Below, piece by piece: positions 1 through 64,000 of a stretch of 64,000 nucleotides of DNA (position 1 is its first letter; every line of letters starts with the position of its first letter). The position numbers were made by a program, and so were the translations under genes. The notes below the pieces were generated by a model, which did not search any database, was not told where the DNA came from, and worked only from the letters and a program-made list of their open reading frames with translations. The stretch covers positions 20,691 to 84,690 of the forward strand of contig CANQGW010000001.1 of the NCBI GenBank assembly GCA_947623555.1. The letters are read 5' to 3'. Source of the stretch: an uncultured Clostridia bacterium (GTDB taxonomy: Bacteria > Bacillota > Clostridia > TANB77 > CAG-508).

Positions 1-298
1 TAGAACCTATTTCTACATCCATATCGTCATAAATTACTAAAATATTTTGTAATGGAATTTTGTAAAAGTCTATAAATGGCTTAATACTTTGACCGCTTAA
101 GTTCATAAATGTTTGTGGTTTTAGCAAAATTACCTTTTCATTTTCTATTAGCCCGCTTCCATATATTCCATTAAATTTGGTTCTAGTAAGCTCTATTTCG
201 TACTTATTTGCTATTTTATTAATTACATCAAACCCCATGTTATGCCTAGTTTTACTATACTCTGGTTCTGGGTTTCCAAGTCCTACTATTAAATACAT
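1..298 (-). CDS. pth: peptidyl-tRNA hydrolase, N-terminal part (3' end runs off the window)
   Basis: My own minus-strand translation from the ATG at 296-298 gives MYLIVGLGNPEPEYSKTRHNMGFDVINKIA..., the canonical Pth N-terminus (GLGNP..Y..TRHN.GF). It is absent from the ORF track because it is truncated by the window edge. Confidence 0.85.
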   Translation of the reverse strand, partial: MYLIVGLGNPEPEYSKTRHNMGFDVINKIANKYEIELTRTKFNGIYGSGLIENEKVILLKPQTFMNLSGQSIKPFIDFYKIPLQNILVIYDDMDVEIGS

Positions 299-311
299 GT
301 TTTTTCCCTCT

Positions 312-1379
312 TTAATTTTCCGTTTGTAAAATTTCATCCACACTTGATAGCTGTTTTTTTGATTCTAATACAATTTTTTTTAGGTTTTCTTCTTCCACCT
401 TTTTAAAATTTTCTAGTGGCATTTCTAAATTAGCCGTTAAATTTTCAAAACTAACTACATTTCCTGTAAATAAGTTTAAATCATCTATTACATTTTCTAT
501 TTTATTACTATATGACATTATTTCACACTTTTGACCAAATACTGCTGAAAGTATCATTGCATGAAATCTAGCACATACCATATACTCCATTTTTGAATAT
601 TCTTTTAAAAATTCATTAATATTTCCATCATATTTTACTATGTTTATTTGTTTTGCATATTCTTCTGGAAGTTCATTTAAAAATGCTTTTATTGCCCTTT
701 CGTCACCCTCGTATTTGCAAAAAGAAAAAAGAGTAACTTTTTTTCCTTGCAAAATATATTGCTTAACATTTTTTTCTAGCATTTTATAATAGCATTGTTC
801 TTTATTTGATAAACTATTTCTAATACTTAAGTCTATTATTGATATTCCAACTGTATTTTTTATTTTTTCTACATTTTCTGGCTCATACGAAAAAGCTAAA
901 TCTGGCAAATAATGAACTGTAGAAATATCTTTAAAAAGGTTTGCTGAATATTTATCACGAAAACTAATACTTGTGCAATTTTTAAAAACCTCTTTTGCTA
1001 AATTTAGGTACTCTTCAGTATAGTATGGTCCAAAGTTAGAGCTAACATAGCAAAATGGAATGTTACTTTTTTTACATTCTTTCATAAATTCTAAAAATTG
1101 CTCTGTAATATTATAAACGACTCCACCTTCCATAAAGATAGAACCGCCTATATAAATGTACCCGTCATATTGATTTGCATTTTGCTTTGTAAGCACTTTT
1201 TCTTTTTCACTATAAATAGTAATGTTTGAAAAGTTTTTAAATAATTTTGCATGCTCTTCGTTTTCTATGTTTATATAAAAAAGTGTATGTGGATACTTTT
1301 TTAATAACATATAAATAAATAAATCATCACCTAAATTTGCTTTTGCATATGCTAGAATAAAAATTTTTTTAGGCTTCAT
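312..1379 (-). CDS. polysaccharide pyruvyl transferase family protein
   Basis: The N-terminal KANLGDDLF and the C-terminal ARFHAMILS motifs are typical of the PS_pyruv_trans (CsaB-like) family. Its start abuts the stop of the upstream GT2 gene. Confidence 0.7.
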   Translation of the reverse strand: MKPKKIFILAYAKANLGDDLFIYMLLKKYPHTLFYINIENEEHAKLFKNFSNITIYSEKEKVLTKQNANQYDGYIYIGGSIFMEGGVVYNITEQFLEFMKECKKSNIPFCYVSSNFGPYYTEEYLNLAKEVFKNCTSISFRDKYSANLFKDISTVHYLPDLAFSYEPENVEKIKNTVGISIIDLSIRNSLSNKEQCYYKMLEKNVKQYILQGKKVTLFSFCKYEGDERAIKAFLNELPEEYAKQINIVKYDGNINEFLKEYSKMEYMVCARFHAMILSAVFGQKCEIMSYSNKIENVIDDLNLFTGNVVSFENLTANLEMPLENFKKVEEENLKKIVLESKKQLSSVDEILQTEN

Positions 1380-1380
1380 T

Positions 1381-2301
1381 TTAAGCTTCCCCTTTTAGCC
1401 ATAAATTTGTAAGCTCACTTTCAAGTTTTTCACTTTGTACATTTTGCTTACACCATAATAATAGTTTATCAAAATTTTCTTTGCTTGGTTTTGAACCTAC
1501 AACATAATACCTAGCTGTTAGCATAACTTGCTCATATAGCCAGTCAGCCTTTTCAGGCATTAAATTTCTTTCTTTAATAATATTGTCAATTTTTTTCTTT
1601 TCATCTAAATTTTCTAGTAAAAAGTCTAACTTAATATTAAATGACATGTTTTTATCATGTACCCTATAAACACCTATACTATCTTCTAAAATATATACTG
1701 GGTTTTTAAGTAATGCTCTCATATAAATAGAAGAGTCATTTAACATTTCTACATTTTCTAAATCATAAATATCACTTTTTTTAAAGATGGTAGTAAAAGT
1801 AGAATTTGGCTTTTCATAAGTTGTTTGAAAGCCTTTTAAGTACTCTATGTTACTAACTTTTCCTAATACATTAAGTTTATTATTTTCATAAGTATTATCA
1901 ACTTCATATTTTATGCTAGAGTTTGCTGACACAAAAGATAATGGTTCTTCAGAGCTTTTAAATACCTTCATAGCTTTTTCAAAAAACTCGTTATCTGTAT
2001 AGTAGTCGTCGTCATCCATAAACACAAGATAATTACCGCTACTTTTTTTATAACCATTTTTTCTAGTAACACCAGCACCTGAATTATGCTCGTTTTTATA
2101 GTATTTAACTTTTGGTTCATTTGCATATTTTTCGCTTATAATTTGTGCAGTATTATCTGGTGAGCAGTCATCTACAATAATAATTTCATAGTAAGGGTAT
2201 GTTTGACGTAGTACAGAATCAATTGCATCTATAATCATTTCTCCCCTTTTATAAGTTGGCATAATAACAGAAATTAAGTCGTTTTCATTAAAATTTTCCA
2301 T
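1381..2301 (-). CDS. family 2 glycosyltransferase
   Basis: VIMPTYKRGEMIIDAIDSVLRQTYPYYEIIIVDDCSPDNT is the classic GT2 N-terminal signature, and a later FMDDDD motif is present. Confidence 0.85.
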   Translation of the reverse strand: MENFNENDLISVIMPTYKRGEMIIDAIDSVLRQTYPYYEIIIVDDCSPDNTAQIISEKYANEPKVKYYKNEHNSGAGVTRKNGYKKSSGNYLVFMDDDDYYTDNEFFEKAMKVFKSSEEPLSFVSANSSIKYEVDNTYENNKLNVLGKVSNIEYLKGFQTTYEKPNSTFTTIFKKSDIYDLENVEMLNDSSIYMRALLKNPVYILEDSIGVYRVHDKNMSFNIKLDFLLENLDEKKKIDNIIKERNLMPEKADWLYEQVMLTARYYVVGSKPSKENFDKLLLWCKQNVQSEKLESELTNLWLKGEA

Positions 2302-2340
2302 TTTTTACTTTCTACCTTTCATTTTGTTTTAAATACAAAA

Positions 2341-3573
2341 TTATTTTTCCTTTAGCTTGTCCCAAATTTCATTTGTTCTTAAGTATTCTTGATAATGTTT
2401 TTTTACATTTTTGTCGTATTTATTTAAGTCATCTATTAAAACATTGCAGTCTTCATCCTCAAATAATTTATTAATTTCAGGAATTCCTGCTTCTAGTTTT
2501 CTATGAATTTCTTCCATTTTTGCTTTATAATTTTTTTGGTCTGTAATATATACAAATAATGGCTTGTATTTAATCCATCCTCTAGATGCTTGTATAAATC
2601 TTTTGGCTATTTGCTCATCTTCTACTTTAATTTTTCTTAATGTTTTTGGATACTTTCCTCTTAAAATATTAGTATATTTTAAGAAACCATCATGGAAATG
2701 ATAAACTGGTACTTTAACTACTTTAGCTTCATCTAGCCTAGTAGCAAAGAAAGTATCTTCACCTCTTGCACCTTCTGGGTTATAAAATGCTGGTATTTTT
2801 TCAATATGTTTTAGGTTTAAGCATAATGTAGATCCTGCAACCCATTTACCACCATTTTGCTTTTTTACCTCGTAAATTCCTTCACCAGAAGCAATATCTT
2901 TATCTGCATAAGTAATACCATTATCTTTTACAAATTTTGTACGAATAGAGTCCCATGAAATAATATCATTACTAATAGCTTCAATGTAGTCCCTAAATAA
3001 TTGTTCATCTACTTCTTCGTTTAATTCGACATACGGAATTGGTGAGATGTAACCGCAATGATAACCAATTGTTACATCTGCCTTTTGTATATTTTTATAA
3101 TGCATTAAAATATTATCTTGTTTAGCCCAAGTAATTTCTTTAGTTTCAGGGTTTTTAATACAAGCTACTGGGTATTCATCATCATCCCAAAATAATAAAT
3201 AATCCATATTTCTAATAAAAGCATAATACATTAGTGTATTTCTGCCTTTAGCATGTCCATGACCAAAAAATAACTCTGATTCTTCTTTGGTAAGTTTTCC
3301 CCTACCCACAAGTCTTTTTTTCATTTCTTCAATATCTTCTGGTGTAATATATTTAATTTTTATGTCTTTGTATACATTTGGCATTAAGCCATAAAAATCT
3401 ACCCTTGTGGTATATTGGTAACCTAGGTCAAATAAAATAAATATTGTTAATTCAACTTTGTTTTCACTATCTTTAAATTGATCTATTAATTGTTCATAAG
3501 TATTATTTATAATTTTACATACATTAGGCCTTCCGGCTACAAAACCCAATCCAAATTGAACTGTTTTGCCCAT
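2341..3573 (-). CDS. hypothetical protein, possibly a DxD-type glycosyltransferase
   Basis: This is a long clean 410-aa ORF in the same operon as the GT2 and pyruvyl transferase genes. It has an LFWDDDEYP acidic motif, but I recognise no family. Confidence 0.5.
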   Translation of the reverse strand: MGKTVQFGLGFVAGRPNVCKIINNTYEQLIDQFKDSENKVELTIFILFDLGYQYTTRVDFYGLMPNVYKDIKIKYITPEDIEEMKKRLVGRGKLTKEESELFFGHGHAKGRNTLMYYAFIRNMDYLLFWDDDEYPVACIKNPETKEITWAKQDNILMHYKNIQKADVTIGYHCGYISPIPYVELNEEVDEQLFRDYIEAISNDIISWDSIRTKFVKDNGITYADKDIASGEGIYEVKKQNGGKWVAGSTLCLNLKHIEKIPAFYNPEGARGEDTFFATRLDEAKVVKVPVYHFHDGFLKYTNILRGKYPKTLRKIKVEDEQIAKRFIQASRGWIKYKPLFVYITDQKNYKAKMEEIHRKLEAGIPEINKLFEDEDCNVLIDDLNKYDKNVKKHYQEYLRTNEIWDKLKEK

Positions 3574-3691
3574 AAGTTCTCTCCTTTGCGTCTACATTGT
3601 GACCAATAATTACATTTAACTACTAGATTATATCATATTCTGTTTTTTGTGTCAAACTCTCCAAGTGCTTATATGTCAATGGTTTACAGGG

Positions 3692-4408
3692 TTAATCTAG
3701 TTTGTATTCTTTTTCTAATTTTTCATTAAAATATAATTTACAAACCAGATTTAATTCCTGCAGATTTTCTTCTGAAATTTGAAACGAAAATATTTTTTTT
3801 GCATCTGCTAATATTATATATCTAATTGCTGTCATAGTAGAGTTTGAAATTTGAATAGCACTTTTATCTACCTTTCCACAAGACACACATTTTAATCCAT
3901 TATCTTTTAAGCTAAAATAGCATAAATTTTCCTTTGATTTACAATTTATACATCCATTAATTTGTGGAGTAAAACCTAACAGGCTTAATAGCCTCATTTT
4001 AAATACAGAAACTATAAAATCTAGATCAGTTTCCGTTTCAGATATCATATATAGTGTATTTAAATAAAGTTGTAATATTTTATATGTATTTTGATTTTCA
4101 TATGTTACGTCATTAATAATTTTGGTAATGTGTGAGGCATATTTTAATTTATCTAAATCTATTCTAATTGGGTAAAAAACTTCTATTGTTTCGCAAGAGT
4201 TAATATGGTAGCTACTTGCACTTTGATAAATTAAGTATTCGCCAAAGCACAAAAATTGAGTGCCTGCCATTAAGAGGCTTTTTGGTTTTCTAGCCCCTTT
4301 TGCTGCACACCCAATTTTTCCATTTGGTGTAAGTATAGTTACCATTTTATCAAAATCATTCATATTACTTTCCGAAAGGATTACTCCTTTGGTTTTGATA
4401 AGTCCCAT
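3692..4408 (-). CDS. recO: DNA repair protein RecO
   Basis: The N-terminus (KGVILSESNMNDFDKMVTILT) is RecO-like, a C-x2-C...C-x2-C zinc motif is present (CINCKS...CVSCG), and the conserved era-yqzL-recO gene order is seen. Confidence 0.85.
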   Translation of the reverse strand: MGLIKTKGVILSESNMNDFDKMVTILTPNGKIGCAAKGARKPKSLLMAGTQFLCFGEYLIYQSASSYHINSCETIEVFYPIRIDLDKLKYASHITKIINDVTYENQNTYKILQLYLNTLYMISETETDLDFIVSVFKMRLLSLLGFTPQINGCINCKSKENLCYFSLKDNGLKCVSCGKVDKSAIQISNSTMTAIRYIILADAKKIFSFQISEENLQELNLVCKLYFNEKLEKEYKLD

Positions 4409-4553
4409 ATTGCATATCCTCTATATTTTTTAGTTTTATTTGTGGTTTGTTTTTGGTTAGGTTTTCTACTTGCATTAATTCCATAAATGTATTTATATTT
4501 CCTGTTTGCTTGAATGTATTCCATGCCAAAGCTTTCATTTGTTTTTCCATCAT
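4365..4553 (-). CDS. YqzL-like small protein
   Basis: WNTFKQTGNINTFMELMQVE resembles the YqzL family, which sits between era and recO in Bacilli and Clostridia. It overlaps the recO start. Confidence 0.5.
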   Translation of the reverse strand: MMEKQMKALAWNTFKQTGNINTFMELMQVENLTKNKPQIKLKNIEDMQYGTYQNQRSNPFGK

Positions 4554-4701
4554 GCGTGTATCATGCTCCTGTTCTAGAAGTTTTTTAAAATAGAAATATA
4601 TTCTACTTTTCTTCTTATCTTATGTTTTGCCTTTTTTTAGTTTTTATTCTTATTTTACCCTAGCACAATTTGCCAATTTGTATTTAAAAGCATGTCCAAA
4701 A

Positions 4702-5607
4702 TTAGTCTGTGGTTTTAAATTTTTTTATAAATTTTTCATCATTAATCCAGTCTTCTCTAACTTTTACCCATATTTTTAAATTTACTTGTTCTTCTAGCAT
4801 TTTTTCTAAATCTTCTCTTGCATACATGCCTATTTTTTTAAGCATTTTGCCGTCTTTTCCTATTATAATGCCCTTATGTGAATTTCTTAAGCAATAAATA
4901 GTAGCTTCTATATTAAAAACAGGCTTTTCATTCATTGTTTTTGTTCTTTTTAGTTTTTCTATTTCTACAAAAATGCCATGTGGTACTTCTTCTTGTAAAA
5001 ATTTTAAAGCCTTTTCCCTAATTATTTCTGATGCTAAATCTCTTAATGTTTGGTCTGTATATTCTTCTTTACTATAATAAGCTGGCCCTTCTTTTAAAGT
5101 TTTTTCTATTTCATTTAAAACAATTTCTATATCGGCTTTTTTTAGTGCAGATATAGGTATAACAGTTTGAAAATTGTATTCATCTTTAAAATCATTTATT
5201 ATACTTGCTACTTTTTCTTTTTTTACTAAATCTATTTTGTTTATTATTAAAATTGCATTTGATTTAGCTTCTTTAATTTTTTCTAAAATTAGTTTGTTAT
5301 CAGCTTTGCAATTTTCTGCTGTAGCATCAACTACAAATAAAATAACATCTGCATCTGGGATTGTACTATATGCTGTGTCATTCATGGTAGTGCCAAGCTT
5401 TGATTTTGCTTTATGTATGCCTGGTGTATCTATAAAAACAATTTGTGAATTTGGCCTATTTACAATTGCTTTTATAGCAGTTCTAGTAGTTTGAGGTTTA
5501 TTTACTACTGCAGATATTTTTTGCCCTATTAAATTATTTAAAATACTTGATTTTCCTACATTTGTTTTTCCTACAAGTGCTACAAAACCAGATTTAAAAC
5601 CTTCCAT
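4702..5607 (-). CDS. era: GTPase Era
   Basis: GKTNVGKSS (G1), DTPG (G3), NKID (G4) and a C-terminal KH domain are present, and the length of 301 aa fits Era. Confidence 0.95.
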   Translation of the reverse strand: MEGFKSGFVALVGKTNVGKSSILNNLIGQKISAVVNKPQTTRTAIKAIVNRPNSQIVFIDTPGIHKAKSKLGTTMNDTAYSTIPDADVILFVVDATAENCKADNKLILEKIKEAKSNAILIINKIDLVKKEKVASIINDFKDEYNFQTVIPISALKKADIEIVLNEIEKTLKEGPAYYSKEEYTDQTLRDLASEIIREKALKFLQEEVPHGIFVEIEKLKRTKTMNEKPVFNIEATIYCLRNSHKGIIIGKDGKMLKKIGMYAREDLEKMLEEQVNLKIWVKVREDWINDEKFIKKFKTTD

Positions 5608-5658
5608 TCATACTCCCTTTTATTTTTATAATATTTTTTGAAAATTTTATAGTTAAAT

Positions 5659-5686
5659 TTGACTTTTTTCAAAAGTATGTTATAAT
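5659..5686 (+). promoter_or_regulatory. sigma-A-type promoter with extended -10 for a short plus-strand RNA
   Basis: TTGACT (5659-5664), a 16-nt spacer and TGtTATAAT (5678-5686). It mirrors the minus-strand promoter at 5954-5982. Confidence 0.5.
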
Positions 5687-5692
5687 AATAAT

Positions 5693-5783
5693 AGAAGTTA
5701 GGAACCACAAAGTGTGGTTGCCACGAAAAGTATATTTTAATACACATCTCTAGGCATGCAGAGGTGTGTATTTGTTTTTATTT
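5693..5783 (+). ncRNA. candidate ~90-nt antisense small RNA (putative type I antitoxin)
   Basis: It starts about 7 nt after the -10 box, has a 5' hairpin AACCACA-AAG-TGTGGTT (5704-5720), and ends at the hairpin plus T-tract at 5741-5783. It contains no credible ORF. It is convergent with the small peptide gene and overlaps its 3' end. Confidence 0.35.
5741..5783. terminator. hairpin terminator shared by the convergent sRNA and peptide transcripts
   Basis: TACACATCTC..(loop)..GAGGTGTGTA is followed by TTTGTTTTTATTT on the plus strand. The T-tract is weaker on the minus strand. Confidence 0.55.
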
Positions 5784-5888
5784 ACTCAATATTATTATTA
5801 ATGTAATAATAAGAGTTAATGTTATGATAGTTATGCCAATAAAGGCACAAAGTAGTAAATAAATAATAGTAATATAATATTCTACCAT
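5778..5888 (-). CDS. 36-aa hydrophobic peptide (candidate type I toxin)
   Basis: My own translation is MVEYYITIIYLLLCAFIGITIITLTLIITLIIILSK. A strong SD (AAAGGAGGTG) lies 6 nt upstream of the ATG. The peptide is a single TM helix with a C-terminal Lys. It is below the ORF-track size cutoff. Confidence 0.45.
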   Translation of the reverse strand: MVEYYITIIYLLLCAFIGITIITLTLIITLIIILSK

Positions 5889-5953
5889 AGACATCACCTC
5901 CTTTATGTAAAAAGGAGGCAACCACACTCTGCTTTTCCTAACTTCTAAAATTT

Positions 5954-5982
5954 ATTATATGGTAAATTTTAACAAAAGTCAA
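5954..5982 (-). promoter_or_regulatory. sigma-A-type promoter for the small peptide mRNA
   Basis: On the minus strand: TTGACT, a 17-nt spacer, TATAAT, then 8 nt and GAAGTTAGGAA. This is the same leader start as the plus-strand RNA. Confidence 0.5.
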
Positions 5983-6009
5983 TGTTTTTTAAAACATTTG
6001 TTTATTTTT

Positions 6010-7776
6010 TTAATTTGCATTATCTAATATTTTATATTTAGGTTTTGCCTCATAATGTGTATGTAATAATTCATGTGCTAAATGACCACCAGGTTCACCT
6101 AAATATTCTTTATATATTTTTTTCAAAATTTCATTTTCATGTGATTTTCTAATGTTGCTTTTTTCATCAATAGTATACATTGCTTTTGCACGTTTTTCAC
6201 GAACATTTACTGTCATGCGCGTTTTAGCGCTTTGTATTGGCTGACCACCACCCATTATGCAACCACCTGGGCATGCCATAATTTCTACAAATTGGTAATC
6301 TGCCTTTCCAGCTTTTATTTCCTCCATTATTTGCCTTGCATTTCCCAATCCATGGGCAACTGCTACTTTGATTTCATCTTTTCCTATTTTAATTGTTGCT
6401 TTTTTAATACCTTTTTGTCCCCTTACTTCCTCGAAGTTAATTTTTTGTAACTCCTTACCTGTTACAATTTCAGATACAGTTCTTAAAGCTGCCTCCATTA
6501 CGCCACCAGTCACCCCAAAAATAGCACCTGCACCTGTTGCCTCGCCCATAGGATCATCAAAAGGCTCGTCTTCTAATCCTGTAAAGTCAATATTAGCTTG
6601 TTTTATCATACGAGCAAGCTCCCTTGTTGTAATAACACTATCTACATCATATAAGCCATTTTCTTTCATTTCGTCCCTTTGTCTTTCAAACTTTTTAGCA
6701 ATACATGGCATTACAGAAACAACATAAATTTTCTCTGGATTAATTTTATATTTTGCTGCAAAATATGTTTTTATAAGAGCTCCAAACATTTCATGTGGTG
6801 ATTTACAACTTGATAGATGTGGCAAATTTTCTGGATAATTCATTTCTATATATTTTACCCATCCTGGGCTACAAGAAGTAATCATTGGTAAATTATCATT
6901 TTCTTTTAAACGTTTAACAAACTCTGTTCCTTCTTCCATAATTGTAAAATCTGCTCCGGTATTAGTATCAAAAACTTTATCAAAACCTAACCTTTTTAAA
7001 GCAGTTACCATTTTTCCTGCTACATTTGTACCAATTGGCATTCCAAACTCTTCGCCTAATGCCACTCTAACAGCAGGAGCAGTTTGTACTACTACATAAG
7101 TATTTTCATCTTTTAATTTTTCCCACACCTCTTTAGTAGAATCTTTTTCATGTAATGCACCTGTTGGGCAACTTTCTATACATTGACCACAAAAAGTACA
7201 ATTTACATCATTTAAGCTACAATTACCAACAGTAGAAATGCAAGATGTAAAACCTCTTGATGAGCTATCTATTGCACCTATATTTTGAACATTTTTACAA
7301 GTAGCAACACACCTTCTACATAAAATACATTTATTAAAATCTCTAACAATTGAAGGAGATTTATCATCTACTTCATACTCATTTTTTTCACCATCATAAC
7401 GAATATTATCCATATTTAACTTTGTTGCCAAGGCTTGTAACTCACAATTTCCATTTCTTATGCAAGTTAAACAGTCCCTATGGTGATTAGACAAAATTAA
7501 ATCTAAAATCATTCTTCTTGCCTCTATAACCTCTGGTGAATTTGTATGTACAACCATTCCCTCTTCAACCTTTTGTATACAAGAAGTTGCAAAACCGCGT
7601 CTGCCCTCTACTTTAGTAATACACATTCTACAGTCACCAACTTCGTTAATATCTTTTAAAAAGCAAAGAGTTGGAATATCTATATTTACCTTTCTTGCCG
7701 CTTCTAAAATAGTTGTTCCTTCTGGAACCTTTACATCCTTATTATCAATTTTTAAATTTACCATATTTTGAGACAT
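6010..7776 (-). CDS. hydA: [FeFe] hydrogenase catalytic subunit (HydA/HndD type, bifurcating complex)
   Basis: It has an N-terminal 2Fe-2S and multiple 4Fe-4S Cys motifs, and the H-cluster motifs TSCSPGW, MPCIAKKFE and EIMACPGGCIMGGGQP. Confidence 0.9.
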   Translation of the reverse strand: MSQNMVNLKIDNKDVKVPEGTTILEAARKVNIDIPTLCFLKDINEVGDCRMCITKVEGRRGFATSCIQKVEEGMVVHTNSPEVIEARRMILDLILSNHHRDCLTCIRNGNCELQALATKLNMDNIRYDGEKNEYEVDDKSPSIVRDFNKCILCRRCVATCKNVQNIGAIDSSSRGFTSCISTVGNCSLNDVNCTFCGQCIESCPTGALHEKDSTKEVWEKLKDENTYVVVQTAPAVRVALGEEFGMPIGTNVAGKMVTALKRLGFDKVFDTNTGADFTIMEEGTEFVKRLKENDNLPMITSCSPGWVKYIEMNYPENLPHLSSCKSPHEMFGALIKTYFAAKYKINPEKIYVVSVMPCIAKKFERQRDEMKENGLYDVDSVITTRELARMIKQANIDFTGLEDEPFDDPMGEATGAGAIFGVTGGVMEAALRTVSEIVTGKELQKINFEEVRGQKGIKKATIKIGKDEIKVAVAHGLGNARQIMEEIKAGKADYQFVEIMACPGGCIMGGGQPIQSAKTRMTVNVREKRAKAMYTIDEKSNIRKSHENEILKKIYKEYLGEPGGHLAHELLHTHYEAKPKYKILDNAN

Positions 7777-7888
7777 ATTTTATTATTCTCCTTTGCTCAT
7801 ATATTTTTAACATTCGTTTTATTAATATTACATTTGTATAATTTTCACAAGAATAGTTATATTGCTATTGTATATACTTTTTATTTTT

Positions 7889-8010
7889 GCTTTGATTTAA
7901 AGTAGTATATTACGAGGAAAACAAGCAAAAAATTTTGAAACTATACGAGTTGTATGTTGAAAAATTTTTTGCGATGTTTGACAAAGTAAGATGCTGCTTT
8001 AAATCGAAGC
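7889..8010. repeat. ~120-nt long imperfect hairpin in the hydB-hydA spacer
   Basis: The left arm 7889-7941 pairs with the right arm 7956-8010. The outer stem is 25 bp with 3 T.G pairs and 1 mismatch, and an inner A6/T6-containing stem follows. It begins at the hydB stop codon. Confidence 0.5.
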
Positions 8011-9866
8011 TAGGCTATAGCGTGGAAAGGACAAACCGTAATACAAGTCCCACACTTAATACATTTTTCCTCGTCTATATGATGCTTTTTGCCAGGTTCT
8101 CCTGAAATTGCTTCTACTGGGCAATTACGTTTACACATACTGCACCCTCTACACTTTTCTTCATCTATTTGAATTTTAGCAAGTGCCTTACATTCACCAG
8201 TTTTGCATAGTTTTTCTTGTACATGCTCTTCATATTCATTTCTAAAATATTTTAAAGTAGAAAGTACTGGGTTTGGTGCTGACTGACCTAGTCCACATAC
8301 AGCTGTTTTAGGAATGTTAGTAGCTAATTCCTCTAATTTCTCCAAGTCTAAAGGTGTTCCCTCACCATTTGATATTTTTTCTAATAGTTCTAACATTCTT
8401 TTTGTACCTATTCTACAAGGTGTACATTTTCCGCAAGATTCATCTACTGTAAAACTTAAATAGAATTTTGCTAAATTTACCATACACTTTGTATCATCCA
8501 TAACAATTAGTCCACCAGAACCCATCATAGAGCCTATTTCTTTTAATGATTCATAATCAATTGGTGTATCTAAATGCTGTTTTGGTATGCAACCACCAGA
8601 AGGTCCACCTGTTTGAGCAGCTTTAAAGTCTCTTCCATTTGGTATGCCCCCGCCAATATCATAAACTATTTCTCTTAAAGTTGTTCCCATTGGCACTTCT
8701 ACTAGTCCTACATTTACTACATTGCCTCCTAAAGCAAATACTTTAGTTCCTTTAGAGCCTTCTGTTCCAATACTTGAATACCACTTTGCACCATTTAATA
8801 TAATTCTAGTAATATTTGCATACGTTTCTACATTATTAATTAAAGTTGGTTTACCCCATAGTCCGCTATTTGCAGGATATGGTGGTTTTACTCTTGGTTG
8901 ACCACGTTTCCCTTCTATTGATTCTAGAAGTGCAGTTTCTTCTCCACATACAAAAGCTCCCGCTCCTAAACGAATTTCTATATCAAAACTAAAGTTAGTT
9001 CCAAAAATATTATTACCTAATAAGCCATACTCTCTTGCTTGCTTAATAGCTACTCCAAACCTTTGAACTGCAATAGGGTATTCTGCCCTAACATATATGT
9101 ATCCTTGGTTTGCACCTATTGCAAACCCTGCAATTATCATTGATTCTACAACAGAATGTGGATCTCCTTCTAATATGCTTCTATCCATAAATGCTCCTGG
9201 GTCGCCTTCATCTGCATTACATACTACATATTTTTGCTTTTCTGCTACATCTTTAGTAAGTCTCCACTTTTTGCCAGTAGGAAATCCAGCTCCTCCTCTA
9301 CCCCTTAAGCCAGATGCTTCTATTTCATTAATTACTTCATCTGGAGTCATTTCAAGCAAAACTTTTTCTAGTGCTTTATATCCATCAAAAGCAATATATT
9401 CATCTATATTTTCAGGGTCTATTTTTCCGCAGTTTTTAAGTGCTATTCTTTTTTGCTTTTTATAAAAAGTTAAGTCATCTAATTTTTGAACCTTACTTCC
9501 ATCAATATCTTTGCAAAGCAGGCGGTCTACTGTTTTCCCTTCTATAATATGTGTTTGTATAATTTCTTCGCAGTCTTCCGGTGATACCATTGCATAGAAG
9601 GTATCATCTGGTCTAATTATTACAATTGGACCTTTAGCACATAAACCAAAACAACCAGTTTGAATTACACGTACATTTTCTAACTTTTTTTCTTTTATAA
9701 TTTTTCTAAAATTTTCAATAATTTTAGGTGATTTTGATGATGTACAGCCTGTTCCATGACATACCAAAATATGTTTTTCCTTTGCTCCTACTTTACTATT
9801 TACTCTTAAATCTAATTCTTTTCTTTTTTCTTCTCTTATTTTTCTTATTTTTTCCAATGTGTTCAA
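8010..9866 (-). CDS. hydB: NuoF-like NAD(P)H-binding flavoprotein subunit of the hydrogenase (HydB/HndC)
   Basis: GLRGRGGAGFPTGKKW (FMN/NADH site), an N-terminal thioredoxin-like 2Fe-2S and C-terminal 2x[4Fe-4S] ferredoxin motifs are present. Confidence 0.9.
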   Translation of the reverse strand: MNTLEKIRKIREEKRKELDLRVNSKVGAKEKHILVCHGTGCTSSKSPKIIENFRKIIKEKKLENVRVIQTGCFGLCAKGPIVIIRPDDTFYAMVSPEDCEEIIQTHIIEGKTVDRLLCKDIDGSKVQKLDDLTFYKKQKRIALKNCGKIDPENIDEYIAFDGYKALEKVLLEMTPDEVINEIEASGLRGRGGAGFPTGKKWRLTKDVAEKQKYVVCNADEGDPGAFMDRSILEGDPHSVVESMIIAGFAIGANQGYIYVRAEYPIAVQRFGVAIKQAREYGLLGNNIFGTNFSFDIEIRLGAGAFVCGEETALLESIEGKRGQPRVKPPYPANSGLWGKPTLINNVETYANITRIILNGAKWYSSIGTEGSKGTKVFALGGNVVNVGLVEVPMGTTLREIVYDIGGGIPNGRDFKAAQTGGPSGGCIPKQHLDTPIDYESLKEIGSMMGSGGLIVMDDTKCMVNLAKFYLSFTVDESCGKCTPCRIGTKRMLELLEKISNGEGTPLDLEKLEELATNIPKTAVCGLGQSAPNPVLSTLKYFRNEYEEHVQEKLCKTGECKALAKIQIDEEKCRGCSMCKRNCPVEAISGEPGKKHHIDEEKCIKCGTCITVCPFHAIA

Positions 9867-9941
9867 TTTATTTGCTCCTTCCTATTAGTATTTTAAATTA
9901 TCATTTTACACTTAATTTTGATATGTTTATTATGTTTTTTT

Positions 9942-10424
9942 CTATTGTAAACTATCTAACACCTCATCTAGCTTCTTAACAGTAGCCTTACCATAAACCT
10001 CACCATTTACAGTAAAAACTGGTGCTATGCCACACGCACCAACACAACGCGTGCTATCTACTGAAAACTTTCCATCAGGAGTAGTTTCACCCTCACCAAT
10101 ATTTAACCTTTGTTTTAGGCGCTCCATAATTTTTTCAGAACCCTTTACAAAACAAGCAGTACCTAAACATACAGAAATTGTATACTTTCCCTTTGGCTTT
10201 AGGGTAAACCTAGAATAAAAAGTAATAACTCCATAAACCTCTGCCATTGGAATTTTTAAGTATTCTGAAATTTTCATTTGTGCTATTTTAGGAATATAAC
10301 CATATTTCATTTGTACTTCATTTAGTATAGTAATTAAATTGTCCTTACTATCTGTATATTTTTCTAAAATTTCATTTAATTCTTTCTCTAATTTTTTATC
10401 CATACAACAACTATTTTTTTCCAT
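9942..10424 (-). CDS. hydC: NuoE-like 2Fe-2S subunit of the hydrogenase (HydC/HndA)
   Basis: The pattern CLGTAC...CVGACGIAP is typical of the NuoE/HydC 2Fe-2S site, and the gene sits upstream of hydB. Confidence 0.85.
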   Translation of the reverse strand: MEKNSCCMDKKLEKELNEILEKYTDSKDNLITILNEVQMKYGYIPKIAQMKISEYLKIPMAEVYGVITFYSRFTLKPKGKYTISVCLGTACFVKGSEKIMERLKQRLNIGEGETTPDGKFSVDSTRCVGACGIAPVFTVNGEVYGKATVKKLDEVLDSLQ

Positions 10425-10512
10425 TTTTAATTCTCCTCGTATAAGAATAACACTTATATTATTCTTTCTTCTCCTTTCTTATAATTATTTATCTAACATT
10501 AAAAATATGTAT

Positions 10513-11622
10513 TTATTCAAATTTTATTTTACTATCAATTGGGCAAATTTGTATAAAAGTTTTACCATCATTTACTTTAATTTCATTTCCATTTAAATCT
10601 TCATACACTGTTTTTCCACTTCTAGACGTTTTTTGACATTTAATAGGAATATATTTACCATTTGTAATATAGTAACCATCAAGTGTTTTTATATTGTCTA
10701 ATGTTTGTCTACCAGTATTAGTTCCATCATTCAATGTAGTATTTTTACATTTTGTAATAATAATGTTTTTAGCAAAAACAGTTTCACCAGAATTCCAGTC
10801 TGTTTGCTTTTTATCTCTAGAATATCTAATATATGTTTTGGTTTCTGCATCATATATGTATTTTACTGTGTTGTAAGCAGAATATGGAATTGTAACTTTG
10901 TTTGCAATATTTGTTACTTTTTCTTCTATAGATGTTGTTCCTTCTTCTGTTTGTACCTCTTTTTCTTCTTTTATATCCTCTAAATCAAAGTCTTTTGCCA
11001 CATAATTTAATACGCTTCCGTTATTTGAAGTAGTTTTAAAGTCTCTGCTTTTTATCATTGCATCTAACCTTTTAGTTGAAGTTACAGCATTATGCGGTGC
11101 ATACCTGCTACTTACCCTCCAAAAGTTGGTTGTGCTTTCATAAATTCCATTAATATGATCCACTTTAAGTGATTCAAGATCGGCTTTAGCTTGTGGGCTT
11201 TGACCATAATGTATATAAATTGCATCATTTTCTAATGCATAATCTATAAAGTAATGTCTTGCACTTCTTAATGGACCTATTTGGTCTATATTTTTATTTT
11301 TTATAACTGCCATTAGCCTAGTTTCTCCGCCCTCTACTATAATTTCATAAACTAGGTCAGCCTCCAGTAAACCGGCCTGCGGCATAGCATTAATGTTATT
11401 ATCTATCATAAATGCTATTGGTCTTTCATTTCCAGCAAATGTTTTAGGTTCTTCTAATACCTCTTCTTTAGTTTCTGCACTGTTATCTACATTAGCGCTA
11501 CCTATTGTTTTATTTTCTTTAACGAATTTGATAGCTATAAGAGCTCCTGCTATAAGAATTAAAATTAATAAAATTACTGTTAATATGCCTAAACTACTTG
11601 TAGATTTTTTAGATTTCCTCAT
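10513..11622 (-). CDS. DUF3048 (YerB-like) membrane-anchored protein
   Basis: It has an N-terminal TM anchor, and PIAFMIDNNINAMPQAGLLEADLVYEIIVEGGETRLMAV matches my memory of DUF3048. Confidence 0.65.
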   Translation of the reverse strand: MRKSKKSTSSLGILTVILLILILIAGALIAIKFVKENKTIGSANVDNSAETKEEVLEEPKTFAGNERPIAFMIDNNINAMPQAGLLEADLVYEIIVEGGETRLMAVIKNKNIDQIGPLRSARHYFIDYALENDAIYIHYGQSPQAKADLESLKVDHINGIYESTTNFWRVSSRYAPHNAVTSTKRLDAMIKSRDFKTTSNNGSVLNYVAKDFDLEDIKEEKEVQTEEGTTSIEEKVTNIANKVTIPYSAYNTVKYIYDAETKTYIRYSRDKKQTDWNSGETVFAKNIIITKCKNTTLNDGTNTGRQTLDNIKTLDGYYITNGKYIPIKCQKTSRSGKTVYEDLNGNEIKVNDGKTFIQICPIDSKIKFE

Positions 11623-11683
11623 ATTATCTTTTGAAATTTCTATAATGTAGAAACCTCTTCCTCCTTTTTAATTATTTGTAAAT

Positions 11684-12895
11684 TTAAATAATCATTTTTA
11701 AAGTAGTAGTAATTCCATACAATATTAAAACTAAAAATGTTCCCAAACATGCACTAAAAATAACTTCTGATAGTTTATGTTCTTTTGCTGCAATTCTACT
11801 TTCTGCTATTAAAATTGCCATTATTAACGACAAAATTAAAACAATGAAATTTTTTGTTAAAACCCAAATAATTGTATTTGCTGCAAAAGCAATAGTTACA
11901 TGTCCACTTGGCACAAACTTTTCATTTAAAGCTTTGTGCTTGTTTGATTTTGCATAAGCTATTAAAGCTAAAACTGCAATAATTGTAATAACCATAATTG
12001 CAAATGCTAAATGGCTTGGAGAATTTGTCACATTTTTAATAAAATTTAGCCCAATATCTGCTATTTTATCAAAGAATAAAAAGTAAGCTACAATTACTGC
12101 ATTAATTGTAGTAATAACCACCCCTCCTGCTGCCACATCTTTTGCAATTTTAGCTTTTGGATGGTATACGTCAATATATAAATCTACTACTGTTTCAATT
12201 GCTGTATTTACCATTTCTGCAAATATAATTAAAACAATAGTAAACAAAAAGCATAAAAATTCTGCACGATTTAAATCAAAGAAAAGGCTTATTATTACAA
12301 CTGCTACTGCAATTAAAAGCTGTCTTTTTATATTACTTTGTGTAGTAGTTGCATATATAATGCCATTAAATGCATTTTTCCATGAGTCTATAAAATGATG
12401 ATTTCCTAACCTTTCCTCCTCTCTTGTGATATTTAACATTGTAAGTACATTTTCTTCTTTTTCCCTCATCCTAGCTTTTTCGTCTTCTTCTATATGGTCA
12501 TAACCCATTAAATGATAAAAGCCATGAACTAACATATATGCAAGTTCTCTTTCAAAACTATGACCATATTCTTTTGCCTGCTCTTTTACCTTTGGAATAG
12601 ATACTATAATATCGCCTAATGTTTCTTGCACTTCTGAACTATTTGATATTACATTAGCTAATTCTTGCTTTTCAAACATTGGAAATGATAAAACATCAGT
12701 TGGCTTATTTATGGCTCTATATTTGTTATTTAGCTCTTGAATAGTTTGTGGGTTTGTTAAAGTAACACAAATATATAAAGAGGTAGGATTAATATGCTCT
12801 ACCTCAAAACATTTTTGCAATACTTTTTCAATTAAATTTTCTATATTTGTTTGTTTTTTTATTCCTTGCCATACAATTTCTGATACTTTATTCAT
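11684..12895 (-). CDS. ybeY: fusion protein: rRNA maturation RNase YbeY + diacylglycerol/undecaprenol kinase DgkA + PAP2-like tail
   Basis: HGFYHLMGYDH is the YbeY zinc motif. EMVNTAIETVVD and AKDVAAGGV are DgkA motifs. The C-terminal PSGH and SRIAAKEH resemble PAP2 motifs C2 and C3. All three lie in a single uninterrupted 403-aa ORF. Confidence 0.75.
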   Translation of the reverse strand: MNKVSEIVWQGIKKQTNIENLIEKVLQKCFEVEHINPTSLYICVTLTNPQTIQELNNKYRAINKPTDVLSFPMFEKQELANVISNSSEVQETLGDIIVSIPKVKEQAKEYGHSFERELAYMLVHGFYHLMGYDHIEEDEKARMREKEENVLTMLNITREEERLGNHHFIDSWKNAFNGIIYATTTQSNIKRQLLIAVAVVIISLFFDLNRAEFLCFLFTIVLIIFAEMVNTAIETVVDLYIDVYHPKAKIAKDVAAGGVVITTINAVIVAYFLFFDKIADIGLNFIKNVTNSPSHLAFAIMVITIIAVLALIAYAKSNKHKALNEKFVPSGHVTIAFAANTIIWVLTKNFIVLILSLIMAILIAESRIAAKEHKLSEVIFSACLGTFLVLILYGITTTLKMII

Positions 12896-12909
12896 TTTTA
12901 TATTTCCTT

Positions 12910-14139
12910 TTATGCTATTTTATTTTTTTGTTTAGTGTATTTTCCTAGTGACTGGCAACTATTTTTTACAACCCTCATTGCACCTAATTCCACTAATTTA
13001 TTGTAATAAAATTGAATAATTTTGTAATGTTTATTTAAATCCTTGCGTAGTTTCTTTAGCTCATTTTTTAAAAATAATATTTGTTTTTCTTTTATATAAT
13101 CTATATAGTTAGTATTTTTTCCTTTACTTACTTCTTGATATTCCTTCCAAAATTCTTTATACTCTTCACGTGCTTGTGGTTTGTCCCAATAAATTTTAGT
13201 AGATAATAGTTTCACATCATATTCTTCTATTAGTGAAAGCAATAATGAATATGCCTTTTCTTGCTTGCGTGCAACTTTTGTATCTACTATTAAGCTTCTA
13301 GTATCCTGTAATAATTTTTCATAGCATTGTTCTGCTACAATTAATGGCAAACTATGTGTAAATAGTTTACGACTTAATCCTAATAAAATCATATTTTTTT
13401 CAATATTATCATTTTGATCTAATTTACCAACTGTAAATCTTTCAAAGTTTTGGTAGTCATCTAAAATGCTTTGATATACTTTGTTTTCTGGGTCTTGTTT
13501 CATTTTTAATGGTAAAATATTTTCTATGTAATCTTCTAATGTAGAAAATATTTTATTATATACTTCATCTTTAGCACCAGAACTTAAATTGTCTGCTAGT
13601 TTAATAGAATAATGCTTTAGTAAACCTTTATATAAGCTTTCCATTTGATATGTATATAACTCTTTGTACTTTTCTATTAAAGATTCTTTTCCAGATATCT
13701 CTACTGTTTGATAATCTATATTTAATAAATACATTTGCTTTCTATATTTATACTCTAAATATTCGGTTTCTTTTAAATGAACAATAACATAATATTGTGA
13801 TAATGCATTTTTTTCGAAGTCAGTTGCGGTTTCATTTTTTACCTTTTTATAAATTGAATCTAAAATATATTTATCTATTGACTCTAAATACAAAGCATAA
13901 ATATCTTCAAACTTTTTTGTAATACTTTCTTGTTTTTGTTGATCATTTAAGTTTTCGCTATTTATATATGCTTCATAAGCTTTTAGAGCATTATTTCTTT
14001 TAATAGAAATAAGCATTCCATTAAGTCCGATTTTAGTTGGTATTAGTAGTTTTGTAATAGTTTTGGTTAATTTTGAGAAAAATGTCTTTTCTTGGTATAC
14101 TCTTAAACTTCTTTCTTCCATAGCTTTTCTTCCTTTCAA
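12910..14139 (-). CDS. hypothetical protein (coiled-coil rich, no family recognised)
   Basis: This clean 409-aa ORF overlaps the yqfD stop by 4 nt, which suggests operon coupling. It occupies the slot where phoH sits in Bacillus. Confidence 0.6.
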   Translation of the reverse strand: MKGRKAMEERSLRVYQEKTFFSKLTKTITKLLIPTKIGLNGMLISIKRNNALKAYEAYINSENLNDQQKQESITKKFEDIYALYLESIDKYILDSIYKKVKNETATDFEKNALSQYYVIVHLKETEYLEYKYRKQMYLLNIDYQTVEISGKESLIEKYKELYTYQMESLYKGLLKHYSIKLADNLSSGAKDEVYNKIFSTLEDYIENILPLKMKQDPENKVYQSILDDYQNFERFTVGKLDQNDNIEKNMILLGLSRKLFTHSLPLIVAEQCYEKLLQDTRSLIVDTKVARKQEKAYSLLLSLIEEYDVKLLSTKIYWDKPQAREEYKEFWKEYQEVSKGKNTNYIDYIKEKQILFLKNELKKLRKDLNKHYKIIQFYYNKLVELGAMRVVKNSCQSLGKYTKQKNKIA

Positions 14140-15320
14140 AATACAATTTTTTCTTTTGCTTCAATGTTTTCTAATACTTCGTAAATAACTTCAACCTCTA
14201 TATAATCTGCACCATTTTCAACATTAACATTTTTATTTACAATTGCTTCTTTATTTTGCACCATTTCATCTAACTTTTTAGTTGCTTCTTCTATTGCAAT
14301 ATTTTTTGCCTCCTCTTGAGTATATGTTATTTGCCTGTCTTCATACTCCTGAAAGGTTTTGGTATGTATTTCAATTGGTAAATAAAAATTAGAAAATAGT
14401 TTTAATTTTTTTGTTGTTTCTATTGTATCATACTTTTTAAATTTTGAAACCCTTTTCGATAAATTTATTTCAAAATTATTTATCTTTACGGAATATTTAT
14501 TTTCCTCCTGCCCAGTTTTTGCTTTTTGCACTTGATTTAGCTCTATTTTTGCTTTTTGAGAATACCAAACTTTAGCCTGAACCTCGCCATTTGCGTGCAC
14601 ATACCTCGTTCCTGTATACTTTCCTTCTAGCCAACCACCTACTAATATACTACCTTTCGTAACAATGTCTCCTTCTTTTACTACGGGTGTGCCGTTTTGA
14701 GCTGTTACTTTTGTTATCATTCCATCTTTTGTTGCAACAAGATTACAATATTCGTCTTCCTTAATTATATCTGGTTTTACATCTGCTTCCACAATTTTAA
14801 CTATTGCATTTGTGCCATTTATTTGTATACCTATCCAAGCAATATCTGCTCTTTTTAATCGAATTTGCTGAACTATTTCATTTGTTTTCATTCCTATTTT
14901 ACACTTACCAATTTCAAAATTATTTTCTTTTAAAAGATTTAATATTTCAGCTTTTTCAATAGTTTCATTTCCTGTAATTTCAATATTCCAAATAAAATTA
15001 GATAAAGCTATAATTGAAAGTATTATTAGCAAAAAGGAAATTACAAATATTTTTCTTTTTTTATATTTATGCATAAAAAAAGGAATCCCCTTCTTTTTTT
15101 GCATTTTTACTTTACATTTTGTTTTTTTAGCAATTGGTTTTAATTTTTTAAAATCTTTTATACCAATATTAAATATTACTTTAGTAGAATGTGTTCTTTT
15201 TAAATTCCACAAAAATATCTTTTGACTATTGCAATAATTCATAAAACGCTCTATAAAGTAACCTTCTACTTCAATAGTAACATATCCTAGAATAATATTT
15301 AGTAATATTTTAAAGTACAA
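14136..15320 (-). CDS. yqfD: sporulation protein YqfD
   Basis: The ~394-aa length, a central TM segment and its position directly after yqfC all fit. The N-terminus (ILGYVTIEVEGYFIERFMN) is YqfD-like. Confidence 0.8.
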   Translation of the reverse strand: MYFKILLNIILGYVTIEVEGYFIERFMNYCNSQKIFLWNLKRTHSTKVIFNIGIKDFKKLKPIAKKTKCKVKMQKKKGIPFFMHKYKKRKIFVISFLLIILSIIALSNFIWNIEITGNETIEKAEILNLLKENNFEIGKCKIGMKTNEIVQQIRLKRADIAWIGIQINGTNAIVKIVEADVKPDIIKEDEYCNLVATKDGMITKVTAQNGTPVVKEGDIVTKGSILVGGWLEGKYTGTRYVHANGEVQAKVWYSQKAKIELNQVQKAKTGQEENKYSVKINNFEINLSKRVSKFKKYDTIETTKKLKLFSNFYLPIEIHTKTFQEYEDRQITYTQEEAKNIAIEEATKKLDEMVQNKEAIVNKNVNVENGADYIEVEVIYEVLENIEAKEKIVF

Positions 15321-15335
15321 TTTTAATCCCCCTTT

Positions 15336-15632
15336 TTATTCTTCTGTTATAGTTTCAAAGTCAACGCCTTCTATTTTGCCTGTTATTAAAAGGTCATCAG
15401 TTGTCATTTCATTTAAATTAAGTTCATAGCCATTAATATTTAAAATTCCTATATATGTACTAATACGAATATAAAAATCTTGATACTCCAAAATTGCTTT
15501 GTAGTTTTCAATAAGCATTTTTTCAAAACCAAGTATTGTTATTTTAGGTATATTACTAGAAATTTCTGCTGGCATTTCTAATAATTTATTTACTTTATTT
15601 TGAATTTTATTTTCTCTCCTTCTTTTTGCCAT
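15336..15632 (-). CDS. yqfC: sporulation protein YqfC (YabP family)
   Basis: This is a 98-aa protein whose core (ITILGFEKMLIENYKAILEYQDFYIRI) is YabP/YqfC-like. It lies upstream of yqfD. Confidence 0.8.
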   Translation of the reverse strand: MAKRRRENKIQNKVNKLLEMPAEISSNIPKITILGFEKMLIENYKAILEYQDFYIRISTYIGILNINGYELNLNEMTTDDLLITGKIEGVDFETITEE

Positions 15633-15666
15633 TTGCTATCTTCCTCACCTTTTATAAAATTTAAGT

Positions 15667-16066
15667 TTACTTTTCAAATTCATCAAGTGTTTTAAATTCA
15701 TAACCCATATTTTTAATTTCTTTAATACAACTATCTAAAATATTGCTATTATCTTTTGAATTTCCATGGAGTAAAATAACTGCACCATTATGAACATTAT
15801 CTAATATCTTTTTCTTTCCATATTCTTCTCTTCCTTGTTTGTTTTCGTCCCAGTCATCGTATGCAACAGACCACATTACTGTTTTGTATCCCAATGTATT
15901 AGTGTATGCTATGGTTCTTTGGCTAAATTCACCTTTAGGCGGTCTTATATACTTCATTTCATAGCTAAATTTCTCATAAATTGCTGTATGTAAATCCATA
16001 ACCTCTTTGTTAATTTGTTCATTAGTTATATCTGGCATAGATTTATGGTTAACAGTATGATTTCCT
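15667..16066 (-). pseudogene. pdaA: 3' segment of the split pdaA (delta-lactam-biosynthetic de-N-acetylase)
   Basis: The in-frame reading from the junction is (G)NHTVNHKSMPDITNEQ...IRPPKGEFSQRT...VMWSVAYDDWDENKQ...ILLHGNS. A stop codon lies immediately upstream of the junction core. Confidence 0.8.
16056..16066. repeat. 11-bp direct repeat (candidate att core) at the junction with the pdaA 3' segment
   Basis: TATGATTTCCT is identical to 18635-18645. Confidence 0.75.
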
Positions 16067-16130
16067 TATTCCTTAAGTCCAGTATTAGTTAAATTTTAAG
16101 CTAATACTGAATTTAAAGTTTTAGCTTCGA

Positions 16131-17730
16131 CTATATGCATCTTTCAAACTTAAATTTTATGAATATATTTTTATCGCTATCAAATTCTATTTTCTCTATT
16201 AGTTTTTCATACATTTCTTTTGTTACGTTTTTTAAACTTAATATTTCTTTTATCTGTTTTAGAATTTTATTTATATCCACTTTTTCTAACTCTTCTTTTT
16301 GTTTTTTTATTTCATATTCCAAAATTTTTATTTCATTTGAAATTTTTGTTTTTTCCTCGATTTTTTTAGAATAAAATTTTTCAAAATCCTCCTGTCTAAT
16401 TATTTTATTTACTTTATCTTGATATATTTCTTCTAGCATATTATTAATTTTTTCTAATTCTAACTTATTTATTTTTAGCTTCTTTTCTAATTTATCTATT
16501 TCTTCTTTTGCTTTTATTTGAGAATTTTTATAAATGTCTTTTAACTCTCCTCTTGAGTATGTAACTTTTTCTATTTCTTTTATTAATTCTTTTTTTATTT
16601 GTTCTTCTATATAATCTGCTCGTATTTGCTTATTATTACAATTTCTTCTATTACTATTTTTATTAGAACATATAAAATAATCTACTCTCCATTCCTTGCC
16701 TGATTTTCTTTCTTCTACTCTAGTTCTTAATGTTGCTACTCCGCATGCATTCTTTGCAAAATATTAAACCTTTAAGAGGATGATTAAATTTCCTTGTTCT
16801 TACAGCATGCTTATTTTTTATTTTTTCCTGTGCTTTATTCCATGTTTGCATATCTATAATTGGTTCATGCATATTTTCCACTATTATATATTCTTCTGGA
16901 TTTGTTGTTCTCACTTTGGCAATTTTATGACTTACTTTTTGAAATTTCCTACCAACCACATTTCCAATATATACTTCATTTTTTAATATTTTTCCTATTT
17001 GAGTTCTGTGCCATATATATTTGCCATCTCTATTACTACTTTCTCTTTTTATAAAAGTTGGTATTTTTAAATATATAGCCGGTGCTAATATATCTCTTTT
17101 ATTTAATTCATCTGCTATTTTTTGTGGTGACATTCCTTTATTTACATACATGTTAAATATTTCTTTTATAATTTCTGCTGCATATTCATCAATAATTAAA
17201 TGATTTTTTGTTGTTTTATCCTTTTTATAACCATACGGTGCTATTCCTCCTTGAAATTCCCCTTTTTCTATTTTTCTAAATTTCACACTTTTTATTTTAT
17301 TTGAAATATCTTGTGCATAATAATCGTTAAAACTTAATTTAAATGTTAAAAATTGAAGTCCATCAGGTCTTAAAGTATCTACATTATCTCCAATTGCAAT
17401 ATACCTTATTGAGTTAGATGGAAAATATCTTTCTAAATAATAGCCTGTATCGATATGATCTCGTCCAAATCTCGATAAATCTTTGGTTATAATGCAGTTT
17501 ATTTTTTCATCTTGAATATCTTTTAACATCTCCATAAAACCTGGTCTGTTAAAATTTGTTCCCGTAAAGCCATCATCTGCATATTCTTTTACTTCTTCTA
17601 AATCATCATGTTCATTAATGTAATTATCAATAATATCCCTTTGATTTTCTATACTTTCACTTTCTCGATCATCTCCATCATCCCTAGATAACCTCATATA
17701 TTTAGCAACTTTATATATTTTATTTTTCAT
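16131..17730 (-). pseudogene. large serine recombinase (SpoIVCA/TndX-like) with one frameshift
   Basis: The N-terminal resolvase domain (YMRLSRDDGDDRESESIENQ, catalytic Ser) and the recombinase domain are followed by the zinc-ribbon start GLIFCKEC. The frame breaks between 16723 and 16763. My translation of the other frame continues open (ATLRTRVEERKSGKEWRVDYFICSNKNSNRRNC...) into the coiled-coil ORF 16131-16439. Confidence 0.8.
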
Positions 17731-17939
17731 ATTATTTTTCTCCTATGCATTTTATTAAAATATCTTTCAAAATTTCCTTTAAATCTTCTATACCATATTC
17801 TACATAAACTTTATTTTGCAACTTTATTTCCTCCTCATAATATTTTATTTAATAATATGAAATAGAGAAAAAAATATAACAAAAAAAATAACTATTGGAT
17901 TTTATATTTCCTTTAGTTATTTTTTATTTATATACTTAA

Positions 17940-18422
17940 TTAATCTTTATTTATTAAATGTACAGGATATTTTCCTTCTTTTAAAACTGCTTGTATTTTT
18001 GCTGGCATTAATGGAATTTGATCTATCTTGTTTTTTTCTATCCATTCATATTGTAAGTAATCTTTTCCTTCTATATTTTTTATTGTATCTTGTATTAATT
18101 TATCTTTTTCTTCTTTAAATTCAGCTAAATATACAAATTCTATTTCGTGGTATTTCTTTCCTTTCATTACAAAGAAATTTTCTACTGTTGATATATAATC
18201 TATTATTTCAATTTCTTTTCCTATTTCTTCCTTTATTTCTCTTTTTATAGTAGTTATCGAATCTTCTCCTAATTCTACTCTCCCTCCCATTAAAGCATAA
18301 TGGTCTGAATTTATATTTTTATGAACCAATACTTTATTATTATGAACTATTACTGCTGCTGCTCTAACATTTAATACATAATCTTGTACTTCTATTGTTA
18401 TATCCATATTTAGTATTTTCAC
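17940..18422 (-). CDS. NUDIX hydrolase
   Basis: The Nudix box GGRVELGEDSITTIKREIKEEIG is present. The gene lies inside the intervening element. Confidence 0.85.
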   Translation of the reverse strand: MKILNMDITIEVQDYVLNVRAAAVIVHNNKVLVHKNINSDHYALMGGRVELGEDSITTIKREIKEEIGKEIEIIDYISTVENFFVMKGKKYHEIEFVYLAEFKEEKDKLIQDTIKNIEGKDYLQYEWIEKNKIDQIPLMPAKIQAVLKEGKYPVHLINKD

Positions 18423-28312: not shown

Positions 28313-28355
28313 AAAGAACCATATTTCTTGTAAAGAATATGGTTCTTATTATTTT
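28313..28355. terminator. bidirectional hairpin terminator between glmS and the FGE-domain gene
   Basis: AAGAACCATATTTCTT..AAGAATATGGTTCTT forms a stem with T-rich flanks. Confidence 0.7.
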
Positions 28356-28368
28356 GTAGCCTCACTTC

Positions 28369-29764
28369 CTACTTTACATAAAGTACAACACGGAAACCGA
28401 AGCTAGGAATATCCTTGCTATCAGCCTTGTCAGCGCAACGGCGGGTTGAGATTGGATCTTCAAAACCGGTCGCGGTAAAAACTGCCACCACGAAGAACAG
28501 CGTATTTCGTACCGCTGGTTTTTCCATTACGATATCCATACTCTGTTGTCCACTCGTACATATTTCCTGCCATGTCATATATATTTTTTAATTTTGTATT
28601 GTCACTTGCTCCAGTTGCTATTTCTACATAATGATTATATGTGCATTTTGTATCGTTGACATAATTATAATATTTACTATTTGCATCGCTAGTTGCATCA
28701 GTCCAGTTTTTGGTATATCCAGACGTGAATGTTCTATATTGATAACTTTTTCCTGTACACCAGCCACTATCTGCTTTACCTTCATTTTTTCTTAAGTGTT
28801 CTGCCCATAAGCAATTATCTTCTGTTATTTGATTTTCTCCAGTACTATTTTTATAGTTTCCATGTTTTGTACTATCTTTTTCTATTCCTTCGTACTCTTT
28901 TGACATCCATGTTACAACTGTATCCCACGCCGTTCCATCTATTAATTGGCTTCTTACTCCGTAATTATCTCCACTATACATTCTTCCTGATACCTCTAAT
29001 GCATTTGGTTGACTTATTAAATTCCACGCTTGTACCCCCTTTTTACTTACTGGTTTTAAATTAGTACCTATATTATTTTTACTTTCTTGATATGTTTTAT
29101 TATCACTTGAAGCATCTACATAAAAATCTGCATTACTTGGTACTCCTGCTTCATATCTTCCTATATAAAATCCTTTATTTTCTTCTACACTTTTTTCATT
29201 TTCTGTTTCATCTGCTTCTTCTTTCCAGTCACTATATGCCCTATAATACCATGTGTTCCATCCAGCATCAGCTTCTCCACTTTCACTTTTATCTTCTACA
29301 TTATTGTTTATATCATTAGTATTTTCATTATTATATTCATGTTTTTTGTAATTACCATCTTCACAAGGTACCCACACAAATTCGTTTCCTTCTCTATCTG
29401 CTATTACTACTCCATTTTCTATTAGTTCTTCTTCTTTTACTTTAAACCCCTTTGGCACTGTCATTGTTTTTCCACTTTCATCTTTTATTTGCTTATTTAC
29501 CGTAAATATTGTTCCTTTTTGTATTGCTTCTTTTACTGTATCTGGCAAACTTTCTCTTTCAAACTCTTCTAATTGATTAACTAGTTTTCCTACAGCCTCT
29601 TGCTCTTGTTTTATAGATTCATCTGTTTTTTCTTTTGCCTTTTGTGCTCCGCTTATTATTCCATTATCTCCAAATACTGCTGTTATACTTACTCCTGCTA
29701 ATATTAATAAAACTACTATGGTTACTACTAATGCAATTAGCGTTATTCCTTTGTTTTTCAACAC
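28369..29764 (-). CDS. pilin-signal / FGE-sulfatase (C-type-lectin fold) domain surface protein; frame broken near the 3' end
   Basis: The N-terminus KGITLIALVVTIVVLLILAG is prepilin-like. The C-terminus reads DMAGNMYEWT...VLRGGSF, then a stop, and the remaining ...RRCADKADSKDIPSFGFRVVLYVK continues in the adjacent frame (track ORF 28369-28578). The shift must lie between 28463 and 28483; candidate sites are the A5 run 28477-28481 or the A4 run 28462-28465 at the interval edge. Confidence 0.7.
28385..28545 (-). other. GC-rich segment with adenine-free scaffold codons, resembling a DGR variable region
   Basis: GC is roughly 50% here against a ~28% background. The coding strand has A-free runs of 18 nt (28484-28501), 15 nt (28431-28445) and 19 nt (28385-28403) over LRGG, RRCA and FGFRVV. 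Arg is encoded by CGT/CGC here but mostly by AGA elsewhere. Confidence 0.35.
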
Positions 29765-29782
29765 TTTTTCCTCCTTTGCAAC

Positions 29783-29811
29783 TTTTCTTTAAGGTATATA
29801 CTTAAAGAAAA
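29783..29811. repeat. 29-bp lox/dif-like site, left copy (11-bp arm, GTATATA spacer, 11-bp arm)
   Basis: TTTTCTTTAAG GTATATA CTTAAAGAAAA is the exact reverse complement of 29973-30001. Confidence 0.7.
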
Positions 29812-29814
29812 TGC

Positions 29815-29860
29815 AAAAATGCTTGTAATAAGCTACACTGCCTAATTACAAGCATTTTTT
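29815..29860. terminator. strong bidirectional hairpin terminator inside the putative invertible segment
   Basis: AAAAATGCTTGTAAT...ATTACAAGCATTTTT forms a 15-bp stem with A/T tracts on both sides. Confidence 0.65.
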
Positions 29861-29930
29861 AAAGTTCAAAAAATGAGGAATTTTTAAAAATATTTTTCAA
29901 AAAATTTATATAAAACTTTGGTATTTTTCC

Positions 29931-29959
29931 TTGACATTGTAGGCTTTTATTGCTATCAT
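29931..29959 (+). promoter_or_regulatory. near-consensus sigma-A promoter inside the putative invertible segment, currently pointing away from the FGE gene
   Basis: TTGACA (29931-29936), a 17-nt spacer and TATCAT (29954-29959). Confidence 0.55.
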
Positions 29960-29972
29960 AAACATATAAAAA

Positions 29973-30001
29973 TTTTCTTTAAGTATATACCTTAAAGAAA
30001 A
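29973..30001. repeat. 29-bp lox/dif-like site, right copy (spacer TATATAC, inverted)
   Basis: TTTTCTTTAAG TATATAC CTTAAAGAAAA matches 29783-29811 at 29/29 as an inverted repeat. Confidence 0.7.
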
Positions 30002-30125
30002 TTTTTTGTGTTTTTTACCTATCAAATTACTTAAATTCATAGTAATATTTTTATTTCTTCATTAACTGCATTAGTAATACTATACAATAAAATAGTTTTA
30101 AATTTAGAGCATAGTAAGATATGGT

Positions 30126-30677
30126 TTATAGGCTTGGCTGTAAACGTGCTCCGCCTACAACATTAACTTTTCCACCATTTTGATTAAAAGTTTTTGTAGA
30201 ACCATCTGCACTCTTAATAGTACCTGTACCTCTTATTGTTAATGTTCCAGCTGTTACATTTATTGTTTTATTTATTTGCATTGTATTTGACTGTAAATCT
30301 ATTGTTACTGTTTTATTCATTTGTAACCCTGTCGTATCTTCTGTTACATTTTTTTGTAAAAATATTGTTCCTCCGCTATTATCTTTGCCATTATTTATAA
30401 CATCATCATACGCGCTTTTTAAAGTAGCATAATATTTTATATTTCCATTATTTATTATGCTGTAACTAAACTCTGTAGTCATTTGATTATAAATACCATA
30501 CTTATATTCTAAATCTTGCTCATAAACCTCTTTTATTTTTGGCATTGTTTTTAATTGACTTTTTCTTACAGATGCTGAACCCATAAATAATGCACTTATA
30601 ATAAATATGAAACTTAAAATAGTTACTATTGAATAAACAGTCATTGAACCTTTTTCATTGTTTAACCAATTTCTCAT
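30126..30677 (-). CDS. membrane-anchored hypothetical protein with a beta-helix-like C-terminus
   Basis: It has an N-terminal anchor (GSMTVYSIVTILSFIFIISALF) and C-terminal T/N/G-rich repeats (TVTIDLQSNTMQINKTINVTAGTLTIRGTGTI). I recognise no family. Confidence 0.5.
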   Translation of the reverse strand: MRNWLNNEKGSMTVYSIVTILSFIFIISALFMGSASVRKSQLKTMPKIKEVYEQDLEYKYGIYNQMTTEFSYSIINNGNIKYYATLKSAYDDVINNGKDNSGGTIFLQKNVTEDTTGLQMNKTVTIDLQSNTMQINKTINVTAGTLTIRGTGTIKSADGSTKTFNQNGGKVNVVGGARLQPSL

Positions 30678-30747
30678 TTGTTATTTCCTCATCTAATATG
30701 CTTTATGCATATTCTTTCTTTTTTATAATTATATAATAATTTAAAAG

Positions 30748-31995
30748 TTATTTATTGTCAATTGATTTTATCCATTTTACTCTTTCTTCGTGCAATTTTT
30801 TTCCAAATTGCTCTCCTTCTATTTTTGGATATTTATTTTTAATAAATTCTCCATTAATTTTGCTTAAACATTCTTTTCCAATTTTATCAAAAGTAATTGA
30901 ATTTAAAGTACTTTTCAAGTTACTTCTTGATTTATCACATGCAACTACTATTTTTAAGCCTTCTAAACCAAGCATGGAATTAGCAACATGTTCAATTAGT
31001 TCTACCTTTTTACTTGCGGACATTTCTTCAAAAATACCTGCTTTCATGTGCCACTTTGCTGCTATTTTTCCGCATTTAGCCCAAGATATTGGAATAGCTA
31101 TTCTATTTGCAAGTGTGTTTACTAATTTTACACCTCTTTCGTCATGCCCATAATGATGTGGTAAAATTTCTTTTGGTGTCTCTGATTTTCCTAAATCATG
31201 TACTAAACAGCTAAACCTAATAGATAAATTATTTGTTAATTTTGTGCTATTATCTACTGCTATCATAGTATGGTTATAGCTATCTCCTTCTGGGTGCCAC
31301 TTTATAGGTTGCACTTTTCCTATTAAATTTGCTATTTCTTTAAAATGTACATCTAACACTTGTGCATCTTTTAAAACATTAAAAAAGTTAGATGGGTTAT
31401 TGCTTGCTAATGCTTTTTTAAATTCTACAAATACTCTTTCTTTAGATAATGTAGCTAATTCATCTTTTAATAGTTTCATTTCTTTTAAAGTGTTTTGCTC
31501 TACTTTAAAGCCAAGTACTGCGGAGAACCTTGCAACTCTATATACCCTTAAAGGGTCTTCTTTAAATGCATTTGTAGTTTTTCTTAAGCAACCTATTTTT
31601 ATGTCTTCTATTCCGCCAAACGGGTCTATTATTTCGCCTGTTAGTACGTTTTGTGCTATGCTATTTATTGTTACATCCCTTCTTGCTAGGTCTTGCTCAA
31701 TAGTAACACTTTCGTCTGCAAAAAATTGAAAAGCTTTGTGACCTACTCCGCTTTTTCTTTCTTTTCTGGCAAGTGCAAATTCTTTATTGTTAAGTATAAA
31801 TACAGGAAAATCTTTTCCTTGCAGCTTTGCTTCTGGAAAAAGCATTTTAAATTTTTCTTTAGATAAACCTGTTATACAATAGTCTTCATCTGTAATAGGA
31901 AGATGTAAATATTTATTTCGTATGGCGCCACCTACTAAATATAGAGTGCCACCTTCGTTTTTTATTTTTTCTGCTATTTCACTAATACTTAACAT
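30748..31995 (-). CDS. cca: CCA-adding tRNA nucleotidyltransferase with HD domain
   Basis: LYLVGGAIRNKYL..DEDY is the PolyA_pol head, RDVTINS follows, and the HD motif VHDLGK is present. Confidence 0.85.
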   Translation of the reverse strand: MLSISEIAEKIKNEGGTLYLVGGAIRNKYLHLPITDEDYCITGLSKEKFKMLFPEAKLQGKDFPVFILNNKEFALARKERKSGVGHKAFQFFADESVTIEQDLARRDVTINSIAQNVLTGEIIDPFGGIEDIKIGCLRKTTNAFKEDPLRVYRVARFSAVLGFKVEQNTLKEMKLLKDELATLSKERVFVEFKKALASNNPSNFFNVLKDAQVLDVHFKEIANLIGKVQPIKWHPEGDSYNHTMIAVDNSTKLTNNLSIRFSCLVHDLGKSETPKEILPHHYGHDERGVKLVNTLANRIAIPISWAKCGKIAAKWHMKAGIFEEMSASKKVELIEHVANSMLGLEGLKIVVACDKSRSNLKSTLNSITFDKIGKECLSKINGEFIKNKYPKIEGEQFGKKLHEERVKWIKSIDNK

Positions 31996-32083
31996 TTTAA
32001 GAGAATCCTTTCATATAATTATTATACCATTTTATTGTTTTTTTAACAATGAAATATTATCTAAAACTTATTATTTATATGCC

Positions 32084-32112
32084 TTGACATTGCTAATATT
32101 TAAGAATAAAAT
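32084..32112 (+). promoter_or_regulatory. candidate sigma-A promoter of the oxidoreductase operon
   Basis: TTGACA (32084-32089), a 17-nt spacer and TAAAAT (32107-32112). Confidence 0.45.
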
Positions 32113-32149
32113 AAGTTTGAATAAATTTAAAGGAGGTAACAGCTTATTC

Positions 32150-32722
32150 ATGAAAGATTTAATTGAAATTAGATGGCATGGTAGAGGTGGCCAAGGTGCA
32201 AAAACCGCTTCACTTTTATTAGCAGACGCTGCTTTTAATACTGGAAAATATATTCAAGGTTTTCCTGAATATGGTCCAGAAAGAATGGGTGCACCTATTA
32301 CTGCATATAACCGTATTAGCAACAGCCCAATTCGTATCCATAGTAATATTTATGAACCTGACTATGTTGTAGTTGTTGATGATACCTTACTTGAAGCAGT
32401 AGATGTAACCGCTGGATTAAAAGAAGACGGCGCTATTGTTATTAATACTACAAAGAGTAAAGATGAAATTCAAAATATTTTATCTAATTACAAAGGAAAA
32501 ATTTATACTATTGATGCTAGAAGAATATCCATAGAAGCACTTGGAAAGTATTTTCCAAATACTCCAATGCTTGCTGCTATTGTTAAAGTTTCTGGCATTA
32601 TGGATGAAAAACAATTTTTAGAGGATATGAAGGGTTCTTTTGCACATAAATTTGCTAAAAAACCAGAGGTTATAGAGGGAAATATGAAAGCATTAGAGCT
32701 TGCATTAGAAGAAATTAATTAA
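32150..32722 (+). CDS. 2-oxoacid:ferredoxin oxidoreductase gamma subunit
   Basis: IRWHGRGGQGAKTAS is the gamma-subunit signature. I placed the start at the ATG at 32150 behind AAAGGAGG. The track ORF start at 31922 runs antisense through cca and I rejected it. Confidence 0.85.
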   Translation: MKDLIEIRWHGRGGQGAKTASLLLADAAFNTGKYIQGFPEYGPERMGAPITAYNRISNSPIRIHSNIYEPDYVVVVDDTLLEAVDVTAGLKEDGAIVINTTKSKDEIQNILSNYKGKIYTIDARRISIEALGKYFPNTPMLAAIVKVSGIMDEKQFLEDMKGSFAHKFAKKPEVIEGNMKALELALEEIN

Positions 32723-32762
32723 CTGCTAATTTTAAAATTGGTAGTTAGGAAGGAGATAAAAA

Positions 32763-33065
32763 ATGTCAACACAAATTGATAAAAATACACCTGCATCTAA
32801 AATGACAATTGGTGGCAACATTTATGAGGCAGGAAATGCATTAGAATTTAAAACTGGTGACTGGAGAAGTGTTAGACCTGTATATTTAAGTGAAAAATGT
32901 ACTCAATGTGGGCTATGCTTTCCAGTTTGCCCAGAAGACGCTATACCTGTAAATAAAGAAGGTAAACGTGAAGATTTTGATTTTGATTATTGCAAAGGAT
33001 GTGGAGTATGCGCAAAAGTATGCCCTTTTAAAGCAATTGAAATGGTAGATGAAGGAGGTAATTAA
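32763..33065 (+). CDS. 2-oxoacid:ferredoxin oxidoreductase delta subunit (2x[4Fe-4S])
   Basis: CTQCGLCFPVCP and CKGCGVCAKVCP are the two cluster motifs. Confidence 0.85.
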   Translation: MSTQIDKNTPASKMTIGGNIYEAGNALEFKTGDWRSVRPVYLSEKCTQCGLCFPVCPEDAIPVNKEGKREDFDFDYCKGCGVCAKVCPFKAIEMVDEGGN

Positions 33066-33067
33066 AT

Positions 33068-34249
33068 ATGGGAATTAGAGAAAGATTAAGTGGAAATGAA
33101 GCTGCAGCTATTGCAATGAAACAAATTAACCCTGATGTTGTTGCTGCATTTCCTATTACGCCTTCTACAGAAATACCACAATATTTTTCTACTTTTGTTA
33201 GTAACGGAACTGTTGATACTGAATTTGTGGCTGTAGAAAGTGAACATAGTGCAATGAGTGCTTGTGTTGGTGCAGAGGCAGCAGGAGCAAGAGCTATGAC
33301 TGCAACTTCTGCAAATGGATTATCTTATATGTGGGAAATGATTTATATTGCTTCTAGCTTAAGGCTTCCAATTGTAATGAGTTTAGTAAACCGTGCAGTT
33401 TCTGGACCATTAAATATTCATAATGATCATTCTGATGCAATGGGTGTACGTGATAGTGGTTGGATTATGCTATTTTCAGAGAATAATCAAGAAGCTTATG
33501 ATAACTTAATTATGGCTCACCGCATTGCAGAAAATAAAGATGTATTGCTTCCTTTAATGGTATGCCAAGATGGTTTTATTACATCTCATTCTATTGAAAA
33601 CATAGAGCTTATTGAAGATGATAAAGTAAAAGAGTTTGTAGGTACATATAAGCCTGAACATTATTTATTAAATGATAAAGAGCCAATTGCAATTGGTCCA
33701 CTTGATGTTCAAACTTATTTATTTGAACACAAGTATCAACAAGCAGAGGCTATGAGAAATGCTAAAAAAGTAATTAAAGAAGTAGCAGAAGATTTTGAAA
33801 AAATGACTGGTAGAAAATATTCTTTCTTTGAAGAGTATAAAATGGAAGATGCTGAAATTGGAATTGTTTGTATGAATTCTACAGCAGGAACAACAAAAAC
33901 AGTTGTTGATAGTTTAAGAGAAAATGGCGTTAAAGCTGGTATGGTTAAAGTACGTATGTTTAGACCATTTCCTGCAGAAGAATTAGCACAAGCTTTAGGT
34001 AATTTAAAAGCATTAGCTGTTATGGATAAGGCAGATTCTTTAAATGGTGCCGGTGGTGCTTTATTTGAAGATGTTGTATCTGGTATGTATACTGCTAAAA
34101 AGCAAGTACCTACTGTTAGTTATGTATATGGTATAGGTGGTAGAGATACTACTGCTAAAGATATTGAAGAAATATATAACTATTTGCAAGAAGTAGCTAA
34201 AACTGGAAATATAGATAACCCTTATCGTTATGTAGGCTTAAGAAAATAG
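33068..34249 (+). CDS. 2-oxoacid:ferredoxin oxidoreductase alpha subunit
   Basis: GNEAAAIAMKQINPDVVAAFPITPSTEI and the overall PorA/VorB-like sequence fit the alpha subunit. Confidence 0.9.
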   Translation: MGIRERLSGNEAAAIAMKQINPDVVAAFPITPSTEIPQYFSTFVSNGTVDTEFVAVESEHSAMSACVGAEAAGARAMTATSANGLSYMWEMIYIASSLRLPIVMSLVNRAVSGPLNIHNDHSDAMGVRDSGWIMLFSENNQEAYDNLIMAHRIAENKDVLLPLMVCQDGFITSHSIENIELIEDDKVKEFVGTYKPEHYLLNDKEPIAIGPLDVQTYLFEHKYQQAEAMRNAKKVIKEVAEDFEKMTGRKYSFFEEYKMEDAEIGIVCMNSTAGTTKTVVDSLRENGVKAGMVKVRMFRPFPAEELAQALGNLKALAVMDKADSLNGAGGALFEDVVSGMYTAKKQVPTVSYVYGIGGRDTTAKDIEEIYNYLQEVAKTGNIDNPYRYVGLRK

Positions 34250-34265
34250 AAAGGAGAAATGAAAA

Positions 34266-35219
34266 ATGGCATATAATTTAAAAGAAGTAATGGCAAATAA
34301 GCCATCTAGATTTACCGCAGGTCATAGAATGTGTGCTGGTTGTGGTGCTCCACCTATTGCAAGAATGGTTTTAAGAGCTTTAAAGCCAGAGGACCATGCT
34401 GTTATTAGCAATGCTACTGGTTGTATGGAGGTTTCTACTTTTATATATCCATACACAGCTTGGAAGGACTCTTTTATACATACTGCATTTGAGAACGCCG
34501 CTTCTACATGTTCTGGTGTTGAAGCTGCGTACAAGTCTTTGAAAAGGCAAGGAAAATTACCAGGAGATAAAACTACCAAGTTTATTACTTTTGGTGGAGA
34601 TGGTGGAACTTATGATATTGGTATTCAAGCACTTTCAGGAGCTATGGAAAGAGGTCATGACATGGTTTATGTTTGTTATGATAATGGTGCATATATGAAT
34701 ACTGGTATTCAGCGTTCTTCTGCAACACCTAAATTTGCAGATACTACCACATCACCTGCTGGTAAAGTTATTCCTGGTAAAATGCAAGCTAGAAAAGACT
34801 TAACAGAAGTAATGGAAGCACATCATTTACCTTATGTTGCACAAACTATTGCTTATGCAAATTTTAAAGATTTATATGAAAAGGCTGAAAAAGCAATTTA
34901 TACAGAAGGTCCATGTTTCTTAAATGTATTATCACCTTGCCCTAGAGGTTGGGGTTACCCTACAGATATGTTAATGGAAATTAATAAATTAGCTGTTGAA
35001 ACATGTTATTGGCCTTTATATGAAGTAGTAGATGGTAAATACAAAATTACATATAAACCTGCTAATAAATTACCAATTGAGGAATTTTTAAGACCACAAA
35101 AAAGGTTTAAGCATATGTTTGCTCCAGGAAATGAATGGATGATAGAAGAATTTCAAAAAGAAGTTGACAAACGTTGGAATGCACTTTTAGATTTAGAGAA
35201 AATGACCAATGAGGAATAA
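34266..35219 (+). CDS. 2-oxoacid:ferredoxin oxidoreductase beta subunit (TPP-binding)
   Basis: CAGCG and GGDGGTYDIG.......YDNGAYMNTG form the TPP motif. Confidence 0.9.
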   Translation: MAYNLKEVMANKPSRFTAGHRMCAGCGAPPIARMVLRALKPEDHAVISNATGCMEVSTFIYPYTAWKDSFIHTAFENAASTCSGVEAAYKSLKRQGKLPGDKTTKFITFGGDGGTYDIGIQALSGAMERGHDMVYVCYDNGAYMNTGIQRSSATPKFADTTTSPAGKVIPGKMQARKDLTEVMEAHHLPYVAQTIAYANFKDLYEKAEKAIYTEGPCFLNVLSPCPRGWGYPTDMLMEINKLAVETCYWPLYEVVDGKYKITYKPANKLPIEEFLRPQKRFKHMFAPGNEWMIEEFQKEVDKRWNALLDLEKMTNEE

Positions 35220-35228
35220 AATATTTTT

Positions 35229-35262
35229 AAGGCAATGGGGTTTCCCATTGCCTTATTTTTTT
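35229..35262. terminator. bidirectional hairpin terminator
   Basis: AAGGCAATGGGG TTT CCCATTGCCTT is followed by a T-run. Confidence 0.75.
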
Positions 35263-36142
35263 AATCTATTGAAATTAGTTCATAATTTGTAGTACCAATG
35301 CCAAGTTCTTCTGCATGTTCTACAGTATGAATTCCATGTTTTTCTTCAATTCTATTAATTAATCTTTGTTTTCCTTCATCTTGTGAATTATATACTAAAT
35401 CTAAACTTGCCTTATCTACCGCTACTGGGTCAAGTGATGCTGTTATTCCTATGTCTGCCATACATGGAGCTTCTGGGTTACTATCACAGTCACAGTCAAT
35501 AGATAAATTGTTTATTACATTAATATATACAATGTTACCTTTCATATAATCTATAACCGCTTCATCTGCTTCTGCCATAGACTCTAAAAAGTGATCTTGC
35601 TCTGGTAAATTAGCCCATAATTCATCTGGCACTCTTGTTTTTCCTGCTGTATGAATCCAAGCTTTTCCTGCTGATGATGCTACTCCAATTGACATATTTT
35701 TTAGTGCTCCTCCAAAGCCACCCATAGCATGACCTTTAAAGTGTGATAGCATAAGCATTGAGTCATAGTTTGCTAAATGTGCACCAACATAGTTTTCTTT
35801 TAAATGTAATCCGTTTTTTACTGGAATTGCCATGTCACCTTCTTCATCCATAATGTCTACATTTGCAATGTCTGTAAAGCCATGTTCTTTAATTGCTTTC
35901 CAATGCTCCGTGGTAGTATTTCTTCTTCCACTATATGCAGTATTACATTCTACAATTGTTCCGTTTAGCATGTTCACCAAATTTTTAATTAAATTTGGAT
36001 TTAAAAAGTTGTGCCCACCAGGCTCTCCTGTTGATATTTTTACGGCTACTTTTCCAGTTAAATTTTTTCCTACGCTTTCATAAATTTTAATTAGGCTCTC
36101 CGGTGTGATTTTGCTTGTAAAATACACTTTTGATTTTTCCAT
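35261..36142 (-). CDS. DUF362 domain protein
   Basis: KVAVKISTGEPGGHNFL and the C-terminal CDCDSNPEAPC fit my memory of DUF362. Confidence 0.7.
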   Translation of the reverse strand: MEKSKVYFTSKITPESLIKIYESVGKNLTGKVAVKISTGEPGGHNFLNPNLIKNLVNMLNGTIVECNTAYSGRRNTTTEHWKAIKEHGFTDIANVDIMDEEGDMAIPVKNGLHLKENYVGAHLANYDSMLMLSHFKGHAMGGFGGALKNMSIGVASSAGKAWIHTAGKTRVPDELWANLPEQDHFLESMAEADEAVIDYMKGNIVYINVINNLSIDCDCDSNPEAPCMADIGITASLDPVAVDKASLDLVYNSQDEGKQRLINRIEEKHGIHTVEHAEELGIGTTNYELISID

Positions 36143-36269
36143 TTTAATTCCTCATAATATGTTATTTACTAACATATTCTTTCTTTTAAATTTTGTTTAA
36201 AATGTATATCTCTTATTTGCTTTTATAATTATATCCAATTTTTACTTTTTTATCAATACTAAAATTACC

Positions 36270-36972
36270 CTATTTATTTATAATATCTTTTACAACCTCG
36301 CTTGCTATAATTAGCCCAGCTACTGATGGTACAAATGATATACTCCCCGGTACATGAGCTTTACCGGTTTTCTTCCAAGTTTTTTGTTTTTATTGGTTCT
36401 TCTTTTGAGTATACAACTTTTAAGCTTTTTATTCCTCGTGTACGTAGCTCTTTTCTCATTACTTTTGCCAAAGGGCATATACTTGTTTTATATATATCTG
36501 TTACCTCAAATTTTGTCGGGTCTAGTTTATTTCCTGTTCCCATACTTGATATTATGGGGATATTTAATTTATTTGCCCTTATAACTAATTCTATTTTAGC
36601 TGTTACTGTATCTATTGCATCTACTATATAGTCTACACTTTCATCTACTAGGTCTATACTTTCTGGCATAAAAAACTCTTGGTAAATTTGCACCTTTGCA
36701 TTTGGGTTTATTTCTAATATTCTTTGCTTTGCTACTTCTACTTTTGGTTTTTCAAGTGTTTTGGTAGTTGCAATTATCTGCCTATTTAAGTTAGATATGC
36801 TTACTACATCATTATCTACTAATACAAAATTTTCTATGCCAGCTCTTACTAAAGCTTCTACTACATAAGACCCTACTCCGCCAATTCCAAATATAGCTAC
36901 TTTTGATTTGTGTAATTTTTCTAGTGCTTTATTGCCAATTAATAATTCTGTTCTTGAAAATTCATTTTGCAT
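36270..36972 (-). CDS. tcdA: tRNA threonylcarbamoyladenosine dehydratase (ThiF family); one frameshift
   Basis: VAIFGIGGVGSYVVEALVRAGI is the Rossmann motif. The track ORF stops at 36361, but my translation of the adjacent frame continues as GKAHVPGSISFVPSVAGLIIASEVVKDIINK, the conserved TcdA C-terminus. The shift lies between 36364 and 36389, inside A-rich runs. Confidence 0.8.
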
Positions 36973-36996
36973 ATTTTTATTTGCTCTCCTTTTTAA

Positions 36997-37620
36997 TTAT
37001 TTCATTAAAATTTTACACTCTATATTAGGCATAATTAGTTTTGAAAAATTTATGGCATCTTGTTTGGTTCCTACAATACTGCCATAATGTATTGGCACTA
37101 CTATTTTAGGCTTTATGGTATTTGCTAAATCTGCAGCTTCTTTATAGTTCATGGTGTATGTTCCTCCAATAGGAAGAAAAGCAACATCACATTTTACTTT
37201 TTTATTATCAGGTGTAATGTCTGTGTCTCCTGATATGTAGTACCTGTTTTCCCCTATTATTATTATATAACCAACCCATTCGTTTTCTTTTGGATGGAAT
37301 TTTTTATTTATGTTATATGCTGGAACTGTTTCAAATAAAATATTATCTACTTTGTAGGTTTCATTTGGAGTTACTATAACATGCTCCATTCTTAAACTTG
37401 ATACTTCTCTTAATAATGTTTTTGGAGCTACAATTATAGTATTTTCTTTTTTTACTTTATTTATATCTTCTGGTGAATAATGGTCATAATGGTCATGTGT
37501 TATAAAAATAATGTCTGCATTATTATAGTTTTTATCTATTCTAAAAGGATCCACATAAATTACTTTTTCTTTATTAATAACTATGCTACTATGGCATATA
37601 ACTTCTATATTATTTAACAT
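36997..37620 (-). CDS. MBL-fold metallo-hydrolase
   Basis: The THDHYDH metal motif is present and the length is 207 aa. Confidence 0.8.
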   Translation of the reverse strand: MLNNIEVICHSSIVINKEKVIYVDPFRIDKNYNNADIIFITHDHYDHYSPEDINKVKKENTIIVAPKTLLREVSSLRMEHVIVTPNETYKVDNILFETVPAYNINKKFHPKENEWVGYIIIIGENRYYISGDTDITPDNKKVKCDVAFLPIGGTYTMNYKEAADLANTIKPKIVVPIHYGSIVGTKQDAINFSKLIMPNIECKILMK

Positions 37621-37698
37621 ATATTTACCCTCCTTAATAACTATATATTAATACAAAAGGAAGTAATTATCAATAATAAATTACTTCCTTTTATAAAT

Positions 37699-38469
37699 TT
37701 AAACTCCTATAATAGAAAATCCATTGTCTACATGTATTATTTCACCGGTTACTGCTGATGATAAACTACTAAATAAAAAGCTTGCTACATCTCCTACTTG
37801 CTTTGTTGTTACATTTTCATGTAATGGTGCTCTTTTTTCTACTACATCTAGTATTGTACCAAAATCTTTAATTCCCTTTGCTGATAATGTTTTTATTGGT
37901 CCTGCTGAAATAGCATTAATACGCATTTTTTCTTTTCCAATATCTTTTGCTAAATATTTTATACTGGTTTCTAATGCTGCTTTTGCAACCCCCATTAAAT
38001 TATAGCCTTCAACAACCTTTTCTGCTCCAAAGTATGTAAGTGCAACAATGCTTGCTCTTTCATTTAACATATTTACTTCTTTTGCTATTCTAGTAATTGC
38101 TACTAATGAATATGCGCTCACATCATTTGCATGGCTAAAGCCCTCTCTTGATGTAAAAATAAAGTCATTTCTTAAATCTTCAGTGTTTGCATGTGCAATG
38201 CTATGTAATATTCCATCTATATTTCCCTGCTCTTTTTTTATTGTTTCAAAACATTTTCTTATTTCTTCATCACTTGATACATCACAGCTATATGATTTTG
38301 CCCCTGGAAGCTCTGATATTAGCTCTTTTATTTTTTCTTCTTTTTCTGCCGGATGATGTGTAAATATAACTTTTGCTCCATTTTCATGTGCAGAAACTGC
38401 TACTCCCCATGCTATGCTCCACTTGTTCCTAATTCCCATAATTAAAATTGTTTTTCCTTCTAAAATCAT
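37699..38469 (-). CDS. fabI: enoyl-ACP reductase FabI
   Basis: It is an SDR with a FabI-type N-terminus (LEGKTILIMGIRNKWSIAWG), catalytic Y..M....K spacing, and fab-cluster context. Confidence 0.9.
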   Translation of the reverse strand: MILEGKTILIMGIRNKWSIAWGVAVSAHENGAKVIFTHHPAEKEEKIKELISELPGAKSYSCDVSSDEEIRKCFETIKKEQGNIDGILHSIAHANTEDLRNDFIFTSREGFSHANDVSAYSLVAITRIAKEVNMLNERASIVALTYFGAEKVVEGYNLMGVAKAALETSIKYLAKDIGKEKMRINAISAGPIKTLSAKGIKDFGTILDVVEKRAPLHENVTTKQVGDVASFLFSSLSSAVTGEIIHVDNGFSIIGV

Positions 38470-38488
38470 TTAATATTTCACCCTCCAT

Positions 38489-39289
38489 TTACATATTTCT
38501 ATATTTTTCATATCTTTTTTCTAACATTTCTGAAGTAGTTAATTTTTGTATATCTTGTATTTGTTTAACTAGTATTGTTTTTATTTTTGCAGTTACACTT
38601 TCAAAGTCATTTTCTATTCCAACTTTTGGTTCTTTTATAAGTTCATCTATAATGCCAAAATTTTGTAAATCATAAGAAGTTAATTTCATTTTATCTGCTA
38701 CTTCTTGGCATTTGCTTGAATCTTTATATAATATACTTGCAAAACCTTCGGGAGATAAAATACTATATATTGCGTTTTCTAGCATTAATATTTTATCTGC
38801 TACGCATATTGCAAGTGCACCACCACTAGAGCCTTCACCTATTACAACTGCAATAATTGGTACTTTTAGTTTTGACATTTCAAACATGCTTCTTGCAATT
38901 GCTTCTCCTTGGCCACGTTCTTCTGCTCCCATTCCTGGGTATGCTCCTGGTGTATCTATAAAAGTAATAACTGGCCTATTAAATTTTTCTGCCTGTTTCA
39001 TTAATCTAACAGCTTTTCTATATCCTTCTGGGTTTGGCATTCCAAAATTTCTTTGCATATTTTCTTTAGTTGTTTTTCCTTTTTGCTCTGCTATTATTGT
39101 AACTGGCATTTTTTCTAAATATGCTATTCCACAAACAAAGGACTTATCATCTCCATAACATCTATCGCCATGTAGTTCTATAAAGTCGTCAAATATATTC
39201 TTTATATAATCTAATGCTTTTGGTCTTTTAGCATCTCTTGCCATTGTTACTCTTTGCCAAGCAGTCATTTGCTTTTTCAAATTATTCAC
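38489..39289 (-). CDS. accA: acetyl-CoA carboxylase carboxyltransferase alpha
   Basis: FIDTPGAYPGMGAEERGQGEAIA is the signature. Confidence 0.9.
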   Translation of the reverse strand: MNNLKKQMTAWQRVTMARDAKRPKALDYIKNIFDDFIELHGDRCYGDDKSFVCGIAYLEKMPVTIIAEQKGKTTKENMQRNFGMPNPEGYRKAVRLMKQAEKFNRPVITFIDTPGAYPGMGAEERGQGEAIARSMFEMSKLKVPIIAVVIGEGSSGGALAICVADKILMLENAIYSILSPEGFASILYKDSSKCQEVADKMKLTSYDLQNFGIIDELIKEPKVGIENDFESVTAKIKTILVKQIQDIQKLTTSEMLEKRYEKYRNM

Positions 39290-40142
39290 TTCCTTTTTGA
39301 TTATGAAACTTAATTAATTTAGAAAGTACTTTTTTCATGTCTTTTCTTTGTACTATTTTATCAATGAAACCATGTTCTAATAAAAATTCTGCTCTTTGAA
39401 ATCCTTCTGGTAATTTTTGTTTAACTGTTTGCTCTATTACCCTTGGCCCAGCAAACCCTATTAAAGCATTTGGTTCTGCAATAATAATGTCACCTAAACT
39501 TGCAAAGCTTGCGGTAACACCTCCTGTTGTTGGGTCTGTTAATACACAAATTGAGAGCAAACCTTGTTCATTTAGTTTCATAAGGGCACCTGTTGTTTTT
39601 GCCATTTGCATAAGTGAAATTATTCCTTCTTGCATTCTAGCTCCCCCAGATACACATACTAAAATAATTGGTAATTTTCTTAAAATGGCTTCTTCTATTG
39701 CTAATGTTATTTTTTCTCCTACTATTTGCCCCATACTTCCCATCATGAAGTTTCCATCCATTACAGCAAGTACAGCTTCTTGTCCATTTAGCTTTCCTAT
39801 TCCTGTTTTAACTGCTTCTTTTATTTGTGTTTTTTCTACTAATGTTTCTAATTTTTTTTCATAGCCTTCAAATTGTAGTGGGTCTTTTAAACCCATGTCT
39901 GCGTTAATTTCTTCAAAAGTTCCTTCATCTACTAATTGAGCTATTCTTCTCCTACTAGATATTCTAAAATGTTTCCCGCAGTTTGGGCAAACACTTAAGT
40001 TTTTATGTACTTCTTCTTTGTATAAGATTTCTTTGCAGTTTTCGCATTTTATCCATTTGCCTATTAACATATCTGATGCTTCTTGATTTTTTTCAATTTC
40101 TTTATTTACTTCGCTCATTTTTTTTATTTTATCAATTACCAT
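39282..40142 (-). CDS. accD: acetyl-CoA carboxylase carboxyltransferase beta
   Basis: It has the zinc ribbon CENCKEILY...CPNCGKHFR and the carboxyltransferase domain. I placed the start at the ATG at 40142 behind GGAGGTG. The track extension to 40226 runs into the GC-rich element and I rejected it. Confidence 0.9.
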   Translation of the reverse strand: MVIDKIKKMSEVNKEIEKNQEASDMLIGKWIKCENCKEILYKEEVHKNLSVCPNCGKHFRISSRRRIAQLVDEGTFEEINADMGLKDPLQFEGYEKKLETLVEKTQIKEAVKTGIGKLNGQEAVLAVMDGNFMMGSMGQIVGEKITLAIEEAILRKLPIILVCVSGGARMQEGIISLMQMAKTTGALMKLNEQGLLSICVLTDPTTGGVTASFASLGDIIIAEPNALIGFAGPRVIEQTVKQKLPEGFQRAEFLLEHGFIDKIVQRKDMKKVLSKLIKFHNQKGSE

Positions 40143-40179
40143 TTTAGTTTTACACCTCCTAATACTTCTTTTTTTTCTA

Positions 40180-40361
40180 TAAATCTTAAAATATAATGAA
40201 TTCGATAGCGCCGCGTAAGCGATCAAACGGAGCGTGTTTACACGCGAAGTGCGAATTGGAGCAGCTAACCGATGAATGTAATAAATTGCTTTTTAAAGCA
40301 ATTTATTACATAGGAATGCTGCGACTACCCGCGCGCCAGAATCATTATATTTTAAGATTTA
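40180..40361. other. 182-bp GC-rich structured element between accC and accD (unknown class)
   Basis: The outer 23/24-bp inverted arms are TAAATCTTAAAATATAATGA(A)TTC. A perfect 17-bp hairpin lies off-centre inside (40276-40311), and a GC hairpin GCGTGTTTACACGC lies at 40232-40245. Local GC over 40203-40270 and 40312-40340 is far above background. Confidence 0.5.
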
Positions 40362-40381
40362 CTATATAAAAATTATTGTTA

Positions 40382-41731
40382 TTAAGTATCTGAAAGTAAT
40401 TCTTTCTCAATAAAAGAAGTATCATAATTATTATCCCTAAAACTCTTATTGCCTAAAATTTGATACAAAAAATCTATATTTGTATCAATACCCTCAATAA
40501 CAAGCTCACCAAGTGCACTTTTCATTTTAGATATAGCTTCATCCCTATTTTTGCCATGTACAATTACTTTTGCTATCATAGCATCATATACATTAGGAAT
40601 AGTATAACCTTCATAAATTGCAGTATCTATTCTAATGCCATTTCCTCCTGGTAATAGTAAACCTGTAATTTTTCCCGGACATGGCATAAAATTTTTGCTA
40701 GGATTTTCTGCATTTATACGACATTCCATACTGTGACCTGTTATATTAATATCTTTTTGTGAAAAAGATAATTTTTCTCCACTTGCAATTTTTATTTGCT
40801 CCTTTACAATGTCAACTCCAGTAACAGCTTCTGTAACTGGATGTTCTACTTGAAGTCTTGTGTTCATTTCCATAAAATAATAGTTTTTATCTTTGTCTAC
40901 TAAAAATTCAATTGTTCCCACATTTGAGTAGCCAATTTGGCATATTGCATTTACTGCTAATTTTCCCATTTTTTGTCTTAATTTTTCTGAAATAATTGGG
41001 CATGGTGTTTCTTCTATTATTTTTTGATTATGTCTTTGAATAGAACAGTCCCTTTCACCTAAATATACAGCATTTCCATGTTCGTCTGCTATTATTTGAA
41101 CTTCTACATGCCTTGGATTTTCAATAAATTTTTCCAAATAAATTCTATCATCATTAAATGAATTTTTGGCTTCTTGCTTAACTAGCCCATATGCTTTTAT
41201 TAATTCTTCTTTAGAATATGCAACTCTAATGCCCTTTCCTCCGCCTCCACTAGAGGCTTTTAAAATAACAGGATAACCTATTTTTTCTGCTAACCTTTCT
41301 GCCTGTTCTACACTTTCTAGTACTCCTTCAGATCCTGGCACTACAGGAATTCCTGCCTTTTGCATGGTTTCTTTTGCTTTTGATTTATCTCCCATAAGTA
41401 AAATATGCTCTGGTGATGGTCCTATCCATTTTAAACCTATTTCACTACACATTTTAGCAAAATGATAACTTTCTGATAAAAAACCATAACCTGGGTGTAT
41501 ACTATCACAACCTGTTAAACAAGCCGCTTCTATTATATGATTCCTATTTAAATAACTTTTGGTAGCTTTAGCAGGTCCTATACATATTGCTCTATCTGCT
41601 AATTTTACATGAAGTGCATCTTTATCTGCTTCTGAATAAACTGCTACTGTTTCTATTCCCATTTCTCTGCAGGCTCTTATAATACGTACTGCTATTTCTC
41701 CTCTATTTGCAATTAATATTCTTTTTAGCAT
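40382..41731 (-). CDS. accC: biotin carboxylase
   Basis: The N-terminus ILIANRGEIAVRIIRA and the ATP-grasp motifs fit, and the length is 449 aa. Confidence 0.95.
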   Translation of the reverse strand: MLKRILIANRGEIAVRIIRACREMGIETVAVYSEADKDALHVKLADRAICIGPAKATKSYLNRNHIIEAACLTGCDSIHPGYGFLSESYHFAKMCSEIGLKWIGPSPEHILLMGDKSKAKETMQKAGIPVVPGSEGVLESVEQAERLAEKIGYPVILKASSGGGGKGIRVAYSKEELIKAYGLVKQEAKNSFNDDRIYLEKFIENPRHVEVQIIADEHGNAVYLGERDCSIQRHNQKIIEETPCPIISEKLRQKMGKLAVNAICQIGYSNVGTIEFLVDKDKNYYFMEMNTRLQVEHPVTEAVTGVDIVKEQIKIASGEKLSFSQKDINITGHSMECRINAENPSKNFMPCPGKITGLLLPGGNGIRIDTAIYEGYTIPNVYDAMIAKVIVHGKNRDEAISKMKSALGELVIEGIDTNIDFLYQILGNKSFRDNNYDTSFIEKELLSDT

Positions 41732-41751
41732 TTTGCTTTCCTCCTTACATT

Positions 41752-42174
41752 TTACACAATAGCAAATGTAAGCTCCCCTTTTGCTACTAATTTTTCATTT
41801 ACTGTTGCTAATGCTTCACCTACCCCAATAGGTCCTTTTTGTTTTATTATTTTTACTTCTAGTTTTAATACATCTCCTGGTAAAACTGGCTTTTTAAACC
41901 TTAAGCCATCTATTCCGCCAAATAATGCATTTTTTCCTTTATTTTCTTCTTTAGAAAGAATGGCTACTGCTCCTGTTTGAGCAAGTGCTTCCACAATAAG
42001 AACACCGGGCATAATAGGGTTTCCTGGAAAATGACCTGCAAAAAATGGTTCATTTATGCATACATTTTTGTATGCTATACAACTTTCACCTGGAACTAGA
42101 TTTTCTACTTTATCTACCATTAATATTGGTGGTCTTTGCGGAATTATTTTCATTATTTCATTTATATCTAACAT
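41752..42174 (-). CDS. fabZ: 3-hydroxyacyl-ACP dehydratase FabZ
   Basis: [23 protein letters not shown] is the signature. I placed the start at [12 protein letters not shown] behind AAGGAG rather than the track start. Confidence 0.9.
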
Positions 42175-42187
42175 ATTATTTTCTCCT

Positions 42188-42604
42188 TTATTTAATTTTA
42201 AATAATACTGTTCCATACTCTACTAATGCTTCTTCTTTGCAACATATTTCTACAATTTCACCATCTACATCACTTTCAATTTCATTCATTAGCTTCATAG
42301 CCTCTATAATACAAAGTACATCACCTTTTTTTACTTTGTCTCCTACTTGTACAAATGGTTTGCTTGAAGGAGATGCTTTTGAGTAAAAAGTACCTACCAT
42401 TGGAGATTTTATTGTTTTTAAGCTCTCGTCTTCTGGCGCACTAATAAGCTTTTTACTTTCTTCACTTTTTTCTGTATTTTGCTTATATTCAGTTTGCTCT
42501 TTCTTCATGTTTATTTTAGTTCCATCTGGAAGCTCCATACTAATAGATTCTAATTTAGAATTTTCCACTTCTTTAATTAATTTTTTTATTTCTTCATAAT
42601 CCAT
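42188..42604 (-). CDS. accB: biotin carboxyl carrier protein
   Basis: The biotinylation motif is [13 protein letters not shown] placed the start at MDYEEIKK, downstream of the fabF stop. Confidence 0.9.
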
Positions 42605-42618
42605 CTTTTTTATTCCTT

Positions 42619-43854
42619 TCACTCCCATTTTTTTAATATAACAGAGCTGTTATGTCCTCCAAAACCTAATGAATTAGACATAGCATATTTAATATTTACA
42701 TTTCTGCCTTCATTTGGCACTATATCCAAATCACATTCCTCATCTTTTACTTTATAACCTATTGTTGGTGGCACATAACCCTCTTGTAAAGCATTAGCAC
42801 ACACAATTGCTTCTACTGCTCCTGCTGCACCTAACATATGAGCTGTATTTCCTTTAGTAGAGCTAACCATTACTTTTTTACTATGGTTTCCAAGTGCTAA
42901 TTTAATTGCCATGGTTTCCGTTTTATCATTTAATGGTGTAGATGTACCATGTGCGTTTATATAATCAATTTGCTCTGGTTCTAGTGATGCATCTTTAATA
43001 GCATTTACCATTGCCCTTGCTCCACCTTCTCCATCAGGTGATGGTGAGGTCATATGGTAAGCATCAGAACTTGCTCCATATCCAACTACTTCTGCATATA
43101 TTTTTGCTCCACGTTTTAAAGCATGTTCTAATTCTTCTAATACTAATACTCCTGCTCCTTCTCCCATTATAAAGCCATTTCTTTCTTTATCAAATGGTAT
43201 GCTTGCCCTTTTAGGGTCTGTTGATTGTGATAATGCCTTTAAATTAGCAAATCCAGCAATTCCCGTAGGAGTAATAGCAGCCTCTGCACCTCCTGCTAGA
43301 ACTACATCTTGGTAGCCATGCCTAATTAGCCTCATTCCTTCGCCTATTGCATGTGTACCACTTGCACATGCTGTAACAATACAAAAAGATTCACCTTTTA
43401 AACCTAAATCTATTGCAACATTTCCTGCAGCTATATTAGTAATGCCCATTGGTATATACATTGGAGAAAGTCTATCAGGTCCTTTAAGTACAAGGTTTTT
43501 ATTTTGCTCTTCTATAGTTGAAAGTCCCCCCATACCAGATGCAATTATTGTTGCTACTCTTGTCATATCTGTATTTTCTTTATTTATGCCACTATCTTTA
43601 AAAGCTTCTCTAGAGGCTACCATTGCTAGCTGACAAAATCTATCCATTCTCCTTGCTTGCTTCACATCAAAATATTCTTCTGGGTTATAGCCTTTTAATT
43701 CAGCTGCAAGTTTTGCTTTATGGTTTGTTACATCAAATAGCGTAATTTTGTCAATTCCACATTTTCCTTGCTTAATGCCTTTCCAAAATTCTTGCACATT
43801 ATTTCCTATTGGAGTAATTGCTCCCATTCCTGTAATTACTACTCTTTTATTCAT
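42619..43854 (-). CDS. fabF: 3-oxoacyl-ACP synthase II
   Basis: The active-site sequence IVTACASGTHAIG, HGTSTPLND and GFGGHN are present. Confidence 0.95.
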   Translation of the reverse strand: MNKRVVITGMGAITPIGNNVQEFWKGIKQGKCGIDKITLFDVTNHKAKLAAELKGYNPEEYFDVKQARRMDRFCQLAMVASREAFKDSGINKENTDMTRVATIIASGMGGLSTIEEQNKNLVLKGPDRLSPMYIPMGITNIAAGNVAIDLGLKGESFCIVTACASGTHAIGEGMRLIRHGYQDVVLAGGAEAAITPTGIAGFANLKALSQSTDPKRASIPFDKERNGFIMGEGAGVLVLEELEHALKRGAKIYAEVVGYGASSDAYHMTSPSPDGEGGARAMVNAIKDASLEPEQIDYINAHGTSTPLNDKTETMAIKLALGNHSKKVMVSSTKGNTAHMLGAAGAVEAIVCANALQEGYVPPTIGYKVKDEECDLDIVPNEGRNVNIKYAMSNSLGFGGHNSSVILKKWE

Positions 43855-43869
43855 TTTTTTATCTCCTTC

Positions 43870-44616
43870 TTACATAATCATTCCGCCGTCTACATTTAGC
43901 ACTTGACCAGTTATATATGTATTTTCTTCATTTGCTAAAAAATAAACTGCATTTGCCACTTCCTCTGGTGTTCCCATTTTTTTAAGTGGAATTTGCTCAT
44001 TTATTTTTTCTTTTACATCATCTGATAAAACTGCTGTCATGTCAGTTGCAATAAACCCTGGTGCTATACAATTAGCAAGTATGTTTCTGCTTGCTAGCTC
44101 TTTTGCTATTGATTTTGTAAACCCTATAATTCCTGCTTTTGAGGCAGCATAATTACATTGTCCAGCATTTCCGCTAATACCTACTACTGAAGCAATACTA
44201 ACAATTTTTCCATATCTTTTTTTCATCATATATGGAATTACAGTTTTGCTTACATTAAACGTACCTTTTAAGTTTACTTGTATTACTTTGTCAAAATCTT
44301 CTTCCTTCATTCTCATAATTAAGTTATCTTTTGTAATACCTGCATTATTTACTAAAACATCAATTTTTCCAAATTTTTCTATTGCTTTCTTTACCATGTT
44401 TTCGCAAGCTGTAAAATCAGTTACATCTGCCTTTACAAATAATATTTCTATTTGGTTATTACTAGCATTTTTAAGTTCTTGCTCTATTTTTTCTAAATTA
44501 CTTTCAGCAACATAGTTTATAACTAAATTGTAACCTTCCTTTGCAAACTTTTCTGCAACCTTTTTTCCTATTCCTCTAGAAGCTCCTGTTATTAATGCAA
44601 CTCTTCTTTCTTCCAT
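43870..44616 (-). CDS. fabG: 3-oxoacyl-ACP reductase
   Basis: TGASRGIG, NNAGI and YAASKAG are the SDR motifs, and the gene is in the fab cluster. Confidence 0.95.
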   Translation of the reverse strand: MEERRVALITGASRGIGKKVAEKFAKEGYNLVINYVAESNLEKIEQELKNASNNQIEILFVKADVTDFTACENMVKKAIEKFGKIDVLVNNAGITKDNLIMRMKEEDFDKVIQVNLKGTFNVSKTVIPYMMKKRYGKIVSIASVVGISGNAGQCNYAASKAGIIGFTKSIAKELASRNILANCIAPGFIATDMTAVLSDDVKEKINEQIPLKKMGTPEEVANAVYFLANEENTYITGQVLNVDGGMIM

Positions 44617-45567
44617 TTAATTTTTCCCTCCTACATTTATTTTTAATTCTTGTAAAAGTAAGTCTAAATCTTCTACTTTTTGAACATTAAATACTTTTGC
44701 ATCTTTACATTCTTTTTTAACAAACCCTGAAAGTGCTTTACCCGGTCCTATTTCAATGTATGTATCTACTCCTTCATTTTGCATAGTTTTTATGGTTTTA
44801 TCAAAGCGTACTGGCGATATAATGTGATCTTCCAATATCTTTTTTATATCATCTTTTTTTGTATAAAAACTGCCATCAATATTTTTTATAACTACATTTT
44901 CTTTTAAGTTAAATGTAACGTTTTCTAAATCTTTTTTATAACATTTACTTGCTTCAATAAGTTTTTCTGTATGAAATGGACCACTTGTATTTAACTTTAC
45001 TATTTTTCTTGCACCTGCATTTAAAAAATCTTGCTTAAGTTTCTCTACTTTATCTTCATTTACAGTTACTACTACTTGACCAGAATAGTTATAATTTGCA
45101 GGTACAGCAAAGCCATTTTCTTTATTATTTAAGCAAATTTCTTCTACTTTATTTGCATCTAACCCTATAACTGCTAACATATAATATTTTTCGTTTGGTG
45201 CTTTAGCCTGCATATAATAGCTACGCCTTTCTAAAAGCTTAAGGCCATCTTCCATACTTAAAATTTGGCTATCTATTAATGCTACATATTCTCCTAAACT
45301 TAAGCCCACATCTATACTAGATTTAATTCCAAAGCTTTTTAAAACCGCTAAAATAGCAAGACTGGTTACGCTAATAGCAAGCTGTGTATTTTTAGTATTG
45401 CTTAAATCTTCTATGCTACCTTCAAAGCACATTTTAGCAATATCTTTTTCTACAATTTTGCTTGCCTCTTCGTAAACCTTTCTTGCTTCTTTATATTTAT
45501 TAAAAAAGTCTGCTCCCATTCCTACAAATTGTGCACCTTGCCCTGGAAACATAAATGCTATTTTCAT
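44617..45567 (-). CDS. fabD: malonyl-CoA-ACP transacylase
   Basis: MKIAFMFPGQGAQ and the GLSLGEY active site are present. I chose the start at the canonical MKIAF, so the 5' end is uncertain by 7 codons. Confidence 0.9.
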   Translation of the reverse strand: MKIAFMFPGQGAQFVGMGADFFNKYKEARKVYEEASKIVEKDIAKMCFEGSIEDLSNTKNTQLAISVTSLAILAVLKSFGIKSSIDVGLSLGEYVALIDSQILSMEDGLKLLERRSYYMQAKAPNEKYYMLAVIGLDANKVEEICLNNKENGFAVPANYNYSGQVVVTVNEDKVEKLKQDFLNAGARKIVKLNTSGPFHTEKLIEASKCYKKDLENVTFNLKENVVIKNIDGSFYTKKDDIKKILEDHIISPVRFDKTIKTMQNEGVDTYIEIGPGKALSGFVKKECKDAKVFNVQKVEDLDLLLQELKINVGGKN

Positions 45568-45697
45568 ATTATCTATCATTCCTTTCAATTTTCATGGCAA
45601 ATTTACTTTTTAATTTATATTCAATTTACAAATTTCTTTACAATTTTACTATATATTTTTTCTCCTTTCCATTATACTGACCAGTCAAGTTTTAAAG

Positions 45698-46288
45698 TTA
45701 TTCGCTTACTAGCTTCCTTTCTTTTAATACTTTTTCTATTTCCTCTAAAATGGTAACTATTATTTCTTCTATTTCAAATTCTTTATTAAATTCTTTTTTT
45801 AGTGAGGTGGCGGTATCTTTTATTTCATCAGAAAAGCTTTCTTCATTAACATTAAAGCCAATTCCTATATATAAATGTATTACCTTTTCTTTTATAGAAG
45901 TAGCCTCTGTTAATATCCCTGCTATTTTTTTATTATTTAAATATAAATCATTTGGCTTTTTTATATCCAAATTATATTTATATAATTTATATATAGCATT
46001 TTTTATTGCTTGTGCAATTTCAACTGTTAACCCTTCTAATTTAAGGGGTTTACTATTTGGATATAAAATAATTGTCATCATAATATTTTTTTCTTTTGAT
46101 GATAGCCATTTTCTTTCTTTTGTGCCTTTACCTTTTGTTTGGTAGTCTGCTATTACTATACTTCCTGTTTTTATATTTTGTTTTAATATTTGCTTTGCAT
46201 AATCTTGAGTTGAATTTATTTCATTAAAGTAAATAATGTTTTTGCCTAAATACACAGTTTTTGCATTTTTTATTTTTTCTAAATCCAT
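45698..46288 (-). CDS. birA: biotin--protein ligase (short, no HTH domain)
   Basis: The biotin-binding loop QTKGKGTKERKWLS is present. At 196 aa it lacks the repressor HTH and may lack part of the C-terminal domain. Confidence 0.75.
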   Translation of the reverse strand: MDLEKIKNAKTVYLGKNIIYFNEINSTQDYAKQILKQNIKTGSIVIADYQTKGKGTKERKWLSSKEKNIMMTIILYPNSKPLKLEGLTVEIAQAIKNAIYKLYKYNLDIKKPNDLYLNNKKIAGILTEATSIKEKVIHLYIGIGFNVNEESFSDEIKDTATSLKKEFNKEFEIEEIIVTILEEIEKVLKERKLVSE

Positions 46289-46473
46289 TTTTTCGCCTCC
46301 TTTTTGTTGCGTTTTTCTTAACTATGATTATATTATCAAATCATTTTCTGTCTGTCAATACTTTTTTGGAAAAATTAATTTTTCCTTAACTTTTTTATTC
46401 CTTTAATCAATTTTACTTGATTTTTTCGCAACTTTTCTATATAATAAATTTATAATTAAAAAGGAGAACTTTT

Positions 46474-47163
46474 ATGTTAGTATCTAATTTTGCTAATAGA
46501 TTAAAAGAAGCTATGGTAATTAAAAATATAAAAGCTTCTGAAATTGTTTATAAAAGTAAATTATTATATGAAGATAATAAAATTAATAAACCATTAACTA
46601 AACCTTTAATTAGTCATTATTTAAAAGGTACATATGAAGCAAAACAAGACAATGTTTATACACTTTCTTTAATTTTAGATGTCGACGAAGGTTGGCTAAT
46701 GGGTTATGACATTCCCATGGAAAAAGAAATAAAACAAGATAGTAATGCATTTCCTACTGCCGATGTCCCTCAAAAATATCCTGTATTGGAAAAAATAATA
46801 GCTGGGTTCCCCATTTTAGCAGTTGAAAATATAGAAGGATATATGTATGCTCCTTCTTCTAAAATACAAGCTGGATATGACTATTTTTTTCTTAAAGTTA
46901 TTGGAGACAGTATGAATTTAAAATTTCCAGCCGGTTGCTTATTATTAGTACAAAAGCAACCAGAATTAGAAAATGGTCAAATTGGTGTTATTATGGTAAA
47001 TGGGGATGATGCAACTGTAAAAAGGTTTAAACGAGAAGGTGATTTAGTTATATTAGAACCTATGTCTTCTAACCCAGAGCATCAGGTTCAAATATATAAC
47101 CCTAAAAAAATAAAAGTAGAAATTATAGGAAAAGTTATCTGTGCTATTACAGATGTAAATTAG
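46474..47163 (+). CDS. XRE-HTH / S24 peptidase (LexA/CI-like) repressor
   Basis: It has an N-terminal HTH (FANRLKEAMVIKNIKASEI) and a C-terminal S24 domain (GDSMNLKF...ATVKRF, the Ser/Lys dyad). Confidence 0.8.
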   Translation: MLVSNFANRLKEAMVIKNIKASEIVYKSKLLYEDNKINKPLTKPLISHYLKGTYEAKQDNVYTLSLILDVDEGWLMGYDIPMEKEIKQDSNAFPTADVPQKYPVLEKIIAGFPILAVENIEGYMYAPSSKIQAGYDYFFLKVIGDSMNLKFPAGCLLLVQKQPELENGQIGVIMVNGDDATVKRFKREGDLVILEPMSSNPEHQVQIYNPKKIKVEIIGKVICAITDVN

Positions 47164-47178
47164 AAAGGAAAAAATAAT

Positions 47179-47922
47179 ATGAGATTATTATATGTAGATG
47201 AAAGTGGTAGCACTGGACTTGATTTAGATAACAAAAATCAGCCATACTTTATTTTAGCAGGAGTTTGTGTTGAAGATAAAAAATGGCATGAAATAAATGA
47301 CTATTTTGAAGAAGAAAAAATAAAAATATGTCCTGATTTAAAAAATATAGAAATACATACAAACGAATTATTTAATACAAATAAAAAATCACCTTTCTAT
47401 AAAAATAATTGGAAAGACAATTTTGCGATTTTAGAGAAACTAGTAAATCTAGTATCTAGTTTGAATATTCCTGTCAGCAATGTAAAATTATTAAAAAAAA
47501 CTTATAAAAAACATTTCGGAAACAACATTGTTATTGACCCATATCTATATTCTTTTTCTATGCTTTATGAAAAATTCAATGAAGTGTTAGAAACTGAAAA
47601 TGATTTTGGAATAGTTTTTTGTGATGAATTAAAAAATATGGAAAAAAGTTTAGAAATTTTATATCCAAAATTGCAAATTAACAATAAAAATATCATAGAA
47701 AAAACTTTTTATTTAGACTCAAAGAAAAACAATTTTATACAAATTGCTGATATATGTTCTTTCTATATTAACAAATACAATTGTATAAAAGACAATTATA
47801 GCACTATGGACGATTTTAAAAGGAAACATTGTATAAATATGTATGAAAAACTTAATAACAGTATATTAGGTCAGAAAAGAGCTTCTATCCCTTTTGATAA
47901 AATTGATTTTTACTTTAAATAA
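47179..47922 (+). CDS. DUF3800 domain protein
   Basis: The N-terminus MRLLYVDESGSTG and the later IQIADICS are typical of DUF3800. It starts 16 nt after the repressor stop. Confidence 0.7.
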   Translation: MRLLYVDESGSTGLDLDNKNQPYFILAGVCVEDKKWHEINDYFEEEKIKICPDLKNIEIHTNELFNTNKKSPFYKNNWKDNFAILEKLVNLVSSLNIPVSNVKLLKKTYKKHFGNNIVIDPYLYSFSMLYEKFNEVLETENDFGIVFCDELKNMEKSLEILYPKLQINNKNIIEKTFYLDSKKNNFIQIADICSFYINKYNCIKDNYSTMDDFKRKHCINMYEKLNNSILGQKRASIPFDKIDFYFK

Positions 47923-48137
47923 AAATATGCAAGGAGCGATTTTGAGAAAAATCCTTTAGGCTCCTGACGAGGAACCTACTACTCCCTGCTTGTTAAATAT
48001 ATTTTAGCATAAAATATTTAACATGTCAAATATTTGACACTATTATTATATGAAAAACAATTTAATATTATACAAAAATAGAAAATGGAAAAGTTAAGGA
48101 AGTTACATTCTTGTAACTTCCTTATTATACTATTTTG

Positions 48138-48314
48138 TTAATCGTTCTCTAAAATTGGAGCTCCTACAGGGCAAACACCACTGCAAGTTCCACATGCTAT
48201 ACATGCATCTTTGTCTATTACATATTTGCTGTCCCCTTGTGAAATACAAGATACTGGGCAAGCATTACTACATGCTCCACATCCAATACATTTATCTGTA
48301 ATCTTATATGCCAT
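48138..48314 (-). CDS. 2x[4Fe-4S] ferredoxin
   Basis: CIGCGACSNACP and CIACGTCSGVCP are the cluster motifs. I placed the start at MAYKITDKC behind AAAGGTGGTG. Confidence 0.85.
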   Translation of the reverse strand: MAYKITDKCIGCGACSNACPVSCISQGDSKYVIDKDACIACGTCSGVCPVGAPILEND

Positions 48315-48352
48315 ATATTTCACCACCTTTCGTTATTACATTTAGTTTTTAC

Positions 48353-49291
48353 TTATATATCTTCATCTTCTGATTTGTTAGATTTTTCTAATTTTTCTAA
48401 ATTTTCTAATTCTTCTAATTCCTTTTGGTGTTCTTTTTCTTCTGGATCTATCTCTTCTTTTGCTATGTTTTTAATAATTTTTACTTCTGATGCTGGATAT
48501 TTTTTATAAAAAACATCTTCACCATCTTTAAATTTGACTCTAATGGTTTCTTTTAAAGTTTCTATAGATTCAACTGTTCCTTCACCATCTTCTGTTTTTA
48601 CAATTGCACCTATTTTTGGAAGCCTTTTTAATTTATCTTCATAAACATTTTGTTCATATTTTAGGCAGCACATAAGCCTTCCACAATTGCCAGATATTTT
48701 AGATGGATTTAAAGATACGTTTTGTTCTTTTGCCATTTTAATAGATACTGTTTCAAAGTTTCCTAGAAATGAGCAACAACAAAGCTCTCTTCCACAAACC
48801 CCATTTCCACCAATTCTTTTTACCTCGTCTCTTACACCTATTTGCCTTAATTCTATTCTTGTTTTAAAAATTGCTGCTAATTCTTTTACTAAATCTCTAA
48901 AGTCTACTCTTCCATCTGCTGTAAAGTAAAATAAAATTTTGCTATTATCAAATTTATATTCTACTTCAGTTAAATTCATGTCTAATTTATATTTTTTTAT
49001 TTTTTCTTGACAAATTTCAAAGGCTTCTTGTTCTTTTTTTCTATTTTCTTCATCATGTTTTATATCTTTGTATGTTGCAATTCGTATAACTTTTTTTAGT
49101 GGAGTATTTAAGTTTTCGTCTGAAATTGCTTTTTTACTAATAACAACTTCTCCTATTTCTTGCCCCATACTTGTTTCAACTATTACTTTTTCTCCTTTTT
49201 TTATTTCTAAATTTTCAGGATCAAAAAAATATACTTTTCCAGGTTTTCTAAATCTAACCCCTATTATATTTTTCAAAATAATTCCTCCCAT
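48353..49291 (-). CDS. ricT: PSP1-domain protein RicT/YaaT
   Basis: VGVRFRKPGKVYFFDP, the Cys cluster GVCGRELCCC...CGRLMCCLKYE, and holB-yaaT synteny all fit. Confidence 0.85.
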   Translation of the reverse strand: MGGIILKNIIGVRFRKPGKVYFFDPENLEIKKGEKVIVETSMGQEIGEVVISKKAISDENLNTPLKKVIRIATYKDIKHDEENRKKEQEAFEICQEKIKKYKLDMNLTEVEYKFDNSKILFYFTADGRVDFRDLVKELAAIFKTRIELRQIGVRDEVKRIGGNGVCGRELCCCSFLGNFETVSIKMAKEQNVSLNPSKISGNCGRLMCCLKYEQNVYEDKLKRLPKIGAIVKTEDGEGTVESIETLKETIRVKFKDGEDVFYKKYPASEVKIIKNIAKEEIDPEEKEHQKELEELENLEKLEKSNKSEDEDI

Positions 49292-50178
49292 AATTTTAAT
49301 AGCATGTTGTCTATTGTCATATCATAGTTTGCGTTTGATAAAATTCTTTGTTTTGCTTCTTCTATTATATTTATTCCGTTTGCATACGATATTTTGTCTT
49401 CTTTTTTTAAGTTTTCATATAAAACTACTATCATATATTCTAAAAGCGGAATAATATTTTCTTTAGACTTATATAATACTTCTGATTCGAGCCAGACTTT
49501 TGTTATGTTTTGTGTTTGAAGTTTATTTATTATTTCTTCTATTTGTATATATTTTTCTTTTTCTTCTAGTATTTTAATTATTCTGCCAATGCTACCTTCA
49601 CTTTCTTTAATCATAGCATTTGTAATGTTTGCGTCTAATTTATTTTGCTTTAAGTAATTTACAACTTGCTCATTTGCAATTGGCATAAAATATATTTTTA
49701 TGCAACGAGATTTTATGGTTGTAAGTAATTTGCTTTCATTAGAAGTAAGTAAGATAAGTACAGCATATTCTGGTGGTTCTTCTAATGTTTTTAGTAAACA
49801 GTTTGCTGCTTCTCTTGTCATGGTTTGTGCTTCGTCAATAATATATACTTTTTTTGATGATGTAACTGGCTTTTCTGCTATTTTTTCTTGCAAGTATCTT
49901 ATTTGTTCTATTTTTATATTTTTGCCATCTTCTGGCTGTATTAGCATAAAGTCTGGATGGTTTGAGCTTGCGTATTCTATGCAGGACTTACATTTTTTGC
50001 AAGGTTTATTTTCATTTTCCATGCACAGTATCATTTTTGCAAATTCTTTTGCAAATAAGCTTTTTCCTATTCCTTCTATGCCAACAAATAGGTAGCTATG
50101 TAGTATGTTTTGGTCTGATACTGCTGAAGTTAATATAGCTTTTATTTTTTCATTGCCTATTATATTTTCAAAAGCCAC
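49273..50178 (-). CDS. holB: DNA polymerase III delta-prime subunit
   Basis: HSYLFVGIEGIGK (Walker-like), the zinc module C..C..C, and IIDEAQTMT...NCLLKTLEEPP are present. Confidence 0.85.
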   Translation of the reverse strand: MAFENIIGNEKIKAILTSAVSDQNILHSYLFVGIEGIGKSLFAKEFAKMILCMENENKPCKKCKSCIEYASSNHPDFMLIQPEDGKNIKIEQIRYLQEKIAEKPVTSSKKVYIIDEAQTMTREAANCLLKTLEEPPEYAVLILLTSNESKLLTTIKSRCIKIYFMPIANEQVVNYLKQNKLDANITNAMIKESEGSIGRIIKILEEKEKYIQIEEIINKLQTQNITKVWLESEVLYKSKENIIPLLEYMIVVLYENLKKEDKISYANGINIIEEAKQRILSNANYDMTIDNMLLKLWEELF

Positions 50179-50201
50179 CTTATGCCTCCTAAATTAATTT
50201 T

Positions 50202-50855
50202 CTAGACCTTGCCCAATAAATTTAATGGCCAAAAGCGAATCCACACTTTGCTTTCAATTTTTTCTATTGGAATACAGCCAAATGATCTGCAGTCAGTTGA
50301 CCTAGACCTATTATCTCCCATTGCGAATACGCATCCTTCTGGCACTACAATATCACTAAAAGCTATTGGTGTTCCAACATTTTGTGGTGTTTCTAATCCT
50401 TCTCTTAAGTAATCTTCTTGTAATTTTTCACCATTAATATATACATGTCCGCCTTCTATTTTTACATGCTCTCCTGGTAAGCCTATAACTCTTTTTATAT
50501 AACTTTCTTTTCCAATTTCTAATACATAGTATGCAAATTTTTGAAACCATCCTGTTGGTTCGTTTTCATATTTAGCAACTGGATTTTTTAAGTCTATCTC
50601 ATTATAAGATGAATAAGCTTTAACACTAGGGGCTTCAAATGTAATAATATCACCTCTTTGTGGTGCCTGCTTTGTAGTTCTATATAATCTATTTAAAATT
50701 AATCTTTGACCATTTTCTAATGTTGGGTACATTGACTCTTGGCTTACTATAGTTGGTGTTCCTATAAAATATTTAATTAAAACAGCCAATGTAAATGCTA
50801 TAACTATACATAAAATCCATTCTAATATATTTTTCACTTTATCGCTAATTGTCAT
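50202..50855 (-). CDS. lepB: signal peptidase I
   Basis: SMYPTL (catalytic Ser), KRVIGLPGE and GDNRSRSTDCRSFG are the S26 boxes. Confidence 0.9.
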   Translation of the reverse strand: MTISDKVKNILEWILCIVIAFTLAVLIKYFIGTPTIVSQESMYPTLENGQRLILNRLYRTTKQAPQRGDIITFEAPSVKAYSSYNEIDLKNPVAKYENEPTGWFQKFAYYVLEIGKESYIKRVIGLPGEHVKIEGGHVYINGEKLQEDYLREGLETPQNVGTPIAFSDIVVPEGCVFAMGDNRSRSTDCRSFGCIPIEKIESKVWIRFWPLNLLGKV

Positions 50856-50870
50856 TTTGCTTTTCCTTCC

Positions 50871-52298
50871 TTATTTTTTATTAACAGGTATTCTAATTAC
50901 TACTTCTGTACCTTTGCCAGCCTCACTTTTTATGTCTATACTTCCATTGTTTTGGTCTAATATTTCTTTGGCAATAGGTAAGCCCAAACCTGTTCCACCC
51001 ATTTCACGGGTTCTAGCCTTATCTACTCTATAAAATCTTTCAAATATTCTAGATAAATCACTTTCAGGAATTCCTATTCCGTTATCAATTACTTTTATAT
51101 ATGCATCATTATAAACAAATCCTACATATACTTTTATAGTACCATTTTCTTTAGTGTATTTAATAGCATTTGATATAATATTTAATATTACTCTTTCTAT
51201 TCCATATTTATCGGCATGCACAGGTGGAACATTAGCTGTAACAAAACATTCCACATTATGCTGCTTTTTTTCTATTTCAAACTTTAACCTTTCTATACAT
51301 TTTTTAGTTAAATCACCTAAATCAAATTCTGATTCTTCTTTAATAATTTTTTTATTATCATACCTAGAAAGTATTAAAAGGTCTGTTACAAGTTTTGCCA
51401 TTCTTCTTGCTTCCGAGCTAATTACCTCTAAAAATTTGGTTTGCATTTCTTTGTCATATTCCGATTCTAACAAAGTATCTGCATAGCCCATAATAGATGT
51501 AATTGGGGTTTTAAGTTCGTGAGAAACATCTGCTACAAATTCTTTTCTCATATTATCAAGTTTTACATGCTCTGTAATATCCTGTATTACCACAATTACC
51601 CCTGCTGGTTTATCATTTTCGTCTTGAAAAGGTGCGAAAAGAAGGTTTACATATTTTTCACCTATATTAAGCCTTTGCTTGGATGTAGTCCAATTCTCTA
51701 AATATACTATTTTTTCTAGATTTATATCTGAATGTAATTTATTAAATATTTGATCAAAATTTTGCTCTTGACTACTTAAATTTAATAGTTGCATTGCTGC
51801 AGGGTTTATATGGATAATTGCGCCTTCCATATCAAATGCAATAATTCCATCTGTCATGTGACGCAAAATAGTTTCTATTTGCTTTTTTTGCTTTCCCATT
51901 TCGTTTAAGTTTTGTTTTAGCTCTTTTGTCATTAAACTAAAAGCATTAACTAGTTCGTCTATCTGTGTCTTTTTTTTGGCTGTTTCTTGTATTTGTACTT
52001 CTTCGCCTTTTGCAATTTTTTCTGCATTTTGAATTAATTGATCTATTGGCTTAACTACTGACTTTGATACAAAATAGCCAACCAATAATGTAATAATGGC
52101 AAATACACCAATTGCAATTATTGAAACTACTTCTGTTTGTGAAATTTGCCCTTTTATTATGCTATAGGCATCATCATTAATAAGTGATTTTCCTATTTGC
52201 TCTAACATTAAAATATGAAAAACTGAAAGTGCACTAATTACAATTATACCTAAAATAAAGAAAATCAATATAATTTTCGTTTGTATATTTTTAATCAT
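50871..52298 (-). CDS. sensor histidine kinase (HAMP-PAS-HisKA-HATPase)
   Basis: It has two TM segments, the H-box FVADVSHELKTPIT, the N-box NAIKYT and the G-box GTGLGLPIA. Confidence 0.85.
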   Translation of the reverse strand: MIKNIQTKIILIFFILGIIVISALSVFHILMLEQIGKSLINDDAYSIIKGQISQTEVVSIIAIGVFAIITLLVGYFVSKSVVKPIDQLIQNAEKIAKGEEVQIQETAKKKTQIDELVNAFSLMTKELKQNLNEMGKQKKQIETILRHMTDGIIAFDMEGAIIHINPAAMQLLNLSSQEQNFDQIFNKLHSDINLEKIVYLENWTTSKQRLNIGEKYVNLLFAPFQDENDKPAGVIVVIQDITEHVKLDNMRKEFVADVSHELKTPITSIMGYADTLLESEYDKEMQTKFLEVISSEARRMAKLVTDLLILSRYDNKKIIKEESEFDLGDLTKKCIERLKFEIEKKQHNVECFVTANVPPVHADKYGIERVILNIISNAIKYTKENGTIKVYVGFVYNDAYIKVIDNGIGIPESDLSRIFERFYRVDKARTREMGGTGLGLPIAKEILDQNNGSIDIKSEAGKGTEVVIRIPVNKK

Positions 52299-52310
52299 TT
52301 CAAATTCCTC

Positions 52311-53102
52311 TTAATTATTGGCTAAATAGTAGCCCACTCCTCTTTTTGTAATTAAAATTTTTGGAGCTGATGTATCTTTTTCAATTTTTTCTCTAATTCT
52401 TCTAACTGTAACATCAACTGTTCTTATATCTCCATAATATTCATAGCCCCATACCTTTTCTAGTAATATTTCTCTAGTTACTACTTGTCCTGGTTGATTT
52501 GCTAAATATCTTAATACTTCAAATTCTCTTAAAGTTAGGTCTATAACTTTTCCTCTTACCCTAACTTCAAATTTATCTAAATTAATGGTTAATTCTCCTA
52601 GTTCTATAATATTATTTGCCTTTTTTGTTTCTTCTACATTTTCAGTTACTTGGTTTGATAGTTCTGCTTTTCTCAAATTTGCTTTTACTCTAGCAATTAA
52701 TTCTCTTACACTAAATGGTTTTGTAATATAGTCGTCTGCGCCTAGTTCTAGACCTAATATTTTATCTATTTCTTCATCTTTTGCAGATAAAATTAAAATT
52801 GGAACACTTAAGGTTTGTCTAAGTCTTTTACATACAGTTAATCCATCTATTTTTGGAAGCATTATATCTAACAAAATAAGATCTGGCTTTTTTTCGTTTG
52901 CAAGCCTAATTGCCTCTTCACCATCATTTGCCTCTAATGTTTGATATCCTTCCTTTTGCAAATTATATACTAAAATATCAACTATTCTTTTTTCATCATC
53001 TACAACAAGAATAGTTTTTTTTAATTCTTCTTGATATCCTTCTCCTTCATTTGATACTGATGTATTTTGAACATCTGCTACATTTTCATTTTTTTCTTCC
53101 AC
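52311..53102 (-). CDS. OmpR-family response regulator
   Basis: It has a receiver domain (ILVVDDE...DLILLDIMLP) and a winged-helix domain (LTLREFEVLRYL...RGVGY). The N-terminal ~28 aa acidic extension is unusual. Confidence 0.9.
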   Translation of the reverse strand: MEEKNENVADVQNTSVSNEGEGYQEELKKTILVVDDEKRIVDILVYNLQKEGYQTLEANDGEEAIRLANEKKPDLILLDIMLPKIDGLTVCKRLRQTLSVPILILSAKDEEIDKILGLELGADDYITKPFSVRELIARVKANLRKAELSNQVTENVEETKKANNIIELGELTINLDKFEVRVRGKVIDLTLREFEVLRYLANQPGQVVTREILLEKVWGYEYYGDIRTVDVTVRRIREKIEKDTSAPKILITKRGVGYYLANN

Positions 53103-53312
53103 TAAAACCCCGCCTTTCTTGTTAGAGTTATTATTTAGCTTATTTTAGTATAACTATATCATATTAATTTTTGTTTAACAAGATTTTTTATACAATTTTG
53201 TAATATTTTTGAAACAATAAAGAAATATAATTGAAATCTATTGTTAAAAAAATACCCATTAAAGAAACTTATTAAAAAATAGTTTCTTTAATGGGTTGTT
53301 ACTTATTTTTTA

Positions 53313-54368
53313 TTATCTTTCAGAATCTTGATTATATTCAGGGCGACTTGCCTTTTCCTTATTTTGTCCTACTCTAATATGAGGTATATTTTCCTTATCA
53401 AATTGAGCTAATGTAATCTTTTTATTGTTTTTGCCTTGAATTACTTGCATTGTAGCAAATTCTTGCAATTTCTTATTATATTTTTTAATATCTTTAGTTG
53501 CATTTAGTTCACTAATTTGGCTATTTTCAAGTTGTTCTACAACATTTTCTAATTCCTGTTTTGAACAAATAAGATCATAAAATTCTTTTGGCATATTATT
53601 TTGGAACATACCTAATGCTCCATCTTCATAATAATACTCTGCTAACTTTTGTTGACCTGTTTTGCTTGGATCATACGCATTTTTATAAGCTGTAATCCTA
53701 ATATAGTTACCTGCTGAACCTCTTAAATCTTTTTCATTATATATATTAATATTTTCTGTGCTGCACTCTAAAGATGCTGCTATTTTTTCTTTTACTATTT
53801 GATTAATTAGTTTATTCATTCTTTGTGATGTTTCAATTAATTCTTGTTTAGATGGTACTATATCTTCTTCTGATTCAAACATATTATTATATGTTAATAG
53901 CTCATTAGCTGTTTGTTCACTTATATTAAAATCATCAACTATGGCTCCTGCTTCAATTAATGGCGTTATTCCACCTGAATAGCTATTAGCATTTGTTATG
54001 GCATTATCTACTATTATTCCAATAGTTCCAAGACCTATTATTGCTGCTGCCATTCCAGCCGCTAATTTTGCTCTTGAATGTTTCTTTTTCTTTTCATTAT
54101 TATTAGCTCTTCTAGCAGAGCCTTTTTCAGCCGTTAATTTTCTTTCTTCACGTTTTTTTAATCTTAAATACCTGCTTTTATTTTCCTCATATTGACTTCT
54201 CCTATCAACAACTGTCCTTTGAGTATCCCTTGGCTTTTCTTCATATCTTCTTCTATTAAGACTATTTCTAGCTTCCCCATAACTTCTAAATGCTTTATCT
54301 CCAACACTAGCTACTGGTCTATCAAATTCTTCTTGCATTTCTTTTCTAAAATCCTCTGATGATCCCAT
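53313..54368 (-). CDS. hypothetical membrane-anchored protein
   Basis: It has a basic N-terminal ~100 aa, one TM segment (AAGMAAAIIGLGTIGIIV) and an extracytoplasmic domain. I recognise no family. Confidence 0.5.
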   Translation of the reverse strand: MGSSEDFRKEMQEEFDRPVASVGDKAFRSYGEARNSLNRRRYEEKPRDTQRTVVDRRSQYEENKSRYLRLKKREERKLTAEKGSARRANNNEKKKKHSRAKLAAGMAAAIIGLGTIGIIVDNAITNANSYSGGITPLIEAGAIVDDFNISEQTANELLTYNNMFESEEDIVPSKQELIETSQRMNKLINQIVKEKIAASLECSTENINIYNEKDLRGSAGNYIRITAYKNAYDPSKTGQQKLAEYYYEDGALGMFQNNMPKEFYDLICSKQELENVVEQLENSQISELNATKDIKKYNKKLQEFATMQVIQGKNNKKITLAQFDKENIPHIRVGQNKEKASRPEYNQDSER

Positions 54369-54457
54369 AATTAAAACCTCCTTTGTGTAAGCACATAAAC
54401 ATTAAGCATTTTATTTACACTATTAATTATAACATTTTAGCCAAAAAATGTCAAAAA

Positions 54458-54488
54458 AATACCAATTGGGCTATACCCAATTGGTATT
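54458..54488 (-). terminator. rho-independent terminator after the giant glucan-synthase gene
   Basis: AATACCAATTGGG CTAT ACCCAATTGGTATT is followed by a T-run on the minus strand. Confidence 0.8.
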
Positions 54489-54489
54489 T

Positions 54490-57400
54490 TTACATTTCTA
54501 CTTCTATATTATAAACTCCTCCACTTGAATTTAAGGTCACCTCTTTTTCAGGTATTATTGTGTCATTTAACTTAAATGAGGTTATTCCATTACATTTTCC
54601 ATTTGGGTTAGTTATATGAATATGATAAATACTACTTCCATATTTATATTTTATACTATATTCCTTCCAGTCGCTTGGAATACAAGGCTCTATTTTAAGC
54701 TTTTGTTTTTCTATTTTTAGCCCTAATAAATATTTAATTCCCGCTTCGTACATCCAACTGCTTGAGCCAGTATACCAAGTCCAACCTCCACGACCTGCTA
54801 AATTCTTTTGCCCATAAATATCTGCAGATATTACATATGGCTCAACCTTATATTTATTTGCCGCTTCCTTTGTTCTACTATGCTCTATTGGATTTATCAT
54901 TCTATAATATTCCCATGCTTTATTTCCAAAACCTAAAATTGCTTCTGCAATAATTGCCCAAATAGCTGCATGTGTGTATTGTCCACCGTTTTCCCTTGTT
55001 CCTGGAAGATAAGCTTTAATATAGCCTGGGTTTAAATTTGATTTATCAAATGGTGGATCTAAAAGTTTTATAAGTCCATTTTCTTTGTCTACTAAATGGT
55101 TTTCTAGGCTTTCCATAGAAATATATTTTTTATCATTATCACCTGCACCTGATATTACTGACCAGCTTTGTGCTATGCTGTCTATTCTACACTCTTGGTT
55201 TTGAATACTTCCAAGTACATTTCCATCATCCATAAATGCCCTTTTATACCATCTTCCGTCCCATCCATTATTATTTAATGCCTTTTTTAACTTTTCAGAT
55301 ATATTTTCATATTGTTTTGCAAGTTCTTCTTCTCCTTTATAAATACATATTGGTATAAATTTTTGAAGAATAATATATAAGAAAAAACCAAGCCATACAC
55401 TCTCACCTATTCCAAGGTTACCCACCTTGCTAAACCCATCATTCCAGTCACCAGAACCTATTTTAGGAAGTTTATTTTCTCCAAAATTTAATGAAATTTG
55501 AATTGCCTTTTTGCAATGCTCATATATGCTTTCTACTACATCAGATGGTGGGTAATATTCGTATTTTTCATCTTCATCTGGCTTTAATACCTCTCCTTGT
55601 AGGTATTGAGCATTTTCTTCTAATAAGCTCATATCACCAGTAAAGTCAATATATTCTTCTACTAAATACACAAGCCATAATCTATCATCACTAAATTTAG
55701 TTCTAATTCCTCTTAAAGTTTCTTCATGCCACCAGTGCAAAACGTCACCTTCTACAAATTGATACTTACTATGCTTTATAATTTGCTCTTTCATTAAGTT
55801 TATATTGCTATATTTTAATGCTATAGTATCTTGAAGTTGATCTCTAAAGCCAAATGCTCCTCCTGACTGATAGTATCCAGTTCTGCCTAACATTCGTGAT
55901 GCTAGTATTTGATATATAAGCCATCCATTTAGTAAAATATTAGTAGATTCTAGTGGTGTAGAAACCTGAAGTTTTTCTGTTTGCTCTTTCCAATATCTTT
56001 TTGTTTTTTCATATTCTTCATCTACTTTGGCCATGTTTGTATATTGGTATGCTAAATCTTGACATTCTAAAACTGTACTTCCTACCCCAAAAGCTAGTAT
56101 AACTTTTTTTGTTTCTAATGCCTCTAGCTCTACTTCACATTGAATAGCTATTATTCCATTTTCCCATAATGAATTTTCTTTGTTTAGTTCTATTTGTTTT
56201 ATAGCATCTGGAGCACTTAAGTTTCCCTTGCCTATAAATGCATCTTTACTTCCTGTATATGATGTAATTTTTTCACTACTACAAACAAATAAATATTGTG
56301 AAAATTCATCTTCTGCAGATAAATTTTTCATACATACTAAATTAGATTTTTCGTAGAATTCTAAATTCAAATATTCATTAGTTTTTAGCTCATCTTCCCC
56401 AAGTACTGGTTTTAAATAATAAATTAATTTTATTTTTTTCTTTTTTAATTCATTATTTTCTAATTTTAATATTTGAATTTTAACCATGTCATTTAATGGA
56501 ATAAACATGTCTAACTTTTGGCTTAAGCCCTTGCTATGGTGCATATATTTGCTGTATCCAAAGCCATAAGTTATATAATAGTCATTTTCATCTGGGCAAG
56601 GTGCTAACCCTAATGACCATATTTTTTTGGTTTGCATATCTTGCAAATAAATAATTTCTGATGGCACATCTACTACCGGCATATTATTCCATGCTGTTAG
56701 CCTGTTTAACCTACTATTTTTATACCAAGTATAACCTCCCATGCTTTCTGTTACTAGTGTTCCAAATTTTTTATTTGAAATTACATGGCTCCATACTGTT
56801 GGTAATTTTTCTTCTTTGTTTACACGAATATAATATTCCTTTCCATCTTCTAAAAATCCACCATATTCATTTAAATATTTTAAATTTTCTAGTTTTTCTC
56901 TAATTGGTTTTTCATCTTCTACTATGTTTATCTGTTCTTCTTGCGGCATTTGTTTAATTTCATCTAAATATTCTTCTTCTAATTCTTTTAAATATCTAGC
57001 ACTACTTCCATAACCTGCATCTATGGTTAAGTTCGCACGATTTTCTAAAAAGTTTATTTCATCTTCTGATAGGCTATCTAGTACAAATATTCCTCCAGAT
57101 ATGTTTTGTAAATATCCTATATTTTCATTTAATATGCAAGTTAATATACTATCTTTTAAGGTGCTTTGGTAACTGTATGGCTCTCTATTTATAATAACTA
57201 AATCTATTCTAATATTTTTTACATAAAAATAATGATATAATTTTAATAATTGCTCTACTACCTCTATTTCTTCTGCATTTTTTATTTTAATTGCTAAAAT
57301 TGGTAAGTCGCCAGAAATGCCATATTGCCATAATTTACTTACTGGCATATTTTCCTGCACGTTACAATAAAGCTTTTTAAGTGGATTTGCATATAGTAGA

Positions 57401-64000: not shown

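Follow-up and report, generated by a model that had tools for sequence, protein, structure and literature searches.

Type I toxin-antitoxin (TA) systems easily escape detection, since both the peptides and the RNAs are very small and quick to evolve, and to our knowledge nearly everything learned about these systems goes back to a handful of model bacteria in culture. The par locus of the Enterococcus faecalis plasmid pAD1 (fst RNA I / RNA II) has been reviewed together with the Fst/Ldr par-like loci. It has convergent promoters and one shared intrinsic terminator whose complementary stem-loops are able to start the contact between the two RNAs; a 5' stem-loop sequesters the Shine-Dalgarno (SD) sequence, the toxin mRNA has its extreme 5' end buried in an intramolecular helix, and copies are found on chromosomes as well as on mobile elements. 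Direct repeats, DRa and DRb, give the RNAs of par complementary 5' parts, and RNA II pairs over the translation start (PMC7472228).

Other described systems share part of this plan. The txpA/RatA, bsrG/SR4 and bsrE/SR5 pairs of Bacillus subtilis follow a Gram-positive layout in which a small hydrophobic toxin with a structured, poorly accessible ribosome-binding site is encoded opposite an antisense RNA that overlaps the 3' end of the mRNA and the ORF too (PMC8594479, PMC6563280). In Clostridioides difficile, the toxins of CD2517.1/RCd8, CD2907.1/RCd9 and CD0956.2/RCd10 are 50-53 aa long, are rich in lysine towards the C-terminus and share an extended stretch of complementarity with the antitoxins; they had been left unannotated, lack homology to known families and have copies in prophages (PMC6563280). 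Among Gram-negative systems, hok/sok of plasmid R1, the full-length mRNA of which folds back by 5'-3' pairing (Franch et al. 1997, cited in PMC8594479), and Helicobacter pylori AapA1/IsoA1 have a full-length toxin mRNA that is closed by long-distance 5'-3' pairing and is translationally inert, an antisense RNA that binds the 5' part, and an activation that requires trimming of the 3' end.

Analysis of a 64,000-nucleotide stretch of DNA from an uncultured Clostridia bacterium (the window) revealed a 330-bp cassette in which the gene for a 36-residue membrane peptide is convergent with a small antisense RNA (sRNA) gene (Table 1). A first-pass annotation of the sequence had read this locus as a chromosomal type I TA system. 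Our results agree with that reading, in that all the hallmarks recognisable at the sequence level are found in the cassette and kept throughout a large family: a conserved hydrophobic ORF, a sequestered SD and AUG, a convergent ORF-less sRNA overlapping at the 3' end and a stronger sRNA promoter, to which can be added the presence of several copies in a genome, of sRNAs that stand alone and of toxin genes decayed to pseudogenes. We consider it probable that the cassette represents a new type I TA family, in which a read-through toxin mRNA closes from 5' to 3' end and the sRNA mimics its leader.

Table 1. Features of the toxin-antitoxin-like cassette, in window coordinates.
Feature	Position	Strand	Details
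Palindrome, candidate LexA-type operator	5992-6003	-	AAACAAATGTTT; 10 nt upstream of the toxin -35; read from the sequence
Toxin promoter, TTGACT-17-TATAAT	5954-5982	-	11 of 12 consensus positions
Toxin mRNA 5' leader, mirrored segment	5917-5946	-	AGAAGUUAGGAAAAGCAGAGUGUGGUUGCC; predicted transcription start near 5946
SD-sequestering hairpin	5897-5918	-	anti-SD CCUCCUUU (5918-5911) pairs with SD AAAGGAGG (5904-5897)
36-aa hydrophobic ORF (MVEYY...ILSK) and stop	5778-5888	-	MVEYYITIIYLLLCAFIGITIITLTLIITLIIILSK; ORF 5888-5781, stop codon 5780-5778
Start-codon helix		-	AUGGUAG (5888-5882) pairs with CUAUCAU (5830-5824) within the ORF
Shared hairpin, 13 pairs	5739-5772	both	sRNA terminator on +, U-run to about 5783
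Shared hairpin, minus-strand side		-	poor U-tract AUUAAAAU downstream
Shared hairpin, minus-strand 5' arm		-	CACACCUCUGC, complementary to leader segment GCAGAGUGUG
Tail (complement of the sRNA leader)	5693-5722	-	confined to read-through RNA of the toxin strand; predicted partner of the toxin leader
sRNA promoter, TTGACT-16-TGtTATAAT	5659-5686	+	11 of 12 consensus positions; TG extension
Antisense sRNA, about 90 nt, ORF-less	5693-5783	+	leader AGAAGUUAGGAA, hairpin, linker, terminator
sRNA internal hairpin		+	AACCACA (5703-5709) pairs with UGUGGUU (5713-5719)

Both promoters proposed by the first-pass annotation were found where it had placed them, each close to the consensus. Across the family, the sRNA promoters match on average 11.55 of 12 consensus positions, with TATAAT in 56 of 58 loci, and the toxin promoters are weaker (mean 9.43 of 12); judged by these scores, the sRNA promoter is near-consensus and the stronger of the two throughout the family. 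The palindrome AAACAAATGTTT upstream of the toxin promoter is a possible LexA-type operator, and recA of the same genome carries AAACATACGTTT immediately past its -10. A box of the AAAC-N4-GTTT kind is present in only 11 of the 60 family loci, and its chance occurrence is expected in AT-rich DNA.

The minus strand would give rise to an mRNA of about 210 nt encoding the 36-residue single-span membrane peptide, the presumed toxin. The ORF for MVEYYITIIYLLLCAFIGITIITLTLIITLIIILSK is intact as first annotated. The peptide is about 90% hydrophobic and, with 36 aa, falls among the small, usually hydrophobic proteins of less than 60 aa that short mRNAs encode in type I systems; it lacks proline, and its tail is merely S-K-(Q/S)-K. 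Unlike Fst, it has neither a PXXXG motif nor a long charged tail, and does not match the Fst model. The median dN/dS over 59 ORFs is 0.44, which points to purifying selection on the peptide, and in its ACT ATC codons even the synonymous sites are frozen. Since the ORF is conserved (dN/dS 0.44), the cassette is not a non-coding MITE, an alternative that had been raised for the repeat unit.

Two conserved helices would keep the toxin mRNA translationally silent. In the first, which has its counterpart in the 5' stem-loop of par, the SD is held by the last part of the leader; the SD AAAGGAGG and the anti-SD CCTCCTTT are both present on the minus strand as had been claimed, and 98.5% of the cells of this helix are paired over 53 loci. 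In the second, the AUG is paired with a CUAUCAU inside the ORF, which is invariant (99.7% of cells paired in the same 53 loci). The predicted probability that the SD is unpaired is 0.09, and the ribosome-binding site would thus be structured and hard to reach, like those of the B. subtilis pairs. Folding of both RNAs in silico gave structures clearly better than those of shuffled sequences, with z = -5.3 for the toxin mRNA and z = -4.1 for the sRNA. RNAalifold, applied to a 316-column alignment, recovered the local helices alone because the 3' part of the alignment is ragged.

From its stronger promoter, the plus strand would produce the sRNA of about 90 nt as antitoxin. The ORF-less RNA foreseen by the first-pass annotation is supported by the sequence of the window and by the length and position of an RNA contig from a homologue (below), and it scores 53.9 bits with the covariance model R1 built for the family. 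It is perfectly complementary to the 3' UTR of the toxin mRNA over the shared hairpin; the overlap measures at least 45 nt and lies in the 3' UTR, reaching only the stop codon (sRNA end at about 5783, stop at 5778-5780). The cassette differs in this respect from txpA/RatA, bsrG/SR4 and bsrE/SR5, where the antisense extends over the ORF. The duplex between sRNA and 3' UTR may mark the mRNA for degradation, by analogy with RatA/txpA and SR4/bsrG, and degradation of the duplex is likely a trait that the cassette shares with these systems. In further contrast to par, the repeats of the cassette are inverted and the 5' parts of its two RNAs have the same sequence, which makes pairing between the sRNA and the SD region impossible. 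A trans contact between GGAGAAACCAC, at the 5' end of the sRNA, and the anti-SD region of the toxin mRNA does exist but was set aside, as it barely beats shuffled sequences (mean z = -1.2).

Database searches link neither the peptide nor the RNA to a described family. With five peptide types as queries, Pfam and NCBIfam returned only noise at E <= 10, and the peptide matches none of the toxin families. A total of 758 protein clusters match the peptide at E <= 1e-3, none with a Pfam domain; few of them bear names, nearly all 'hypothetical protein' and none functional. Rfam contains no real match: the best hit for the window, rli28, has E = 2.5, and a consensus-type locus gave noise. By these searches the family is absent from Pfam, NCBIfam and Rfam and is unannotated. 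The sRNA thus differs from that of par in matching no Rfam antitoxin family, and in the same three databases the peptides and RNAs show no sequence relation to txpA/RatA, bsrG/SR4 or bsrE/SR5. There is likewise no sequence similarity to the C. difficile modules, which the cassette resembles in its unannotated toxin without homology to known families, and the peptides of hok/sok and AapA1/IsoA1 are unrelated to that of the cassette.

Homologous cassettes, with an sRNA and a hydrophobic ORF in the same geometry, were recovered at 60 distinct loci, and the arrangement is therefore no chance pattern. The sRNA covariance model matches 227 of 401 genomes of the same order, which comprises uncultured gut Clostridia with small genomes, and 35 of its 50 genera, at one to seven copies per genome. 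Paralogous copies exist in the genome of the window itself, where the model finds an orphan sRNA and at least two further full cassettes. These had been missed by DNA BLAST with the locus as query, which returned only the locus itself from this genome and was therefore misleading.

The composition of this family bears on the reading of the peptide as a toxin. If the peptide were instead harmless, for example an accessory or regulatory subunit in the membrane with its expression adjusted by a cis-antisense RNA, it would also match no toxin family, and a dN/dS below 1 says no more than that the peptide is of importance. However, several traits are typical of type I TA systems and unusual for housekeeping small proteins: the double translational lock, the stronger antisense promoter, and the spread of the cassettes over variable genomic contexts, some of them in tandem arrays, with up to seven in a genome. 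The same holds for the loci in which a pseudogenised toxin ORF adjoins an intact sRNA and for those in which the sRNA stands as an orphan. It holds too for the exchange of peptides on one RNA chassis, on which at least four unrelated hydrophobic ones are found, including that of a viral contig, and this viral copy recalls both the prophage copies of C. difficile and the chromosomal and mobile copies of par. We therefore regard a harmless protein as improbable.

The orphan sRNAs raise a different question, namely whether the sRNA is mainly a trans-acting regulator or just a strong terminator module for the genes beside it, whose overlap with the peptide gene is incidental. Some orphans lie directly 3' of the stop codon of unrelated genes, with the toxin gene absent (L024 after hydA; G000 C5:55845-55929), and the 5' part of the sRNA is almost invariant among paralogues, as might be expected of such a regulator or module. 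The pairing of sRNA and hydrophobic ORF at all 60 loci argues in the other direction; the orphans look like deletion remnants because their flanks are shared with full cassettes, and only a weak contact is predicted between the 5' end of the sRNA and the 5' region of the toxin RNA, as given above. An independent role of this kind seems very improbable to us.

Transcription in vivo is seen for homologous cassettes, from one predicted start site to the other. It is documented by assembled contigs of homologues, which carry no strand information, the runs available for the window's own sample being rabbit-gut DNA only. Locus L062 is covered by isolated metatranscriptome contigs, running from 5698-5707 to 5898-5944, in seven of eight mouse-gut runs; in the eighth run the contig starts at 5635, and the flanks are otherwise empty save for one upstream contig. 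The L062 contigs begin 8-10 nt inside the leader equivalent to the toxin leader. Bovine runs cover locus L069, where an 83-nt contig at 6014-6095 coincides with the sRNA predicted at 6013-6095.

The convergent promoters and shared hairpin of par are found here too, with a U-tract that is reliable on the sRNA strand only. The hairpin is conserved with five compensatory pairs. A U-tract of at least 5 U in 8 nt follows it on the sRNA strand in 53 of 53 loci and on the toxin strand in 26 of 53, and 12 loci have 2 U or fewer on the latter; these tracts were counted by alignment columns, A/U-extended stems being a confounder of direct counting. The counts suggest that the hairpin is a reliable terminator for the sRNA alone. 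Of the terminator that the first-pass annotation had assigned to both transcripts, the hairpin and its plus-strand T-run are borne out, but good termination of the toxin transcript is not. With poor termination on the toxin strand, a fraction of the toxin mRNA is expected to extend about 45 nt beyond the hairpin, into the complement of the sRNA 5' end (the tail). This tail would pair over about 29 bp with the mRNA's own 5' leader and bury the 5' end, as in par; the predicted closure would resemble the long-distance pairing of hok/sok and AapA1/IsoA1. An alternative fold, of the toxin leader with the 5' arm of the terminator, is paired in 89.9% of cells with almost no covariation (alignment A1), and changes that support it were seen by eye only in outlying loci (the L001 group, L045, L065 and L177). 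With either the tail panhandle or the terminator arm as partner, the 5' end of the toxin mRNA is predicted to be buried.

The panhandle depends on the likeness of the two leaders. The first-pass annotation had described an inverted repeat of about 65 bp comprising promoters and leaders. Its leader part stands, at 36 nt and 83% complementarity (5687-5722 versus 5917-5952); its promoter parts are 72-73% alike, and family-wide this likeness is that of the promoter consensus only. The mirrored unit is the transcribed leader, without the promoters. Its duplication on the toxin and sRNA sides, which had been singled out as unfamiliar, proved to be a family-wide trait with a strand-asymmetric G.U pattern. 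Neither a mirrored leader nor a 5'-3' panhandle features in the accounts of txpA/RatA, bsrG/SR4 and bsrE/SR5 (PMC8594479, PMC6563280), and mirrored leaders are not mentioned for the C. difficile modules (PMC6563280).

In the window, the long form of the toxin mRNA folds at -94.8 kcal/mol, with 29 leader-tail pairs, versus -56.3 kcal/mol for the short form, and the panhandle is part of the minimum-free-energy fold of 53 of 53 long forms. Panhandle cells are paired in 89.3% of cases versus 43-52% when the partners are slid, double changes are found at 13 pairs, and only 0-1 of 500 shuffles attain these values of pairing and covariation. A role of the panhandle as a translational switch, opening the SD so that only read-through RNA could be translated, found no support: the predicted unpaired probability of the SD rises little, from 0.09 to 0.20, while the AUG remains in its helix, so that opening or closing the panhandle has hardly any effect on the predicted accessibility of either.

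The mirrored leaders could also be explained at the DNA level, as terminal inverted repeats of a small mobile cassette, their likeness maintained by copying or gene conversion, or as two copies of a binding site or 5' stabiliser that serves both RNAs, with no panhandle formed. Consistent with this, the cassette is multi-copy and found in many genomic contexts, both RNAs start with a purine-rich AGGA-type sequence that might be a common stabiliser, half of the loci could end the toxin mRNA before the tail, and RNA contigs that stop at the terminator were observed (L062). A shared trans-acting factor, however, predicts no locus-specific co-variation of the leaders, and locus-specific variants present in both copies were seen in L029, L040, L060, L108, L177 and the C23 locus; moreover, the tail of a locus pairs with its own leader better than the mean of other loci's tails does in 50 of 53 loci. 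Homogenisation of the DNA, for its part, predicts no strand bias. Transitions between the two copies in the 17 nt beside the anti-SD are G.U-compatible on the toxin strand in 139 cases versus 3 (33 versus 3 without three family-wide sites), and this asymmetry argues for RNA pairing on the toxin strand. The mirror duplex is also the weaker one, by about 10 kcal/mol, in 52 of 53 loci (family means -41.1 kcal/mol for leader:tail and -31.1 for the mirror duplex; -49.6 and -43.2 in the window). For the comparison of leaders we relied on the energies of the duplexes and on the last 17 nt at the 3' side, the 5' third of the joint leader alignment being unreliable because of a 1-nt indel. In view of these data, we hold an explanation at the DNA level alone to be unlikely.

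Two observations concern the history of the leader sequences. The three sites common to the whole family supply most of the strand asymmetry and may represent few independent events, and the covariation of the leaders could in part reflect homogenisation of the inverted repeat at the DNA level.

Under the preferred reading, in which the tail and the leader of the toxin mRNA form an RNA clamp, the position of the sRNA suggests a mode of action. The clamp would keep the read-through mRNA closed and stable. Because its gene lies within the 3' arm of the clamp, the sRNA has the leader of the mRNA at its own 5' end; it would rival the mRNA leader as a partner of the tail and should undo the clamp, and its perfect pairing with the tail would expose both ends of the mRNA to RNases. 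The antisense RNAs of hok/sok and AapA1/IsoA1 bind the 5' part of their targets, whereas that of the cassette is the complement of the 3' side of the putative clamp and a copy of its 5' side. We tentatively propose, with rather less confidence than we have in the family itself, that the sRNA is an antitoxin by mimicry and not by covering the ribosome-binding site, that it displaces a clamp of about 29 bp, and that the cassette is a portable means of membrane-toxin control throughout the order.

More than half of the genomes sampled from this order of uncultured gut bacteria carry the cassette, often in several copies, and transcripts of its homologues are seen in gut communities of mice and cattle. 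In its geometry the cassette mirrors the classic par arrangement, with inverted in place of direct repeats. The covariance model and the peptide profile could be used to annotate thousands of small genes that are now missed or given a wrong start codon. If the leader-mimic mechanism is true, these cassettes would exemplify a new form of antisense control of an mRNA, exerted by competition for an intramolecular clamp, and would provide it as a compact 330-bp part.

The window locus derives from a rabbit-gut metagenome and belongs to the genome of an uncultured gut Clostridia bacterium (1.39 Mb, 62 contigs). Every element described in the first-pass annotation was found in place: both promoters, the leader, the Shine-Dalgarno (SD) pairing, the 36-codon ORF of the presumed toxin, the convergent ORF-less RNA (sRNA), and the hairpin with its T-run. 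Of the annotated repeat of about 65 bp, the two leaders account for an inverted repeat of 36 nt with 83% complementarity; the promoter portions are only 72-73% alike. Folded in silico, both RNAs scored far better than shuffled sequence (sRNA z = -4.1, toxin mRNA z = -5.3). The interval that separates the toxin promoter from the end of the hydrogenase gene (window 5983-6010; stop codon at 6010) has no convincing terminator, so hydrogenase transcripts may enter the toxin gene. The sole hairpin in this interval is a weak A/U hairpin, AAUGUUUU..AAAACAUU. Toxin read-through would enter era, which lies on the same strand.

Features of the window locus and of related cassettes
Feature	Position	Strand	Detail
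era gene	4702-5607	minus	flanks locus 5655-5985
[FeFe]-hydrogenase gene	6010-7776	minus	flanks locus on other side
Toxin promoter	5982-5954	minus	TTGACT-17-TATAAT
Toxin leader		minus	AGAAGUUAGGAAAAGCAGAGUGUGGUUGCC
Anti-SD	5918-5911	minus	CCUCCUUU, 8 bp with SD
SD	5904-5897	minus	AAAGGAGG
36-codon ORF	5888-5781	minus
sRNA promoter	5659-5686	plus	TTGACT-16-TGtTATAAT
sRNA		plus	about 90 nt, without ORF
Hairpin	5739-5772	plus	13 pairs, then T-run
L184, full cassette (R1)	own genome G000, contig 61:2514-2597		peptide MGESLIVITYLLFYGIIGTSLINLALLIIICFLLHRQ
L186, full cassette (R1)	G000, contig 23:7549-7640		hydrophobic peptide MSFILFLIYALMVSSTINVALLTILYIKYINSIINKE, unrelated to that of the window
L182, orphan sRNA (R1)	G000, contig 5:55845-55929		directly 3' of another gene's stop codon
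L177, viral contig cassette	IMG/VR		same chassis, yet another peptide MNDMYKLLTLLLAFGTFIIVLLTFIFKFS, own mirrored leader

A BLAST search against relatives revealed the cassette in many genomes of the genus, in some of them as two or three copies and in varying contexts. Scanning one genome per species for the leader pattern returned at least 120 stretches; about half of the matches listed are true cassettes, and these all lie in MAGs of uncultured Clostridia or 'Clostridium sp.' from the gut of rabbit, goat, mouse, buffalo or human. Together, both searches gave at least 60 distinct loci. R1, a covariance model for the sRNA based on 51 sequences, matched 227 of 401 genomes and 35 of the 50 genera of the same order, with 1-7 copies per genome. 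The single copy suggested by BLAST for the window's own genome was ruled out by R1 matches on contigs 61, 23 and 5, which add two full cassettes and one orphan sRNA to the window locus.

One RNA chassis (leader, SD lock, shared hairpin and mirrored sRNA) bears at least four unrelated hydrophobic peptides, among L186, L184, L033 with L042, L040 and L177. In some of these, an additional hairpin is inserted between leader and SD. Locus L024 (genome G024) has lost the toxin half and kept the sRNA half downstream of hydA. The orphan sRNAs L182 and L024 retain promoter, leader and terminator without a toxin ORF, and each abuts the stop codon of a convergent gene, doubling as its terminator. Pseudogene copies also occur, either frameshifted (L025) or truncated (L143, L088). 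Tandem arrays at L065:4961-6212, L109 and L136 comprise two or three cassettes about 520-900 bp apart, adjoining units of which encode different peptide subtypes.

The peptide ORF is a real gene. In alignment, the 59 ORFs begin with M-[VI]-E, continue as a hydrophobic stretch of about 30 residues and close with S-K-[QS]-K; their pooled pN/pS is 0.56 and their median dN/dS 0.44. Searched with a profile, 5.8 billion predicted proteins yielded 758 clusters at E <= 1e-3, one of them from a Caudoviricetes record; none of the 758 contains a Pfam domain, and their few names are 'hypothetical protein', save one evidently spurious ABC-permease label. Scans of the peptides against Pfam and NCBIfam gave noise only. 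Conservation places the start at the M-[VI]-E codon, 8 nt downstream of GGAGG, and a wrong upstream start has been called in many clusters. Many entries among clusters P0001-P0120 are 50-73 aa long (e.g. MWFASYKEVRRMVE...) because gene callers took an upstream ATG or GTG, located within the leader, as the start. Rfam holds no family for the sRNA or the toxin mRNA; a resemblance to Listeria rli28 at window 5824-5964 minus, covering promoter, leader, SD and ORF start (23 bits where the gathering score is 45; E = 2.5), is probably due to chance.

A search for sequencing runs containing the window returned rabbit-gut DNA runs and no RNA run. Assembled metatranscriptome contigs of two homologues reveal the cassette as an expression island with the predicted borders. 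In L062, a mouse-gut relative of the window locus, RNA contigs from 8 runs are essentially confined to 5698-5707 through 5898-5944, although one begins farther upstream, at 5635; the flanks are empty save for one separate upstream contig (5516-5679, single run). The left edge falls 8-10 nt inside the predicted toxin leader, and the right edges either coincide with the shared hairpin (5898, 5902) or lie close to where the sRNA is predicted to start (about 5940). In the consensus-type L069, bovine-gut coverage ends sharply at 6013/6014, the predicted sRNA start, and an 83-nt contig (6014-6095) coincides with the predicted sRNA (6013-6095). As the contigs are unstranded, the RNA past the hairpin may come from either strand.

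RNAalifold on 53 units recovered the SD/anti-SD hairpin and a second helix joining AUGGUAG (the start codon and four further bases) to CUAUCAU within the ORF; across the 53 loci, these are paired at 98.5% and 99.7%, respectively. The partner codons ACT and ATC are frozen at synonymous positions in 56/59 and 54/59 loci, which indicates constraint on the RNA itself. Thermodynamic ensemble calculations give an unpaired probability of 0.09 for the SD and 0.10 for the AUG. The sRNA promoter is near-consensus (TATAAT in 56/58 loci; mean 11.55 of 12 positions), against a mean of 9.43 of 12 for the toxin promoter. Type I toxin-antitoxin pairs are expected to combine a silent mRNA with an antisense RNA that is transcribed more strongly (PMC6563280, PMC8594479).

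Two motifs lie near the toxin -35. A perfect palindrome, AAACAAATGTTT (window 5992-6003 minus), 10 nt upstream, is a possible LexA box of this AT-rich clade. The same genome has AAACATACGTTT just past the -10 of recA and AAATATTTGTTT at the -35 of lexA; such a box occurs in only 11 of the 60 loci. About 25 of 60 cassettes (L029, L059, L065, L071, L090, L138, L142, L151, L165 and others) share a conserved block, AAAATTT-N4-5-TGTTCGCT[TA]G, that abuts or overlaps the -35 and may be an operator. With its spacer it gives GTTCG-N11-CGAAC in some loci; it is missing from the window's subgroup.

Within the 8 nt that follow the shared hairpin, the sRNA strand has five or more U in 53/53 loci and the toxin strand in 26/53; the toxin-strand tract has at most two U in 12/53 loci and reads AUUAAAAU in the window. 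This asymmetry points to a hairpin that is obligatory for terminating the sRNA and leaky as a terminator of the toxin mRNA; read-through on the toxin strand appears plausible. The hairpin's 5' arm has a complement in the middle of the toxin leader (GCAGAGUGUG in the window, CAGAUGUG in most loci). This pairing is present in the minimum-free-energy fold of the window's short form (ended at the hairpin). Its conservation is 89.9%, yet it hardly covaries within the main alignment, matching changes being seen by eye in outlying loci only. It is possibly an alternative conformation of the terminated mRNA.

Toxin and sRNA leaders are alike at their 5' and 3' ends (..GUGGUU(U)GCC) in every locus, and locus-specific variants occur in both copies: GAAGUUAGGAA in the window group, AUAGGAAAUGA in most loci, and elsewhere AUAGAAAAUGA, GGAAAAAGAG, GAAGAUGAGA or CAGGUAAUCA. 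A common trans factor would not give such a pattern. A read-through toxin transcript, in turn, would contain the complement of the sRNA leader as its tail. Leader and tail form a panhandle of 25-30 bp in 53/53 folded long forms (mean -85 kcal/mol, vs -54 for the short form). Scored on the alignment, the 29 pairs proposed reach 89.3% pairing, and shifting the partners by 1-3 columns lowers this to 43-52%; 13 pairs have changed on both sides, and the observed values were reached by 0-1 of 500 shuffles.

The decisive point is strand asymmetry. Where the leaders differ, the toxin copy has G or U and the sRNA copy A or C, so that G.U pairs are kept on the toxin strand and A.C mismatches would fall on the other. 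In the 17 nt adjoining the anti-SD, 139 transitions are compatible and 3 incompatible (33 and 3 without three family-wide sites). The leader:tail duplex averages -41.1 kcal/mol, the mirror duplex of the other strand -31.1, the former being better in 52/53 loci (Wilcoxon p = 3e-10), and in 50/53 loci pairing is better with the locus's own tail than, on average, with the tails of other loci. The same differences destroy, in the toxin leader, the AACCAC/GUGGUU hairpin formed at the sRNA 5' end. The strand asymmetry points to selection for leader-tail pairing on the toxin strand. As a translational switch, the panhandle found little support in thermodynamic ensembles.

The cassette comprises two convergent genes, transcribed in homologues, with a conserved membrane peptide and a doubly locked translation start. 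The sRNA would be the antitoxin. Its 3' end and that of the toxin mRNA share at least 45 nt of perfect complementarity, and this duplex would lead to RNase III-type decay, by analogy with RatA/txpA and SR4/bsrG. The panhandle would cover the 5' end of the read-through mRNA. One parallel for a shielded 5' end is the fold-back of hok mRNA. Another model for shielding is the 5' upstream helix of par RNA I (PMC7472228). Since the sRNA shares the leader sequence and is perfectly complementary to the tail, it would displace the leader. The conserved ORF, translational locks, stronger antisense promoter and 3' complementarity support the type I toxin-antitoxin reading of the first-pass annotation, and we regard a cassette of this kind as likely; a 5'-3' clamp with leader mimicry is a more tentative proposal, at best about evenly balanced.

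The nearest layout is par/Fst-RNA II, with convergent promoters, a shared terminator, a 5' SD stem-loop and a buried 5' end in both. In contrast to the direct repeats of that system, those of the cassette are inverted, so that the sRNA cannot cover the translation start, and the peptide lacks Fst hallmarks. With the B. subtilis families the cassette has the 3'-overlap logic in common, but neither ORF overlap nor sequence homology. Given these mismatches, it is assigned to no named family and is best seen as a new type I-like family whose control architecture is a variant.

Follow-up and report, generated by a model that had tools for sequence, protein, structure and literature searches.

Does the G+C-rich 3′ end of one gene in an uncultured gut clostridial genome represent the variable region (VR) of a diversity-generating retroelement (DGR) whose reverse transcriptase (RT) and template repeat (TR) lie elsewhere, and if so, is this copy of the gene still in use? 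A preliminary description made from the letters alone had proposed such an arrangement for the 3′ part of an FGE/C-type-lectin (CLec) gene. We followed the proposal through the composition of the segment, its relatives in other gut genomes and the surroundings of the gene, using as our reference the whole 64-kb stretch of DNA analysed (here called the window), which has an overall G+C content of 28.8%.

The gene and its product

The target-type gene occupies 28369..29764 on the reverse strand and consists of a 434-aa ORF (28460-29764) followed by 36 codons in another frame. Its repaired length is 464 aa, and homologues of 461-472 aa align end to end with the repaired protein. The C-terminus matches the Pfam FGE-sulfatase family (PF03781) with an E-value of 1e-6 and 29 bits (cutoff 23.3), the match covering profile positions 177-254 of 255 and thus the C-terminal CLec/FGE domain. 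Weak sequence matches of the product to PDB entries are all to FGE-fold proteins, and a Foldseek search with an AF2 model of moderate confidence (mean pLDDT 64) placed EgtB at the top with a non-significant E-value of 0.05, which lends weak support to the same fold.

The N-terminus is hydrophobic and pilin-like (MLKNKGITLIALVVTIVVLLILAG...). Pfam N_methyl falls under its cutoff there (E-value 0.008, 16.1 bits, cutoff 21.2), a PDB profile match is to the N-terminus of the MshA pilin (E-value 0.3), and the sequence KG-ITLIALVV has no Glu at the +5 position of the G/(F,I)TLxE motif; an NCBIfam search with the gene product gave no match. The gene is a member of a large family of pilin-like proteins with FGE/C-type-lectin C-termini. 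The family is found in uncultured gut Clostridia, and one genome (a MAG) has at least 13 copies. Between this gene and the convergent glmS gene, a terminator scan and folding of the downstream region located a single hairpin, with a 13-bp stem (28314..28347), which is most simply regarded as a bidirectional terminator and not as a DGR cruciform. The 10 kb past the start of the window carry housekeeping genes.

Composition and codon usage of the 3′ segment

The segment of interest, 28382..28519 on the reverse strand (ACC AGC GGT ACG AAA TAC GCT GTT ... GGT TTC CGT GTT GTA CT), comprises the last ~140 coding nucleotides and is homologous to the TR/VR repeat of cassette-bearing relatives. As the preliminary description had stated, it is G+C-rich, with 45-50% G+C in 100-nt windows across 28350-28549 as against ~30% in the flanks. 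When the 39 codons of the VR were compared with the 401 other codons of the gene, third-position A was found to drop from 54% outside to 10% inside (Fisher p = 5e-8) and third-position C to rise from 6% to 31% (p = 1e-5). The switch of arginine codons from AGA to CGT/CGC that had been noticed earlier is complete, since all eight arginines outside the VR use AGA or AGG and all four inside use CGT or CGC. Glycine (GGA 26/32 outside, GGT/GGC 4/4 inside), alanine (GCA 19/25 outside, GCT/GCG 4/4 inside) and threonine (ACA 18/30 outside, ACC 3/3 inside) behave in the same manner.

Three adenine-free runs of the coding strand, at 28502-28484 (19 nt), 28445-28431 (15 nt) and 28403-28385 (19 nt), lie in the VR, and the longest such run in the remainder of the gene is 11 nt. 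All three had been described before, although the first was then given as 18 nt; the further claim that they coincide exactly with the conserved scaffold holds only in part, as the family varies at the L of AVLRGG and at the R, C and A that surround the invariant Arg. Among 24 homologues the columns that vary are mainly the x positions of RGGSFxxxGxxxPVSxRxGxxxAxxxxxPxxGFRVVLYVK, with strongly conserved stretches on either side. In the window VR, 18 of the 22 variable codons end in C or T, and the exceptions (GAA, AAG twice, and GCG) are not derivable from AAY template codons. The segment thus combines an adenine-poor scaffold with NNY-type variable codons, as DGR VRs do, and it is G+C-rich and A-poor in a 28% G+C genome because its scaffold residues are encoded without adenine and its variable codons are mostly NNY. 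At one nearly invariant glycine a GGC to TGC change (G-to-T) has introduced a cysteine. DGRs make neither G-to-T substitutions nor one-base insertions.

The 3′ end of the VR, GGTTTCCGTGTTGTACT (28382..28398, reverse strand), is G+C-rich and lies where TR/VR homology stops in the relatives, and by position it would be the place expected for an IMH-like element. In cassette-adjacent targets and in L127 (a paralogue that shares its sample with the window's clone) the stop codon is followed by the motif GCACTGAACACTG, which has no recognisable counterpart in the window.

A frameshift within the segment

The reading frame is broken in the VR by one extra base (+1) on the reverse strand, somewhere in the interval 28462..28481. 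This yields a premature TGA at 28460-28462, after which the last codons of the gene run in another frame to a TAG at 28369-28371. The frame is restored by deleting a single base anywhere in 28462-28481 (four alternative deletions were tried and all of them work), so that the break reported earlier at a short A run is real but its assignment to the A5 run is one of several equally valid repairs. Dropping one base of A5 gives TAT (ACC GCG ACC). If instead a C at 28468/28469 is dropped, the product reads GSF-YRD-G-FED-P and three of its codons are NNC, so that this second repair fits the NNY pattern of the family better.

Two further assemblies were found by way of the adjacent glmS gene, and the same clone is represented in ERZ27249647, ERZ27249158 and ERZ27249167. 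The frameshift region is identical in all three, two of which have SPAdes-style NODE contigs, and a sequencing error as the source of the frameshift is therefore rejected. Comparison of strains had been suggested as a means of detecting hypervariability; the three assemblies are identical throughout the VR, yet 5-11 kb of flanking DNA are 100% identical as well, and because this makes them the same clone the invariance of the VR is uninformative about DGR activity.

An upstream promoter flanked by inverted repeats

A repeat finder located a candidate invertible promoter upstream of the gene at 29780..30004, made up of inverted arms at 29780-29830 and 29954-30004 (with cores TTTCTTTAAGGTATATACTTAAAGAAA and TTTCTTTAAGTATATACCTTAAAGAAA) and a 123-bp segment between them. 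It contains a strong extended -10 promoter, TTGACA-17-TATCAT, on the forward strand at 29931-29959, which has 11/12 matches together with the TG in a promoter scan and is directed away from the gene. The same element, with 96% identity, is present upstream of L127, whose contig starts just inside the distal arm. An inverted-repeat-flanked promoter would fit the adjacent phase-variation switch of the preliminary description; it was seen in a single orientation both in the window and in L127. No homologue of the L001 integrase, the only recombinase type screened, was found in the window.

Relatives that carry a cassette

Six loci (L054, L075, L079, L089, L041 and L060) have a DGR-type RT and an Avd homologue directly downstream of a family member. 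The RT motifs IGNxTSQ...YxDD are present in four of them, and L041 and L060 have the same motifs across a frameshift; Pfam RVT_1 was confirmed for the RTs of L054 and L079, and bAvd/NF033474 for the Avd of L054. The canonical cassette, seen in more distant members, lies downstream of the target and consists of a MutS-like gene, Avd, RT, template repeat and an SSB-like ORF. The MutS_I (MSL) gene also occurs in L079 and L089, the SSB-like ORF is found in some cassettes, and some have 2-3 tandem templates.

The template repeat was located in five of the six loci (L054, L079, L089, L041 and L060), and in each it aligns to exactly the C-terminal segment that is homologous to the window VR. It is a non-coding, Asn-codon-rich copy beside the RT. 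The TR/VR pairs span the homologous stretch and end in G F R V V L. In the core of the repeat they disagree at template adenines, and the few mismatches at other bases are confined to its edges. The scaffold of these templates, GCC GTC CTT CGT GGT GGT AGC TTC ... GGG TTC CGT GTC GTG CT, has its counterpart in the window as GCT GTT CTT CGT GGT GGC AGT TTT ... GGT TTC CGT GTT GTA CT. In L054, L041 and L060 the TR and VR are the same through GGGTTCCGTGTCGTGCT, after which the TR continues with CTAATA and the VR with TTAYNT. The proven VRs of the family share the local rise in base composition, with 49-51% G+C in the last 140 nt as against 32-35% elsewhere in the gene and 26-29% for the locus as a whole.

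Search for a template and cassette

The preliminary description had reported neither an RT nor a template in the window, and our searches agree with this. Within the 64 kb of the window, ungapped sliding of 60-, 100- and 161-nt pieces along both strands, supplemented by a repeat finder, gave nothing that resembles a template, and no ungapped match to the segment exceeded ~45%. A scan of all six frames of the window gave no RT motif pair, and tblastn with the relatives' RT, Avd, MSL and SSB-like ORF gave no match there. Neither TR nor RT was found in the 10 kb beyond the window start (74 kb in all), nor in ~25 paralogue loci (plus or minus 10 kb) from the closest available genomes.

A TR-specific pattern, in which the 3′ end of the VR is joined to the conserved TR flank CTAATA, found 24 loci in JGI metagenomes, none of them compatible with the window VR. 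IMG/VR likewise yielded no compatible template and no match to family-specific DNA patterns, and these patterns gave no match in the set of species-representative genomes, outside which the window's own genome falls.

Remote paralogues

That a DGR can serve remote targets in trans, as the preliminary description assumed, is borne out in a related rabbit-gut MAG, CANQCV01. Here a single G+C-rich scaffold is common to four VRs, which lie at separate loci spread over three contigs, and an A occurs in 29 of the 34 columns that vary among them. Two of the paralogues, L021b and L023, are 100% identical over the 300 nt upstream of the VR and 85% identical inside it. Remote action of a DGR does take place, then, in this pilin-like family. 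L127 has an intact VR in which nearly all codons are NNY. Between the window VR and that of L127 there are 21 differing columns at which neither has an A, and the two therefore do not derive from a single identical template.

Origin and state of the segment

The homologous TR/VR pairs, the cassettes and the diversification of remote VRs in the relatives lead us to conclude, by sequence homology, that the segment at 28382-28519 is a DGR variable region by descent. On balance we think it somewhat probable that it is the VR of a non-adjacent (remote) DGR target. The earlier proposal of a VR with its cassette elsewhere is thus upheld by homology as regards the type of region, and we infer that this genome does have a cassette, which continues to act on the present copy. 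Such a cassette (with MutS-like, Avd and RT genes, one or more TRs and an SSB-like ORF) would transcribe its template repeat, and the RT would copy it with misincorporation opposite template adenines. The cDNA would then replace the 3′ ~135 nt of the target-type gene and rewrite the ligand-binding face of the C-type-lectin/FGE module on a pilin-like surface protein, with the scaffold residues R-G-G, P, S, R and G-F-R-V-V encoded without adenine and the variable codons mostly NNY. The copy would be switched off in two ways, by the +1 frameshift in the VR, which a new round of retrohoming could erase, and by the inverted-repeat-flanked promoter that now points away from the gene. The frameshift, the Gly to Cys change and the promoter orientation all argue against current function of this copy, an ordinary and possibly silenced member of a known system.

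A different history, which we consider less probable though far from negligible, is that the DGR of an ancestor wrote the segment, that this lineage later lost its cassette or retains it in inactive form, and that the copy is now decaying as a pseudogene, what variation the family still shows being due to drift and to recombination among paralogues. Several features fit such an orphan VR: the frameshift is fixed in the clone; the conserved Gly has been substituted at a non-adenine position and non-NNY codons are present; a cassette is absent from the 74 kb searched and from the neighbourhood of every close paralogue; and cassettes of the family can be degenerate, with only 27 RT codons left in the truncated RT of L040 and a +1 frameshift common to the RT genes of L041 and L060. 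Moreover, the VRs of P0005, P0013 and P0016 contain one-residue deletions and a four-residue insertion, and the family paralogues are mosaics with 56-97% identity across different 90-nt windows. Indels of residues within a VR are not created by DGRs. On the other hand, the A-depleted, C3-rich signature of the window segment is as sharp as that of the proven VRs despite the AT bias of the genome, which argues for recent writing, the sister copy L127 from the same sample is intact and NNY-like, and remote copies in a related genome have diversified recently and within the VR only.

The remaining explanations dispense with a DGR. Diversifying selection and gene conversion among paralogues could in principle vary the protein as in pilin antigenic variation, the G+C-rich codons then being a by-product of amino acid constraints; the large mosaic family, with near-identical 5′ ends and upstream regions, would suit this process, as would the K, E, M, W and Q found at variable positions of close homologues. 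Selection on amino acids nevertheless leaves unexplained the synonymous preference for CGY, GGY and GCT and for C or T in third positions, and it does not account for an Asn-codon-rich, non-coding copy beside the RT with mismatches at adenines only. We regard this explanation as improbable, and indeed as already strongly disfavoured. An abrupt local rise in G+C may also suggest a domain fragment acquired horizontally from an organism of higher G+C content, a possibility that the preliminary description had named as a check on its proposal. Only the last ~140 nt show the rise, however, while the domain continues upstream at normal G+C; all family members examined, in MAGs of 26-30% G+C from rabbit, human and chicken gut, have the rise in the same place; and its boundaries coincide with the TR/VR repeat. 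Horizontal acquisition is accordingly very improbable and, as an explanation of the rise, is for practical purposes refuted.

Comparison with known systems

C-termini of the FGE-type CLec class are the largest class of DGR targets, and both remote targets and MSL accessory genes have been described (PMC5758913). In TvpA of Treponema denticola, a close parallel, an FGE-sulfatase/CLec domain ending in GFR again has the VR at its C-terminal end, and adenine is absent from the scaffold codons. The T. denticola DGR is cellular and not phage-borne, and has several scattered related genes, with seven remote targets (PMC5758913), much as here. TvpA is a lipoprotein, whereas the window gene encodes a pilin-like hydrophobic segment at the N-terminus with a long extension after it; the host in our case belongs to the uncultured low-G+C gut Clostridia, the family is larger (the 13 or more copies noted above being in one MAG), and for the window itself no RT or TR is seen.

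The MutS_I gene, bAvd and RT of the relatives match the Avd+MSL class (PMC5758913; Wu et al. 2018), known for example from Legionella pneumophila. They differ from that class in that the TR is downstream of the RT and is followed by the conserved SSB-like ORF and the flank CTAATA...GAGATTAT, and in the tandem templates of some cassettes. The mechanism inferred here would be that of the prototype DGR, in Bordetella phage BPP-1 (Mtd/Brt/Avd), i.e. adenine-specific mutagenic retrohoming into a C-terminal CLec VR with a G+C-rich 3′ homing boundary, although BPP-1 is a phage with a single adjacent tail-fibre target and the order avd-TR-brt, while the present system is cellular, has many targets and gave no match in IMG/VR. 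In gut Bacteroidota a DGR is reported to diversify the binding module of a surface protein associated with type V pili, which is alike in principle; the proteins considered here have a type IV-pilin-like N-terminus, occur in Clostridia and belong to another protein family, and the RT is of another lineage. In the literature searched we found no DGR diversification of type IV-pilin-like proteins, nor a remote-target set of this size.

Implications

A broader interpretation can be offered tentatively. In these uncultured gut Clostridia, at least a dozen type IV-pilin-like adhesins may be varied in three layers, namely by an invertible promoter ahead of every copy, giving phase variation, by mosaic recombination among paralogues and by one cellular DGR acting in trans. 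It is conceivable, although we would not yet rely on it, that this DGR, which in some cases has 2-3 tandem templates, directs hypermutation at the C-type-lectin tips of numerous remote copies, and the gene in the window might then be one currently silent cassette among them.

For the locus itself the consequences are modest, since the copy is frameshifted, its promoter faces away and the type of system is known. More generally, a DGR VR can be recognised from composition alone in a low-G+C genome when the RT and template are far off, and large metagenome surveys state that they miss targets far from the RT (PMC8144416). The finding points to a large family of pilin-like lectins in Clostridia of the rabbit, human and chicken gut whose binding tips are written by a DGR and whose expression may be phase-variable, and it thus bears on the variation of surface adhesins in uncultured gut anaerobes.

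Composition and product of the target-type gene

The 3′ end of the target-type gene (28369-29764, minus strand) very probably contains a variable region (VR; 28382-28519, minus strand) written by a diversity-generating retroelement (DGR). The preliminary description had proposed such a region, served by a remote reverse transcriptase (RT) and template repeat (TR), and its compositional account of the gene's 3′ end holds far beyond chance. The G+C content is 45-50 % in 100-nt windows across 28350-28549, with about 30 % on both sides and 28.8 % in the whole window, and the coding strand has adenine-free runs of 19 nt (28502-28484), 15 nt (28445-28431) and 19 nt (28403-28385); over the remaining 1,200 nt of the gene the maximum is 11 nt. 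Between the 401 upstream codons and the 39 that span AVLRGG to GFRVV in the same gene, third-position A falls from 54 % to 10 % (p = 5e-8) and third-position C rises from 6 % to 31 % (p = 1e-5). Arginine codons change from AGA/AGG (8/8) to CGT/CGC (4/4) and glycine codons from GGA (26/32) to GGT/GGC (4/4), with alanine GCA giving way to GCT/GCG and threonine ACA to ACC.

The gene reads as a 434-aa ORF to a TGA at 28462-28460, followed by 36 codons in another frame to a TAG at 28369-28371. Thousands of relatives are present in the protein database, the closest of which, at 66-78 % identity and 461-472 aa, can be aligned along the whole repaired length; this shows the frame break to be a lesion rather than the natural end. 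The repaired protein of 464 aa has a pilin-like N-terminus, a long middle part without a family match and an FGE-sulfatase-type C-terminus, which matches Pfam FGE-sulfatase PF03781 (E 1e-6, 29 bits, cutoff 23.3); the N-terminal match to Pfam N_methyl is below cutoff (E 0.008). In searches of the PDB, the family profile matched FGE-fold proteins alone, and weakly (SUMF2, sulfoxide synthases and PorK/GldK), and its first 24 residues matched type IV pilin. The AlphaFold model is moderate (pLDDT 64) and its best Foldseek matches, to EgtB FGE-like domains, are not significant; the fold assignment therefore rests on Pfam and homology. In the family alignment NIYDMAGNMYEWTTEYGY, just before the variable stretch, and the terminal GFRVVLYVK are nearly invariant, the variation being concentrated in the x residues of RGGSFxxxGxxxPVSxRxGxxxAxxxxxPxxGFRVVLYVK.

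DGR cassettes beside family members

FGE-type CLec C-termini are the largest class of DGR targets, and remote targets and the combination of Avd with MutS-like (MSL) accessory genes are also described (PMC5758913). When species-representative genomes were scanned for the family, 80 loci were recovered, most of them in MAGs of uncultured Clostridia; the sources are rabbit gut and also human, Hadza and chicken gut, Clostridium sp. CAG:440 is included, and single genomes have many paralogues. At six of these loci (L054, L075, L079, L089, L041 and L060) an Avd homologue and a DGR-type RT lie directly downstream of a family member; the RT motifs IGNxTSQ...YxDD are in one frame in four and span a frameshift in L041 and L060. 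The RTs of L054 and L079 were checked with Pfam RVT_1, and the L054 Avd with bAvd and NCBIfam DivGenRetAVD. A MutS_I-domain gene is also present in L079, L089 and L075, and in L094 and L100, two further RT loci from other samples with the same cassette of target, MutS_I gene, bAvd, RT, TR and small SSB-like ORF.

In five loci the TR lies just after the RT and its translation is an asparagine-rich version of the C-terminus, e.g. RGGSFNNNGSNNPVSNRNGNNDATWYNINIGFR. In the core, TR and adjacent VR disagree at template adenines, the non-adenine mismatches listed by the script being few and at the repeat edges, and the homology stops at G-F-R-V-V-L, four codons ahead of the stop. The TRs share with the window VR the same adenine-free scaffold codons (CGT GGT GGT ... 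GGG TTC CGT GTC GTG CT). The last 140 nt of the proven targets have 49-51 % G+C, the rest of the gene 32-35 % and the locus 26-29 %, and each VR is somewhat richer in G+C than its own TR (39-49 %), as expected if random bases replace template adenines. The window segment has the same values as these proven VRs, and horizontal acquisition of a G+C-rich domain was accordingly discarded.

Several further features of the cassettes were observed. Behind the TR there is always a conserved small ORF of 81-107 aa (L054 13369-13683, L079 3792-4040, L089 13876-14142, L060 13238-13525 and L094 2694-2945); the L054 copy matches Pfam SSB (E 1e-6), and the product may be an unrecognized DGR accessory protein. 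The RT genes of L060 (12460-12470) and L041 (4630-4640), which come from separate rabbit-gut MAGs, share a +1 frameshift (GAAGTT-C-GGTATTCC) just ahead of the IGNLTSQ motif, and every difference between them around it is synonymous, which suggests that selection still acts on the split gene, perhaps decoded by frameshifting or slippage. L040 (1425-1857) is a remnant cassette beside a family member, with Avd intact and the RT reduced to its first 27 codons. At L094 (3096-8365) and L001 (1-9455) family members or cassettes adjoin conjugation genes (TrbC, TraC-like, TraG/VirD4), an integrase and a TED/SpaA adhesin, and part of the family may thus travel on integrative conjugative elements.

Remote targets and the state of the window copy

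As the preliminary description had noted, the window shows neither an RT nor a TR: ungapped matches to the segment reach about 45 % at best, and RT motif pairs were not found. Searches for RT, Avd, MSL, SSB-like ORF and TR found none, either in the window or in the 10 kb beyond its start on the 102-kb contig. A pattern matching the window's own VR had no match in the species-representative genomes, a collection thus without the window's genome. With a pattern specific for templates, 24 loci were recovered from JGI metagenomes and none from IMG/VR; none of these templates fits the window VR.

In the related rabbit-gut MAG CANQCV01 one locus is syntenic with the window (pyruvate:ferredoxin oxidoreductase genes, CCA-adding enzyme, then family members), and at least 13 paralogues lie on several contigs, with no cassette within 10 kb of any. 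Four VRs at four loci on three of its contigs share one G+C-rich scaffold and differ at 34 columns, 29 of which have A in at least one copy. Two of them, L021b and L023, are 100 % identical over the 300 nt before the VR and just 85 % identical inside it, a pattern that amounts to VR-confined, adenine-type diversification of non-adjacent copies and implies that a template would lie elsewhere in that genome. Some metagenome cassettes carry two or three distinct templates in tandem (L104 1772/2082; L108; L122 289/593/903; L125, three copies), at a spacing of about 305 nt and with a common flank, CTAATATTATTCGAGATTATATATTTTAAGGAATATATACAG, after each; templates of 33 and 34 codons are adjacent. 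Such an arrangement would let one element serve VRs with different scaffolds.

The VR and frameshift are unchanged in assemblies ERZ27249647 and ERZ27249158, and the lesion is therefore real; since the flanks, too, match at 100 % identity for 5-7 kb, the invariance of the VR is uninformative on DGR activity. The extra base could be anywhere in 28462-28481. The preliminary description placed it in a short A run; the A5 run is one possible repair site, but the resulting ACC GCG ACC fits the family less well than removal of C at 28468/28469, which gives TAC CGC GAC GGT (YRD-G), all NNC. Four variable codons of the window VR end in A or G, and it has TGC where 90 % of relatives have glycine, a G-to-T change of a kind that no DGR makes. 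The paralogue L127 (P0011), from the same sample, has an intact VR with NNY at almost every variable codon; this VR and that of the window differ at 21 columns without A in either, and the two thus do not go back to a single, identical template. Directly behind the stop codon, the cassette-adjacent targets (L054 ~11600, L041 ~3636, L060 ~11464) and L127 (1623-1640) share a motif, GCACTGAACACTG, GCACTGTAGCCTG or GCACTAGACACTG, of which there is no clear copy in the remote CANQCV01 VRs or in the window, which has GGAAGTGAGGCTAC.

The upstream element

Upstream of the gene, a 123-bp segment lies between two inverted arms of 51 nt (29780-29830 and 29954-30004), both of which have a near-palindromic core (TTTCTTTAAG-GTATATAC-TTAAAGAAA). 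A strong extended -10 promoter (TTGACA-17-TATCAT with TG; 29931-29959, plus strand) begins in this segment, extends into the distal arm and faces away from the gene, and the segment also holds a terminator-like hairpin (GCTTGTAATTA...TTATTACAAGC, then a T run). From its layout the element (29780-30004), seen in one orientation only, resembles an invertible promoter that is turned OFF. L127 (1-212; ERZ27249647 NODE_25662), whose contig starts just inside the distal arm, has the same element with 96 % identity to window 29765-29953, and in the 5′ coding region the two genes are 92-97 % identical. Two contigs of the window's clone, L012 and L013, break off within the gene (window 29558 and 29141, respectively). 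These shared 5′ modules break assemblies, and the paralogues are mosaics. Just upstream of the element, a 183-aa ORF (30126-30677, minus strand), whose N-terminus has a hydrophobic segment (MTVYSIVTILSFIFIISALFMG) and which matches no family significantly, could encode another pilus-related protein.

Interpretation

Explanations without any DGR are very improbable. On balance we favour the window VR as a remote target of an existing DGR: its composition is undecayed despite an AT-biased genome, the sister copy L127 is intact and of NNY type, and remote diversification has been recent in CANQCV01. That the VR is instead a fossil, orphaned from its element, is less likely. In its favour, the frameshift is fixed, whereas the next homing event would erase it; the conserved glycine carries a non-adenine change, some close homologues have indels in the VR, and degenerate cassettes occur elsewhere in the family.

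No description of DGR-diversified type IV-pilin-like proteins was found in the literature searched, an absence there that is not proof of novelty. The family goes beyond the textbook picture of DGRs in the pilin-like N-terminus of its targets, the extent of the set of remote targets, the SSB-like ORF that follows the template and the tandem templates, and possibly also in the coupling of DGR targets to an invertible promoter.

Follow-up and report, generated by a model that had tools for sequence, protein, structure and literature searches.

The recombination sites loxP, FRT, and dif share one geometry: inverted arms surround an asymmetric spacer of 6–8 bp, the spacers of partner sites are identical, and two sites placed head to head give inversion. 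In C. difficile, a single unlinked tyrosine recombinase, RecV, acts on several invertible elements (cwpV, flgB, and cmrRST) that affect surface properties; the inverted repeats of these elements differ between loci, and several of the switches work not by a simple promoter but by terminator or riboswitch logic. In Mycoplasma penetrans, most of the 38 surface-lipoprotein genes of the mpl (P35) family have their own invertible promoter according to PMC2268961, which, summarizing Horino et al. 2003, also places candidate tyrosine recombinases near some of these genes. The inverton catalog DeepInverton (PMC11602134) reports abundant Firmicutes invertons in human metagenomes.

Here, we describe a locus in a 64-kb window (the whole stretch of DNA that was analyzed) that is very probably a site-specific invertible promoter cassette (inverton), one of a conserved family in uncultured low-GC gut Clostridia. 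By analogy, its closest functional counterpart is the mpl family of M. penetrans, and the likeness is functional only. Both comprise paralogous surface-protein genes, often in tandem, with independent short invertible promoters and candidate recombinases near some of the genes, but the host lineages differ, and the products are P35 lipoproteins in one case and prepilin-type, DUF285/LRR, GLUG, and FGE-like proteins in the other. A multigene surface family with one promoter switch per gene was found here at the level of the family (L010, L027, L060, and L062). The gut invertons of Jiang et al. (cited in PMC11602134) and the Bacteroides capsule and surface switches likewise place a repeat-flanked promoter upstream of surface-structure genes, with recombinases that act on several loci, as may also be the case here. 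What distinguishes the Clostridia family from these gut invertons is a site of fixed 11-7-11 layout, with arms that do not vary and spacers that are particular to each locus, together with a candidate recombinase and a terminator-like distal site. Literature searches returned no description of the site motif, the recombinase subgroup, or the set of controlled genes. Invertible promoters are well known; what is new here is a well-defined family, and the conceptual advance is modest.

Architecture of the locus

The features of the locus are collected in Table 1. A sequence-only reading of the window had described two 29-bp sites of 11-7-11 layout as exact inverted but imperfect direct copies of each other, and a check of the sequence agreed in every detail: the two sites match at 29/29 positions as inverted copies, and as direct copies they differ at seven positions, which are all seven positions of the spacer. 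With one flanking base added, the exact inverted repeat reaches 30 bp (29783–29812 versus 29972–30001) and bounds a short interior of 161 bp, as in invertons. When any spacer and up to three mismatches were allowed, the arm pattern had no further occurrence in the 64-kb window (0.03 expected by chance; at least two matches in 0 of 100 shuffles).

Table 1. Features of the putative invertible promoter cassette and its flanking genes (positions in the window)
Feature	Position	Strand	Remarks
Controlled gene, 434 aa	28460..29764	-	prepilin-type N-terminus KGITLIALVV...; weak FGE-sulfatase-like C-terminus
RBS GGAGG (29774-29770) and GTG/TTG starts (29764/29761)	29759..29774	-	RBS begins 9 nt from proximal site
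Gene-proximal putative recombination site	29783..29811		TTTTCTTTAAG-GTATATA-CTTAAAGAAAA; 11-bp arm, 7-bp spacer, 11-bp arm
Predicted invertible segment	29812..29972		161 bp between the two sites
Hairpin with U-runs on both strands (predicted bidirectional terminator)	29815..29859		-21.1 kcal/mol (minus), -17.7 kcal/mol (plus)
Predicted promoter TTGACA-17-(TG)-TATCAT	29931..29959	+	score 11/12; extended -10
Extended palindrome (16-bp arms) around distal site, with T-run	29968..30016	+	-18.2 kcal/mol, z = -6.6
Gene-distal putative recombination site	29973..30001		TTTTCTTTAAG-TATATAC-CTTAAAGAAAA; exact reverse complement of left site
Upstream gene, 183-aa membrane-anchored protein	30126..30677	-	ends upstream of segment

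The other elements named in that reading were also recovered. A near-consensus plus-strand promoter firing away from the gene was found as the best plus-strand promoter match of the interior region, with a TG extension of its −10 element; this element ends 13 nt before the distal site, and the promoter shares homology with the one conserved in the family, TTGAnn..TTTATTGnTAnAAT. The proposed GGAGG RBS and GTG/TTG starts are present in the sequence, and the 434-aa gene begins 19 nt beyond the left site. The promoter is an outward one that would face the gene start in one orientation only, the RBS and start lying 9–19 nt past the proximal site. The bidirectional terminator hairpin inside the segment folds strongly and has a U-run on either strand (z = −4.8 and −4.7 for the two strands); in the strain variant L001, its stem is retained and its loop altered.

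Both flanking genes lie on the minus strand. The controlled gene had been taken to encode a pilin-signal/FGE surface protein, and of this label the first half stood in part: the N-terminus is of prepilin type, with an N_methyl match that was the only one in a direct domain scan and fell below the cut-off (E = 0.0077). The FGE half rests on weak or precomputed Pfam matches among its homologs, which form a large family in which PF03781 and PF07963 were recorded. Exact-protein look-ups of the 434-aa gene with both start codons, and of its NCBI-sourced homologs P0002 and P0003, found nothing on record, and the OFF-state junction ORF was likewise not on record. The upstream 183-aa gene is identical in six gut-metagenome contigs, and its product had no Pfam or NCBIfam match above the cut-off. 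Judging from the fold, the cassette hairpin would stop read-through arriving from this gene, whose transcript would end there and would stand outside the control of the switch. A search against Rfam gave no match anywhere in the window.

These features fit a simple mechanism. Two tyrosine-recombinase core sites would lie head to head around the 161-bp segment with its extended −10 promoter, and the four arms would be bound by a tyrosine recombinase (~313 aa, Xer/Int-like) whose gene lies at another place in the genome. Strand exchange within the matched spacers, presumably catalyzed by this candidate recombinase, would then flip the segment. In the OFF state, the promoter would fire away from the 434-aa gene, giving a short transcript that is probably ended at once by the distal hairpin and its U-run, and the internal hairpin would block read-through from the upstream gene. 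Inversion to the ON state would bring the promoter to a distance of 13 nt from the proximal site, and transcription would then cross this site and continue into the GGAGG RBS and the gene.

A family of cassettes in gut Clostridia

Scanning for the arms with any spacer yielded 22 loci in GTDB species genomes and 30 in metagenome contigs, almost all of them from uncultured gut Clostridia of human (Hadza and UMGS bins), chicken, rabbit, and roe deer origin. Several sites per genome were common, and the spacer was always 7 nt in these scans. In a relaxed search with the core CTTTAAG-N7-CTTAAAG, nearly every site had a partner 165–224 bp away. After duplicate removal, 31 non-redundant pairs remained from genome and metagenome contigs.

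Within a pair, the two spacers were exact reverse complements in 27/31 cases and differed by one base in 2/31 and by two bases in another 2/31; between loci they varied, and switches of one genome shared a spacer in 0/26 comparisons. The arms were invariant (CTTTAAG/CTTAAAG in 30 oriented pairs), which gives the family consensus T-CTTTAAG-TAnnnTA-CTTAAAG-A, and the proximal site in the window fits it. Relative to loxP, FRT, and dif, these sites combine 11-bp arms and a 7-bp spacer with conserved spacer edges (T/A, TA) and 3–5 central nucleotides that are free between loci; unlike the repeats of the C. difficile RecV switches, their arms are nearly identical at all loci. Inverted arms around a spacer of 6–8 bp and a spacer that is matched within the pair and otherwise unconstrained, as in tyrosine-recombinase core sites, were both found. 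The initial assignment to inverted sites of this type has therefore gained support, with arms conserved over about 30 loci and spacers that covary as reverse complements in each pair.

The combination of invariant arms with a spacer matched inside the pair points to a recombinase core site and not to an operator or a terminator. If the palindromes were operators of a dimeric regulator, with or without looping, or two hairpin terminators around a fixed promoter, no recombination would be involved. Such a reading would account for the near-perfect palindromy of each site, the terminator-like distal site with its T-run, and outer arm positions that covary like a stem, but it offers no reason why spacers should be reverse complements within 27/31 pairs and yet differ between loci, and it leaves unexplained both the inverted interiors with exchanged inner arms and the repeated adjacency to a tyrosine recombinase gene that are described below. 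We regard it as highly improbable.

The cassettes share further features. Their interiors measure 136–195 bp, except for two of 261 and 283 bp. Nearly every pair has an extended −10 promoter (TTGAnn-17-TGnTAnnAT; shared motif TTTATTGnTAnAAT) that stops 12–15 nt short of one site and is directed outward across it. The opposite end of the cassette usually carries a perfect TTTT..AAAA site next to the start of the controlled gene, at a distance of 12–42 nt in many loci and sometimes up to ~330 nt; the gene reads away from the cassette, and the leader on the gene-proximal side is purine-rich. The products of the controlled genes are putative surface proteins of several kinds; a prepilin-type N-terminus (KGITLIALVV...) is found in most of them, and DUF285/LRR, GLUG, or FGE-sulfatase-like domains in some. 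Tandem gene–switch arrays occur at L010 (three), L027 (two to three), L060 (two), and L062 (two), and the window holds one switch. An internal hairpin comparable to that of the window was found in only 8/28 family cassettes, and the hairpin terminator is, on this comparison, a lineage-specific and not a family feature.

The distal site, together with the T-run behind it, is a likely terminator of the OFF-state promoter transcript, a function suggested by the following regularities. In the window, the palindrome is followed by UUUUUUGUGUUUUUU, and across OFF loci, the 10 nt behind the distal site contain 6.25 T on average, versus 1.25 behind the gene-proximal site. The outer 4 nt of the distal site are often not TTTT/AAAA and yet are complementary to each other: in variant sites, 82/108 outer-arm positions were complementary versus 60.3 ± 4.0 after permutation, and 0 of 20,000 permutations reached 82. 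Only one complementary outer position remained in four sites (L007, L010b, L027b, and L048), and three of these (L007, L027b, and L048) are in the ON state; inversion should create hybrid sites, which would explain why three of the four non-palindromic sites belong to ON-state loci. The window promoter had also been expected to make RNA antisense to the 183-aa gene. This now appears doubtful, because the distal hairpin and U-run should stop the transcript after ~50 nt, and any antisense RNA is probably minor.

Orientation of the cassettes and the point of exchange

The locus had been read as currently OFF, and this holds: both in the window and in three independent assemblies from gut metagenomes whose contigs extend into the segment (L001, L002, and L004), the promoter is directed away from the gene start, as it is in most of the family. 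Counting the window, ~21 distinct loci are OFF, and L007, L009, L014, L016, L027b, and L048 are ON, the calls for L048 and L014 having been confirmed by reading the sequence by eye. For the window locus, the ON junctions would consist of the left flank and site followed by TTTTTATATG.../TTTTTATATGTTTATGATAGC, and of ...CAAGCATTTTTGCA followed by the site and the right flank/TTTTTTGTGTT; the ON-specific junction had 0 matches in the JGI metagenome contigs, a collection from which the species is altogether absent.

All pairs of loci with homologous flanks were scanned, and three comparisons showed inverted interiors between them. In L007 versus L010b, which come from the same MAG, the interiors aligned with a score of 108.5 as reverse complements and of 9 in the same sense. 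The second comparison, L027a versus L027b, involves neighboring cassettes on one contig, and the third, L009 versus L020, two rabbit-gut MAGs in which the arm markers were uninformative. For the first two comparisons, differences among the four arms served as markers. A model of crossover within the sites, in which the outer arms stay and the inner arms swap and invert, gave 0 arm mismatches for both L027a/b and L010b/L007, whereas inversion of the whole cassette gave 6 and 2 mismatches, respectively, and no inversion gave 8 and 6. This fit maps the crossover to the interval between inner and outer arm and argues against re-insertion of a mobile cassette. At the level of the family, the proposed flipping of the promoter is thereby supported: the family includes ON as well as OFF copies of the cassette, and for two of the three comparisons with flipped interiors the exchange point could be mapped.

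The same markers bear on whether the cassettes are MITE-like mobile elements, with terminal inverted repeats and an outward promoter, that were inserted either way upstream of genes. The whole element does not move as a unit, as the outer arms remain with the flanks (0 mismatches versus 6 and 2 for inversion of the entire element). The spacers are locus-specific and matched inside each pair, the cassette keeps a fixed short distance from the RBS in tandem gene arrays, and neither empty sites nor target duplications were noticed. Although the cassettes resemble such elements in being short, multi-copy, bounded by inverted repeats, and present in both orientations relative to their neighbors, we give this origin hardly any credence.

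Inversion by exchange within the sites is the preferred account, although the constancy of orthologous loci weighs against it. In ~10 orthologous locus groups, each represented in 2–4 assemblies, orientation differed in none, which indicates a stable majority state per locus. One locus, present in ten human-gut assemblies, has a proximal site with a homologous promoter beside it facing the gene and no distal site; it looks like a locked-ON derivative. Spacers mismatch within the pair at L001, L016, L048, and L062b, and the recombinase of one chicken-gut lineage (P0129) is truncated in 49 database sequences. Decay of the switch in some lineages is possible on these grounds.

The window locus might itself be a relic, that is, a descendant of the inverton family that is locked and no longer inverts because its recombinase was lost or inactivated, with the gene silent or otherwise expressed. 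It was seen OFF alone in four assemblies, no recombinase of the family lies in the window, and the locked or decayed relatives just named show where such a path could lead. Nevertheless, the inverted repeat is perfect (30/30) within AT-rich intergenic DNA, and the interior that it bounds differs by 17% between strains, which points to continuing constraint on the sites or their homogenization; the promoter, RBS, and ORF are all intact; and the absence of the recombinase covers only 64 kb of the genome. We hold a relic to be unlikely, and switching at the window locus is presumably ongoing.

The window and the strain variant L001 share 83% identity in the interior and 100% over the 676 bp next to it; the spacers of the two L001 sites differ from a perfect match by 1 nt. 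Both cassette exchange and assembly mosaicism are possible causes of the interior divergence, and the hypervariability of the interior in strains that are identical around it hints that cassettes may be exchanged via the same sites.

In the assembly data, the Logan contigs L003, L005, and L006 all stop 22 nt into the site, a position unlike that of a simple-inversion product, and a strain-variant bubble is the more likely reason for their shared end. Many contigs end near cassettes; repeated paralogous cassettes would give the same effect.

A candidate recombinase and its possible regulon

The sequence-only reading had noted that switches of this layout often have an unlinked recombinase, and the data are in keeping with this: no member of the candidate family lies within the 64-kb window, and a gene that is catalytically intact by its residues stands beside site pairs in three other lineages. 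L018 encodes a tyrosine recombinase of 313 aa (PF00589 with a SAM-like N-domain, E = 1.5e−31) whose gene lies ~150 bp upstream of one pair and is flanked by two prepilin-type genes, each with a site in front of it. L060/L061 and L062/L063/L064 were fetched purely through homology to this protein (77% and 72% identity, respectively); in both groups, a site pair begins 13–53 bp after the recombinase stop codon, a second pair precedes the next gene, and the surroundings are housekeeping genes. Over the three lineages, the recombinase gene ends 13–150 bp from a site pair. Homologs with 60% identity (L065–67) had no adjacent sites.

Conservation of the catalytic residues (R, K, H-x-x-R, H, and Y) is 100% among 80 members of the recombinase family. 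The candidate is not Cre, Flp, or XerCD, and its scores against named Xer and invertase models, including every NCBIfam Xer model, fell far below the cut-offs. Its closest solved structure is PDB 6EN0/6EMY/6EMZ (“Int protein,” E = 2.5e−20 over the catalytic domain), which we take to be the Tn1549 integrase. The switch-linked recombinases differ from this type of integrase in being shorter (313 aa) and in lying among housekeeping genes. In L050, from an unrelated higher-GC organism, a homologous integrase of 384 aa is followed by one perfect site 49 bp past its stop codon; this single site is like an attachment site, which suggests that the invertase may have been recruited from mobile-element integrases. 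At another locus, L029, a homolog of the 434-aa gene (68% identical) stands beside an integrase without sites, and this integrase is most likely that of a conjugative element.

The sole recombinase gene within the window is a serine recombinase (16720–17730), 12 kb away, and it might be thought to do the inverting in place of a tyrosine recombinase. However, it is of the large CcrB/XisF-like type, truncated to 336 aa, and separates the two parts of a split polysaccharide deacetylase gene, a position typical of recombinases that excise gene-intervening elements; no homolog of it was found in 477 kb of site-bearing loci. Serine-invertase sites have a 12-2-12 geometry, which the odd-length 11-7-11 sites do not fit. 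That this enzyme serves the switch is very unlikely. A Hin/Gin-type switch, which has a small serine invertase (~190 aa) beside the segment, 26-bp sites with a 2-bp crossover, and an enhancer, was also rejected, as no small resolvase or invertase lies near any cassette and the sites are of odd length with a 7-bp spacer.

With a tyrosine recombinase as the preferred candidate, one can tentatively go further and picture one recombinase with a many-switch regulon, in which spacers act as barcodes in the manner of heterospecific lox sites and the distal site acts as an OFF-only terminator; we regard this extension as possible but rather less probable than its negation. Dozens of promoters could then be served by one enzyme without cross-recombination between loci, and the outer arm bases would complete an 11-bp stem that, with the U-run, forms in the OFF state only; no earlier account of either feature was found. 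Tn1549-type integrases tolerate spacer heterology, and the resemblance of the candidate to the 6EN0-type integrase weakens the barcoding idea. The matched-spacer architecture would amount to a natural multiplexed recombinase system, one that is directly testable.

For uncultured gut Clostridia of human, chicken, rabbit, and deer hosts, these results would provide a defined phase-variation system for which the site consensus, an invertase candidate, and the surface proteins under control are described. The 22-base arm pattern may be used as a metagenome marker to find and score such switches. The controlled proteins, be they prepilin-type, DUF285/LRR, GLUG, or FGE-like, are probable determinants of adhesion, phage recognition, or immune recognition.

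Cassette variants and altered layouts

We compared the window cassette with its counterpart in L001, a strain variant of the same locus. The cassette interior (29812-29972 in the window, 3619-3779 in L001) was identical at only 136/164 positions, and the hairpin of the cassette had kept its stem with the loop replaced. The neighboring 676 bp, comprising the flank and the gene for the 183-aa membrane-anchored protein, were 100% identical between the window and L001. A further contig, L002, seems to combine parts of both versions as a mosaic.

At two loci, L014 (6314-6680) and L016 (6433-6870), a second gene was found beyond the opposite end of the cassette, reading away from it. In L014 this gene encodes 331 aa and starts 134 nt from the site; in L016 it encodes 378 aa and starts 226 nt away. 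Because these genes start beyond the cassette and read away, the arrangement suggests that the L014 and L016 switches might toggle between two divergent genes, rather than turning a single gene on and off.

Another layout was found at a human-gut locus (L058 1175-1330) that recurs in L019, L030, L033, L036, L037, L040, L041, L043, and L055. Here, the gene-proximal site stands alone, with spacer GTACATA; the family promoter lies immediately next to it, facing the gene, and a terminator hairpin comes after the promoter. The distal site is absent from this locus and its recurrences. The locus is apparently a locked-ON derivative of the switch.

Other features of the window

A polysaccharide deacetylase gene apparently lies in two halves on the minus strand (window 15667-19082), with a NUDIX gene and a serine recombinase gene between them and the sporulation gene yqfD adjoining. 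This region looks like a skin-type gene-intervening element, which would be excised during sporulation. An agr-type quorum-sensing set was also observed at 19409-22374. No Rfam family reached the gathering score in the whole 64-kb window; therefore, there was no recognizable glmS ribozyme upstream of glmS (26467-28305) in 26343-26466, and no tRNA or riboswitch match.

Coordinates of further window features
Feature	Position	Strand	Remarks
yqfD (sporulation)	14136-15320		Adjoins split deacetylase region
Polysaccharide deacetylase, C-terminal half	15667-16038	minus	Pfam profile positions 72-124
CcrB/XisF-like serine recombinase	16720-17730		336 aa; between deacetylase halves
NUDIX gene	17940-18422		Between deacetylase halves
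Polysaccharide deacetylase, N-terminal half	18606-19082	minus	Pfam profile positions 3-64
LytTR response regulator	19409-20149		agr-type set
GHKL histidine kinase	20067-21476		agr-type set
AgrB	21754-22374		agr-type set
GH94-family protein	54490-60156		1888 aa
ORF preceding GH94-family protein gene	60065-62650		861 aa; without Pfam match

Recombinases beside the sites

In a chicken-gut lineage, the tyrosine recombinase adjacent to the switch (L018 1613-2590; protein cluster P0129) carries a frameshift that shortens it to 244 aa. Assembly error was ruled out as the source, since the identical truncated protein was recorded 49 times on 6 contigs. The switches of this lineage may be locked, or another enzyme may serve them.

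L050 (12120-13351), from an unrelated organism with higher GC, encodes a 384-aa integrase that shares homology with the recombinases linked to the switches (E = 4e-74). A single perfect TTTTCTTTAAG-N7-CTTAAAGAAAA site, with no partner nearby, lies 49 bp past the integrase stop codon. This may be a mobile-element attachment site, and may provide a clue to the origin of the invertase.
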